From Phoronis australis (Eukaryota > Animalia > Phoronida), in the NCBI GenBank assembly GCA_002633005.1, contig NMRA01000001.1:1211755-1275754 (forward strand): DNA of 64,000 nt, written 5' to 3'. A program made the position numbers and the translations under genes. Below the pieces are notes generated by a model that had not been told where the DNA came from, searched no databases, and worked only from the letters and a program-made list of their open reading frames with translations. Positions 1 to 64,000 of the stretch are shown here, in pieces (positions within the stretch are counted from its first letter, which is position 1; the number at the start of each line of letters is the position of its first letter).

Positions 1-508
1 CTTTGAGCCGGCCCGAAACATAAGCCGTACTGGCCAATGTCTCTATATACCGCTGGGCACAGAGATCACCACACTTAAGTTCACTACTGATTTTATACTT
101 ACTGTGCTAGAATTTTTTTCGAGAAGCCCGGCTATCGTTTAGCCTTTAATGTCCGGGACACATTGTTTGGACCTAAAACTTTTTGACAAAGGTTCGGTTC
201 AATAACGCTAGGACCTCACTAAAAAGCAAGACTTCGCAGATTATGTGAGATATTGTCATGTAGGCCTATTTTAAATTAGAACGCCCCATTTTGGCTAGAT
301 TTTAGCAAGGTCCTAGCGTACGTCCTGGCCAGTGAAGTTGGCCTCGGGATGACGCGTTCACAATTTTAAAAAAATTTGGTACCCGTTTTTTTTAGTCATC
401 CAGCTTTTTTGTTAACAAAAGGTCCACTTGGTCAGAAATTCGAGCCCCCCCCTTCCCCCAAACTAAAGGCTTGGTGCGCGCATGTGTTGTAACCCATGTT
501 GTTTTATT

Positions 509-649
509 CATGGGCGGCTCACCATAGGGGTCTGGGGGGCTATAGCCCATTTTTTCAGTGCTATGGGGCCCATGGTCTATAGGCGGTGCACCACAGGGTG
601 GCTAGGGGGCATTAGTCCCTCACTTTTTTTCAGTGCTGCGCCGCCCATG
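509..649. mobile_element. Small MITE with CATGGGCGGC TIRs and 5-bp TSD (hAT5-like)
   Basis: CATGGGCGGC at 509 and GCCGCCCATG ending 649; TTATT directly flanks both sides; two internal degenerate direct repeats. Confidence 0.6.
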
Positions 650-825
650 TTATTGTAACGAACACCAGCCCCTTTAGGATCTACGGTTTCCTGATAGGAA
701 CATTGCCCGTGCGCAGGGCGCTAGTGCGACTACTACGCGGCCTGTTAGTCGATTCAGGTGTTAATTTCTGCTGAGCTATAGCATTCAGCAATTCAGTGCT
801 CCAGTGGCACCATAGATATAATCTA

Positions 826-3036
826 CAGTGACCGGGATCTACTGGGGGGTTCAGGGGGTTTAACCCCCCCCCTTGGGGGCCAGGACCCAAAAATAAAAAA
901 AAAAAAAACGTCTCCAGCAAAACAAAAACGGCACCGCTAGCGTGTGTAAACTCCAAATAAACCAACTCGAAAAAATTGAGGGGGGGTTCACTCTGAAAAT
1001 ATAATTTTTTGCATTGTGAATTGCTGAGTCTTCGTGGCTCATCGGCAAAACGAGGGGTGATCAATTGTTCGCGCGCTTCCGTCGACACTTCTGAAGTAGC
1101 CAAGCATTTTAGATGGATCCACCGCTGAAAGAGCAGTTCTATAGCTGATTTTTTTTAGGTAACTAGCGTCTATACTCTAAGATATGTTTTGATTTGAATA
1201 GGGGAAATACCGTGATGCCGCAACACTGATATTCAGGCGAATTGACATGCAACGGTTTTACCTCATCTGTCATACCGTGTCATTCTATTACACTCCACAC
1301 GTTTCTAACTGATGTTGTCTCGCGCAATATCATACAGTGAACATGTACATGTAATATTTTTGAAAAAAATCTTTTTCCGAAGAATTGCTATTGTGGCAGG
1401 CGCCGTGGTCTGGTCGCGAGTCCGTTTGAAGATACACTCTAACAAGTTATGTCTATACAAGGAATGACCAAGTGAGCACTCACATTGACAAAGTGACCGC
1501 ATTCGCAAACAGTGTACAGTACCAGAAATTGCGGGGAAGCTGTTCTTTCACAACAAAGTCTTGAGGGACTCGTGCGATGTTCAATAGGCCTCCTAAGGAG
1601 CCCTAGTTCCGACCTCAACACCTACCGTCTCTCTACCTGCAATAAGCACACTACTGTCTTCTATACTGGGAATTTCCGCAGAAACCCCCACCCGGTGAAA
1701 CGCTCATGTCCATGGGCATTTATTTGATGTTAGTACTTCGGGTTTCAAGCGTTCAGACTTTGGGACGTTTATTTTGAAAATTGCAAGAGATGCAAATAGG
1801 TCCTGGGATACATCGTCAAGGTTTGAAGTAGTCCATGATGAACAGCTCAAATTTAGTTGTGCATGTTAGTCTTTTGAATGGACTTGGCAACCTCAAGGGT
1901 CTTAGTGCCAACTGAGCTGCGAAACGAGATGCTGACATTGGGCTTACAAGCTCATTGACACAGCAGTTGACGAAGTGCAAGCGTTGGGAACAAACGTCGA
2001 AAATATCTGGGTGGAATGGTTCCAAGACGAGCAAACCATTGGATCCGATATACAGATTCCTCGGCAGTCTAGACAACAGAAGGATAGGACTAACGTATGA
2101 GTAACCAATGGGGATTAAAAAGTGTCTAGAGAGAAGTTTTCAATTCAAAATTTATTGCATAGTACACTTTAGGTCTCGCGACGGACCAGGCCAGCTTGGT
2201 TAGTGTAGATGTTGAGTTTCAGTGTACTTCTGGAGTCCCTAGGCGAACTAGTCTTGTGATTTTTTACCAAATTGTGCTTTGTAAAACTATTTATCTCAGC
2301 CAGTACTGTTTGGTCCCGCGACAGATCGACTATTTTTATAGGGATAATAAGCACAGGTGTACTCTTGGTCTCGGGTGACCAGGTCAGCCTTTTTGTGTAC
2401 TCTCAGTGTACATCTGGTCCCTCTGCAACTAGTCCAGTATATCTTTTAACCACTGTGCACAGGATGTTTTGGTTTCGTGAAACTGTTTTCAGATGATTTG
2501 TTTCCTGAAACATTTGACGTTTTTCAATTGTTGTCAACGTGATTCAGCTTAATAAAGTGACTACTTAATTATTCATTGTCGCTTTTAATAATAGACTATG
2601 AGCTGAGAGCACCATCGTGCGCCAGTTTTTCTCGTAACGAGACAGATCACATGTTTATTTCCGGATTAACAGTATAGGTCTTCGTTCTAAAACAACTTGA
2701 GGCTGCTGTTACGCGATCATCTGATATTTACGCCATGTCGGTGCTCCTTATGCTCTTGAATATTTGGAAGTTGTCTAAGCCCCTGTATACAAACCACACT
2801 TTTTCGTATACGACTTTTCGTATGCTAAAAAAGGTGTGTGTAAGCAGATGTTCCACGAAACTTATGAGCCAAGTTCATGTGACGAAATCGAGAAGGGTTG
2901 AGAAAGACTCCAGAGAGATTTTAAGTGCCAGAAACGTACCAGGATTTATGAAAATTTCACTATTGTCTACAAAAACAAAAAAATGTCCCTCCGCTCGGCA
3001 CCACGCCCCCTTACTGAAAACGTAGATTCGCCACTG
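826..3036 (+). mobile_element. Degenerate hAT-family DNA transposon (possibly hAT5 type)
   Basis: Imperfect TIRs CAGTGACCGGGATCTA / TAGATTCGCCACTG; flanks ATCTA and GTCTA (5 bp, 1 mismatch); contains the transposase remnant at 1760-2100. Confidence 0.45.
1760..2100 (+). pseudogene. hAT transposase remnant (THAP12/P52rIPK-like region), frameshifted
   Basis: Manual translation across frames: LNGLGNLKGLSA..KRDADI..AYKLIDTAVDEVQALGTNVENIWVEWFQDEQTIGSDIQIPRQSRQQKDRTNV, resembling the segment before the hAT dimerisation domain. Confidence 0.55.
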
Positions 3037-5199
3037 GTCTATGGTGGCACGAATCACGCTTTGACTCTGGGCGTTGTGAAAATTTTCCTATCCACTGACG
3101 GGGTCTTTGCTGCTGAACGAAGGCATGGAATTGGCCTCGACTGAGTCCAGTAGTTTCTTGGCAGTGGGATTATGAGACCAACACACACACGTGTTTCATC
3201 ATGCTGTACTCGTATCACAATATCCCAAGTATTAGGCCTACTCAGTACAGTCCGGTTCAGATCAGCAGCTCAGCTGTTGGCACCATAGATTATAGACAAT
3301 TATAGTATGTTGGCACGCCAAACATGAAATTTGAGTACATTGCTGAATAGGCCTCACTGCCTACATGTCGTGAACAACTCCACTAAAACAAGAATTTCTG
3401 TAGGAACACCGTATTTATCCACCTTCACTCTCATCAGGCTTCTATTGTGAGTCAGCATGCGTGAATAATTGGCTGATAAGCCACCTATGGAACTACTTTT
3501 GGCTGAATGGATGACCAGGCCATAAAATGATGCAAGACCAGTTAAATAATGCTGGCATAGAATAGGCAATACCTCCAGGGCAATTTTGAGAAAGTGGGCA
3601 TCTTCTGCTAGTCTTTGCTCTAAAGCGGGTTAAAAAATTGACTTAGAGAGCTCTGATTTTTTTGGTTAAGCAAACAATTATAGTTACAATTGCAAATTTT
3701 TTTATATCCGACATACAGTTTCTGGAAGCAAAAAAATCTCACAGCATCTCTTAGCTTAGCACACGAGAATAATAAGGATCGTAATTTGACAAATCAATTA
3801 AAAATACTGGCTTAAAGTGTATTCATCAACTTTTCTTTTGTTGTCTTATGAGAACAATAATGAAGCCGCCAAAGAAAATAAAACCATGAAATTGATATAA
3901 TAATAAGCATAAACTTTATTTATGTACAATATGAAATCTGAACAGACTAGTGCGATAACACAAAAAACATGGGATACAAAAAAGAATATTTAAAAAGAAC
4001 GAAAACACTGTACTCTAATTTTCCAAACATGCCCAGCAACAGAGCCGGCAAATCACAGACTAAACAATGTTGTACATGTAATGGACAAAATAACTGAACA
4101 ATTCTTTTCTGAACATCTCCAGCAGGCACCACCAAATCAGATAACTAAGTCAAACTCAGTCTCAGGAGTAAATAATTTAAAGTACTGACTGCAAAACTAA
4201 TAACTGAAGTAAACTATAGTTTAACAATAGGATGACTCTCAATAAACAATACACCAACACATGTTCAAACACTTCTCTTCTGAACAACTCAAGCACCGCC
4301 AAACCGGGCCACAACTGAAAGTAAAGCTCATCTCAGAAGAACCAAAATCAAAGTGTAATCTAAATAACAACAATATGGATTATTGAATGGCTCTAGCATT
4401 ATTAAAAAAAATCACTCCAGGACGAAGTAATATAACCATGCAACCATGCAAATGAGTTTGCCAGCGGCTGATTCAGTGACTGAGGTTGAAATATTTAAGC
4501 ATTAGCTAAAGTTATTAATCGTACTCCATTGCGGCGTTTTCCCGTTGCTCCCAACTTGTTCGATTCTATAGTCCAACAGTGCTGTGCGTGCCGAACTTGG
4601 AATCCTGCTTAATCTCAAGATTAAGCGGAAGTGAGTGTTCGTGAACTTAATTGAATATTCTTTAAGTCAAAAAGGTGAAATTTTTGTTCGGTGAAAAGAA
4701 TTTTTGCAATTATTGGCCTCGCGATCAACCATTTTCTCTTTTACCGTAACTTGTGTCGCTGAACCGGAGGAATATGTGAATGGCTAAATCGATTATTATT
4801 TGGTGAAATTGATTGCCACTGAGCTGAAAAGGTTAGTTAAAACTGACATNGATCGATTCTGCATATCCCATGTTCACGCGACTTGCTTACAAGTCATCGG
4901 AAGGGCTGTTCTCGGTTAGTGTTCTTTTGAGCTAGGAATTGGCAACAACCAAATAACGGTCGGATTAACAAGAGCTGCTTTGTATTTGCCAGGTATCTGT
5001 TGAGAAGTGTAAAAACTCAGCTCGCATTCGTTGGAAATTCCAGGTCGCATTTTGCGATTTGATACGACCTGACAAAAATCTCAGCTCGCATTTCCAAATT
5101 TCAGGTCGCAAATGCGACCTGCAGCTCGTTATGTCGAGCCCTGAATTCAATTTCTTCCCAACAGTGGTTCATTGCGTCCCACTACCACAATAAGGTGAG

Positions 5200-5460
5200 A
5201 CAGTGACCACTTCATTCTAGCTGAGTAGAGACGATGCACCTCCTGTAGCTTTTCTGCGAATTATGCCTCACTCTGTCTAAAACGTCAAAGTCATGTTGTT
5301 ATAAATACATTTTGCGCATAGAGGGACACCTTAGGACTAGGAGGCCGTTTATGTATTAAATTCCTTCCAACTCGAAGAAATACTCCTATTATCAAACTTC
5401 GAGCAGTCCTTCCTTCAGTTTCCAAAATTGGAAACTCTACATTTTAACGTTGCACACGGC
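5200..5460 (+). repeat. Fragment of the same TIR repeat family as 46952-52752 and 47266-48607
   Basis: Shares AATTATGCCT..GTTGTTATAAATAC.TTTTGCGCATAGAGG.ACACCTTAGGA..TTCCTTCCAACTCGAA with 47350-47530. Confidence 0.75.
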
Positions 5461-6911
5461 AGGGAATATGACTTCATTCCATATGTTGTTCAATGATTGT
5501 ATTTTCTTGATTCTAATAATATCCACATAAAATTTCATTCCCTTCAGTTACATCCACACACTCTGGTGCATTGACACCTAACTTCATATATAGAGGCAAT
5601 GGTAGTAAGGAGTTAACAATATACCGTAGAATGGATTGTTTGTGCGCAGTAGTAACTTGACCTGACTACAGCTTTGTACGCTGCGTCTTTAAATTTTCCG
5701 ATGCAAACATCATGTGCAGTTTACCTAAGTGATTTCAACATTTTTTGCATTATGATTCTGCTGAAATGAGTTTAGTTATAGAGTACCATACGTATTATTA
5801 AAATGTGCTTGAGCCAAAAGAGCCCTTTCATGTTTCCTTCACTAAAGAGCAGGAGAGTATGGGTATTTTCCTGCCGAATAAAGCAAAGTTTCGCTGAACT
5901 GACTGATTGTCACTGAAAACTACCAGGGACCATCTAAGACAGTGAGTGTAGGATGACAGCAAACGAGAAATATTTTTTTAAATGTTGCACTTAGAAGTCT
6001 GGAACTCATTACTAATTACTTGTTGTCTTTATGTCTACAAAGGTACAGTACATGACAAATGAAATATAATACAGTCTCCCTATTGTGACTGTTAAGGCTG
6101 TTACAGCACAAATTGTGATAGTTATAATGATTGTGGTTGCAGAATTCATTTTGAGAATAGTCTCACCACGTTCCTGTGAAATCCACTGCATTGCTGATCG
6201 TGCTGGAAGTCTACACTGACAATGAATTAAACTTCCGCCCAGTAATCATGACAGGGAACTCCGGATTATTTTATCTGAATACCTGTAGCACACAGTGTAT
6301 GCAACAGAATCACCCCACTATTGACCATTGACGGAAAGTTAGATTGAAAAATACCCTGAAACATATTACAGTAATTCACTTATTTAGCACACACTATGGC
6401 CAACAGATGAAATTCTGTTTTGTTAAAGTTCTCCATCATGGTAAAGTTTAAGTACATTTTAGTTTGTTGCAAGCATGGTATGAATCGTGCAGATGTCATA
6501 AAACTAAATTTGCTGAAGTGACTATTTTTTGCAAAAGGTTAATCAGTTATTGAAAAGTGAAAAATTACAATGGGTATTATTTTTTGAAAAATAATACTCC
6601 TTTTAATAATAGTACTATTTTTCAGCCTGCTGCACTGTGGTGTAATTGTTGGGACAACAATTAAGTATTAAGTCTTGTTTACTATTTAGAAATTGAAGAA
6701 ACAACTCATTGTGGAAAGAACCCTGAAATGTTACCATTTTGGCAATTATTTCAGTGTGTGCAAAATACTGTGGAGAATTACTGTACTAACAGTAAAATAT
6801 GGCTAACTGAGATAATTGACTTATGAGTTTTTCCCACTTGTTGAAGAACATTTCTGAATTGGAAATTTTATGATTCTGCTTTATTTGAAAAAATCAATTT
6901 TTATTCTTCAG

Positions 6912-7175
6912 GTCAGGTCAGTGGAATCCTTAAAAGTTACTACAGAAACCAGCTCAGCTTTTTGGACCCAACTCTCGTCGGAAGGCTGCACACAGTTAAA
7001 GACATTATTGAGCCTATCACGTGGAATGCTATTCCAAAACTAAAGAAAAAACACAAGGACTATTATAATCTGGTTGGGTTTTTACTCAAAAAACCCTGGA
7101 CGATGTGGCTTCCTCAAGCAGATCTTGACCCAGAGCTGAAATGGGGCGAGGATGTGTTGCTTGCAAGCAAGGAGT
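6912..7175 (+). CDS. C16orf89/UPF0764 (DUF4735)-like protein, internal exon
   Basis: ttcttcag acceptor, gtaagt donor; reads (G)QVSGILKSYYRNQLSFLDPTLVGRLH...KKPWTMW..LDPELKW; phase matches next exon. Confidence 0.75.
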
Positions 7176-9152
7176 GTAAGTTGTGATAGTTCCCGAAGGA
7201 GGAAAATAAACAGCTTAATATTATTTTGAATTACTTAAGTATTCTTATTAAAGTCAGAGCCTAGAAATGCTCTGAAGTGATCGAAGAGCAGGGCCTTTAT
7301 TAATTGGGGTCCTGCTCTTTGGTCGCCTCGAGGCAAGGCACCTGCCAGTAATATGGAAGGCCGCGCTCGGTGGTTGTTTTTGGTCGGAGCCATCTCTCTT
7401 AACATAGGGTGACCCCACTCTTTGATCGCCTTTCAGAGGGGCCCCCTATTATAGTTTGTTGAAATACATGGGAATCCATGTAACATTCATGTCACATACG
7501 CTCGCACTTAAGCAGGTGTCTGAATATACACAAAACATTTTGGAAAACGATAACCATGTTTAAAAGCATGTGTGTGAAGATTAAGTTATCTGCTTCTACC
7601 ACAGGTTGATGCTTTTTCAGTGAGATAAAAGCTGCGATGGACAAAAACCGACTTGATTTAGACCACTTCAGTATAAAACTGGACTGAACCAATGAATATT
7701 CTTATTCAAGTTATGGACAGTGTGTTATTTTTTCCACTGAATGCGGGCTCGTAGTAGCTTTAAGTGATTGGTTATATTGATTTACTTATAGTTTCATTTC
7801 TGTATTGAAACAAAAAATGCTTATCTTTGAGTGATTCATCGATAACAAGTCTTTTCATGCAAGAGGGTATCTTTGTTACTTTTCACAATCATATTTTCTG
7901 CACCTAAAACCTGTTACCCAAACCTTCTGAAAACCCAAACACGTTTACACTGCCTATTAAATCTATCTGTTTTATGTGAAGATCCCTATACTAATCTAGT
8001 GGAAATGTAATTAGCAGTCTTTCGGATGCCATTTGAAGTAGTTGTCATTCCACTAACTAGTTAAAAGTCAGTGATCCAACTGTGTTAATTTCTCTAAATT
8101 TTTAGTTTTTATGGCTTATTTGTAACTTAGGTTCGAGTTGTTAACCACTGTTTACGGCTACGCCAACTCTTAGGCTAGAGCCTAAAGCCTTTGTTGCGGC
8201 TACTGATTTCCTGTGGTTGATTAATAATTTAATGAGGATGTTATGTACTCACCATAGCCATTTTCTTACTGGAAATCCAATAGAAAAATGAGAATTACCT
8301 CTTCGATGGCTCCTTAAGCCTAAGCCCTACTTATACCTACTATTTTCAAGGGCTCCACCTAATGGTGATCACTGCAGCAGCTAAGGACAACGGCACCCAT
8401 TCAACATCCGTGGAAAATTTCTAGAGGAAATTCTCTTTTTCTATTGGATTTCTAGTTCGAAACTGCCTGTGATATATTTTTCTGGGACTCTGGGTATAAA
8501 TGCACCGATTCCTATAGAAATGTGACTGTGCAAAAATTGTAACAAGAATTTTATTGAATGTACCACAAAAGGGGATTTCTGCGGTTTGAACATTTTTTTA
8601 GATATCCTATACCACCATTTTTATATCAACATCTGGCTGTTAATCATCTATTAAAGGTCTAATGCCTGTAAGGAGTAGCAGATCTGAAATGTTGGGTGCC
8701 CTACCACAATTTCCAGGGAGCAACTGTCCATGACTAGTGTAAAAGTGTAAACCGTCGCAATTGATCTGACAATGCTTGTTCAGTGGGAGGTAGGCACACT
8801 GGGGTCCTTAAATCAGCCTATACTTTAACCATCTGACAAAATGTCTGACTTAGGTTTGGCAATGCCCTGTGATGTTTTAAAGCTCATTTGGACCTAGTAC
8901 TGGAAGATGACGTATGCTTATTAAAAGCATCAACATATGAGTCAGTTTTTAATGAACCACTTTTATTTTGATTATGTTGAATGAAATCAACTTACAGCAA
9001 AGCAACACTACTAGGCTGAGCCAGAGTTCTGTGTCCTCCAAGCTTCGTCGCATAAAAAATGAAAGTTTGTTTTGGGCTCTTGAACTTCATGACAATGTGT
9101 TCAACGTCGACTTGATGAAATGTGAGCAATAATTATTTTAACTGTTTTACAG

Positions 9153-9304
9153 ATCTTATTAATGAGACTTCTAGTGATGCCTGCCTCTATGAGCTCTCTA
9201 AAGGTTGTGAGTTGTCTTTCATGTGTCAGAAAATTCTCACCACCAGGGGAAACAGTGGCTACGCTCTAACCCATCAGCTGCTAATAGTTATGGCAGGTGT
9301 ACAG
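9153..9304 (+). CDS. C16orf89-like protein exon
   Basis: ttttacag/gtattg boundaries; SDACLYEL..GC..MCQKILTTRGNSGYALTHQLL matches family motif SDxCL...C...C..GYxLxHQLL. Confidence 0.85.
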
Positions 9305-10001
9305 GTATTGGTTTCTCAGCTTTTATAATGGTCTTTTTTGAAAATGCAGCCGTTTTGACATTAAGAGTTGAGAACTTATTGCTGTTAGCTGTGAAATATT
9401 TATGGTCTGGTTAACTGGCAATCATGGTACATGTTTTAATTCAACTAATATTTTGACTGAATCAGATCAACTACACGGTCTTAGTTCAAAGTTTGACTTA
9501 GTAGGAAGGACAATTATAGCCTCTTTCGCAGGTTCACATTGCAACAATCGGTTTGCATGTGCTCAGAATCATACTGTGCTCATTATGAGCATACAGTGAG
9601 ACTATTGTCATGTTCAGTTAAAATTCTTCAGTTAAAATTGCATTTCCTCAGTATTTAGCTTCCAAAAATGGAAAATGAATTAAAACACCTCTTACGCTCA
9701 TAAAATTGTTCTCCTATAGTTTCTTATCACGACAGGATTTAGTTTCCATTACCAACAAGAGTATTGAAACCATCAGCGGCTCAAGAAAATGCTAATGAGA
9801 GTTTATTGGCGTTGGCAAACCATAAACTTGCAAATTTGAAAGTCGTACATGTACATTTTTCTGCACATAAATATTTCTGAACTGCAACCCAGTAGCTGGT
9901 GCTGTTTCATTGGAACAATTTCACTTTTCAAAATTAGACAAGGTTTCTAGATAAGCGTCTGTCTATAAAAAATGTTTGTAAAAAATAGTCAAAATCTGGT
10001 C

Positions 10002-10199
10002 TAGGGTAATGCTGCGAAACATCTCTTTTGCAATTAAAATTACATAATTTCACTATGTTTAACTGGCTAAAAAATGAAAATCGAAACACAGCTTTAAAGG
10101 TAGGGTAATGTTACAAAACTTCTCTTTTGCAATTAAAACTAAATAATTTCACTATGTTTAGCTGGCTAAAAAACGAAAATCGAAACACAGCTTTAAAGG
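10002..10199. repeat. Intronic tandem direct repeat, 2 x ~99 bp
   Basis: TAGGGTAATG...AATCGAAACACAGCTTTAAAGG starts at 10002 and again at 10101. Confidence 0.85.
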
Positions 10200-10477
10200 T
10201 CTTGAAATGTTCTGAAAGGAGAGCATATACAACTGTCACTAATATCATATCTATGCATAACAAACTGCCTCTCGATGCGCTTATAAGAGAGTGACGGAGG
10301 GATTTTTGGGGGAAATCATATATGCTGAAAAGTGCAAAAAATCTAAGTATATCTAAACCACTTTACTGTTACCGTTCCGTGATTGGAGAAAAAACAGTCA
10401 GCAGATTATCATGGAACTGAACAGACAATGACGTGGTTGAAGAAGGGTCTTCGAGAAACTTTTCTTTTGTTTTCAAG

Positions 10478-10649
10478 CATGGCTGCGAACACCTCATGAA
10501 TATTATTCTCAAGCGAAACAACTTCTTAGGTGGTACCAAGCACTTCTACCGAGAACTGTGCACTAATGTCTTCTATGAAGTTCAGCGCAACTTGGCAACA
10601 TTAAAGAACATCATTTTGCCCAGATATCAAGACCTCCTGGTTGAACAAG
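10478..10649 (+). CDS. C16orf89-like protein exon
   Basis: ttttcaag/gtgaag; HGCEH...ELCTNVFYE...YQDLLVEQ matches family GC...C.N...DL..EQ. Confidence 0.85.
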
Positions 10650-11541
10650 GTGAAGTCATTAGCTGTAACTTGCATAATGTTAGCAACTTGCCCATTACCT
10701 TGTGATGTTCTGAGCTCTGTAGAACCAGCCAGATTCAGCACTAGTGCCATCTGGTGTCAAATATACAACAGCTATATATGCTCACTGGGTGTCATTCTTG
10801 TGCATTTTACCTGGGCAATGTTCCATAGATGCAAGAACCTTGCGAAAATGCAAGATCAAATTAAGACTTAGAAAGATATCAGCATATGTTAAAAGTGAGG
10901 CATGTGATTACTGTGCCTTTCCTCGCCAGATTCTGGCGTCAATGAGACCCGCCCTGGTTAAGATTGGTTCCGTTTCATCGTTTCTCTGAAAAATCACACA
11001 AGTTTGGGGAAAATGTTGTGTGTAATTTTGAAAGTTCATGTATTAGGTTCATTTTTAAGTGATTATGGGTCACCTTTAGTTTATTTGTTCAGAGTTTCAC
11101 GTTGCATCTGGACTGTTTGGTGTTGTCAGGTGAGACAATCTTCTCTCATGACTTCTCATAAATACCATACTTTTCTCATAAATTGTATTTCTTTCATCTT
11201 AAGTAGCAATGATTTTCTTACAAACAATTTCCTCAGTAACCCCACAGTAACCCATAGTGTACTGTACTTTGCACTGTACCAACCACCTGCTTTCTTCCAC
11301 GTCCTGTCGGAGAGTGAAAATGACAAAGGTTCATAAGGAAAGAAATGTCTTCATAAGAGCCGATTTTCGTCATGAGAACAGAACGGTATTCATGAGAAAG
11401 GACTACACAAACGGTTAACGACTATCCTAGTGCAGGATTATTGTCTACAGTATGAATGCACATGATGTATTCTGTACTTCCACTGCACTGGTCTTATTTT
11501 TTTACATGAGAGTAATGGTACATTTTTATTATAAATTCCAG

Positions 11542-12516
11542 TTTTTGTGTGTGGATCGCTTGGATTTCACGACTTGATGAAAGAGGAGTACTTAATTCAA
11601 CTACTTAGTTGGCAGAAGCCTTCAGGTTGTTATGGCATAATGCCAAAGCCCAAGAACTCTTCTGGGCTGAAAAGAATGCCTCCCTATGAATCAAGAGACT
11701 ACGACTACCTCGATGATATTCTAACCCCACGTGAAACACCTAAAAAGGATGTTGCCCATAGTGATTTAAGCCCTAAACTTGCCAGTAGTAATCTAAAAGT
11801 GAATGATGCTCATTTAAAAAACCTGCATGGTGGTGGAGATAAGAAAAACATTCCCAGTTCCAGGAACACGATAAATAAAGACGTTAATCATAATGTGAAA
11901 ACAAGACTCAAATCTAGTGATATCAATATGCAAAAGCTTGGAAATGTGGCTAACAGAATTGACGATGGCCATTCAAAGCATAGACATGACTCTGGTGTTG
12001 TCAATCAGCGATATGAGGGACATAGAATTGATTATGAAAAAGACAAAGTGCGAAATACTGGAGAAGTGATGGTGGGTGAATTGAATCCTAGTAAATCTAA
12101 AGTGGTAGCAAACCAAGGTGGTCCACCAAATAGACAACAGTTTGATGGTGGTCATAACCAACAAGAGCTTGAACTTCAAAATGCTTTCAAAAACCTTGCC
12201 GGGAATGTCGGTGCCTCGAGCAATGGTGGAAATCAGCCTCATCTTCATGTGAACGCACCCCTTGTAAATGGGCCCAAGTCACTGCACATTCAGAACAGCA
12301 ATCAGATACCTGTTGACAGAGGAAATGTTCCCAAAGTCAAGAGTACAGTCAAGAGTCCAGTTAAGAGAAATAAAAGAGACACCTATGTGTTGAGTAATGT
12401 GGCGCCATCTGCAGGAAAACTTGTGAAACTAGATGAAAATGAGATTGATCAGCGCAGAGGTGTTGTCAAGAGAGGCCACATTACAAGGAAACTTCTCCTT
12501 GAACAGGACATGCCTG
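11542..12516 (+). CDS. C16orf89-like protein, large exon with ~290-aa low-complexity insertion
   Basis: ttccag/gtatgt; VFVCGSLGFHDL...LLSWQKPSGCYG is the family CG..GF..F...W.Q...GC[FY]G motif; ends RKLLLEQDMP. Confidence 0.85.
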
Positions 12517-13132
12517 GTATGTGATACAATGTACTATGTGAAATGTAATGAAACAAAATGACATGTAAATCTCATTGCCATTGCTGAGTGCAACATGAAT
12601 TGATTCTCTGTAGCTGTTTGTCTTGATGTGAAATCTACATGAGGGTGAAACTATTCTAGCTGTATGATGGATCAGTACAGCTCACTTGATCAGTTCAATT
12701 GGAATTAACCATTATGACAAAGAACTGTATTTTGTCTGATGACTTATTTTTGGTTTTGCCTTAACAATTGACTGATTCTCTATTGAACAGTCTGTATTGG
12801 TCATTGTCTTTGCTCAATGGAAGAGCATACGGGTACAGGATTTGGGATATTTGCTAGGGTGTCTATATCAATTCATTGTTGTATATCTGCTAATTGACCC
12901 TTAATAAACAGATTGATGTTTTCTTAAAAGGCAATGCTGGAAACACATTTCTCTTAAAATCCCATGGTTTCCAGACATTAATAGTTCTAGACATTAATAG
13001 TTCTCTATCAGTCTTTATAGTAGTTGATAATTAGTATATTGAGCTGTCCAAAATGTGCTTTATATTTGGCACTGTGCATCAATCTTCTTTGACTCATTTC
13101 AATTTACATTTGATATTCATTCCCTTTTGCAG

Positions 13133-13290
13133 GTGAGTGTTTAGCCCACAAGACGGCAGTGAGCGCCGCTGGTCTTATCGTCTTTCTCCGTTACATTCTT
13201 GAACCGGGCAAAAGCAACCTGGGAAAGCTGTACGACTTCAAACCATCCAAACTGCCAGCACAGGTGCTACAACGCTTATCAACTCCAGGG
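13133..13290 (+). CDS. C16orf89-like protein exon
   Basis: ttttgcag acceptor; GECLAHKTAVSAAGLIVFLRYIL matches family C-terminal GC..H.TAVA..AL..FL.Y; donor gtttgt in phase 0. Confidence 0.8.
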
Positions 13291-14559
13291 GTTTGTGATT
13301 GAAATTTTTATGTTGGTTTTAGATTTCACGTCATATTTCCTTTGCTGACCGTTGGGTGGAACTTGAATTAATGGTAGAGTAGTCTTCCTTCATGACTGAG
13401 AATGAACGGAAAGTTAGTGAAGTGGTTGAGCCATAAGAATTTTGCTGTCCTAATAGTTATCACCAGCAATTTTTGCTGTTGATAGAATTATCCGTCTTGA
13501 CGGGGAAACTTTGTCTGATTACTTTCGTCTTGTTCTTTTTATCTAACCCCGTACAATTAGTACTCGATGTCTAACCCTGTAGAATTAGTTGAACTGTTAT
13601 AAACCAGCATTCTGTCAATGAAAGAAACTTTCCATGTAAACCACTTCATACTATGAAATTTGTCTTCCCATTTTCCTGACTCCAAATATTAAGAAGGAGA
13701 TTCTGGGTTTGGAATGAAATGTCAGTTTATTTTTGCTCGCGACCCATCTCAGGGCAGTGAATGAGACACCATGACAAAACAAGTTCAAGAGCCTGGTCTG
13801 GAGCAGTACTGTTTTGCCAGTTCTTTCCAAGTCTAGAAATCACCAAACACACCATGAGACAAGTTTCATGACTGAAGTGGTCTAAATCAAATGTTAGGGT
13901 TCGTAGCAGCTTTAAAACACCATGTACAAGGCATTAATCATCGTGATCAAGAACAGGAAGTCTTAGTGAACAGTGTGTATTGTAATTCACTGAAATTTTA
14001 GCTTTTAATAAGATAGTGGCGCCAATTGGTTTTCTCTTTTTTTGTCTCTTTTTGTCATTGTTTTGACTTTATTGGTGCAAAAACGTTTATTCCAGTAAAA
14101 TTGTATAACACAAAGAAAATCTCTATTACAAAAGCCTGTTTATTTCTGGAATGATACATCACCTGAAAATGTGTCCTCTTTTTTGTCATTTGTCATTCCA
14201 AGCCCTGTTATTAATGCATAAACTAAAAACTAAACAAATTATAGTTTCGTATAACATTCATTATACTTTACTTATCTTTTAGTTTCCAATGCGCTTAGTG
14301 ATTTGTTTGCTGGTACAAAGTGAACATAAAATTTGGTTGAAACATTTATTTTCTGTTGCTAAATGCTAGTCTCTTGAAATTTTGATTTCCCAGTTTAGTT
14401 CCAACCTGTTCCCACCAGTTCCATCCTGTTCCCACCAGTTCCATCCAGTCCTGACCATACATCTTGTTCATTCTCTAACCTGTTCTCACCTTTTTCAAGC
14501 CACTCTGTTTGAAGCCCCCGCCTTCTTGATATGTTATGTTATTCACTTGTTCAATTTAA

Positions 14560-14928
14560 AGTTATATGTAGAACCCTCGAAAAATGGCAAAATTTGGCAA
14601 ACTTTGGAACATCGTATCTCAAAAATGGCTGATCTGGTTCTTTATGAAACTTCCAGATAACTTGTGTAATTCACCGTTCTCCTAAACGCGGTTAGGATTT
14701 TTTTTAATTTCCACTTTTGCATGAGGGGCTATCAAAATATAGGACTTTTGTGATTTTTATGCAAAAACCAAAAAGTTGCATGAAACAAATTTAAAACAAA
14801 ATGATCATTTAGAAAACTTCTAAACGGTTTACATTCTACTTTCAGAAAATCTGTACTTTTAGGGAGTTAAAAGGTTTTGTAGCTATTTGACTAAACACAC
14901 CAACAGGTTGATAAGGTCCTACATAACC
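14560..14928. mobile_element. TTAA-flanked MITE (Kolobok-like); related sequence near 23820-24100, 25800-25930, 63640-64000
   Basis: TTAA|AGTTATATGTAGAACCC ... AGGTCCTACATAACC|TTAA; similar GGTTATGTA(A/G)GAC ends recur elsewhere in the window. Confidence 0.55.
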
Positions 14929-15500
14929 TTAAATGAGTGTTTCATTGGTCACCAGATAAATAGTATTTAGTATCTACAATACAAGACAAAAGTAATCAGA
15001 CAAACCACCATTTCCACCATGACGACTAATTCTGTTAACAGCAAAAATGACTGGTAATGACTATAAAGGCGCCAAAACATTAGTTGCAGAATGCCTTAGT
15101 CACCTTACTGCCTTTCCTGTTCATTGATTTCCTCTTCATTTTCAGTCATGAGGTAAGTCTACTCTGACGATGAATTCAGCTTTCACCCAGCTGTGAGGAA
15201 TCATGATTCATTTTGTCTGAATACTTTTGGCTTGTACTGTATTATGAAACCAAGGAACTAAGAACTCAACAAACTTGAGAGGATTCTTTGTCAATGTTGA
15301 CAGCTGAAGCCTACTCTTACATATGAGTACAGTTGCAATGACAACTGAGTGTAATAACCATGGCCTGGTTGTTCACAAATTGCTCTGGCATGATTTCCCA
15401 AGTCTTAAAACATTTAGGCGACTAGTTCCTAATTGTAAGTTCACAGTTGATATAACTGATACTCATCATGATATTAAGCTCAGATTGTTATTTTTTTTAG

Positions 15501-16247
15501 CCGATGCGTTCTGATGAGACCACGTCTGCAGTACAGAAACCACTTCTTGCTGTTGGCCATCAAGATGAGGAAGTGTTCCACAAAGAGGTTAAAGAATATC
15601 CTGCTCAAGTGAACAATGTTGGAGACGAAGACTTTGATCAAAGAGAAGAAGAAAAGGAAGGTCAAGAAGAAGAAGAGGAAGAAGAGGACAGAGAAGATGA
15701 AGATGGAGTTCCTGTTGATGGTAACGTGGGTGTGGACATGGACAAGGATGATTATGGCGATGGGCATGACTTGGAAGACAAAGAGCTTACTGGTGAGGGA
15801 GAGGGTCAAGTGAGAGGTGCTGAAGAGGAAAATGAGGAGCAAGATGGAGGGGGTGGAGATCAAGGCGCAGGGGTTAGAGGTCATGGAGCAGGAGTTACAG
15901 AGAGGCAACACAAGGGGTTAGAAGTCAAGCATGGTGCTGTTATTTACGGTGATTTCAAAGAAGAAGGAATGGGCAGCAAGGAAGGTCCAGGTGAGGTGAG
16001 TAAGCATAGGGCTGGCGGGGATGCTTTGGAAGAGGATGATGGTGGAATGGACTTTGGGGAAGGGAAAGACGTTGCTAATGACATTGTACAAAGGGAGTTG
16101 ATTGAGTCAAAACTGAGGCAGAAGATGGACATTGGGTACTTGCACATTGCCGTCATGGTGGTCAGTTTTGTATTTGTCTTCTTGCTCATGATGAGGTTTG
16201 TAAAAAAGCGCCGCATTTCCATTCGATATTTTTTGGGTCATAGGTAA
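15501..16247 (+). CDS. C16orf89-like protein, last exon: acidic/Gly-rich stalk, TM helix, basic tail
   Basis: ttttttttag acceptor, phase 0 continuing 13290; E/D-rich region then YLHIAVMVVSFVFVFLLMMRFV-KKRR; stop TAA ends at 16247. Confidence 0.7.
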   Translation, partial: PMRSDETTSAVQKPLLAVGHQDEEVFHKEVKEYPAQVNNVGDEDFDQREEEKEGQEEEEEEEDREDEDGVPVDGNVGVDMDKDDYGDGHDLEDKELTGEGEGQVRGAEEENEEQDGGGGDQGAGVRGHGAGVTERQHKGLEVKHGAVIYGDFKEEGMGSKEGPGEVSKHRAGGDALEEDDGGMDFGEGKDVANDIVQRELIESKLRQKMDIGYLHIAVMVVSFVFVFLLMMRFVKKRRISIRYFLGHR

Positions 16248-19200
16248 AGGTTTAAGTACGAGCATGGTGATGGTGGTGTTGAGAGTCGTTAATAGTTACA
16301 ATATTATTAAATTTTCAACGAGATTGTTTAGACAGTTTCACAGCACTTTAACATGATTTGTCCTCTACAGCTGCCGTGAAGAAACGCACAGTAAAACAAT
16401 TGTTTGAATGTATACTTTAAAATTGTTCAGGAACAATTATAGCTCAGAATCTTTTTTGGGAGTTTAGTCAAGAAGCAGTTGTACTTATTTTGATCTTCCC
16501 TGCGTATTTAGGATTTTGTCTGGCTGAATGCTAATGCCAGAAATGTTTGATGAGCGGACTCTTTTATTGCTTTTACGTCTTGCTTAAAAGGGTACTAAAC
16601 CCTATTTTGGTGATTTTAACCAATCCAGCATTGTCGTCTCAATCGAGTGAAAAACAGGATTCAAATGAAAGCGCATACCGACTGTGTCAAAGAATGGACA
16701 TTATGGTTCTTGTTGGATAGTTCATTCTACATTTCGTTTGTCACTCATCTGAAGGTTCCACTTGCCCGTTTAGCTGACTTGGTAAGGAGTTTTGTTTTTT
16801 AAAAATTTCTCCAACCTTTTGAGAGTTGATGAGGGTTACAAGGCATTATCTTGTTTTAGAGAGCTGGATGGGAAAGTCAGGTTTTGTTATCTTTTTTACC
16901 TAAACAGTTATTATTACATAATGTATTTCTAACAATTCAGAAGAAAAGTTAAAGTCTTTTGAAAGGCCCTGATTTAGTTTTAGTTATCGCCCAAGTTAAA
17001 GGTTCATAACATTTACTTTTTAGTAATGCAGGTTCAGGGACCTGGTGATTCTAAATTTGACTTCACAGTGTTTTTATATTATGTTATCCATTTTTAAAAC
17101 AAACTAGATACTGAATATTAAGTTTTTTGATTTTACATTTTAGATGTAGAATTTGTTATTGAATATCATGCCTTACTAAATAACTCGTTGAACTTAATTA
17201 TGTTTGACTTTTGGCTATCTTGAGATTTGCTTCAAGTACGCTTAAGGAGTTATATTGAGTCTCCTTTGCTTGCCGTGTTGCTAAAAAGCATATCAGTGTA
17301 GTCACTTATTTGGATGTGTAATTATTTGCTTTGATCAAATATGAACTTCCATGACTAGTTTAGTGGTTGAAAAGTCATGTGAGTGTTGTCTTCTGAGTAG
17401 GTGTCCTACACAATTGTTGTGAATGAGGTCAAGTTTCTGAAAATCACTTGAACTACATTTTTGTGACAACTGACTAGTGTGACGGACATCATGTCCATTT
17501 GTGTCATGTCATGTCAAGTCAAGTGTCCACCTTAGAGTTCCAGTTTGTTTTGTTAGAACTCTACTTTTGGACCTTAAGGGAAACTGCTATCCTGGAATTG
17601 GGTCATGGTGCTGGTGTTTTGTTGAGTGTTACATGGGTGGGTCAAAAATGGTAAAATGAGAATGCGAGGATCATTTTAGAAAAATGTGGTTTTGGGAGAA
17701 CTGACCCACAAAACCTCAAGTCTGTGGGACAGTGTGGAGGTCCTATGGGNTATTTTTTGGGTCATAGGTAAAGGTTTAAGTACGAGCATGGTGATGGTGG
17801 TGTTGAGAGTCGTTAATAGTTACAATATTATTAAATTTTCAACGAGATTGTTTAGACAGTTTCACAGCACTTTAACATGATTTGTCCTCTACAGCTGCCG
17901 TGAAGAAACGCACAGTAAAACAATTGTTTGAATGTATACTTTAAAATTGTTCAGGAACAATTATAGCTCAGAATCTTTTTTGGGAGTTTAGTCAAGAAGC
18001 AGTTGTACTTATTTTGATCTTCCCTGCGTATTTAGGATTTTGTCTGGCTGAATGCTAATGCCAGAAATGTTTGATGAGCGGACTCTTTTATTGCTTTTAC
18101 GTCTTGCTTAAAAGGGTACTAAACCCTATTTTGGTGATTTTAACCAATCCAGCATTGTCGTCTCAATCGAGTGAAAAACAGGATTCAAATGAAAGCGCAT
18201 ACCGACTGTGTCAAAGAATGGACATTATGGTTCTTGTTGGATAGTTTATTCTACATTTCGTTTGTCACTCATCTGAAGGTTCCACTTGCCCGCTTAGCTG
18301 ACTTGGTAAGGAGTTTTGTTTTTCAAAAATTTCTCCAACCTTTTGAGAGTTGATGAGGGTTACAAGGCATTATCTTGTTTTAGAGAGCTGGATGGGAAAG
18401 TCAGGTTTTGTTATCTTTTTTACCTAAACAGTTATTATTACATAATGCATTTCTAACAATTCAGAAGAAAAATTAAAGTCTTTTGAAAGGCCCTGATTTA
18501 GTTTTAGTTATCGCCCAAGTTAAAGGTTCATAACATTTACTTTTTAGTAATGCAGGTTCAGGGACCTCGTGATTCTAAATTTGACTTCACAGTGTTTTTA
18601 TATTATGTTATCCATTTTTAAAACAAGCTAGATACTGAATATTAAGTTTTTTGATTTTACATTTTAGATGTAGAATTTGTTATTGAATATCATGCCTTAT
18701 TAAATAACTCGTTGAACTTAATTATGTTTGACTTTTGGCTATCTTGAGATTTGCTTCAAGTACGCTTAAGGAGTTATATTGAGTCTCCTTTGCTTGACGT
18801 GTTGCTAAAAAGCATATCAGTGTAGTCACTTATTTGGATGTGTAATTATTTGCTTTGATCAAATATGAACTTCCATGACTAGTTTAGTGGTTGAAAAGTC
18901 ATGTGAGTGTTGTCTTCTGAGTAGGTGTCCTACACAATTGTTGTGAATGAGGTCAAGTTTCTGAAAATCACTTGAACTACATTTTTGTGACAACTGACTA
19001 GTGTGACGGACATCATGTCCATTTGTGTCATGTCATGTCAAGTCAAGTGTCCACCTTAGAGTTCCAGTTTGTTTTGTTAGAACTCTACTTTTGGACCTTA
19101 AGGGAAACTGCTATCCTGGAATTGGGTCATGGTGCTGGTGTTTTGTTGAGTGTTACATGGGTGGGTCAAAAATGGTAAAATGAGAATGCGAGGATCATTT

Positions 19201-19273
19201 TAGAAAAATGTGGTTTTGGGAGAACTGACCCACAAAACCTCAAGTCTGTGGGACAGTGTGGAGGTCCTATGGG
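16227..19273. repeat. Near-identical 1523-bp tandem duplication across a single N (likely assembly artefact)
   Basis: 16227-17749 repeated at 17751-19273; about 9 substitutions seen by eye; junction is the N at 17750. Confidence 0.9.
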
Positions 19274-22200
19274 CCATGTTGTTGTTTTTTTGTCTTTTTT
19301 CACTTTTAGTTTTAATGGGCTCATTGGCCCGAATTAAGCAATTCACTGTGTGTCAATGAGATTATTTTTGTGTCAACTATGCTTCACGCAGGCCTGAGAA
19401 TAAAGTGGGTTAATGAGCAAAAAATAACGCCATGAACTCCATGGTGACTAGAAAATATCCTTAGAAAACAGTAAGTGTCGCCATATTTCATGACTAGATT
19501 TTTGTGGGGTATGAAAACTTAAAACATTTGATACTCACCCTTTTGTGAAATGGGATGTCCCAAGGTAATAGCCATATTATCTAAATAGCACTCCATATTA
19601 TTTTAACATTTTTGTAAATTTTCTTTCACCATTCCTCTATTGTTGCAAACTAAATTGGTAAATCTACATTTCATTCTGTTTACCTGGCTAAAAATGTAAA
19701 TCAAATTGGACTGTTATAAAATCGGTCTCTTATATTCCTGAGTTTGTAGTTTTATATTTCTGTTACCAACAAGACCATCAAAACCACCAGTGATTCATAA
19801 AAACACTTTAGCGTTTAATGGGATCGGCCAACCCTCAAACTGCGAATTTGAAATTGGCCCCTATAACTTGAGTTGGTAATTGAAACGTAATCCTATCATG
19901 GTTGGGAATACCGAGTTGATTTTCTATTTTTGCCTGCTTAACGGGAAATGAAGTTTTAATTGTAAACCAGGTGATTTAACAACTATGTCTCCAACCTTTC
20001 AAAACTTTGATCATACACTATTGACATCCACAAACAGACCATTCAGAACATTGGCAAATAAAAATTTACTTGTCAATGTTCTGAATTATAGAACATTGGT
20101 GAGTAAAAATTTACTTTCCAATGTTCTGAGTTATCTCTTTGGGATGTCGAAGTTCAATCAGTTTTAATGCAATTGGCCAACTTGCCTAAACTTAGTTCAC
20201 TTCATGTCTATGTAGGTGATATGAGGTGTATTTGATAACAGTGTCTTTCAGGATTTCCATGTTGAAGTTCTAAATTGAGAAGAAAAGCCATTTGAAGTAG
20301 AATAGGTCAACATGTCCACCAGTGCTTTGTATTTTATCACATTGTCGTACTTTCTTGATAGCTCTTGTCAAGTTTCTCTTTTTTTTGCCTGATGTCGTCC
20401 TTCAATACGAATGTCTTCGAAAAGTACATTTCTCTTGCGTTCAGTTTATCTTTTAGGGGTATGATAGACTGGTGGTGGTTTAATTGTTAATGTTGTTTAT
20501 ATTTTGTTGTTAAAAACCAATATCTTGATATTGTAATATAATAGCCATATTGAAATGTTTTGATATTGTAGCTCCTGTTAAAACTGTACCAGTGGCAATA
20601 CACTGAATTACTGTTGTTGGTTGTTTTGGTGCAATACACCTTCTTGAGGGCTTCGCAATAAAACAAATAACTTTAGCTTAGAATCAACAGAGAAAAATGC
20701 ACCTAGTGTGTTAAAACTGACACTGGCTTGGGAGACATCAGATAGGTGACTGGGTGGCAAGTACGGGTTGTATCAATGCCCACTCTCCTTCCCCAAAAAG
20801 GCTGTGAATAGACCTCATCTGGCGAGAGTGCTCCCTGTTCCTGTACCGGGAACAGTAAACGTTCCAGCCACTCATATATCCTGTTTGTAAATGTCACTCA
20901 AAATGAGGATTTGTCAGAACGTGTTAAGTGGTAGTGGTGTCTACGAGCAATGCTATCTTTTATCGGCAATAATTTGAAATACCCGTTTTGTCACACTGAA
21001 AGTTTTGTCTAAAAATTTTATTCATGCTGTGTTATGACTGTAACTCTTTGCTTTTATATACAGTGATGGCATTTTATAAAACGCATCTTTCACGTGTAGT
21101 GCGTTAGATATTCAGTGCGTTTTCTACGTTTTGAATATATTTGTAAATGTTGTTTTGTTGGTTAGTCATTTGACTATACGTACTTGTACTTAACGATGTG
21201 AAAACAAAGATCATTATTTCTAACATAGTATTTATTTGGATCTAGGTATGATCACTTGTTATTTGTTGTGCTGTTGATATGTACATTGTAGATTCTTGTG
21301 TAAATAAGATCTTAATCCTACAACGTTATATGTTATTTGTTTTTCCCACGGTGTTGTGTTCAAATAAAGCGCACGCAACAGTCCAATGAACTCCTAATTA
21401 AAAGTGGTAATTCTCGGTATAATAACATCGAAAGTGTATTCTACACTTGTCTACTGTTTTTAAAGGGGTGTATCTCCTTTTTAGTCACTAGAGCTGTTTA
21501 GAAAAGCCACGTGAGCGTGAATTATCACGCATACTTAATTGCACGTGCCGATTCACGTTTACAAAAATGGGATTCTCAACAGCCAAATGTTTACGTGAAC
21601 GTGAAAGTAAACACGAAATGAATAACCGAGCTCAGGGTGTCCTGAGGCCTAGTACATGTACATGTCAGCTAGATTCCAAAAAAATTAAGTCACTTTGCCA
21701 ATGCAATTTCTTTTAGATAAAAAAGTCGTTTCTACAAACTCCTGAAACTCTTAGAATGCTAAATTTATTTGCATGTCAAATTAAGCATGTAAAAAATTTA
21801 ACAACACAAAATTATCTGTTAAAATTCCATTCTAGTTCGATGATATCCAGCGAACCCCGGCAGAATAAGGATTTTGAAAAAGGTGCTTTTTTGCACATAA
21901 ACTTCTGGACTTGTAGACAAAAGAATCGTGCTCATTTTTAACTGAAGCAAAGAAGAAAGATTGATAACTATCAAAATAAAAATCCTTCTGATGTCTTACC
22001 AAATAAGAATTAAAATTAGAAAGGGCCCATAGGTTTCGCGTTTAAAGCGACGTGAATCTCCCTATATCCACGTAAAATACTCAACACTATCGGGATTACG
22101 TCACAGCCAACAATGGCACGTTCACGTCGCTTTCAAGTTGCGAAACTTCTCTACTGTCTATGGCGCAAATGATAACCTGAGATTCCTCAAACGCCCAAAG

Positions 22201-22409
22201 TATGTATCCAATCTTTTCACACCACTATAGAATTTAAATGATTTCCAACCCAAGCAGGGCCAACGACTTCAATACCGGTAGTGTCTGCTAAAAATCGAGA
22301 TCTCCATTCTCTGGATGTTCCGTTAGATATAGCCGTGTTTATTCAACTGGAGCACGTGATTTTGGTTTCTGGGCGCTGGACAGTTATTGAACTTGTCCCA
22401 GATCTTTAA

Positions 22410-22839
22410 AGATGCTATGTCTCATTAAAACCGTGAATATTTAAATTTTTAGCGAGCGTCACCTAGTGACTTCCTGGAGAACTGTGTGTACAAGTATAAT
22501 CAGGGAAAGAAACAATTTTCAAATACATGTAAATTAAGGTTTTAAAGAAACTGATACCGTTAAAACAGGTGTGAACATATAAAAAATCCTATAGTTCCAA
22601 ATATTACGCAATCGTTTGATAGTGAAATAAATAAAAACTTTGCCTTGTTTCATTAGGGCTACGATGAAATCTTATTCATTATTTGCATAAAAATATTATA
22701 GTCTCGTAAAACGATACTTTCGCGATATTGTTATGGTAACTGGTTCTCGGATGGTTTGCGGCACACTCAGGAGGACCCTGGTTTGTTTGTAAGTTAGTAC
22801 TTCATTTGCATATTCACAATTTGATGAGAGTATGCATCT
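22410..22839. mobile_element. TTAA-flanked MITE (Kolobok-like)
   Basis: TTAA|AGATGCTATGTCTCAT ... ATGAGAGTATGCATCT|TTAA. Confidence 0.65.
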
Positions 22840-25800
22840 TTAAGAATATCAGAAAGTAACGAGAACAAAGCTGAGGGTTGACCAACTCATACAAAACTTG
22901 TCTACGTCATACCAATCGCTGCTTGTTGCTTCGTTTATCTGGCTAAAAGGCGAAATGGAATTGGGCCTGTTCGTACCCCGACTCATAAAATCTGCCTCAA
23001 GGTATATTACGGTTTCCAACAAGGATATCGAAACTACCGTCAGCGACTTTAGGTGAATCTTCAGAGCTTATTGGGGTTGGCCAACCCTAAAACTGCGATT
23101 TTGAAAATGGCGCATTTACGCATTGCCTGTGTCTTAGTTGCCGACTCAAATCAGTGGTAGATGAGCGTGGTAATGTTTTCATTACCAAAGCGCCCCGGTT
23201 AAGAATTTAACGGGCTGGTTGGCAGGGTCAAAGTGCAGCTCTTCTTAATTGTAATATGAATGATATTGTCTATTTGGGATAAATGTCTTTGGACTTCTCA
23301 TTCGATTATTAGGTAGCGTCAAATAAGGGTGTTGAGTCTAGAATGGTCTGGAGAATTTTCTGAAACAACTTATCCGATGCAACAACTGATTGTTTTCGTG
23401 GTTAATTGAATATTTATGAAGATGTCGTTAGCGCATCGCCAAATGGATGTTTTGCTGTCAATAAAAATAATATTTTGTCAATTGACACAACCGTTTCTAA
23501 AAAAATACACTGCTCTCTCCCGTGGGGTCGTAAAGCGTGTTATTTTAGTCCCCTGTGCGACTGGGACAGTTCTGTTAAATGTCAATTATAAAAACACCGT
23601 TCCATAATTATCGATTGGAAATTGACAGCTGAGTGAAAGGAAGGGATTTTTAACGATTGTTCGACGTTGACGGCTTACACACCGTTATTAATTCGATTGT
23701 TTGATTGACAAGTGGTGTGTATATGTGTATGGTCATTGCCACTGTGACTAATTATTGGAGACAAAGCCCCAAAACACTTGACTAAGTGCTGTGGTCCTCC
23801 TATAAACAGTCTCTGTTGATGATTAGGGTTATGTAAGACCTTATCGACAAGTCTGTGCATCTTGTCAACACGAAACAGTAGATTGTAAGTCAATAAACGT
23901 ATATATATGTATGTATACATAGTAGAAGGCCGGTAGAATTTGATTTTTTTACTTTTTACCAATTAGTCGCCCATTGGGTCACGTGACCATGTCTTTTTTT
24001 GTAAAATTGAACAAGAGAAAGATAAATTCACAACGAAACAACCATATCAATAATATGACCAAATTTAATTTTATGAAAATGTCTAAAGGGACGTTGTTAC
24101 AGTTTTCAAAAACTTCCATTTCATTTCATTTCACTAGATGCTTTGCAACTTTGATCACACACGATTTCTATCTAAAATACTTACCACCAGTGAAACTTTG
24201 GATGGGATGTTAGCCATGACCGCTGAGCTGTGACGTCATTTTTTATAAATACCTGGATATGCCGCTATAATGATTTCCTAACATATTTAACATATTTTTA
24301 TTACGTGATGTCAATCTGTAAGCGTGAATGTGGTGTCGCAAAAATGTTAAATAAAATACTTCAAAATCTGAGTAAAAAGGAATGGTTTGACTGGGAACTA
24401 GTAGTGCATTTTTTCCTTTTTTTAAGTAATCTCAAACTATCTTTACAATGCGTAAAAGCTAGAAAAAAGTGCCATGGTTGAATTTAATGGCAGAGAACAA
24501 AAACTGCACAACTAGATGTACTGCTCAAGTGTAGGTAGTCGAGGATTTTTTATCAAAGCTGTATGCGCCTAGACGGAGAACAATAAACAAAACTGCAGCT
24601 CTATTTTTCCCAGTGGAAAAGGAAAGAAGTTAAAGTGTTAGTTCTACGGATGTGAGAGAGTAAGCTGTGAAGAATCTGAAAAATCCATTCGTCGTTTATC
24701 TGCAGTTAATAATATTAAGCTAGAAAGTAAGCTGTAGCTTAGGGCTCTCACAAAACAGGGACTTCGTCTACTCGCCGGAAGGGACCCTCAGAAGTTGTGG
24801 AGACCAGGGCAGAGAGCTAGCTCGAAAGTTGTAATCACCACGGCCCCGAGACTTAGTTTGGCTTTGGAGCCCCAAGAAACCTTAGTCTGGCATTAGCATT
24901 ACATAACTTCATTGTTTTTCATAAGACAACTGAATTTTGGGTCCATTTATTATGAAAAACACCAATAGCTTCCAGTATTTTCTCACCATTTTTGTCCGTG
25001 AGCATTTTTGGGACACCATATATTACGAAAATGCACTCTAATACCAATCTGTTGCTTTAGGGTCACTTAGTGCAAAGTTACATTTTAAGCGTGTAGCGTA
25101 ATGTAACCGAGCAGAAAATCAAAAACACTCCTGCTGAGATCATACGTAATGAAACGGAAAATTTCAAATTATGTTGGGCTCGAGTTCGAACGAGTTCGGG
25201 TGCCGATGAGCTGGTAACGTGTAGCTGAAAGGCTCTTACGATAATACCACTGATTCGGTTTGCATGAGTAGTTTCAATCACGATCGTGATTGCTTTAACT
25301 GTACTGTTAATATTGGGGTTTCATGATTTCTTACGTCAGGTTGCAGGTAATGCGAGACACTCAGGCATTTGTTGGCACCTATTACTCAGAAAATCGATCT
25401 GTTTACGCGAAATCACACCCTCGAATAATTGAACGAAAGGTTTTCTTGGTGCAAAATGTCTGCCCGAATAACTCCAATTATAATGTGCAAAATGCATGTT
25501 TGTACGTAAAATATAGAGGCTCGCGTTTGATTACTGTAGTGACGCTAAGTTCAGTGACGCTGGAGCGCGTATTAAGCCAATTATCTACACGATTGTAGAG
25601 TTAAACTCAGTAAACCGTTGATATTTTCTGAAAGTAGAAAGCCCGTAGACTTTGACTAGTTTTGAGAGCAAAACAACGGCAGTTACTAAATTTCATTTGA
25701 TATAAATGTTGAAATGTTTAAACCGTTGTTACAGTTTTCTAAATTATTATTTTGTTTTCCGTTTGAGGGAACTTGATTTTGTATGAAAATCATAAAAATC

Positions 25801-28292
25801 ATATTTTATAACATCTCATGCAAAAGTGGAACATTTTAAGAACAATTTCAAACAGAGCTTTGAGGAACAGCGCATAAAACATAGTATCTGAAAGTTCCAT
25901 GTACCAATTTGCCATTTCTGAGATAAGAAGTCACTTTTCTTGAGTCCTATGATAACTTTAATGTTTCAAAACAGTTTGAAACATGTTGTATGTATGAATT
26001 CGCCTCCTGCCGTAGAAGAGAACATCGGGTTAAAGCGACTATATATACACCCGCTTCCAAAATATTTTTGACTGGGGGTACTAATCCTTATTCAGCGTGT
26101 CTTATTCAGATCTGAAATGCCGGGATTCCTGAGCTTTGTTAGAACTGTCGTTTCGTGATTGTCTGACACTGATTAGGCTAGTAGGCTTATCCCCGGGACC
26201 TCGGGGATAATCCCATAAAAGGAGTGTAGTGATCATACCGTTCAAAAACTTGAAGGTGACCTACGAAATGGTGCATTTGCAATCAAACTGAAATTTGGCT
26301 CTTAGTTCGCTCCTACTTCAGAAATGCTGAAAAGTTTAGCTAAGTGTGAGGGCGCCACTGTCGGTCAAGAAACGATTTGTGGAAATGATTTTAGTAACTT
26401 CTAGTAGTTACTGTTCATTCTCAGGGACTTAGGAGTTTTGCACAAATGTTGTTTTTCCGAAATACTGGGTTGGGTGGAGCGTTAGACAAAATTTTCCATG
26501 CCGGAAACAGACCCCTAAAGTCATTCCTCATCTGAGTCAAGATCAATCAGAGATCAATTTTACAGAGGAATCTGATCTAGACCAGGCCGGCTCTAAAAGT
26601 TGTCTTTTCACGGCGTGTCATTTTGTGCGCCGAGCGTGATTCGATCCCTGAATGGACAAAGAACTATCGGATCTTGCAAACCCAGAAATCGCTTCCCGTC
26701 TGGGTAACGAACTAGTTGTGACCAATATTGTGGTGGTAATTGTCAAAATCAAAAGTTCGCTTCTTAAACGGCACGCAGGTTTAAAGCCGATTTTTAAAGT
26801 TGTTTGTGGGTTTGGCCTCCGGTTAATATTTGGGTAGTTTTACCAGAAAAGCCAAACAAGTACTGTTTTCCGGAAATAGTGACGCTTTCGCGTTTATTAC
26901 TTAATGAACGGGTAAATTAGCTGTTGACAGAAAATGTCAACTCGGTTCTACTACCTGACGTCACTGCGCTTTCTCTCGTAACAAGCTAAAAATGTGTCTT
27001 TTGACGCATATCATTTTTAGGCTTTATAATGCCATGGGAAGGGCAGGTATGTATGGGAAGCTCGGGCGAACCCAAAAATGGAGAGGACGAATGAGAAATA
27101 GAAAGAACCTCCACTAAATTCCCAGAGTACCGTAATGAAGAAACTAGTGGTTTTGTCAAATAAAAATTTTGTATTCCGCCCACTGACCCATGTATGTATC
27201 TAGTGAAAACGATAACCAATGATCCAACTTTTTGAACATGTTCTGCACAGTAAAATTTCATGAAAGCGTCGTATTTACTGTACCCGTGCAGACTGACGAA
27301 ACCTCAACTTTTTTAAAATGTCGTTTTTGCTGTACTGGAGTGGACGGTAAAAATGAAATCTTTCGAAAACCTAGTAAACGTCACCACGACATAAAAATTT
27401 TACATTTTTGTGTAATAAACCTCCTCTTGGCGCCGTTAACGTTAATTAATGTTTGCACAGGGGTATTCATGATTTTTCGTCGCCTTTTGTAAAGAGAGTT
27501 AAACTCAATTGTGTTTATTTAATTGATTTCACTGTATTATTTGTGTACTTTATCTAAGGTATTATTGACTGAAAGAAAAGCAAATGTTTTATATCTCGTA
27601 TTGAATACTAATGAGGTTTACAAATACGTAACAGTGTTGTGTGACAGACTATCCCGCAAATATGGAACGCAGAAAAGCGCAACTGATACCTTTTAAATGA
27701 TAGAATTTCGTTTTTTTACGTAGCAGCAACAAAAGCGGCATCTTTACATTGTTTATATAAAACAAAGAATGTGGTTACAATATTAATTTCGTGATAGTGA
27801 GTCTAATATCCGACGTTTAGAATTTAAACGTATTTCATCACTAAAAGTTAACGACCATGTTGATTGATAGTTCGCCATTGGCATATTTCACTGAGTATTA
27901 CATTGACTGTACCCTATGACGTAAATTTACTGTACAACTTCTCAACTTTCGTACATGGACTGTGTCTTCTACATTGAATATTTGCCATGTTGATAATTTT
28001 CTAATGCGTCGTAGCACCATCGTTACGCAAGAGGACAACGCTTATTACAAGATCCTCCTGAGTTAAAAACATCCCAAGTATTCACTACTGTTCCCTATAG
28101 CAATGTTCCTAATGCAAAATTTATCAATATAGATGTTCCTTTGCAGCCGAGTCTATTTGCGGAACCTTTTCTATTCGCAAAGAATGGTAGCGTTCTTATA
28201 AACAAGTCAGTCATTGTCTGTGTTGTATCTTTTTGCAAAAGCAGCTAAAAGATATCGTACAATTCGAAGTCGTGCCTTAACACCATACTTAA

Positions 28293-29039
28293 TCATCGAG
28301 TATCAATGAAATCTGAAGGTTCTTCCTCCAGGAACACTTCATCATCCGACGACGGTAGCGGAGGCGTGCAACTTGGTGATGGTGCTGACGGCCGTGTTGG
28401 GCATTCAATGAAGGCCTGCCGGTTCACCGTGATCGGTGGCAAATTGCGCACGTTTGCAGTCACGCGACGTCGGGTGGGATCGGATCGTGTTCGCACAACT
28501 TTTTGTTTCGCACTTTGAATCAAAGCACAGTCTAGCTCTATCGTAGGATGTGCAGAGAGGCTGCTTGCCATAAGCAGTCGTGTATTGTCTAAGGAAGATG
28601 ATGTTCTGTCCAGTGGTATAACGTCCGAGGTAGGATGACGCTGGTGTAAAACCTTTTGAAACAATTTTTCTGATTCTGCTGCTGACAACGAATTTGACGT
28701 GTTAATCAGTCTGTTCTCGGAATCGAACTGTTCTTCGTCCGCGCCTACTGAATGAAATCTGCATTGACGTGGAAGCTGAGAAGTGTGTTCGCCGCAATTG
28801 TCCCCACATTGTGAAACTGCAGTTTTGCCATGTCCTATTTCGGGAAGCGGGTTCTTCTTTTTCATGAACGCTAGCTCCGTTGCCTGTCTGGGCGGCGGAA
28901 AGTCTCTAATAAATCGAACGAATTGCTCAATGTCTTCTCTTGGTTGCCTGTGGCGCGCATATTTTTCATACATAATTGCTGCCGGAGAGGGTGACAGCAA
29001 ACTCTTATTCGGCACATCCATGTTGCTTTTCTTCACCAT
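28293..29039 (-). CDS. Intronless uncharacterised 248-aa protein, Pro/Ser-rich C-terminus
   Basis: ATG-started 747-bp ORF, GC-richer than flanks; TATA-like run ~29130-29150 upstream; minus-strand AATAAA near 27514 downstream; no family recognised. Confidence 0.55.
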   Translation of the reverse strand: MVKKSNMDVPNKSLLSPSPAAIMYEKYARHRQPREDIEQFVRFIRDFPPPRQATELAFMKKKNPLPEIGHGKTAVSQCGDNCGEHTSQLPRQCRFHSVGADEEQFDSENRLINTSNSLSAAESEKLFQKVLHQRHPTSDVIPLDRTSSSLDNTRLLMASSLSAHPTIELDCALIQSAKQKVVRTRSDPTRRRVTANVRNLPPITVNRQAFIECPTRPSAPSPSCTPPLPSSDDEVFLEEEPSDFIDTR

Positions 29040-32000
29040 ACCGACGGGCGCAATTTATATAACTCTCCAAATTAACTACAGAAGTGTTCGAATTTATGGG
29101 AGAATGAGACTTTAGCGTGCTACCTCGTTATATAGATATATATGTATATATAAAATCCTTGTCACTGATTTCAGCTGTCCACCCACAACATGAGTGTCAA
29201 TGTTATTTCGATTTGCGTATTTCCCCGTGATTCTATAAAAAGAACAAAAGTTGTTTCACCTGCTAATTAAATGCGCAAATGGCTACTGTTTCCAAGGGTT
29301 GTTGCTTGCTTCAAAGACTTAGTTACTCAAGTGGAAATATTACGACAAACTCTCCAACTACAGTTATGCCCAATGGGTATCTTTGTTTTCTTCGCATCAA
29401 CTACAGATGAGACGAGTTCTCGCGCTGCACGTTGGAAGTGATCTGTTAATCTGAAAATAACATTTTGATTTTATAATCGTACTCATCATTCCACCATTCA
29501 GTCAGTCGTAACACACGAACAATTACCGTCAGTAGTGCAAGAATGGAATTTAATCGAGATAGAGACAGAATAATTCTTCGATTAATGTGAAATAATTCGC
29601 CTATCCGTGTGTCTGAATACATATAAACCAATCAGACACGTTAAAACTCCTACATACCTGAATCAATACTCAGCTGCTATTGCGACAGTACAACCCAAAA
29701 TTTTAATTCCCCATCCAAAAAAAAATGTCATCAAGAGCCTGTATCCGATTTGAAATTCCTCGCCTTATAAACAACAACGAAATATCAGTCTCTGCTCTAA
29801 GTATAATAAAAACACACAGTTTGCAAGCTTATTCCACGTTCTTAACCAATTTTTTAATTAGCAACTACGATCCAATCTGTCATATTTCCAATTGCTTTAT
29901 ATGTAAAACTATCTAAAAAATTTTGTTCCCAAAATCTTATGAGCTGTGCCAGTCCAGTAGCATTTTATTTGAAAACAGAGAGGGTTAGGTGGAATTTCAG
30001 GTAAACAGTGTAGGCAATTTTTTATATAAATGTTTTGGTTACTATACCGTAATCTTTTAAAGAGCGAATGAGACTCCCACTTTCCTTGCTGAAGTGGTCG
30101 AACTACGCAAGTTTAATCATTTCACCTACTTAAGTGCGATTCTCATTCGCTCTTTAAATAGAATAAACCGACATCGTTTTTGACACGCCATTTCAACTGG
30201 TCGCGTTTTCCACGTTGCTGCCAAAAATTAGACTTTTAATAATGAAAGTGAAAATAGATTCGAGTTCGCCTATGTCCTGCTCAAAAGCACGCGTGTGCAC
30301 CTGACGCGCTTTTGTCACGACCAATGATTCGATTACTTGGTCGTTTTTTTTTCTCGTTTAAACATGGCTGCACACAGAAAATAATGGATCTAATTACCGC
30401 CGTGCAATACGGAGACAGCTTATCGAGCTGGAGAGGCAAAGCCCTTATTTTCACCTCAATTAAAAAACAACAGGTATTGATGCCATTAGTCACAGAGTCG
30501 ATTCTAATTGCCTAATTAACATGGCTGAATAACTAAGCACAAACATTATCATTACCTATCGATTTAGAAATACTATAAGGATCTACTGATCAATCAATTT
30601 GGACCAAGCGTCTGTCTCACGTGATGTAACAATTTTAATTTGACACACAAAGGTAATTAAACAGGAGACTGTCGCAGCATCTGATTCACAGCTTACTAAT
30701 AGATGGGCGTTGGTTAATATTACGTAATTTTTTTCGTTTACGTGTGACGAATTTCAACAGAAGTCTGCAGTTTGTTTATTTACTCGTTTACAGGAGGTTT
30801 ACGTCACACCTTCTATGTGCTCAGTTGATATTTTGGTTGTAGAAGCTAGTCTAATCGACAATTAAAGTGAAATTTCACATGGTTTCCGAGTCTCTTCAGT
30901 ATTTCTGCAAGCGGATGCTTTGAACTGCCCTGAATACCCATGAAGTTATTTTAGATCCAGACCCCAGCGAATCAATTTTCAATGTTACCCGCGGTATAAG
31001 CAGATGTGATGACAACGTGTTTGAAAACTTCAAACATCCGTATTACATAATAACAAAGTGAGGAGAGTGTTATTCTTATTTTCTTAGACAGGAGAATACT
31101 AATGGCCTATCATCCCCGAAGAGTAATCCCCTCTTTATTGTGAACGAACATTCTATGAATGCTCAGAAGTAGTATAATGACACGTTCCTTCATTTGTAAT
31201 TTAGTACCGAGCTAATGAAAATATTCAGAGAGGATGTGAAAATATTTATTTATTTGTTTAGCAAATGAGATTTGACTATCGCAGTATTATCAAAATTTGA
31301 GACGATGTTATTTTTGAACGCGCCTTGTCTCGTTAAACATCCCTTGAAACATACGAGCAATAAAGAAAGTAGAAAAAATAGTACAAAGCATTTCAAGAGC
31401 TAATATCCTGACTTTTGAATGTCACCTACGATTATTGGACAGACTCAATTTCCGATTAAATGTTTTCAGCTCCGTCGAGAGTGTCGTTCAATTTTGTCTT
31501 TTCAAAACAGTAAAAACACCATTTGAATGAACTCGGAGGTAATTAATGTTTGCAAAACGTGAAAGCTTGCTCTATTTGTTCTGGTTAATCTTGGTTTTTT
31601 GTATTTCTTTATTTTTTTCTCATAAAAGATCTCTATTCTGATGAAATGTCAGCAATTTCTGAACTCTAGTCTAATCCCGTGTTGTAAATATTTTCAGAGG
31701 TGAACCGTGGCAGTAACTGTTTTCATGGTCTGCCAGAAAGCATCGAACTAGAGGAAACATATGGACAGAGGAAATGCAGTCCCACGAGTGATTTTTAGAA
31801 TCATGTAAAATGTTTTGAAATTTCCCACCATAGTGAAAATACGTCTTACCTGATAACGATCCTTTGATTTCTGAATAACGAATGTATTGCGTGAATTACA
31901 CACCGTAAACTTCGGTAGTTTCAAATCAACTGTGGGCGATGACGTACGTCCTCCAGTGTCAGCGCGTGTTGTGTCTCGAGCGCTGTACAACAGCTTCTTA

Positions 32001-33832
32001 GTAGTGCTTGTCCGGTTGAGCCTAAGCAAAACAAACAAATGATTCCGCTCACGATATTATTCGATATAAACAGCAAGTTTGATCGATGTCCAAACAAATC
32101 GCCATTGATTAAGTGAACTGGATAGCCAGTAAACGATTGGTCCTGCCTCTCAACACGATAACGCCGTTCCTACGTGTAAAAGACTTGTACAAATATGTTT
32201 TCTCTAGGTAGTGTTGACCCTCGGGGTTACTTCGTTTGCTTAGCCCATGCCAGAACCGGCCATGAACGTCATAAACAATTTATTTCTAGGGAATCCGCAC
32301 ATTTTATGATGTTCACGTTCAACCGTGTGTTACTGAGTCGAAATCCATGAAAATAAAGAGGGCACATGGGTAATCCTTTTCAACTTGTCGGCAGCACAAG
32401 TTTTCTTAGTAGATTATGATTTGTTACGTTACGACGATGATTTTTAAATTTCGAAACGACCACTGTGTGGAGATTGGAATTTGCCCCTCATCTATTGTTT
32501 ATTTGCTGTTGTTCAAGTGACATGCGCGTATCAAGTGCACGTTCGGATTAGAAAGGATAAGTTAACTAATTTGATTTCGAAAGTTCCCTATGTTTCTAAA
32601 GATGCCGTATTCAATGTCTAAAAAGTCAAAAATATTCTCGCATTTGACAAGTTGACTGGTTTGTTTTCTGACAACGTCATCTGGTGGTGGACTTTCAAAA
32701 AGTGGACACAGTGCACTGCTGAGCTGACCAACAGAAAAATTGTCATCTTGTGTCGTTATTTTGTACATTGCAGTACCCAAGGAATATAACCTTCCTTAAG
32801 TTCCTGTACCGAAACGTAATAATGCACGTCAGAGACAATAAGTATTGAAGTGTACACTTCGTCCCCTCATTGTGGCAGTGAGTTCATATTAAGTCACACA
32901 AGGTCGGAACAATTTGCTGTCTATTTGCAATTGAGTACTGCAAACTGAGTGTTGTACACGACCGGCCTTTTCCTGAAAAAAGAAACATTTTTTGACACCT
33001 TACAAAAATGTGTGTATGTGAATATCAGATTATGACCTAGCCGTTGGACAAAGCGTAAAACCTTGCTATTTTTTCCTGGCAGCAAGTATGTGATGGTTTC
33101 AGATTTTTTAAGCACGCGACACAGGTTTTTATAATCTCGTCAATAGTAGGCCCACTTGAGAAAAGTTTCGAAAAGTTCGCAATATGTTCAAAACTAATTG
33201 TTTTCCACACACACATCAGAGAGCAAGGTTTCGTGAGCAGGGAATCCTGTACTTCTAGATGGTCTTGTGAAATAGTTTTAAGCTGGTCAAGCTCTTGTAG
33301 GTTACTACTGCTACTGGTCTTGCGAAATACCTTTAAGTATGTTATGCTTAATGAAACAAGTCGTCTAATCTAGGAATGATTTGTAAATCCCACGTCTGCA
33401 GTTGTCATGCGAAAGCTATCGGCCATCTAACAAACCTGGTAATTTTGTTATCAGTGTCTGGCTTTTTAAGGATGCAAGTTAAACGATCGCAACGTCCATG
33501 AACTGGTTTTCAATTTCACCTAAAAAGTGTATTGGCTGTATCATTTAACTTTACTTCTTATCAACGACATTAGAGCTATTAAAATCTGACTTGAGTGACC
33601 TTATCCTAAAAATGACATAAGATATGACGATAAATGAGCTTCAAATAGGTATCTTTGCAAAGCCTTGTTTGCTTAGGATGTTAACTTCAGTGTAGAGATA
33701 TCGTTAATGCAATTGACATACATGAAGAGGGTTGCTTGTGTCCCCCAAATTTACGTTAGTGTAAAGCACTTCCCAAGACTGCACTTCAATGACGACAACT
33801 AGTTAACTAGAACGATTGGAAATGCCTGTTAA

Positions 33833-34302
33833 AGAGGCATGGAACGCGATAAACAGACCAAATTGAAATATTGAAAGTGGTTCTCTGCCACTGAAACAGA
33901 ATTCAACTTGCTCGCGAGGTATTTTTTAGAATTTGCTCCTTACGATTTTTTCAATTTTTATTGATATCAAAGCATTTTTTTAGTTTCAAATTTCAAATAA
34001 ACGATCTGTCAACTGCTCGCACGTTTCCTTATTTAGTATAGCAAGACAAAAACGTAGCACATTTCCCTCATATGGAAAATATGACCTTTGACCTCAAGTG
34101 ACTGACTGTAAGCATATGCGCGTATTTATCCTAAGTGGGACAGAGATTAGAAACTCTGTGGTAACTACTGGGTCTTTCCTCCACGCGTATCTCATCAATT
34201 GTGAATACTTTGATTTTTTCTGGAACTCTCCTAACAGGGGAATGTGAATTACTCTGTACCAGACGTTGAAATTTTTGACGAGCTGTCGCGTTCCATGCCC
34301 TT
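33833..34302. mobile_element. TTAA-flanked MITE (Kolobok-like)
   Basis: TTAA|AGAGGCATGGAACGCGA ... TCGCGTTCCATGCCCTT|TTAA. Confidence 0.75.
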
Positions 34303-34332
34303 TTAAAGCTGCGCTCAAGTTTAGAAGTCCCG

Positions 34333-34490
34333 NNNNNNNNNNNNNNNNNNNNNNNNNNNNNNNNNNNNNNNNNNNNNNNNNNNNNNNNNNNNNNNNNNNN
34401 NNNNNNNNNNNNNNNNNNNNNNNNNNNNNNNNNNNNNNNNNNNNNNNNNNNNNNNNNNNNNNNNNNNNNNNNNNNNNNNNNNNNNNNNNN
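34333..34490. other. Assembly gap (N run)
   Basis: Run of N followed by poly-C. Confidence 0.99.
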
Positions 34491-34869
34491 CCCCCCCCCC
34501 CCCCTAACTCCGCCACTGTATAAGATGTCAAATTGCGGATTCTGTGAAAACCAACAATGTACAATGAAAGAATGCCTATAATTATTTCCCATAAGCTCTC
34601 AGTGAACGTAAACCCAGGGATCTCCCCCACTGAATTCGCCACGAATGTTTTTGCTGCCAATATTCCAGTTAAAACAACCTCTTCTCTATAAATAATTAGT
34701 CGTTATGATTGACAATAGCATCAGACGGTGTCCAGGGTATTTTTCATACCCACGAGATCCTCCATTTGGTCCACACTTGAATATTTCATGCGCAATGTTA
34801 TGAAACTTTTGTTTGCAAACTCTTGACATTTCTAGTATTGTGAATTCTTATGAAATAATCAATTTTTAA

Positions 34870-35640
34870 CAGCTTGTACTGACTTCTGGGAGACTCACGA
34901 GGCAAATTGAACAACTGGGCTAGATTTGATTCTAATATTAAAGAACTTACAACGAATTTGCAAAAGAATGGCTATCCCCTAGAACTAGTCAATAGGGTAC
35001 TGAAAGCAAAACTCCAACGTAACCCTGTAGACAAAACTAAACTAGTACTTTAAAGTACCCTATGTTGGGTCCGCCAAGATTGCACAACGAAAACTCAACT
35101 AATTGGTGAATAATTACTGTGTTAACTTAAGAGTTGTACTAACATTCAAGTCTCTAAAACTGTCGATTTTTTAACCCTAAGGATAAAATTCCTATGGGTC
35201 TACAGTAAAGGGTGGTGTACAAATTTATCTGTGCTGGACGTGGCTCCAGGTATATAGGCGAAACTGTTCGCCATTTGAAAACCAGGAGCAGGGAACATCT
35301 AAATTCTGATAGAAGTTCAAATGTAAATATTCATCTACAGAGTTCCAATCATTGTTATCAGCAGCAGTGTTCTTTCAATGACTTTGCAATAATAGACCAG
35401 GCAGAAACAACAAAGGAGCTTAAAATACGCGAGGCTCTAGTTGGTGTAAGTCCAATCTCAACAGGCAACTGGCACACCACAGGCTGCCATTGTTGGTCTA
35501 GTTTATTGTCACTTCCTGTAACAGACTGTATCTGTGCTTCATTAATTGTTGCTGGGCCTAGCTAGGTGGCCACTATATTCTCTCTTCTGATGATGGTGTT
35601 TGAATAAATGACACAGAAACATGTCAAGTCGATTTAAAAC
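34870..35640 (+). mobile_element. Penelope-like retroelement 3' fragment (RT thumb + GIY-YIG endonuclease), degenerate
   Basis: FDSNIKELTTNLQKNGYPLELVNR, then VVYKFIC...RYIGETVRHLKTRSREH...FAIIDQ...LKIREAL; stops and frameshifts present. Confidence 0.85.
35584..35628 (+). ncRNA. Minimal hammerhead ribozyme-like motif in Penelope terminal region
   Basis: CTT-CTGATGA-T-GGTGT(loop)ACAC-A-GAAACATGTC-AAG: both core boxes, stem II, palindromic ACATGT, GUC site, short CTT/AAG stem I. Confidence 0.6.
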
Positions 35641-36466
35641 CGTGGTTGTTTTTATTAATATTTGTCGCAATTTTCGTCCGATCATCACGAAATTTACACA
35701 TAACACGTACTTCCGGAAGTACTGGAAGCCTATTGTTTTTCGTCAAAATCGGATCCAAGAATGCGGCTGTGGCGGCAATTTTGTTTTCGTTTAAAGGTTC
35801 AAATGCTTCTGGAGGCTACAATTTTTTACGTAAAAGGCTAAGAATCGGCACAGTAAATGGACCGGAAGTTTTTTATAAGTATACAGGAAAATGTTCACTT
35901 CCGGTTAAAGATGGCGGAAATATCGGCGATCGCGCATGCGCACCTCGATTTTGGCCTAAAAACTTTTTCTCCTGTAGAGGCCGCATTATCAGACCAATTC
36001 CTTCGAATTTTTACAGGTATTAGTTTCTTATAACATGCTACTGTACAAAGCCAAAAAACCGTAAGTTGCTTTCAAGATGGCGGATCTGGCGCATGTTGAC
36101 CCATTTTCAGTCGAGCTGGAGTGCGATTTTTAACGGGAAGAGAAAAAGACGTGATTTTTTGCATGTGGATTCTTTGAAGTATATTCTTTCAAGTGGCTTT
36201 GTAACAACTTTTTTTCTCAGACTTACTGTTTTCGACTTATTTGACTTTGAATTTCTTAAAAAAACGCAAAATTTCATTTTTTTCAAAAAATTTACGGAAT
36301 TTGGCGATACCATCAATTTAGATAGAATTTTGAACGGGCTTTCAGAAGGTGTTTTTCATTTTTCGCTAGGACGTCTACTTTTCGAGTTATTTGAGATTTT
36401 CTGATATCGCTGTTCCTTTGTTGAGCGCTCTTGCTGCATTGATGTTGGTTTATCTTCTATTGAACT

Positions 36467-36760
36467 AGACTGTAGCCTATTTCTTATTGATTTATGACAT
36501 CTAAGTTCGTCATATGAATGTTGTGATGTTGTTCATCATCGCCACCACCATCATCATATTCGTCATCATCTCCGTCGTTGTCTTTTCCGTTAATTTCGCC
36601 AAGTGTCGCTCAAGACTGTAGCCTTTTTCTTACTGATTTCGGACTTCTACGTTCGTCATGTGTATGTTATTATTACTTCTTTTGTTCATCCTCGCCACCA
36701 TCGTCGTCATATTCGTCATCATCTCTATCGTCATCTTTTTGGTTAATTTCGCCAAGTTTC
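36467..36760. repeat. Degenerate tandem duplication, 2 x ~146 bp, with TCA/TCG microsatellite
   Basis: AGACTGTAGCCT..TTCTTA.TGATTT...TTAATTTCGCCAAGT occurs at ~36467 and ~36613. Confidence 0.75.
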
Positions 36761-39700
36761 GTACCTCGGAGCGCTTTCATATTAATATTTGCTGCTACTT
36801 GCTATCATGGAGACAAATTGAAAAACTATCGATTGTATTTTCATAAGAAAATTATTATGCCGGGGCAGGAGTGCTTCCGGGCTAAATGGTACATGGGAAG
36901 ACGCCGCTCGGAAGGCCGTTTTCTTACGGGTAATTACTCTGAAGAGGTGCCTTTTTCATACCTGATTCTTCACAATAAGGGGACTTATTCATGCAAGCGT
37001 CTATAAACGCGTGTATTTTTAGTTTTAATTTTATGCTAACTCATCACAACGGTATTCTTACAAATATCCCCCGACGCACACAGTTGTGTTTCATTTTACA
37101 GGTTGTGGTCGCGCAAGCCTAACTCTCAGATATTCAGTTGCAAATTAATCGAATTTTCACGTGTATTTATGTATAAGTTCATGCGGTTCGAATCAGTTTG
37201 CTGGTTGAAAATCAATTTTCGTTCAAAGGAAAATATCTTTAAAAATTTGCATCAACTGATAGCCGTGCCTTCATTTCATTATATCTATGTCAGCTGGTGT
37301 ATTACTAAATATTTCAGAACTCATTGTCAGAATTAAGAGTTGAAAAGACGGCGTGACTGAGTGAAAATCGCCAAGTTCTGAAAACACGATGTCGACCACT
37401 GACATAACATTTTCAGACTTGATAGTTACGTGGCATGATTTCTGTAATGGTGACCAAAATTTCTTGCCTTGAAAAGCCGTTTTTAATACTACGACCACCG
37501 ATATTCTGTTGCCGACATAGAGGTGAATTGTTACCGTAGGAGCACTGAAATCGGGCATGATTCCGTTCAGGTCATTCGGTGCACTAGTCAAACATTCACG
37601 CAAGGCTGTTCGGCGATGTGACACTAATCTAAAATTAGCAAAACTAATCTCTGTCCTACGTTAAATCGTACATAGTAAACATCAAAGCTAGACATTGGAG
37701 TAAAACCAATCAATTTACTACTCATTGGCTGGCAAAATAAATTTTACTGAATGTCACAACGCTTTTATCCGACTGACCAACAAAAGCATGGCGGGTTCTG
37801 TGCTTGCTTTTCCTCTGCTTCAAACTTTAAGTGTTTCCAAATCAAACAAAAACTCACCAATAACACGAAAAACTTTTTATAGTACCAGGTGTTCTCTTAT
37901 ATTTTGTGGATAAACTTAACAAAAAGCGGTTGAACTAATATACTTAGAATATACAGATTTAGGAATTGGCAAAAGATTGGGCAAATGGTTATTAATTTTT
38001 TACGTTGTCTTTCAATTCCCAAACATGCATGAACGTCGACGCCAAAACTGATTATGAAAGCAGCACGCATGGGAATATTGTTAGTGTTCTGCATCAGTCG
38101 AATGCATATTCAGTGTCGTATGAATTTTGTATTACGGTATACTAATATTTGATGAAATGCTGGTTTAGAACAAACTTAAGCATGGTAACGAAAATATATC
38201 ATTGAAAACTAATGTCTGATTTTTCAATCTACACGAACACGAAAAAAATTTGGATTTGTCAAAACTTCTTTAAGACTTTTTAAAGATCTAAAAATACCTC
38301 TTAACGCCTTTTTAGTGGTTTTTGCGTAATACATAACGTTCAGGAGGTTATTAACTTTCAACACGTGAAAAAATTACCACACATGCTTTTAACTACATAC
38401 TCGAGTGAAGAACACTTGCGGAACTATAAACAAACTAGTCTCAATCGTCTCATCCTACTAGAAATCGGATTTGCCGTCGGATTTGGGTGTGGGCGATAAA
38501 AACGATGATAATCGGACGTTTACAAGTGTGGAAAACTGATTTGTTGTTGCTGGCTAATCATAGATTAGTTAAGATTCATGATGATACACAAGTCGCGCAT
38601 ATGCCAACATCTCAACGATTTTTATAAAAAGTGTCAAAGCGTGTGGCGTTCGCTGCATAATTCGCCAGAAATTAAGAATATTCTGCAATGTTATAATTTG
38701 AAAATATTAAGAATATTCCGCAATGTTATAACTTGTGAAAATGGCCTTGGAGATCGGTTCATCCACGGATTCAAAGATCGATCGATCTGAGAAGGCGGAT
38801 GTATTTCAATAAGCCTTGGCCTATTGCCTTGTGTGGACGGCCGCGTAAGAACGTAGTAAACAAATTAATTTTATCCACTAATCGACATGAGTATCTTTGT
38901 TATTATTCCACAATCCATTGTAACACTTTGACGCAATGAAGACTATTGTTATATAAAATGAAGTAACGGGTCAACAGGTGACTGTGGAAGTTAGGCAAGG
39001 ACTGAAACACTACAGCTGACAAAAATCTTTAACGAATTATGAAAGGCTCCAGACCACAACGCAAACTACCAACACAAAATTAAGCAAAATCATAAACCAT
39101 AGTTTGGTACTCTATTTGACAAAATCATTGAAAAAAACATTGTCGAAAATTTCCACTGACTTCTGAAACGTATCTTACATTCGGTCTTTTTGGCGGTGTA
39201 GCCTACAAGCACCACACAGCAAGCTAAACCAAGTATGGATAACAACTTTCAATGGATTTAACATAAGTCCACGCAGACTTATCTTTTTAAATCTTCCAGT
39301 TGTGAAAAATGAAATTGGTCAGTCATTGATAAACGCCATTGTGAGTAGCTGAAATAGGTAGGGTAAACACACTTGTCAATAAGATCACTTCAGTTGTATA
39401 CATGTACACATTTTCTCAAATCTACGGCACCACTGAAAACGACAACCTATTACGTTCCTACACAAAGACACACACTTGTGTTATAAGCTAGTAGTTTAAG
39501 CATATTAAGGGTGTACACAGAAACCGTACAACGGTTGTCGAGCAAACATAGAAGCAGGGCTGTGTTTTCAAAGTCGAGATACTTGACACTGCACCGGAAG
39601 ATAACCGTTTTCAGTGAAGAAATGTTTTGCTTGAACGTATAGTTGTGTTGAATATAAATACCAGACCAGTGCGGATCCAGGAGTTTGAGACATCGTGGCT

Positions 39701-40162
39701 ATAAATCCACATGACGAGATTTTCGACAATTACCCGTGGCCACTGCCAGTTACCCCCAAAGAAACGTTTGAATCCCAGGCCATCACACATTAGTGGTTTG
39801 AGGTTTGCACTAGTAAGCCTGTAGTATGCGGGAATGAATCGGGAAAATAATGTTATCAATTGACAGTCAGCAAGTCAACGTGTTTCGGATGCTATTGGTG
39901 TTGTGATTTCCGTTAACAGCCCACTGATTTTGAAAATGAAAAAAAAAAAACAAAGACCCAACTAAGTTTTCTTTTTTCTGTTTGAAAAACGTCGTTGAGG
40001 TTATTTTCTCGTAATTCTATGTTCAAAGCTTTCATAAATTAGGCCTGCCGAACGCAACTTGTAATCAAGCCTCGCCACTGGCACATAGATGATATTGCAT
40101 GTAACCTAGTCGATGTAGTAAACTGCCGCTTGGGGCTGTGAGGAAAATGCACCGCTTTAAAT

Positions 40163-40481
40163 CAGGGGCGGATCCAGGATTTTAAGTTAGGGGGGGGGGG
40201 GCGGGCAGGACACAGGAATAGCCAAAATTTCGGCAGACGCGCGCGCTCAGCCTAAACTGTAGGGATGCAGGGGGATCGAATTTTTGGGTTTGCGGACCAT
40301 TTGACAAAAAAAAAACTGTAAACTGGGTTTGTTCAGGGCCTATGCATTGTCATATTCACCCCCTCGAGCCCCCCTGGGTGCGCGTATATGCTAGTCAGTA
40401 ATTCGTACCCCAACTGTCAAATGGCATCTGGTAGAGTTTTAGGGGGGCCATGGCCCCCTACCCTCCCTAAATCCGCCAATG
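40163..40481. mobile_element. MITE with CAGGGGCGGAT-type ends and 5-bp TSD
   Basis: TAAAT|CAGGGGCGGATCCAGG ... CCTAAATCCGCCAATG|TAAAT. Confidence 0.5.
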
Positions 40482-43309
40482 TAAATTGCTACAAGTATGT
40501 GTGGCAAGATGTATCTGAAGAAATTTCTAACGCACGATGTTCATGTCAGTGAAACTTGTGAGCCTTGCAAACAGAAAAGCAATATTAATGAAACGAGTTG
40601 AAATTTTGCGTGAAAAAATGGGGAAGAGTTGATGAGTCTGATTATTTAAGTGACACATCAAGCTGTCAGAACTGTTTCTAACAGGACAAAGTTGAATTAA
40701 CTAGTGGACATATTTCCAAATCTAAAGTCTTCTTGATTTTGTTCTTCATAAGGATGCCATTTTCGGTCGCTTAGCAAGCTTTTGAGGGAACCGCGCGACA
40801 TGCAGTTGGATGCCACTAATTGGCGGGACAGTGTACGGGAGCATTTCTGAGTGGGTATTAATTAGTTTCGGATACAGCAACTGAAGTGGACCGTCCTCTT
40901 CCCGAGTGCCCGATCCTGATGCCTACAGGGCAGCGTGAATGTGGCAATAGAGCCTGATGTCCACCAGCTTCAAAGCCCCTTCGGCTTTTGGGACCTTAGT
41001 TACCGGGTCACGTTTGGATCGAAGAAAGTGCGACTTTGACAGGAGCCGGGTGTGAAGTTGTTAAATTGCGGGTATGCTCAAAAGTTAATAGTCACTTTTA
41101 GATATTTAATTGCTCGGACGGGCCCCTTTTAGTGCGACTTTGGCAACGAGAGGAGGCCAGCTAGGCATTCCATGGGCACGGGGATTATCGCTAATGGTAA
41201 ACTGGGATACTCCGCGCTCTTTTACTCTAGGCAGCCAACTCGACAGGAGGACCTCTTTGTAAGTGCACTGTCTCACTTGGCAAAACTTGGTGTTTCAAAC
41301 CTTTAAATACATGCCTTATATGTGAGTCTTGTTTGCATTTCGGCAAATGTAACGAAAATGCTGCTTATAAGAACGGAAAAGCAGCTTTCGCTGGCCGGGC
41401 TCAAAGACACAAAAGCCACTAGGCATTGGTCCGCCTATCAGATTATTTAAACGAAATACGTACACTGTCGATAAACCATTTTTTAAAACGGCTTTACAGT
41501 CCTTTCTCCAGGCATAAAGCTTAAATTAACGTCATCGCTTTCGAAATAATATGCTTTGTCACTCAGTCGGTCCCCGGCCGTGACGGTCAGCCAGTGACAG
41601 GCAACCATAGTGAGTCTAGCCGTGAACTACCACGATCGAGTTCACGCACATGCTAATCAGTCTGATCAAATCAGATTCTAAGAAACTAGGCAAGGCAGAT
41701 TTTATATCATTTGATTAACGATCTAAATAAAAGTTCTTTTTATGCAAAACCAGGGTTGAAAGCACATTTAATGCTCCCCGTGTTTGTCTGTTGAGCTCTT
41801 AATCGAAATAGGGTTTAGAAAACATTACTACCTGTACTAGATTTTTAATTATTATCAGGAACATACAAGCCAGAGCTTATAACTTTTAAAACATGAAAAA
41901 CATTCAAGGACTTTTAAATAGTTTTGTAGAAACACATTTATTTTGGCATGACTTCCATCACTACATAATGAGGCTAAATCGTTGTGAGAGACCGTCCCCA
42001 GTTGGTATATTGTGCAACTCCGGACGGTCTGGGGTCAACAAAAACCACAGTTCTACAGTGTGAATCTACACCAATGCGATAAACAAGAGTAGATCTACTT
42101 GCTGAGTCAGCTGCAGGTATGCTTATCTCTTTTATGACACACAATGCGTGACTGGGCAAAACAATGTGGATAAATCAGTGGATTGTGAGATCCCTGAGGT
42201 CCCTGTCAAGTCCTCACGACAATTCTACGTAATGAATCCTTATAAGGGTAGTCCCCAAAATAGGGACAGTCTAGATCATACCCTTATAGGCAAAATGACA
42301 TGGAGGCGAAGATAGCTGTCAACATGATATCAGAGGAAATGTACACTATACAATGGCTGAAATTAAGAAATTGGCAGAAATAGTGAGGCATTCACTCGTT
42401 ACTAACAATGTTTTAGGGAGTGTCTGTCCCTATGAACAAATTATTTTGGTCTTGGATCAAAGTTAAAAGCACAAGTTAACTTGCAGTGAACAAGGTGGAC
42501 ATTTAACAGTGGAGTGTCTAATGCTTTGATGAGGTAAGAAAGGTAAGCATCAGTATAGAGTTATCGGTAGTTATCGGCAGGTGTGGCTGTAAATAACAGC
42601 ATATGTTGAGCTAGTATTTGAAATTTTATTCAAATTAAATTACCATTCTTCAACTTCATTTCATTTATCGGATCCAAGCATATACACGATATGTCATACT
42701 TAAAAATGCCTACATAACATTTTCGGAGCACCATGCTGTGATAACTTCAGTGGCCGTTATCTACCAAAAACCAGTGTGAAAGGTTCAACTAATAACAATG
42801 CAGTACCAGATTTAAGTTAACATGAAAATATTCTTACATTTTTACAGAGACAGTTTATAAAAGTGGTCGATGAAGAACATCATCAAAAGAGAATATAAAC
42901 ACCAGAATGTCTAGTGTGCAGCAGCAAATTTTCACATGCTTGTGACCACAGTGCAAAACAAAAGTAATCAAACTAGATACAATTTCCCCGTCATTACGCT
43001 TAATGCTTCCAGAAAAAATGACAGGCAATGACTGTTATAGTGGCAAAATCCTAATTACAGAATGGCTTGGTCACCTTTCTAACTTTCCTGTTAACTTCTC
43101 GGCCGTGAGGGAAGGCTATTCTAACAATCAGTTCCACTTCCGTCCAGCCGTCATGATGGGGGATTCCACGTTATTTTGTCTACTGAATACTTTTGGCCTG
43201 TATTGTTCCGCGACCGCGCAAACTTTGTCCAAACACAGGTCTCAGATTCATAGACCACAACACACTAATGTTTCTGGCTTAGCATGATCTTAGATAATAC
43301 AAATATTCA

Positions 43310-43575
43310 TTATGTAGCTCTCAGCATTTTAGCACTCCTCTGTTCTTCAAGAACCCTTTCTTGTTCCTCAATCTCCAGTTGTCGTTCCTCCAGAAATTTG
43401 GCATATTCTTCAGCAGTTAGTTTTGGCACTACTTTAAGTCCTATTTTATGAGCACAGCAAATGATATTTTTACACACATTCTCGAGAGTAACACACTCCA
43501 TGGATGGGTCTTGACTTTTCACAAGAGCGATTTCATAAATGTGCTTCAGAGTAACAATACCAGCAACCTCTTGTC
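43310..43575 (-). CDS. MRPL11: Mitochondrial ribosomal protein L11 (uL11m), exon 4
   Basis: GQEVAGIVTLKHIYEIALVKSQDP...IICCAHKIGLKVV..L.AEEYAKFLEER; tctttctag acceptor; stop TAA. Confidence 0.95.
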
Positions 43576-44372
43576 CTAGAAAGAGAATTTTGATTACAAG
43601 GATGCCGACAAGAAATTTTAAGCCTGCCAGGTACACTGTACAAACACGCCTTCCGTCACATAATTAACTTTTTGATTTAGACCACTTACCGTTATCAAAT
43701 TGGTCTCAGATAGTTCCATAGTCAAAACAAGAGGTATTTCTGAACTTGGAAAGACCGGGCAGTTCATAATTGTTTGAACGCAGGTGCAGCAGTTTACCTT
43801 GTCACAGTAAGTCATTTTATTTGCCTAGCATAGTCTCTGCCAGTTCTTTGCAGCAATTGAACCAAAAATCACTTCTCATCTGAGTAAGGAGTTGAGACCA
43901 ATTTTATAGCCCGTGGTAAGTTGTTTAAACCAAAATCTAGTTTCTTCGACAGAGCACAGGCTTATTTCCGCTATAAGTTTATGTAATACAGTCATTTTCA
44001 AAACAGTATACAGCTTTATTCATGATCTGAATTCTTTTCTCTGAATGCTCAGATTCTGCCGATTATTGTTCTTTATGCACCGATTCATCGTTTCGTGCGA
44101 GTACTATTTTGGTACCAGTGCCCAACACATACTTGTCAACTACTGTTTCACCCAGAGATGGGCAGTTCATGGAAAAGTTTGACAGTGGTGCACTAAAATA
44201 TAATCTGTGGCAAACGTAAAACAGCGATAACCACAGCAGTTACATAACTACCTTTATTTATTTGTTTGTTGTCATATTTAAAATGAGGGTGACCTCTTCA
44301 GTGATAGCACTGCTTTCCAAGAGGGCCCTCAAAAGAGGGTCCACAATCAGCACCATGTGCAATTGGTGTTAC

Positions 44373-44466
44373 CTGGTTTCATGGCGCCCTTTGATGCGCC
44401 AGCAGCTTTCTTCAGCAGGTAAGCTGTGGGTGGACTTGTGAATACAATTCTGAAAGTTCTGTCAGG
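44373..44466 (-). CDS. MRPL11: MRPL11 exon 3
   Basis: PDRTFRIVFTSPPTAYLLKKAAGASKGAMKP(G); ttttag/gtaac; phase consistent. Confidence 0.95.
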
Positions 44467-45097
44467 CTAAAACAAAAAATAAACAATATAACAAAAATAA
44501 AAGGCAGGCAGAAACTTTAAGTATTGAAAAACAACATTTTCAAGCCAGAAATGAGACTTGGTAGTGGCTAATTAGACTGCACAGACACACTGGATGTCAT
44601 TTCCACAAAGTACTTATATGCTGCCGGCTTGTTAGTGGCTGTCCACACTGATATAGCGGTGTGAACATCCACTATCACACAACTCGACTTTCTATTGTCC
44701 GTGTGTGATTTTGGAGAAATTTTTACTGTGGCGAGGCACAGTTTTAAACATCATAAATTTAGCTTGGACTGTTATTTTTGATAGAGTGCGAGCACTTGAT
44801 TCACTCTGCTGCGTTGGTTTGTAAGATAGAAGTCGTCACGAAGAACCAAATCAAATGCCTCAGCAGGTTGATTGGGCTGAAGAGGAAGTGTGAATCAAGT
44901 ATAGCTATTGAAACATAGAACATTTAGCATAAATGGAGTTGGTGATTGCAAAAAAGGCAACTGTAAATTCAAAATTTAATTCTGGAACAGTAACAATGAA
45001 AAACTGTAGAATAAATCTGGATTTAAACAAATGATCATCAAATGGGCTCAGGCATACGTGAAAGGAAAACCTTATTTAATCAAATTGACCCACTTAC

Positions 45098-45193
45098 ATT
45101 GACGTGTATTTTTGTTGGTAAAGGAGTACCCTCTATGATATGTGCCGTCTTCTCGTTGAAATCTTTACAGAACTGTTGGATGTTTATTCCTCG
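45098..45193 (-). CDS. MRPL11: MRPL11 exon 2
   Basis: [32 protein letters not shown]; ttgcag/gtaagt. Confidence 0.95.
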
Positions 45194-46321
45194 CTGCAAT
45201 TAAAAAGGAATACATCATAACTGAGTGGAATCAGGAGCCAGATGAGACCATAAACTGCCATTTTGCTAAAGCTGTAAATATGCTCCACTTACTGCTGGCC
45301 ACGAAATCAAGAATTTGCTATAATTATTATCAAACTGGACAGGTTGTTATTGTATTAATTCTATGTAGTTTGATGTCAACATTCAGTTGCAATAGATCAG
45401 TAGCTCGCAATTAAATTGAATTAACGAAATTTTTTAATCATTTTTCGGCATCGAAATTATCTGGATGACACTGGCAATTAGGCCAAAATTTAGGACAAGT
45501 GACTTAGTTTTTATCTTTTTCCACACAGGTAAATAGAAGGAAAAATAAAATTCAAAATGGAAATACGACTACAAATGTTTTTCTACTGAATTTGCAACCA
45601 TTCTGCAAATAAATGTTAATTCTAGCTTTAAAGTTGCAGTCTGTGAGTGACTGCTATCTTTCTTCGTTTGCCTGACACATGAAGCACCACCTCTCAATAG
45701 TGGCAGACTACATCGCCATCTATCGGTCACTAACAAACTTACTGCGGACAAGCGCAAACAAATACGGCTTGGCGTTGAAGTGGCAGTAAACTCACCTTCC
45801 AGCACAAAAACAACTATTGAATTTGATCTTTTAACCATTATGAAATTGGTCTCAAATTGTTTGTTAGTCAAATCAGGTTATAACGGCTCATCCCATTGGC
45901 TTGTCCATGCATAATTTTACGCACCATGCAGGCATGGTCTCACAAGCAATAACGAGCAGTCAAAACTCCTTTTTCATGTGAGTAAGAATCAAGGCATCTT
46001 CATCATTATGCATAAGCCATAACCCTTAATAGCCACTTTAGCTGTGAATGTATTGACTTGTATGACACACAGAGTTCCCAGTAGTGAATAAAGGCTTCGC
46101 TAATTCATCTGCCAATGAGGGAATGAGCAATTGCCTCGTAATGCCCAACCAGTTTGGACGCTCCAGTAGCACGTTGGCAACCCGGAAAGTTTATTGGTTT
46201 GGCAACAACAATGGAACTAATGGAAGACACACACATCATTCACGTGCGAAGCTTTCAACAGAACAGAAACTAAGTAACAGATGCAACTTTTTCATTTTGT
46301 ATGTTGGAAACTACATATTAC

Positions 46322-46465
46322 CTGGCCTAATTGGGGGCCAAGTGGTGGAGACGGCATCGCCTTGCCAGCAGGAATGGTAACAGCCAAAAAGGGCGGATGG
46401 TTTATCTTCTCCGCAACCTTCTTTGCTCCTTTCACAGCCTTCTTCAAGCCAGCCCTGGCAGCCAT
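46322..46465 (-). CDS. MRPL11: MRPL11 exon 1
   Basis: MAARAGLKKAVKGAKK...TIPAGKAMPSPPLGPQLGQ (uL11 PxPPLGPxLGQ motif); gtaata donor. Confidence 0.95.
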
Positions 46466-46708
46466 TTTCTTCGAGCGCCCCCTGTCAACTGGTCAAGAAA
46501 CTTGTGAGCAAATGCACATTCATAAACCCTAAATTTGAAAACAGTTGGAAAATATATTACATAATAATTTTCACAGAGAATCTATGTCTTGTTTTCAACC
46601 GTCAAAAAGCTCAAAATATACGCAACTTTTATGATTTACTAATTGCCCACCACATATCGCATGTGTGTGCAATACAGAACAGGGTAAAGTTGAGCGTGAA
46701 GATTAAAA
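46466..46708. promoter_or_regulatory. Putative bidirectional promoter/5'UTRs between MRPL11 and the SAP-domain gene
   Basis: Two ATGs facing away from each other only 243 bp apart; both in AAAATGGC (YY1-like) context. Confidence 0.65.
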
Positions 46709-46805
46709 ATGGCCGACGGTAGTGCACCGGCGTTGGAAGATCTGAAGAAACTTCGGGTTGTTGACCTAAAAGAGAGGTTGCATGCTCTTGGATTGACTAC
46801 GTCAG
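46709..46805 (+). CDS. SAP-domain, Q/E-rich protein (possibly SF3B2/SAP145), exon 1
   Basis: MADGSAPALEDLKKLRVVDLKERLHALGLTTS(G): first half of a SAP motif; donor gtactg, phase 1. Not in the ORF track. Confidence 0.85.
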
Positions 46806-47265
46806 GTACTGTAATTACTTACTTAATTAAAAGAGAATTCCATTAGACCATATATCGTAAACAACACAGAGCTCGGCATTAAAGCAAAATGCCAACTGGT
46901 GTGCAGTGCGGTTACGGTCGTTGGGTTACGAAAAAGGCGCACACTAGTGATTAGACAATGGCCATCGTCTCTGCTGGAGCAGCCAGCAGATACGATGGAG
47001 CTCCTGTAGGAGCTTCATACGCCGGAAGATTTTCGGTGGATTATGCCGCACACTGGCTAAAACATCACAGTCACTTTGTTACACAGGCACCTGGCCCTCA
47101 ACAACTATACACTAAATAAAGAGAAAGGTACTGTTGTAAATTGTGGCTACTTAGGTTCTACGGTGCTACTTACCCTTGTCCATTTCTTGACTTTATACGC
47201 GCTGTGAAACACACGTCCTCTTCTCATGGAGGACGACACACGAGAGAGCAGGTCCAGCAGCTCCC

Positions 47266-48607
47266 TAGGCAATGACCATCGCCTCTGTTGACCCGAACCA
47301 GAGGCGATGCAGAGGCTATAGGCGCTCTGTACGCCGGAAACTTTTCGGCGAATTATGCCTCGCACCGACTAAACCATCAAAGTCACGTTGTTATAAATAC
47401 CTTTTGCGCATAGAGGAACACCTTAGGAGGTTGTCGATGTGTTTAATTCCTTCCAACTCGAACAAATACTCCCGTTATGAAACATTTTCTTCGAGCAGTC
47501 CCTATTTCAGTTCCCAAAATCGTGAAATCAACATTTTCATTTTTTTAACCAGGCCGAAGGTCAGAAGTTGCGGACCTACCGGCGAACTTTGAAAGCTGAA
47601 GTTCCCGCCCTTCGCGTACATGCTGCCGGGAACCAGTCGTGCATTTGCCGTGTTGTTAAACATTAAAATGTCAAATATGTGCACAAAGACTATTAAATGT
47701 CATATCAACAGCATTTATTTTTATCAAATACAAACAATAATTCATTGAAANGCCCGACCAGAGGCGATGCAGCTCCTATAGGAGCTCCATACGCCGGAAG
47801 CTTTTCGGTGAATTATGCCTTACACCGACTAAAACATCAAAGTTACGTTGTTATAAATACCTTTTGCGCATAGAGGATCACCTTAGGAGGTTGTCATTGT
47901 GTTTAATTCCTTCCAACTCAAACAAATACTCCCGTTATCAAACTTTTTCTTCGAGCAGTCCCTATTTCAATTCCCAAAATCATGAACTCAACATTTTCGC
48001 CAAGAGATTCTTTTAGCCAGGCCGAAGGTCAGAAGTTGCGGTCCTACCGGCGAACTGAAGTTCCCTCCCTTTGCATACGTGCTACCGGGAACCAGCCGTG
48101 CATTTGCCGTGTTGTTAAACATTAAAATGTAAAATATGTGCACAAAGACTATTAAATGTCATATCAACAGCATTTATTTTTATCAAATACAAACGATAAT
48201 TCATTGAAATTCCATCAGTTTCAAGTAACGCCAATTAAAGACAAGTAGTGGTGGCATTTTGGAAAGGAACATTTGACTGACAAGACCGCAATGGCTCACC
48301 TTTGGCCTATTTAAAGATTGAGGTCATGAAGTCACATCACCTAGCTAGCGCGGTAAAAATTGGAGCGTGTGCAGTATAAAAATGGTGAGTTCACGATTTT
48401 GGGAACTGAACGAGTGACTGCTCGAACAAAAAGTTCGATAATATATTAAGTATTTGTTCGAGTTGGAAGGAATTAAGCACACCGCCAACCTCCTAAGGTG
48501 TCCCTCTATACGCAGAAGGTATTTATAACAATGTGACTTTCATGCTGAGGGCCTATAGGAGCTGCATCGCCTCTGGTCGGGCCAACAGAGGCGATGGTCA
48601 TTTCCTA
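47266..48607. mobile_element. Younger long-TIR non-autonomous element (TAGG..CCTA, Academ-like?) inserted in the 3' LTR
   Basis: TAGGCAATGACCATCGCCTCTGTTG.. and ..CAACAGAGGCGATGGTCATTTCCTA with ~250-bp inverted arms; CCC on both sides where the intact LTR has CCCC; internal duplicate across N at 47751. Confidence 0.8.
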
Positions 48608-48711
48608 CCCAGTCACGTGACATATAATATATCCGGTCAACCATAGCACTCATACGAACAAGGACGGACGACATTGAAACTGGACAACAATACCTACCTA
48701 GGTTCACGACA

Positions 48712-48726
48712 CTCCTCCCCTCCCTA
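48712..48726 (-). other. Polypurine tract of the LTR element
   Basis: AGGGAGGGGAGGAG on minus strand directly abutting TG of the 3' LTR. Confidence 0.8.
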
Positions 48727-49327
48727 AAAATAACTAAATAATCTGATTGAAAAAAAAACTAATGAGGAGTGAATGTGAACAGGAACTAAAAAAACTATAA
48801 CTACTTCCCCCCCCCCCCCTACCTAAGTAATAGTTAGTGGACAAACAGCCTCAATAATGAGACATGTTAGTACAAACTATGGCGTCCTGTAACTAAAGTA
48901 TAAAAAAACAATGTGACGGGGGGTCCTAAACTAAGATTAAAAAATGTGAGGAAAAATGAGACAATTCTTGGAAAAAAGTCAAAACAACAAAATAAAAACA
49001 AAATGAGCCAATAATAAAAAAAACTGAACGTTGAGTACTCTAATTGTCAATTAAACTAATAAAGAAACAGATTATCAACTTAACACAACAAAATTAATAA
49101 CAATAAGGTAGCATAACTTGTTGAAACTGAGCAGACCTACCCGCGAATGAGTATCCCTGGATCAGCCTTTTTTTGATGTGACTGAAAAAAAAAACAATAG
49201 ATTTTTAGAGGAATGTCAAAGGTAGTAACTGGTAGCTTTTTGCTACTTCCCGTGAACTATTAAAAATTAACTACAAAGCTATGCTACTAAACAAAATGAA
49301 GCAACGCTGAATTCAACGTCGACGAGT

Positions 49328-50919
49328 CTACAGCTTATACAATCGGCGGGCATTCCTAGCGGTTTGACGAAGGACTTGCGAAACGGTCGTGCCACGATGT
49401 TTGGCCACCACCTCAGCCACCTCTCCTATGAATTGGAAGATAATTTGGACGTTCCTTCAACGACAAATGTGGTGCGTCGGTCTCCAAAGGGAGACGGTCT
49501 TCAGTTACCTTTGCAAGGCATCAACTTGCCATCAAGTGAAGGTGTTACAATTGTTGGAAAACCCGAAATAGCAGTTCGGGAACTGTTGGCAAAAATTTAC
49601 TACAGCGTTGGTATCCCTGGTAAAAGTGTAGGTGGATCCTTTGGGTCAATGGAAGAAGATCCGCAACAATGTTGAACACGGTTCGGAAGTCCCAGTCGTA
49701 GTGGGAACCAGGGGAGGCCGAACGGATATGGAACACCAAAGTCTTGTCCTTTACATTTCCATGGCGACGAGTAAGGTTTGCGAAGTCGCGGAGTAGATCT
49801 TCAATGAAACGAGCCTGTTCACGTTCGTTACCCATGGACTGTTCAAACCCTATTTCGCCAAGACCTGCCACGGAAGTTTCCCGGAGAAGCTGAAAGTGTT
49901 GTTCTGGCAGCCTCCTAGAAGTTACTGACTTGTTTTGGGTGCACGCCTACCACCGCTTTGAACCCTTGAGAAAGAGCCCTCACGTAATCCTTGATAGAAC
50001 GACGATGGTATTCTGCTGGATTGCAAAAAACAATGATGCCACCCACCAGTTTAATAGGATGCGACGAAGAGCGGTGAGGGGTCGCATCAATAAGGTCCGG
50101 TATGGACAGAAAACGGCTGTTACAAATATTGCCTTTTGAGCGGTAAGCTGCCGTCAAACGGTCAATATGGAAATGGGAGTCTATAGCAGACTCTAATGCT
50201 TGAGGTGATGTAGCTGGCAGAAATACAGGAGCTTTGAATGGTGCTCGAGCAGCACTCGCGTAGGTCTTTATGGTAGAAGACGTGGTCGATTGACTCACAC
50301 ATGGCGGAGCTAAGGACTGTACATCTTTTGAACCATAGTCGTATGACAGGGCCCACACCAAACAGTTAGGTTCTGGCACGCGCGCCATCAGATGCAGCAC
50401 CACAAACCATGCACAGGCCAGGGTTTGTAATCTTCCAGAAATTGACAAAGGTTTTACCGGCATTGGCCACCCCAGTACCCGGCACGAGATCATTAGGTGT
50501 AACTCGTCTTCTATAGTTACACGGGGCAGCTTGGCAACGCTGCGGACGGCCAAACCCGCGAGTTCGAGAAGATCTTCATAGTTGCTCATTACTCGCCCTT
50601 CAATCTGCCAGAACAGAGACTTAAGTGCTTCAAAATGGGCATGTTGCACCTCATTAGATGAAAGGCGACACAGTGAGTAGACATCAAAAACTGCCGGCAG
50701 ATGATTTGTCAAGGCGTGTGACCGTAAGAGGCCCTCTCCGGCTGAAAAACTACAGAGTGGACAAATCAGATCTCCCGGCTTTGGTTTACGATTGGGAGGT
50801 GAAGGTGAGGATGCAGATGCCTCACTAGAACGATTAGATAGAGGTGGCGGGTCTCGCTCACTTCTAGATAGAGCTACAGATTGGTCAACTACTGACTTGG
50901 CAGCGTCAGTAGATTCCAT
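49328..50919 (-). pseudogene. Zn-finger + TatD-family nuclease, frameshifted, inside the LTR element
   Basis: CPLC..H..H; AIDSHFHIDRL; VGVHPK; GLGEIG; LVFHIR; RIHLHFY; FPNCYFGFS; DRLPLETDAPHL; FIGEVAEVVAKHRG..V..QTARNARRLYKL*: all TatD motifs in order. Confidence 0.9.
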
Positions 50920-50947
50920 AGGTTCATCTTCCTGAACTAAATCTGGA

Positions 50948-51539
50948 CTACTTACACCAGTTATTCCCTTCTCTACAAAAAGATACGGACTTCAGTGAAT
51001 TGGAAGTAGCCATCAAGTCTTTGGTTGTTGAAAACCACCTTGCGGCATTCAAGTCAGCCATGAGTGTGCTTGGTCGACTGTTTATAACCAACTGCGCAAC
51101 CTCTCTATACCGTAGACTTAAACAGAACCGAAGAACCGCCTGAGCTTCATCAGAGTCCCTCGCCTCTGGAAATGCCAACAAGAATAAACTTGTAAGGCGG
51201 TGAGCCCATTGAAGTCTGCTTGGCTGACTGGAACCTAAGTTGGTGTACTTCATTGCACTCGACATCTGCCCCAAAACGATAGATCATATGATCCACAATT
51301 TGGTCGAAACTTGAGTGTGGATGAGCTTTAATATGGTTGAAAAACCAACGAGAGGCATCACCTTCCAAGCACATGCCCAGCTCCGTTCTACATTTTTGAC
51401 CTGACCAAAAATTGTTTCGGGCAACATTACTGAATTTCCATAGAAAATCCTCCCATGTACCTGACAGGTAATGAGTGCCAGAGCCAGAGGGCGTAGGTGA
51501 CATGTTAGTATGCGAATGAGTCTGCATAAGCAATGCCAC
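50948..51539 (-). pseudogene. Gypsy-type Gag/capsid-like region, one frameshift
   Basis: SGTWEDFLWKFSNVARNNFWS...LGMCLEGDASRWF...SFDQIVDHMIYRFG...RFQSAKQ / WAHRLTSLFLLAFP...AVLRFCLSL. Confidence 0.8.
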
Positions 51540-51873
51540 TACCAGTCTTTGACGACGGAGTCAGTTTAGCTGCCAACTTGGAAAATAAATAGTCAGGACT
51601 AGAGGTAAGTATAGAGGTTTTCTTACCATATTCGTCACAAACCTTGACTACTTCCTCCAAATCTTCTGGCAGACCACATGGGACTGTAAAGTCTATGGAC
51701 TTTTGCAGAGTCTTGGTTGGCTTCCAGCTGCAATGTATCTTGCACACATTCTCCGGAGTAATAGCCAATATTGCTCTGAAGTCCATAACTGCAGCAGCAA
51801 CATTAGCAGTCATACCCGGAAGGTCCAACAGTGTTTCAGCGTCACAAGAATTGATAAGAATCTTGGACGTCAT
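51505..51873 (-). pseudogene. N-terminal helix-hairpin-helix (ComEA/HhH_3-like) segment of the element ORF
   Basis: KILINSCDAETLLDLPGMTANVAAAVMDFR resembles ININTAxxEELxxLPGIGxxxAxAIIxYR. Confidence 0.6.
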
Positions 51874-52137
51874 TATAAGGTGCCAAAATTAGGTGTGGCA
51901 CTAGGGAAATAATAAAGTCTGCAAAGACTGAAATACCAAACAAATGATACCTATAGCATTTATATTTACCAGACAAAAATGAAAAATCAAGAATGTAATA
52001 AACGAAACAGCTGAACACCCATGTTCAGTGACCTACCTGCTATGACACGGTAGGTACCGAGCGACAAAGAAAAACAAATCCACGAAAGATACTTTGAATT
52101 ACGCGCCACTCGGTGTAAAGGTAGAAATTGCACGTAG

Positions 52138-52148
52138 CAACTACACCA
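52138..52148 (-). other. Primer binding site, probably decayed tRNA-Ser type
   Basis: TGGTGTAGTTG 2 nt after the 5' LTR; equals TGGCGTAGTCG (complement of tRNA-Ser 3' end as I recall it) with two CpG>TpG changes. Confidence 0.55.
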
Positions 52149-53214
52149 AATGTAAATTGTCGCTACTTAGGTTCTACGGTGCTACTCACCCAGGTCCATA
52201 TCTTGACTTTAAACGCGCTGTTAAACACACATCCTCTTCTCATGGAGGATGACACACGAGAGAGCAGCTCCAGCAGCTCCCCAGTCACGTGACATAATAT
52301 ATCCGGTCGACCATAACACTCATACAAACAAGGACGGACGACATTGAAACTGGACAACAAATACCTACCTAGGTTCACGACAGTACACAACTGCTATTCA
52401 ATATGGTCGTATGCAAGGTACTTCCGGACCTATTTTTCTTGTAACCAATTAGTGTGCCCCTGGAATTTATTGTATAGTTGAGGGCTGATCAAAGGTGCCT
52501 GTGCTTTGTTATAAATATCCTTTGCACACAGAGCCAGAGGGACACCTGACCTGGCTTAGGAAGTCCTTGTTGTATTTAATTCCTTCTACCTCGAACAAAT
52601 GCTCCCGTCAAACTTTTTTCTTCGAGCAGTTCAGTTTCCAAAATCGGCAACTCGCCATTTTTAACACTGTGCCCAGCAGGTTGCATAACATATGTATCCC
52701 CTAATGTGCGTAGTGTAAAAATGGCGAGTTATGGACATATGGTCATTGTCTAACTAGTGAATAGTTATAGGCTAACAGCAGGTTAGAATGACAAAGTATT
52801 ATAGTTATTCACTAAAACTATATGACTCTATGAAACTTTGTTATGTAAAGAATTTGGTAATTTTTTACAATATGATGACATTGACCTACACACATGATTT
52901 TGGTGTTGTTAGATTCCTCGCAACATTATCTTTCAAAAATATATGAATGTATCCCCAGTATTTTATCGTCGAATTTCTGTTCGCACTATTTCCCGATTGA
53001 CACTGCCATGGTTTCTCAACTCAAGATTATTAGAGCGACACTTGTTGCTAATGAATGAAACAGTATCATTGATTCCGAATAGTGTTTGGCCACGAGATTC
53101 CTGACATAACATGGAGGAACAAGGGGCAGCATTTCACCCTTTTCCAATTTTTTTTTAGAATTGTGACCATTTGACTTTTCCACAAAATTCTCAGAATTGT
53201 GATACCCTTTTCAC

Positions 53215-53697
53215 CAGGCCTTTATGCAGCGTACGTCCTGGGCGTCCATTGGACGCCCTAGCACTAATCTGGACTTCTGGCTAGGACGCCCAATGTATCA
53301 TTTGGCCACCCACTGTCAATAGGAACCTTTCAAGTTTGGATTCACACATTGTAATGAATACTAGGAAGCCTCTGAAGGCTCAGTGGCGGCTCTTTTTTCA
53401 AAGCAGGAAGAAATATACAATGTATATACAAAGTATATACACTGTTGCTATGCTCACACTTGGTTGATAGCATTGTAAAATCTTCTTGGTCTACAGTTTT
53501 ATTTAGCAAAAATGCTCACTACAGAAGGCTGTTGTGTAAGCTTAGTTGTAAAAACCTTGGTCTATGCATTTTTCTAAAAAAAATCTGTGTTTGGGGGTAT
53601 TGCTGGCGGGGGGTTAAGCGTCGGAATCATGGACGCCCTGGAATATTGGGAACCCCATTTTGGACACCCTATTTTTGAAATCCTGGATAAAGGCCTG
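53215..53697. mobile_element. hAT-type MITE
   Basis: TIR CAGGCCTTTAT(G/C)CAG; perfect 8-bp TSD CTTTTCAC at 53207-53214 and 53698-53705; lies within older inverted repeats (~52850-52930 / ~53950-54030). Confidence 0.85.
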
Positions 53698-54212
53698 CTT
53701 TTCACCAATTTGAACCTCAAAAACAGCCTCCACTTTTTTCGTGGATGCTTGCTAGGTGATGCGTACTAGGGTCACCATAGGATCGAATTTGAACCCTTGG
53801 GACCACAGTTCAGTTTTTGACTGCCAGGTGACACCTTCCAATCAACGTGGCGGCATTGCTAGCGCATACCGGGAAATAGTGTGAGCAGAAATTTCACAAT
53901 AAAATACTAAGGGAACGGGGTAGGAGAAATTTCCATGTGTTTTTGGAAGGGTAACTTTGTGAGGAATCAAACGATACCAAAATCATGCGTGTGGGTCAAT
54001 ATCGTCATATTGTAAACTATTATCAAGAATTTTGTCAGATTTTCTTTAGCATTAGTGAACTCCAGTTATTTGTCACAACAAGTATTATACACCGAGGACC
54101 TAAACTTTGGCTAAAGTTGTGAACCTAAGCACTAACCCTGTTCTGCTGGCGTACCCACCGATCTCTTTCAGTAACCGATTATATGGTGTAGTAAAAGTGA
54201 TTAGATCCTCAC

Positions 54213-54942
54213 TGTCACGTTTTTCTTGGGTGTGGGTGGGCGCAGGTTGTTACAGACCGGTGCTAATACCTTTCGGTGCGATGATAGACTGAAGAGTGAT
54301 TTGAGTTAATCCTTTATTAATCCCCACCATACGTTCACAAGCCTACTCAAACAAAACGTCCGACGTAATGTCTGTTCTATGCTCCAGCCAATTCTGGGAA
54401 GCCTTGACTTGTGATGAATATCTGAGACATTTCAAGCAACTCTTACACTCGTTGATTCAATAACCTGCTGTCTCTATAGCTGGCTCTGTATTGACTATCG
54501 CTGTAACTGCTGATTCTTTTCACTGCAACTCAACTGTAGTTCTCCTGATTAACTTTCTTGAACTCACTTTATCTGACTAACACAAACCCGTGCTAGTGTA
54601 TTTATAGCCTAATGCATTGTTCTGGAACTTTTCATCAATTCAAGCACATTCTAGAACTTTCCTGAATCTACCCAACCATTCTACAAACATGTACTAGTCT
54701 CTAGAATATTCCAGACTGCATTAATCACTGTCATGCTAGAGTCTTCTTGAAAGTTCATCACTATACTGTAGTAAACAAATGACATCATCATTGTACTGAC
54801 CTCAGTCCTCTAGAAAGTTCCCTACTATTCTGCAGTAAACAAATTACATCATCACTGTACTTAACTCAGGGGTCATGCCAATCAAACAGAATAACAAAAC
54901 AAAACAACACAAATAAAAACAGTGTCAGTCTATATTCTGACA
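54213..54942 (-). mobile_element. Solo LTR (730 bp), different family from the TatD element
   Basis: TGTCA...TGACA ends; 5-bp TSD CTCAC at 54208-54212 and 54943-54947; minus-strand CTATAAATA (~54603) followed by AATAAA (~54315). Confidence 0.8.
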
Positions 54943-55339
54943 CTCACGAATGCTCAACTGTCCTCACTGTTAAAACTTGTTTTCAATCCACAGGCAGAGT
55001 TTTTGCAAGATGTATGAAAATGCCGGCCATTTTCTTCAGCCCTAAAGTCATTACCGTGTTGCCGTCTTGTAGACGGGGAAAACAGAATAAGACCAATCAA
55101 AATTGTGATTTTTGTAAACAAAAATTTTAGATAAGAAAAAAGACTGTGTGTAGTTGTTAGTTATCCAGTTTTAATTAGACCAGTTAACATGAAATAACCA
55201 ACTTGTGTATAGTTAATATTAAATGTTTTAAGTGAGATTTAAATTTTAAAACTTAGCAATCATTAAACTGATCAAGTTTTTCACGTTACGCGCAGCCGAT
55301 CCTAGTTATCACATGTTACTCTTCTTGGAGCTGGCTTTG

Positions 55340-57080
55340 ACAGCGTGGCACATTATGACAGGGGCAGAAAAATCTGTCGTATCGCCTAAATGGTACCACA
55401 TTAGAGCAAAACATTAGGTGAGTACAGTGGCTGCAGTCGTGGAATTCACATTTTCTTCAATTAATCATCTCTAGAGATGCACTCTGGCATAGTTGCGGTG
55501 GTGGCCACATGTTACAGACGCAGCAGCTGTCCTCATCCTCCGTGTCCAAGTCCTCAATGCGGTCACTTTCGAACTGTGAAGCATGTGATTGCTATAATCC
55601 TGATGGACCTGGTTCATTATCATTTCGTGGTTTCTGAACTTGACTTGTTACTGTTATTCTCTCCACTTGTCTTTGTAGTCACCTTTGACTTTTTTATCAG
55701 CTGTTTCTTTTTTGTCTCTTATGCCCTTTTGTCACTTGTGCCTTCGTTGTGCCCTTTTTCTTTTCTAGCACTTCTACATTCTCTGTCATCATCTTACAAG
55801 ACAAACTTGCAGATCTGCTTGAACATACTTGGTCACTTGGCATTGGCCTCTTCGCTTCTGTACACCTTTGTAACTGTTAAGTAAAAAATCATTTTCAACC
55901 TCACTTTCATCAGTAGTCGGTAAGAATGCTGTAGATGGAGTGACCCTTTCAAGGGTTGTCAAACGGGCATATTCCGGACTTTCGGAAAGCCGATTGAAGA
56001 TTTTCAAGAGACACCGCTTTCACGTAGGTTTTGCTTGCCGTGGAACAAAGATCGAAGCGAGTAATTCTGGCCCTTGTACCTTTCTTCGCTTTGTGGCACA
56101 AGTTACTATACACCGCCTCCCCTGGTTCATACACCCAACATCAAGTGGTTGTAGTATGTGCCATGTGTGGGCTGGCAGAGTTAAAATTGCAATGTGGTCT
56201 TTCGCCCATTCTACTATAGTTACATCCGTGTCTGACTTGTGGCCATCAAGTAAGAGTTGAACAGGCTCCTGAGGGCCACCTGGGACAAACTTCGCTAGGT
56301 GAACTTGGAGCCACTTGAGAAAGACTTCAGAGTTTGATTACCCACTGTCTGTGACTGTTCCACTGGCACCTGGAAAAGAATCTTTGTGACTGTTCCACTG
56401 ACACCTGGAGAAGAATCTTGCAGTAGATCCAAGTTGTTGTATCTTTTCCCCTTTAATACAAAGAATGCGGGAGAGGTCGCCTGGCCAGCTGCACTGCCAC
56501 ATCCCAATATCGATGGTCACAGATCTCCCTGTTGTGACCACTTGGGGAGAGGGCACTTTTTGTTCGGCTGTAGGTGACAAAGTGTGTAGGCTTGTAATTG
56601 GTCATCACACTCTTTTCATCCACATTAAATATGTGGTTTGTCTTCCAAACCATACTTCACCACAGCAGAACGCAACTTTTGTCAGTATTCACTTGACTTG
56701 CAGTTTTGCTCTTGCTTATTCTATACCCTTTACCTTAACAACTCTCACCTCTGGCCAGCACTTTACAAACCCTTTAAAGCACTTAATGGAAAGGACTCTT
56801 CTGTCTTCCTTATTCCCTGCTGGAAGAACCACTCCGTCACCATGGTGACGACTTCTTGCCTTGTATACCCATACCCAAGACTCGCCATTTCTTTTATACG
56901 TTTTACAATTAAGGCTTCCTGATGCGCATCGAAGATTGTAGACACAATCCTTGTGACGAATTCAGGTTCTATCCTCCAACTTACTCGATCTCTCAGTGTT
57001 TGGTATGGAACATTGCATTTTGCAGCTGTTAAGTTGATGGACCTGCAATCCTCACGTACTTTATTGTATGGCTCAAATAA
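55340..57080 (-). mobile_element. Degenerate pogo/Tigger (CENP-B/DDE_1) transposase
   Basis: HTH AAKCNVPYQTLRDRV..QEALIVKRIKEMASLGYGYTR; IFNVDE; GCGSAAG..P.FVLKGKR; LLLDGHKS; HILQPLDVG; SAFRKSGICPFD; many frameshifts. Confidence 0.85.
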
Positions 57081-58146
57081 ACTGCATACATCATACTGTC
57101 TCAAGTTTCTGTATTGTGTTTTTACAAGCTTCTGTAATATAAATAAATGTTTTATGAACTGTTTCATTCTTATTATGTGCTCCTGTTTGCTTGCATTGTG
57201 TGTTTTACCATGTTTCTGCGCCACAGGGTAAAAAATACAAAGTAAAAATGCATACAGAATTTGTGTAAAAGTGTACATTTTATGTTTCGGATGTTATAAA
57301 TGTGTACAGTGACATCTTTCGTGAGTCAGCGTACTTTAACCAATGCTAAGGACCCAGCATGAAGAAAATCTCTGTGCTTAGTTCGTTTGGCCTTTCAAAT
57401 TATGGTCGACCCTGGGACATTTTGATACATTGTTTTAGTAACCCTTTGGATTGCGTTCTGTATCATATCTGAACCATGGTTGATTTCGAAACATGTTTTG
57501 AAAATATGCAAAAACTGCATTAGTAAAATGTGCTGTTTTAAATATAATTTTTGAAAACTAACTCTCAACTCACTGTTTTGTTTTGCATTATGAATAACTA
57601 CGTATTCCAATACGCTTTTGACAGTCATAAGCACACAAATGCTGGAAACTTCAATGCTAGATGTCGTGCGACCTCGCAGAAACAGAAACGAGATGATTCA
57701 TGACTTCAGTGCATTGCCGACTTTAGGGCCTCGGTTGTTATGTATTAACTGCTTCTTAGTGAACTCTGGTTGATGTTGACAAAATCGGGCTCTGCTTTGA
57801 TGCTGAGGGCTTAAGTGCCTTCCCAGCTGAAGTTTTAAACCTGTCACGACAATTTTTAAACTCGTCATGCTTTGCCCAAACTCATCGCAGCAAAATCCAA
57901 ACTCGTTACCGCAACGAGTCAGAACAGGTTGTGGAAAAATACTGGTGATCTTTTCAAAAGTTTGGACAAAGCTTGGGTGGAATGTGGGTTCGTAACGTTT
58001 TCCATTCCTGAAAGCCAACATTTTCTTACCGCAAATGTTTAGTGGAGTGTCAAGCAAATACAAAACATTGACCAGAAGCTAAACATTCAAATTGTACTTT
58101 TCAAGCATAAATTCACATGTTGATCAACAGTACTTTTGTATTTTAG

Positions 58147-58193
58147 GTTTAAAAGCCGATTTAGTTGAAAGATTACATGAATACTATGTACAG
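58147..58193 (+). CDS. SAP-domain gene exon 2
   Basis: ttttag/gtaagt; (G)LKADLVERLHEYYVQ completes the SAP motif in phase with exon 1. Confidence 0.88.
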
Positions 58194-60060
58194 GTAAGTT
58201 ATTTTAAACTTTTTGACTTCATCTCTACAATTACACTGTTTTGGAGTAGAGAAGAATGAGAACAGTTAACTATAATGTTCCAGTATTTCACCTGCGAGTA
58301 CAAATCTGTGCGGCCCGCCAAGCTTCTTTTTGGCCCCGTCACTTGCAACCTTGCCCAATTTAACCGTCAAACATCTACCCTGGTGGGAAAACTTCACAGC
58401 TAAGCAAAAATCACTAGTTAAAACGAATACCCAATATTTATAAGTTACACGGCCACTGTCATTGTTTGTGAATTGAAGGTTATGAACTAAAATCGAATTT
58501 TAAACGTAATTATTTTATCCCATTTCCTTCCTTGCATTCACATAGGGACTGGCATTCAGCACTGCCTGGTAATCTGACAAATGTACAATTGTAAAATATT
58601 GTTTGGAACAAGGCAATGACCTTGACACTAGTTTTCTAAAATGGCGAAGTGCCAAAGAACACTGGTGAACTGGGTGGAGAAAAGGTAAGTTTTTAGTCAT
58701 TTTATTGTGCCCATGTTTACAAAAGAAGTCATTCAACTACGTGAATTATATTGCGCGAAATAGCCCAGTAAGATGGGTGAATAAATCGCCTGATATGGCG
58801 GCTAGTGCCGATCCAACTGATTTTGTTGAACAAGAATATAATGAACAATATAAACGGAAGTTTAATTACACAAATTAGTTAATCAGGCCTGGAAATGTTC
58901 AAATATTTTTGTTTTTGCTGTGTACTACGTGCGTGGAGCCTGAGACTTTAATTGTAACTAGTAGTCTGAAGCCTTGTCCTGGCGTGTCTGCTTCCAAACA
59001 CAACTTCAATTGGTGATTAAAACACCTTAGAATAAATAAATAAATGCAAAATTCTTCATACACAGAGATCATTGGCAACGTGTTTTGCGAAGCACAAAGA
59101 TACCCCCACTACATACAGTAGTCTCATGCTCAGGTTGAGGTTTTGTCTATGAGAAAGAAGCTTGTAGAATGCACCAGACTGCACCAAATTACGATTTTTA
59201 AAAATTTTCTTGAGGTAGGCTGCCAACCACCCATGTCCCGTAGCTACGTGTGGTGGCGCGTTCTGCATCCTCTGGTAATATTCACCACCATGCTCCTTTT
59301 GATACCCAGGGGAAACACTCGTGTTCTATGGATTCTTCCTGATTTTAATTTGATTCTAGGAATGGTTTAAATGTTTACCTAGTGATTGCACTTGACACTG
59401 AAGAATGCTTCATACTCACTCTCATAGGGAAAGGTGTCTGTGCCTTCTGAGAGGAGAATGTCACGTGGTGAGAGGAAAATTCTACCTCTCGATCCATCAA
59501 CCTAAACTAAACAATTTGGGCTCTTTCAAATTGTCACCTGTGTGAGTTACTGGTGATTCGAACCTCGAAGGGAATATTTAAATCACTTGTGGGGAATTTA
59601 TGGACATCATGAGGGGACTCCCATGTGATTTTTCAATATTTTTCAGAGGATCGACCTCAAAACTGAGGGATTGAGGGCCCTGAAAGAGTTGAATATCTGT
59701 CTGGCTGTTAGTTGTTCTTTACAATGATGATTTGTGATCATATTTATGTCTGGAACTATTATATATTTCCAACTTTCAAAGCTAAATGAGACGCAAATAA
59801 AAATGCTGACTTTTATTAACCTTGCACGGTATTGCTGACAGAACATTCTGTTGAAAACATCTTCTTTATCCGACAACTGGTGGGGGGAGTAAAGGCCCCG
59901 TCTGGCCTTGACTGACAGCAGGCTGTCACTTCTACACTGTAATTATAGAACGAAGATTGTGATATCAGGATGTCCACATTCAAGTGCTACTCAACACAAT
60001 CAAAGCTTTGTGTTTTACAACCTTTACCATTATCTCATGCTCATTTCTTGTTCATTTGAG

Positions 60061-60297
60061 CAGCAAAGCCAGGTTGCCATGGCGCCAGCAGTTGATCCCC
60101 AGATGCTGATGCTTGAGCAGCAACAGCAGCAAGAGCAACAGCAGAGAATGTTGTTTGAGCAGCAGATGCAACAACAGCAGGAGGAACAACAACGACTGAT
60201 GTTGCAGCAACAGCAGGAAGAGCAAAGGTTGATGTTGGAGCAACAACAACGCCAACGTGAAGAACAACAGCGGATGTTGATTGAGCAACAGCAACAG
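60061..60297 (+). CDS. SAP-domain gene exon 3 (Gln-rich)
   Basis: QQSQVAMAPAVDPQMLMLEQQQQ...; tandem acceptors at 60061/60064; donor gtactg. Confidence 0.8.
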
Positions 60298-60829
60298 GTA
60301 CTGTAGACCGTGACCCGCTAAAGCAGAGTATGTTCTATGTGTAAAAATCTGGGTGGCCCGCCACGCTCCTTTTTGGCCCTTCTACTCGTAAATTGTACTC
60401 AAATTGACACATCTAATCGTGATGGTAAAAACTTCATTGCCATGCAAAAATCGCTAGACAAGTACAAATAGTCTAATGAATACGCACAAGTCACATGGCT
60501 ACTTTTACCATTTTGTGGCTCAAACTTTGAATTGTCTCCCCCATCTATGGCCATGCATAGATGCGAAATTGTGATTGTCATACTTTTCTCGTACTCTCTG
60601 TGACTGCCAGTTTTCCACCACCTGGGTCGTTAGTCCGTTCACATCACTGATTCTTCAAACTCAATTAGAAACAATATTGAGCATAACTTGTCGTTAGGGT
60701 TTACATTCGTCACACCCACTTCACTGAGCGCATGTAGTACCTTGTTTCTTGGACAATTCCATTTTGGAACATGGGATAAACACTAAAAGGCTCTAGGGAG
60801 TAATGGGATTATTACTTTTCCGCCAACAG

Positions 60830-61243
60830 GAAGAACAGCAGAGGTTGATCCAGCAGCAAATGATGGAACAGCAACGGCAGCAGGAGGAGCGCCAACGTGT
60901 GTTAGAGCAGCAACGCCTTCTTGAGGAACAGCGACAACGAGAAGAGCAGCAGATGATCATGGAGCAGCAGCGCCTCCTAGAGGAGCAACGTCAGCGGGAG
61001 GAGCAGCAGCTGATGGAACAGCAGCGGCTGAAGGAGGAGCAAAGGATGATGGAACAGCGGAGGATTCAAGAGGAACAGCGCATGATGGAACAGCGCAGGA
61101 TTCAGGAGGAGCAACGCATGATGGAACAGCAGAGAATTCAGGAGGAGCAACAGCGAATAATGGAACAGCAGAGAATTCAGGAGGAGCAAAGGCTGCAAGA
61201 AGAACAGCGAAGGCAGGAAGAAGAAAAAATGTTGATGGAACAG
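60830..61243 (+). CDS. SAP-domain gene exon 4 (EEQRMMEQRRIQ repeats)
   Basis: caacag/gtgagt; phase 0; ~12-aa tandem E/Q/R repeats. Confidence 0.85.
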
Positions 61244-62084
61244 GTGAGTGGCTGGAGTTGTTAGAATGGACTTTGGAGGTTTGATAACGCTGTTCAATTT
61301 AGTTACATTAATTCTGCACTTACTTGTCGCACTCACCTCAGTTTGTACACCCAAACTTGTTTGGCTAAATAAAGTATGTTATTTCACTTTCACTCTAGAC
61401 TACTTGACGGCATGACAGTAACTTCCAACTCGTGACTAATTCTCACATTGGCAGGATATTGCTGTGACTAAAGGGGTACAAGGGTACAGTTACTAGTTTA
61501 GGAGACAGTTTCTTAGTTTCGAGATTGTTCAACCATTAATTCAGCCTATTCAAAAGTGGTTGACAAGTGCATTTGTTGTAATAACGCAATGCAATTTGAA
61601 CGTTTCTTTTACTGACTTTGTGATAGCTGTCACTTGCTGGCTCACACAAAATAGTTTTGGCATTCAAAAGCTCTGCATTCACTGTCGTTACAAAGTGTCT
61701 GTTCCACCTACGTGTCCTTCACAAAAGTTTGCGGTCCCTAATTTTGGAAATCTTTTGTTAGTAATGACAACTTGATAAGTTTAATGTCGGTTACACTTGC
61801 CTCTTAACATCTTGGGCTCAAAGTTAAAATTGAACTGTCTAGTAACACGAATCGGCCTGATTCCATGATGAAAAGCACGTGCGGACGCCATATTATACCG
61901 TTTTTTCTATTTAAATTTTACTAAAGATACATAGTCATGTGACCCAATCAACAAAAGATTGCTATTAAGTTAACAATCTAGGTCTACAAGCTTTCTACTT
62001 TCAATAGAAATTTGACTTGCCAATAAGGTCCTTCATAACCTGTTCAGCCGACCTTCTTCTGTAACGTTAGTGTGTTGTTTGTAG

Positions 62085-62195
62085 CAGCGAGTGCTGTTGG
62101 AGCAGCAGAAAGAAGATCAGAGGCGGCAGGAACAAGAGGCCATGATACAGAAGGCCAGGCAGCAACAGCAGATGTTGGAGATGGAGAAACGCAGG
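62085..62195 (+). CDS. SAP-domain gene exon 5
   Basis: ttgtag/gtaggt; QRVLLEQQKEDQRRQEQEAMIQKARQQQQMLEMEKRR. Confidence 0.75.
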
Positions 62196-62927
62196 GTAGG
62201 TGGTGGGCAAATGGGCGACAATTTTGGGGTGTTGCAAAACCCAGGTTATGTGACGGGGGAATTGTGGTGTCGCTCAGATTTTGGTGGTGACGTAATGGCT
62301 ACTGACTTGGGAGTACAGAAACACCCAGGGTTGGTGGTGATATGAATGGGTCCTGTTTCTAGGGTGGTTGGACACCCTTGGGGAGATGGTGCGGAATGGG
62401 TGTCCAGTTGCTGCCGTTCGTAGAATCTTTAAGGTAGATGGAAAGGGATTGGTGGCATTTCTGGTTAGTTGCAACACCCAAGGGAGATGGTGGCGGGAAT
62501 GGTTGCCCACTGATTTCGTGTTCGTCATACCATGGTCTGTGCAGCACCTTGTGAAATATGGGTGCGTGTGATATCTTGGTGAGTATGAGACCCAGGAAAG
62601 GAGTGGAGAATCTAGTGCTTGTGTTGGGTATATTCTGTGTCCAGTGTAACACACAGCACAAGTAATTTAAAAGTTGTGTTTGTGTATAATTGGGTGTCGT
62701 GTGGTGTCTGTTAGTTTGTCAGCGCTCGTATCAAACCTTGCCGTAATTTATTACTTTGGAGATACCAACTACGAAAAATTAGATTAATGTTAAGCGTCGT
62801 CAGCCTTTTTTCATTTTTTATCTGTTTTCTCAGGAATGGTATTGATTGTTTTTTCTTGTGTAGGTTCTGTTTTGCATGCATTTTGTTTTGTTTTGTTGTG
62901 TGTGACACTCACATTTCTTGTTCACAG

Positions 62928-63025
62928 CAACAGATGGAGGAACAAAAACAGAGGGAGGAAGCACAGTTGATGCAACAGCAACAGATGGCTCTTATGGAAA
63001 AGCAGAGGGAGGAAAGAGAGCGAGC

Positions 63026-63057
<32 letters not shown>
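62928..63057 (+). CDS. SAP-domain gene exon 6 with (CAG)10 polyQ
   Basis: ttcacag/gtatgg; QQMEEQKQREEAQ...ERAQQQQQQQQQQ; phase 1 end fits next exon. Confidence 0.75.
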
Positions 63058-63058
<1 letters not shown>

Positions 63059-63423
63059 TATGGAATCTCCGAAGATTCCATGTAAGGGATTATGACTTAG
63101 AGCTGGTAGTCTTCTCACAGTGTATTGTTATTGATCAGTCTTATAATAATTGAAAAACACGCAAGCCTACTGTTGCACTAGCGTTTGCTTATAAACAATC
63201 CCACGGATTTATATTGTTGCATGGTAGTTAAATTGTGGATTAGGGTGAAACATATTGTGTGTTACTAAAGCACAGTTAGAGCGATCCATCTCACAAATGT
63301 TCCGCATGTGTTGAATGTACCATACTCTATTACATCTGCACATTAGCTCTGCAGTATTTATTTCGGATTATTTATTACATTGTGCTGACAAGCTTAACTG
63401 TTACTCATTCTATGCCTTTCCAG

Positions 63424-63539
63424 CCTTACTGTCGCAAGACGTGGTTGCCCCCGCCTCCCGCATTGCTCCGCCTCCTCTACTTGACCCCAATAGACCACCA
63501 TCCTTGATGACAATGGATGTCCCACCCCCTGCTATGATT
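63424..63539 (+). CDS. SAP-domain gene exon 7 (Pro-rich); gene continues beyond window
   Basis: tttccag/gtgagt; PLLSQDVVAPASRIAPPPLLDPNRPPSLMTMDVPPPAMI. Confidence 0.75.
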
Positions 63540-64000
63540 GTGAGTATGCGCCATCAAAATGAAAACAATAAAAAAGTAATTCAATTCAAGTATTACTCGT
63601 TGACTTAAGAAAGTGCTTGTATTTTTGTATGGGTTCACTTTAGGTTATGTAGGACTTTATCGACAAGTCAACGTCTACAAAAACTTAGAAAGCTCATACA
63701 CTTTGATTTTCAACTTTATACCAATCGGTATTTGATTAGTTGACATGACCATGTCTTTTGTAAAATTTAGCAAAATTGTGGCATCAAAAACATGACCAAA
63801 TGCCGTTTGATATAACTTTACGAGATGAAATCTCAAAAATGTTATCACTGTTTTCTAATTTTTTTTTTCTGCTTTTCGTTTTATGTGACTTGATTTTTTC
63901 ATAAAAACCATAAAAGTCCCTTTTGCATTAGTGGATCATTTTGAAAAAAGCCCTTTGGCTAACCTCCGTCTATGAGAACAGTGCATAAAACATAGCAACT

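Follow-up and report, generated by a model that had tools for sequence, protein, structure and literature searches.

A minus-strand copy of an LTR retrotransposon, at positions 47135..52382 of the 64,000-nt stretch of Phoronis australis DNA analyzed here (the window), holds a Gag-like region followed by a TatD nuclease domain. TatD nucleases are TIM barrels whose metal ligands are HxH, E, H, H, and E/D. The locus raises the question of whether it represents a pol-less family in which Gag is linked to a nuclease, as proposed in the original prediction, or the remains of an element that carried its TatD gene in another form.

Anatomy and coding content of the element copy

The element sits within the first intron of an expressed plus-strand host gene with a SAP domain, and its features are compiled in Table 1. 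Several parts of the initial description were borne out. The paired TG..CA LTRs of about 232 bp are identical at 218 of 231 ungapped columns, the polypurine tract is a run of 14 purines, and the interior, given as about 3.4 kb, measures 3,439 bp. TGG starts two bases past the 5' LTR, as in a primer-binding site; tRNA genes were not found in the window. The proposed 4-bp target-site duplication stands in that GTAC is present on each flank, but it is not exact and only probable because the left side has 3 extra bases. The 3' LTR is split by an insertion of ~1.3 kb with terminal inverted repeats (TIRs) of ~20 nt and very high read depth, which arrived later than the LTR element.

Table 1. Features of the LTR element copy and its immediate surroundings (positions in the window)
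Feature	Position	Strand	Evidence or remark
First exon of host SAP-domain gene	46709..46806	+	First intron (to about 58150) contains element
Probable 4-bp target-site duplication, left copy	47128..47131	.	GTAC
3' LTR, outer piece	47135..47265	-	LTR alignment; true end may extend to 47132
Later TIR insertion splitting 3' LTR	47266..48607	.	~20-nt TIRs, very high read depth
3' LTR, inner piece	48608..48711	-	LTR alignment
Polypurine tract	48712..48725	-	14-nt purine run
TatD nuclease domain, five broken pieces, metal-site motifs kept	49331..50190	-	Profile matches, motifs
CxxC..H..H zinc finger and helical domain, as is usual for TatD proteins of the element type	50377..50763	-	Profile E 6.6e-9, motifs; folded in relative P0010
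Low-complexity linker remnant of TatD ORF	50764..50961	-	Relatives' conserved N-terminal domain absent
Probable deletion/recombination junction	50961..50962	.	Point at which other copies diverge, to either side; Gag and TatD frames not in register
Gag capsid-like region, several broken frames; common to high-depth family	50962..51560	-	Retrotrans_gag E 0.016, Ty3_capsid E 0.16, read depth
Helix-hairpin-helix-like motif (weak), start of Gag region	51775..51864	-	Pfam HHH_3 E 0.005; PDB EEPD1 E 0.065
Probable primer-binding site	52131..52148	-	TGG two bases past LTR
5' LTR, TG..CA	52151..52382	-	232 bp
Probable 4-bp target-site duplication, right copy	52383..52386	.	GTAC

The predicted absence of protease, RT, RNase H, and integrase from the interior was confirmed, since none of the 64 six-frame pieces of at least 30 amino acids matched retroviral protease, RT, RNase H, or rve. 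A single plus-strand piece matched Integrase_1 at chance level (E 0.083), and the integrase part of P0073, a TatD relative described below, gave no tblastn match in the window. The helix-hairpin-helix and Gag assignments were recovered as matches to HHH_3 and Retrotrans_gag, but these are weak and, like the match to Ty3_capsid, lie under the curated cut-offs. The single-sequence model of the Gag piece was uninformative, with a pLDDT of 40, and no PDB sequence was matched at E < 0.05 by any of three pieces from the Gag region.

The zinc finger and the TatD domain with its expected metal ligands were also recovered. A profile built from relatives matched TatD in five pieces, with E values from 4e-20 to 1.5e-4, and the metal-site motifs DSHFH, GEIG, FHIR, IHLH, and ETDAP are all present, in broken frames. 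Both Gag and TatD are thus disrupted and the copy is dead, as had been stated. A further profile, which covers the N-terminal domain conserved among relatives of this TatD protein, found 17 of 18 held-out relatives and nothing in the window (best E 4.6); judged by this search, the domain is missing from the window copy. Within the two folded domains, 21 of the 32 listed differences fall on third codon positions (p 2e-4); for the linker and the Gag end, the corresponding figures were 7 of 18 and 2 of 6.

The junction between Gag and TatD

The claim that Gag is linked to TatD was not confirmed: at the junction, the two frames are one base out of register, and the Gag frame reaches a stop four codons further on. 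In DNA run X1, the Gag side is matched from 50962 by a contig of depth 135.6, with 3 differences in 92 nt before it passes into unlike sequence, and the TatD side is matched up to 50961 by a contig of depth 28.9, which then runs into 218 nt of unlike sequence; these Logan contigs are filtered, and contig depth is no copy number. The latter contig shows 37 differences and 15 gap letters relative to the window over 50640-50961, and it alone accounts for the depth over 50847-50961 in X1. Near-identical contigs had depths of 6.3, 9.8, and 11.8, versus 7.1 for unique flank. The predicted pol-less family was not supported by the reads: the high-depth contigs depart from the junction on both sides, most copies do not have it, and window-like copies are found at about single-copy depth. 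We infer that this layout is private to the locus or to a few copies.

Read depth in X1 was 140-200 over Gag versus 37-86 over TatD. Because Gag depth exceeds TatD depth, TatD may be missing from many of the copies that share Gag, and the parent is not necessarily a single simple family. RNA runs X6, X7, and X8, all from one study, gave a depth over the TatD ORF of 10-30 in sense versus 0-8 in antisense; other TatD copies are thus transcribed in sense. At the junction itself, sense depth over 50916-50961 was 0 in X6, about 1 or less in X7, and 0 in X8, and loose read ends were seen ahead of 50962 (13 reads in X6 and 6 in X7). A splice generating a subgenomic RNA was considered as the origin of the junction and rejected, since the ends of the skipped part in the loose-end table are unlike GT..AG.

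A lineage of element-type TatD proteins

We retrieved 53 relatives of the element-type TatD, for which the named hosts are molluscs and a starfish. A number of observations can be made on this set. (i) The zinc finger-helical domain is common to 40 of the 53 proteins, and no Pfam capsid match was found on the same chain in any of them. (ii) TatD is not confined to this copy; in addition to the many relatives elsewhere, among them 13 cluster members in Mya arenaria, related TatD copies are multi-copy in the Phoronis australis reads. (iii) In P0073, an Acanthaster gene model that may merge two ORFs, integrase H2C2, rve, and PHD domains stand ahead of the zinc finger-TatD part. (iv) DNA-context scans recorded the zinc finger-helical domain at 0 of 172 loci among the matches listed (80 + 80 + 12), a set from which element loci may have been displaced by other matches. 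The model of one relative, P0010, has a TatD barrel (pLDDT 92) and matches TatD structures (for 6l25, Z 28.9, rmsd 2.6, 248 aligned). The fold-search lists for P0010 were filled by TatD-barrel matches.

In a quick, unrooted tree, built without TATDN1, TATDN3, or echinoderm TATDN2 rows, both window TatD pieces were placed among 34 element-type TatDs, and a branch with an SH-aLRT of 100 divides this group from 28 TATDN2 and 30 bacterial rows. Another branch, with a support of 99, sets the 28 TATDN2 rows apart with no element row among them, and in this tree the element TatDs were not nested in the TATDN2 clade. The window copy shows both features of the element-type clade, namely, a zinc finger-helical domain ahead of TatD and a position in the element lineage. 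An FCDP-like motif is present in all 34 element rows, in 23 of the 28 TATDN2 rows, and in none of the 30 bacterial rows, and profile scores are higher for TATDN2 than for bacterial TatD; these scores and the motif suggest that the element TatDs may descend from TATDN2.

The view of TatD as a conserved part of an LTR-retrotransposon lineage was thus upheld by the many relatives, their separate lineage in the tree, the third-position bias, and the sense transcription. Across long divergence, LTR retrotransposons of marine invertebrates appear to have retained a TatD nuclease as an accessory ORF. In existing annotation, such proteins from bivalves are listed as uncharacterised host genes and those from symbiont MAGs as bacterial TatD, entries that the present analysis flags as errors.

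Origin of the copy and comparison with known systems

Taken together, these data make it probable that the window holds a dead, deleted or recombined copy of a Gypsy-type family with the order gag-pol-ORF3(TatD). A single deletion or illegitimate template switch would have joined the Gag half to the TatD half out of frame, removing the gag end, the pol presumed to have followed it, and the beginning of a third ORF that stood alone; in other Phoronis australis copies, pol would follow Gag. The parent ORF3 protein would consist of the N-terminal domain, a disordered linker, the zinc finger and helical domain, and the TatD barrel, and is predicted to be an active accessory nuclease that is made separately. 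As to its role, our best guess, offered tentatively, is a TATDN2-like RNA 3' exonuclease that might clear R-loops or trim structured RNA where the element itself is located or in its transcripts, rather than cargo packed by Gag.

It is unlikely that the copy instead belongs to a small non-autonomous subfamily comparable to bdelloid TelKA2n, in which a single event created the junction and the resulting element without pol moved in trans on a few occasions, with an N-terminally shortened TatD ORF translated separately. The retained LTRs, primer-binding-like site, purine tract, and probable target duplication fit such a history, as do antisense reads that cross the junction in two other samples (about 8 read-depth units in X6 and 4 in X7), some of which differ from the window copy and carry differences of other family copies together with a 120-nt go-back joint. 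In X1, however, window-like TatD copies are left with a depth of about 10-22 versus 7.1 for the flank, and sense depth at the junction is near zero. As the host gene is expressed from the plus strand and the element is situated in one of its introns, we take the antisense reads to be intron RNA of the host, derived from alleles of the locus, although paralogous copies without pol would give a similar picture. A broader version, which we consider less likely again, would see an old mollusc/echinoderm LTR-element lineage whose swappable 3' module holds an accessory gene, under selection and transcribed, for a nuclease related to TATDN2; in Phoronis australis this module would also move pol-less as a helper-dependent subfamily, supplying the nuclease in trans, e.g., for clearing R-loops or cutting silencing RNAs for the whole family.

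A Gag-TatD fusion family, the product of which would co-assemble into helper particles and process or destroy nucleic acids inside them, is highly improbable. Gag and TatD do lie head to tail in one interior, and P0035, an unrelated-looking match, combines a CCHC knuckle and the beginning of a TatD domain in one chain. Against this stand the out-of-frame join, the missing N-terminal domain, the departure of the majority of copies at the junction, and the relatives without a capsid domain; no fused forms were found when long relatives (628-2000 aa) of the 358-aa ORF were sought by a word-indexed search, which is weak evidence. Furthermore, human TATDN2 is minimally active on plain RNA:DNA duplexes according to PMC10711561. 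The fusion model is largely refuted, and the related idea of capsid-targeted inactivation found no support in the data. An isolated event in which a defective LTR element captured a host TatD gene or received it by independent insertion, which would suit the near single-copy depth of the window-type TatD variant, is the least credible reading and is refuted by the well-supported tree position of both window pieces, the shared zinc finger-helical domain, and the multi-copy relatives in Phoronis australis and Mya arenaria, unless the whole clade consists of host genes.

No paper describing a TatD-carrying LTR retrotransposon was found, as judged by titles and abstract starts; Repbase, Dfam, subscription journals, or supplements could describe one. 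"TatD" is absent from the main text of PMC5408684, PMC6338049, PMC6238403, and PMC13228809. The interest of the locus rests with the TatD clade, the window copy itself being a wreck.

Ty3/Gypsy elements are defined by the pol order PR-RT-RH-IN and an RT in the Gypsy clade. The window copy resembles them in its TG..CA LTRs, TGG-started primer-binding-like site, purine tract, probable 4-bp duplication, and, weakly, a Retrotrans_gag/Ty3_capsid-like Gag, but it has no pol, the part to which this definition applies, and has an extra TatD ORF. Human TATDN2 (PMC10711561) likewise has a TatD barrel after a long disordered N terminus, and it shares the FCDP-like motif, whereas the element TatDs form their own lineage beyond the sampled TATDN2s and have two extra conserved domains. 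Bdelloid TelKA2n, as described in PMC5408684, is a precedent for a pol-deleted derivative that has lost the gag end and most of pol and kept ORF3; TelKA2n, however, is described as a family and has an env-like ORF, whereas here the start of ORF3 is also gone and the layout looks near single-copy. A further parallel is provided by the bdelloid LTR retrotransposons Juno and Vesta, which also have an enzymatic, non-env extra ORF, a DEDDy ORF3 predicted to be a 3'-5' exonuclease, the role of which is left open in PMC5408684. The nuclease described here differs in being a TatD TIM barrel partnered by a zinc finger-helical domain, and in relatives whose named hosts are molluscs and a starfish. The TatD ORF3 offers a testable case for what enzymatic ORF3s do for retrotransposons.

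The decayed element and its host locus

The minus-strand LTR retroelement of the window genuinely belongs to a TatD-bearing LTR lineage, as a decayed and probably internally deleted copy. The paired ~232-bp LTRs of the original prediction were borne out, being identical in 218 of 231 ungapped columns. TGG begins two bases past the 5' LTR, a 14-nt purine run adjoins the 3' LTR on its upstream side, and GTAC is found at both element ends, offset by three additional bases on the left side. The interior comprises 3,439 bp, and none of its 64 six-frame pieces of at least 30 amino acids matched retroviral protease, reverse transcriptase, RNase H, or rve, in agreement with the predicted lack of protease, reverse transcriptase, RNase H, and integrase. 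Sense-strand Pfam matches in the interior were HHH_3 (E = 0.005), Retrotrans_gag (E = 0.016), three TatD pieces, and a DUF at chance level. The predicted TatD content stood, with all five metal-site motifs present, whereas that of Gag and HhH stays at the level of these two E values. When searched with a profile built from relatives, TatD was found in five pieces; the copy is dead, as the original prediction held.

The element lies within intron 1 of a SAP-domain gene, antisense to it. The insertion that interrupts its 3' LTR contains an internal ~460-bp tandem duplication and reached a depth of up to 9e4 in the DNA run X1 (contigs), compared with ~7 for unique DNA.

Features of the element, its host locus, and the rest of the window
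Feature	Position	Strand	Remarks
5' LTR	52151-52382	minus	232 bp
3' LTR, two pieces	47135-47265 + 48608-48711	minus	Interrupted by 1,342-bp insertion
TIR-bounded insertion within 3' LTR	47266-48607		~20-nt terminal inverted repeats; apparent 2-bp target duplication
Pieces related to this insertion	5247-5458, 46987-47081, 52506-52663
Head-to-head pair	46292-46806		Ribosomal protein L11-family exon (minus) and SAP-domain gene (plus), ~250 bp between
SAP-domain gene	46709 (ATG); ~58150 (next exon)	plus
Repetitive exons	59893-61264	plus	Rich in glutamine/glutamate/arginine; possibly belong to SAP-domain gene
176-aa frame	56763-57293	minus	No Pfam match; presumably resembles a decayed DNA-transposase N-terminus
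Long exon	11535-12524	plus	DUF4735 match
Long exon	15501-16247	plus	Acidic, hydrophobic end

Relatives of the TatD frame

A sequence search of 1.84 billion representatives with the 358-aa TatD frame retrieved 41 relatives (E ≤ 0.001), 35 of which had a Pfam TatD match; a profile search added 12 relatives and one TATDN2, giving 53 element-type proteins. Judged by sequence, the TatD ORF of the element is part of this clade. Named sources were Mya, Pecten, Mactra, Argopecten, Acanthaster, and bivalve-symbiont-type MAGs, and one Mya cluster had 13 members entered under different loci. For the relative P0010, the predicted fold (pLDDT 92) matched TatD structures best. A zinc finger-helical domain is common to 40 of the 53 proteins, and 19 (the 18 of the profile training set and one other) have a further N-terminal domain. 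Five relatives (P0001, P0018, P0020, P0066, and P0074) are filed as bacterial (Sedimenticola and Ca. Thiodiazotropha MAGs); their contigs measure 2.5 to 11.7 kb, and they are likely animal host DNA in bins. The relative P0035 (ENA contig, 1,433 bp) joins a CCHC knuckle and an element-type TatD start in one chain, the sole indication of a Gag-like segment attached to TatD.

A quick, unrooted tree was built from 94 rows, namely, 34 element TatDs, both window pieces, 28 of the 120 TATDN2-like matches listed, and 30 of the bacterial loci. The element TatDs and window pieces are set apart from the TATDN2 and bacterial rows by a long branch (SH-aLRT 100), and the branch leading to one of the window pieces is itself very long. 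Element-profile scores were 144 to 191 bits for TATDN2 rows, with one at 342, and at most 138 bits (median, 109; n = 172) for bacterial ORFs among the matches listed. An FCDP-like motif was present in 34/34 element, 23/28 TATDN2, and 0/30 bacterial rows. These scores and the motif distribution suggest that the element TatDs are akin to TATDN2, in an unrooted comparison without TATDN1 and TATDN3.

The junction of the Gag and TatD sides

The region was covered by X1 and two RNA runs; a second DNA run, from another organism, had little match. X1 depth, which gives no copy number, was 90 to 200 across the leader and Gag (50962-52188; also given as 140 to 200), ~37 to 86 across the TatD ORF, 3' region, and most of the LTR (48670-50961, 52189-52395), and ~7 in the unique flank. 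Because of this difference, a high-copy family may have the 5' half in common without the 3' module.

The pol-less layout looks like damage, for the following reasons taken together. (i) Closer alignment revealed a sharp depth step at 50961|50962. The Gag-side contig (depth, 135.6; 3 differences in 92 nt) diverges past this junction, the TatD-side contig (depth, 28.9; ~89% alike) continues into 218 unlike nt, and no X1 contig bridges it; 13 RNA reads of X6 and 6 of X7 are loose-ended there. (ii) At the junction the Gag and TatD frames are one base out of register, and a stop closes the Gag frame four codons farther on. (iii) The zinc finger lies just 66 codons from the junction, whereas in 32 relatives a median of 286 residues precede it (range, 2 to 471, with many models truncated), and the conserved N-terminal domain is absent from the window, although the profile of this domain recovers 17 of 18 held-out relatives. 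(iv) Contigs nearly identical to the window copy had depths of 6.3, 9.8, and 11.8, close to that of the flank. The claim of a pol-less family is not supported, nor is that of Gag linked to TatD, given the frame offset and the lack of a Pfam capsid match in all 53 relatives.

These data would fit a single deletion within a parent element and, equally, template switching between two elements, a high-copy one bearing Gag and another bearing TatD. A few paralogous copies might share the junction, since antisense RNA crosses it (depth of ~8 in X6, ~4 in X7, and 0 in X8), but host intron RNA from alleles of the window locus explains these reads, as the X1 flank contig itself shows 10 letter differences and 9 gap letters relative to the window in 425. 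Five antisense reads of X6/X7 carry a 120-nt go-back joint (50852-50971) spanning the junction, which resembles the product of a tandem duplication absent from the window.

Apparent activity of other copies and possible role of TatD

The RNA runs are three samples from a single study. In X6 and X7, with strand calibrated on a host exon of the plus strand, transcripts covering 49291-50739 were mostly sense to the element (10.6 to 30.5 versus 0 to 6.8 antisense in X6; 9.2 to 20 versus 0.9 to 7.9 in X7). The majority of aligned reads were <95% alike to the window copy and hence come from other copies, in which several of its breaks were not found. At the best-supported places (best 40 of 911 and best 40 of 83), third codon positions held 12/19 differences in the TatD domain and 9/13 in the zinc finger domain (combined, 21/32; p = 2e-4), compared with 7/18 in the linker and 2/6 in the Gag end. 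This excess suggests that, between subfamilies, the folded domains have been under purifying selection. The TatD family looks alive outside the window copy, and the 53 relatives, their separate branch, and the third-position bias uphold the view of TatD as a conserved part of an LTR lineage.

In the Acanthaster gene model P0073, integrase H2C2, rve, and PHD precede the TatD part, from which we infer a gag-pol-TatD order; the parent would be a gag-pol element of Gypsy type whose third ORF encodes a separate protein. According to PMC10711561, human TATDN2 degrades R-loop RNA from the 3' end; its binding depends on the disordered N-terminus, and its activity is minimal when the substrate is a plain RNA:DNA duplex. 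By analogy, the predicted element protein would most likely act at element loci to remove R-loops or trim structured RNA, a role we favor over the alternatives but rate as somewhat short of probable. It might instead process DNA ends or abasic sites during integration or interfere with small-RNA silencing. Nothing in these data supports the proposed packaging of the nuclease into particles.

Our search, which covered parts of the published literature, PMC12709183 among them, found no account of a TatD-bearing retrotransposon. The closest comparison is with bdelloid LTR retrotransposons, which, as described in PMC5408684, carry enzymatic ORF3s (DEDDy exonuclease and GDSL esterase) and include a pol-deleted derivative that retains ORF3. 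The lineage here would likewise have an enzymatic ORF3 and a pol-deleted derivative, the nuclease being a TatD.
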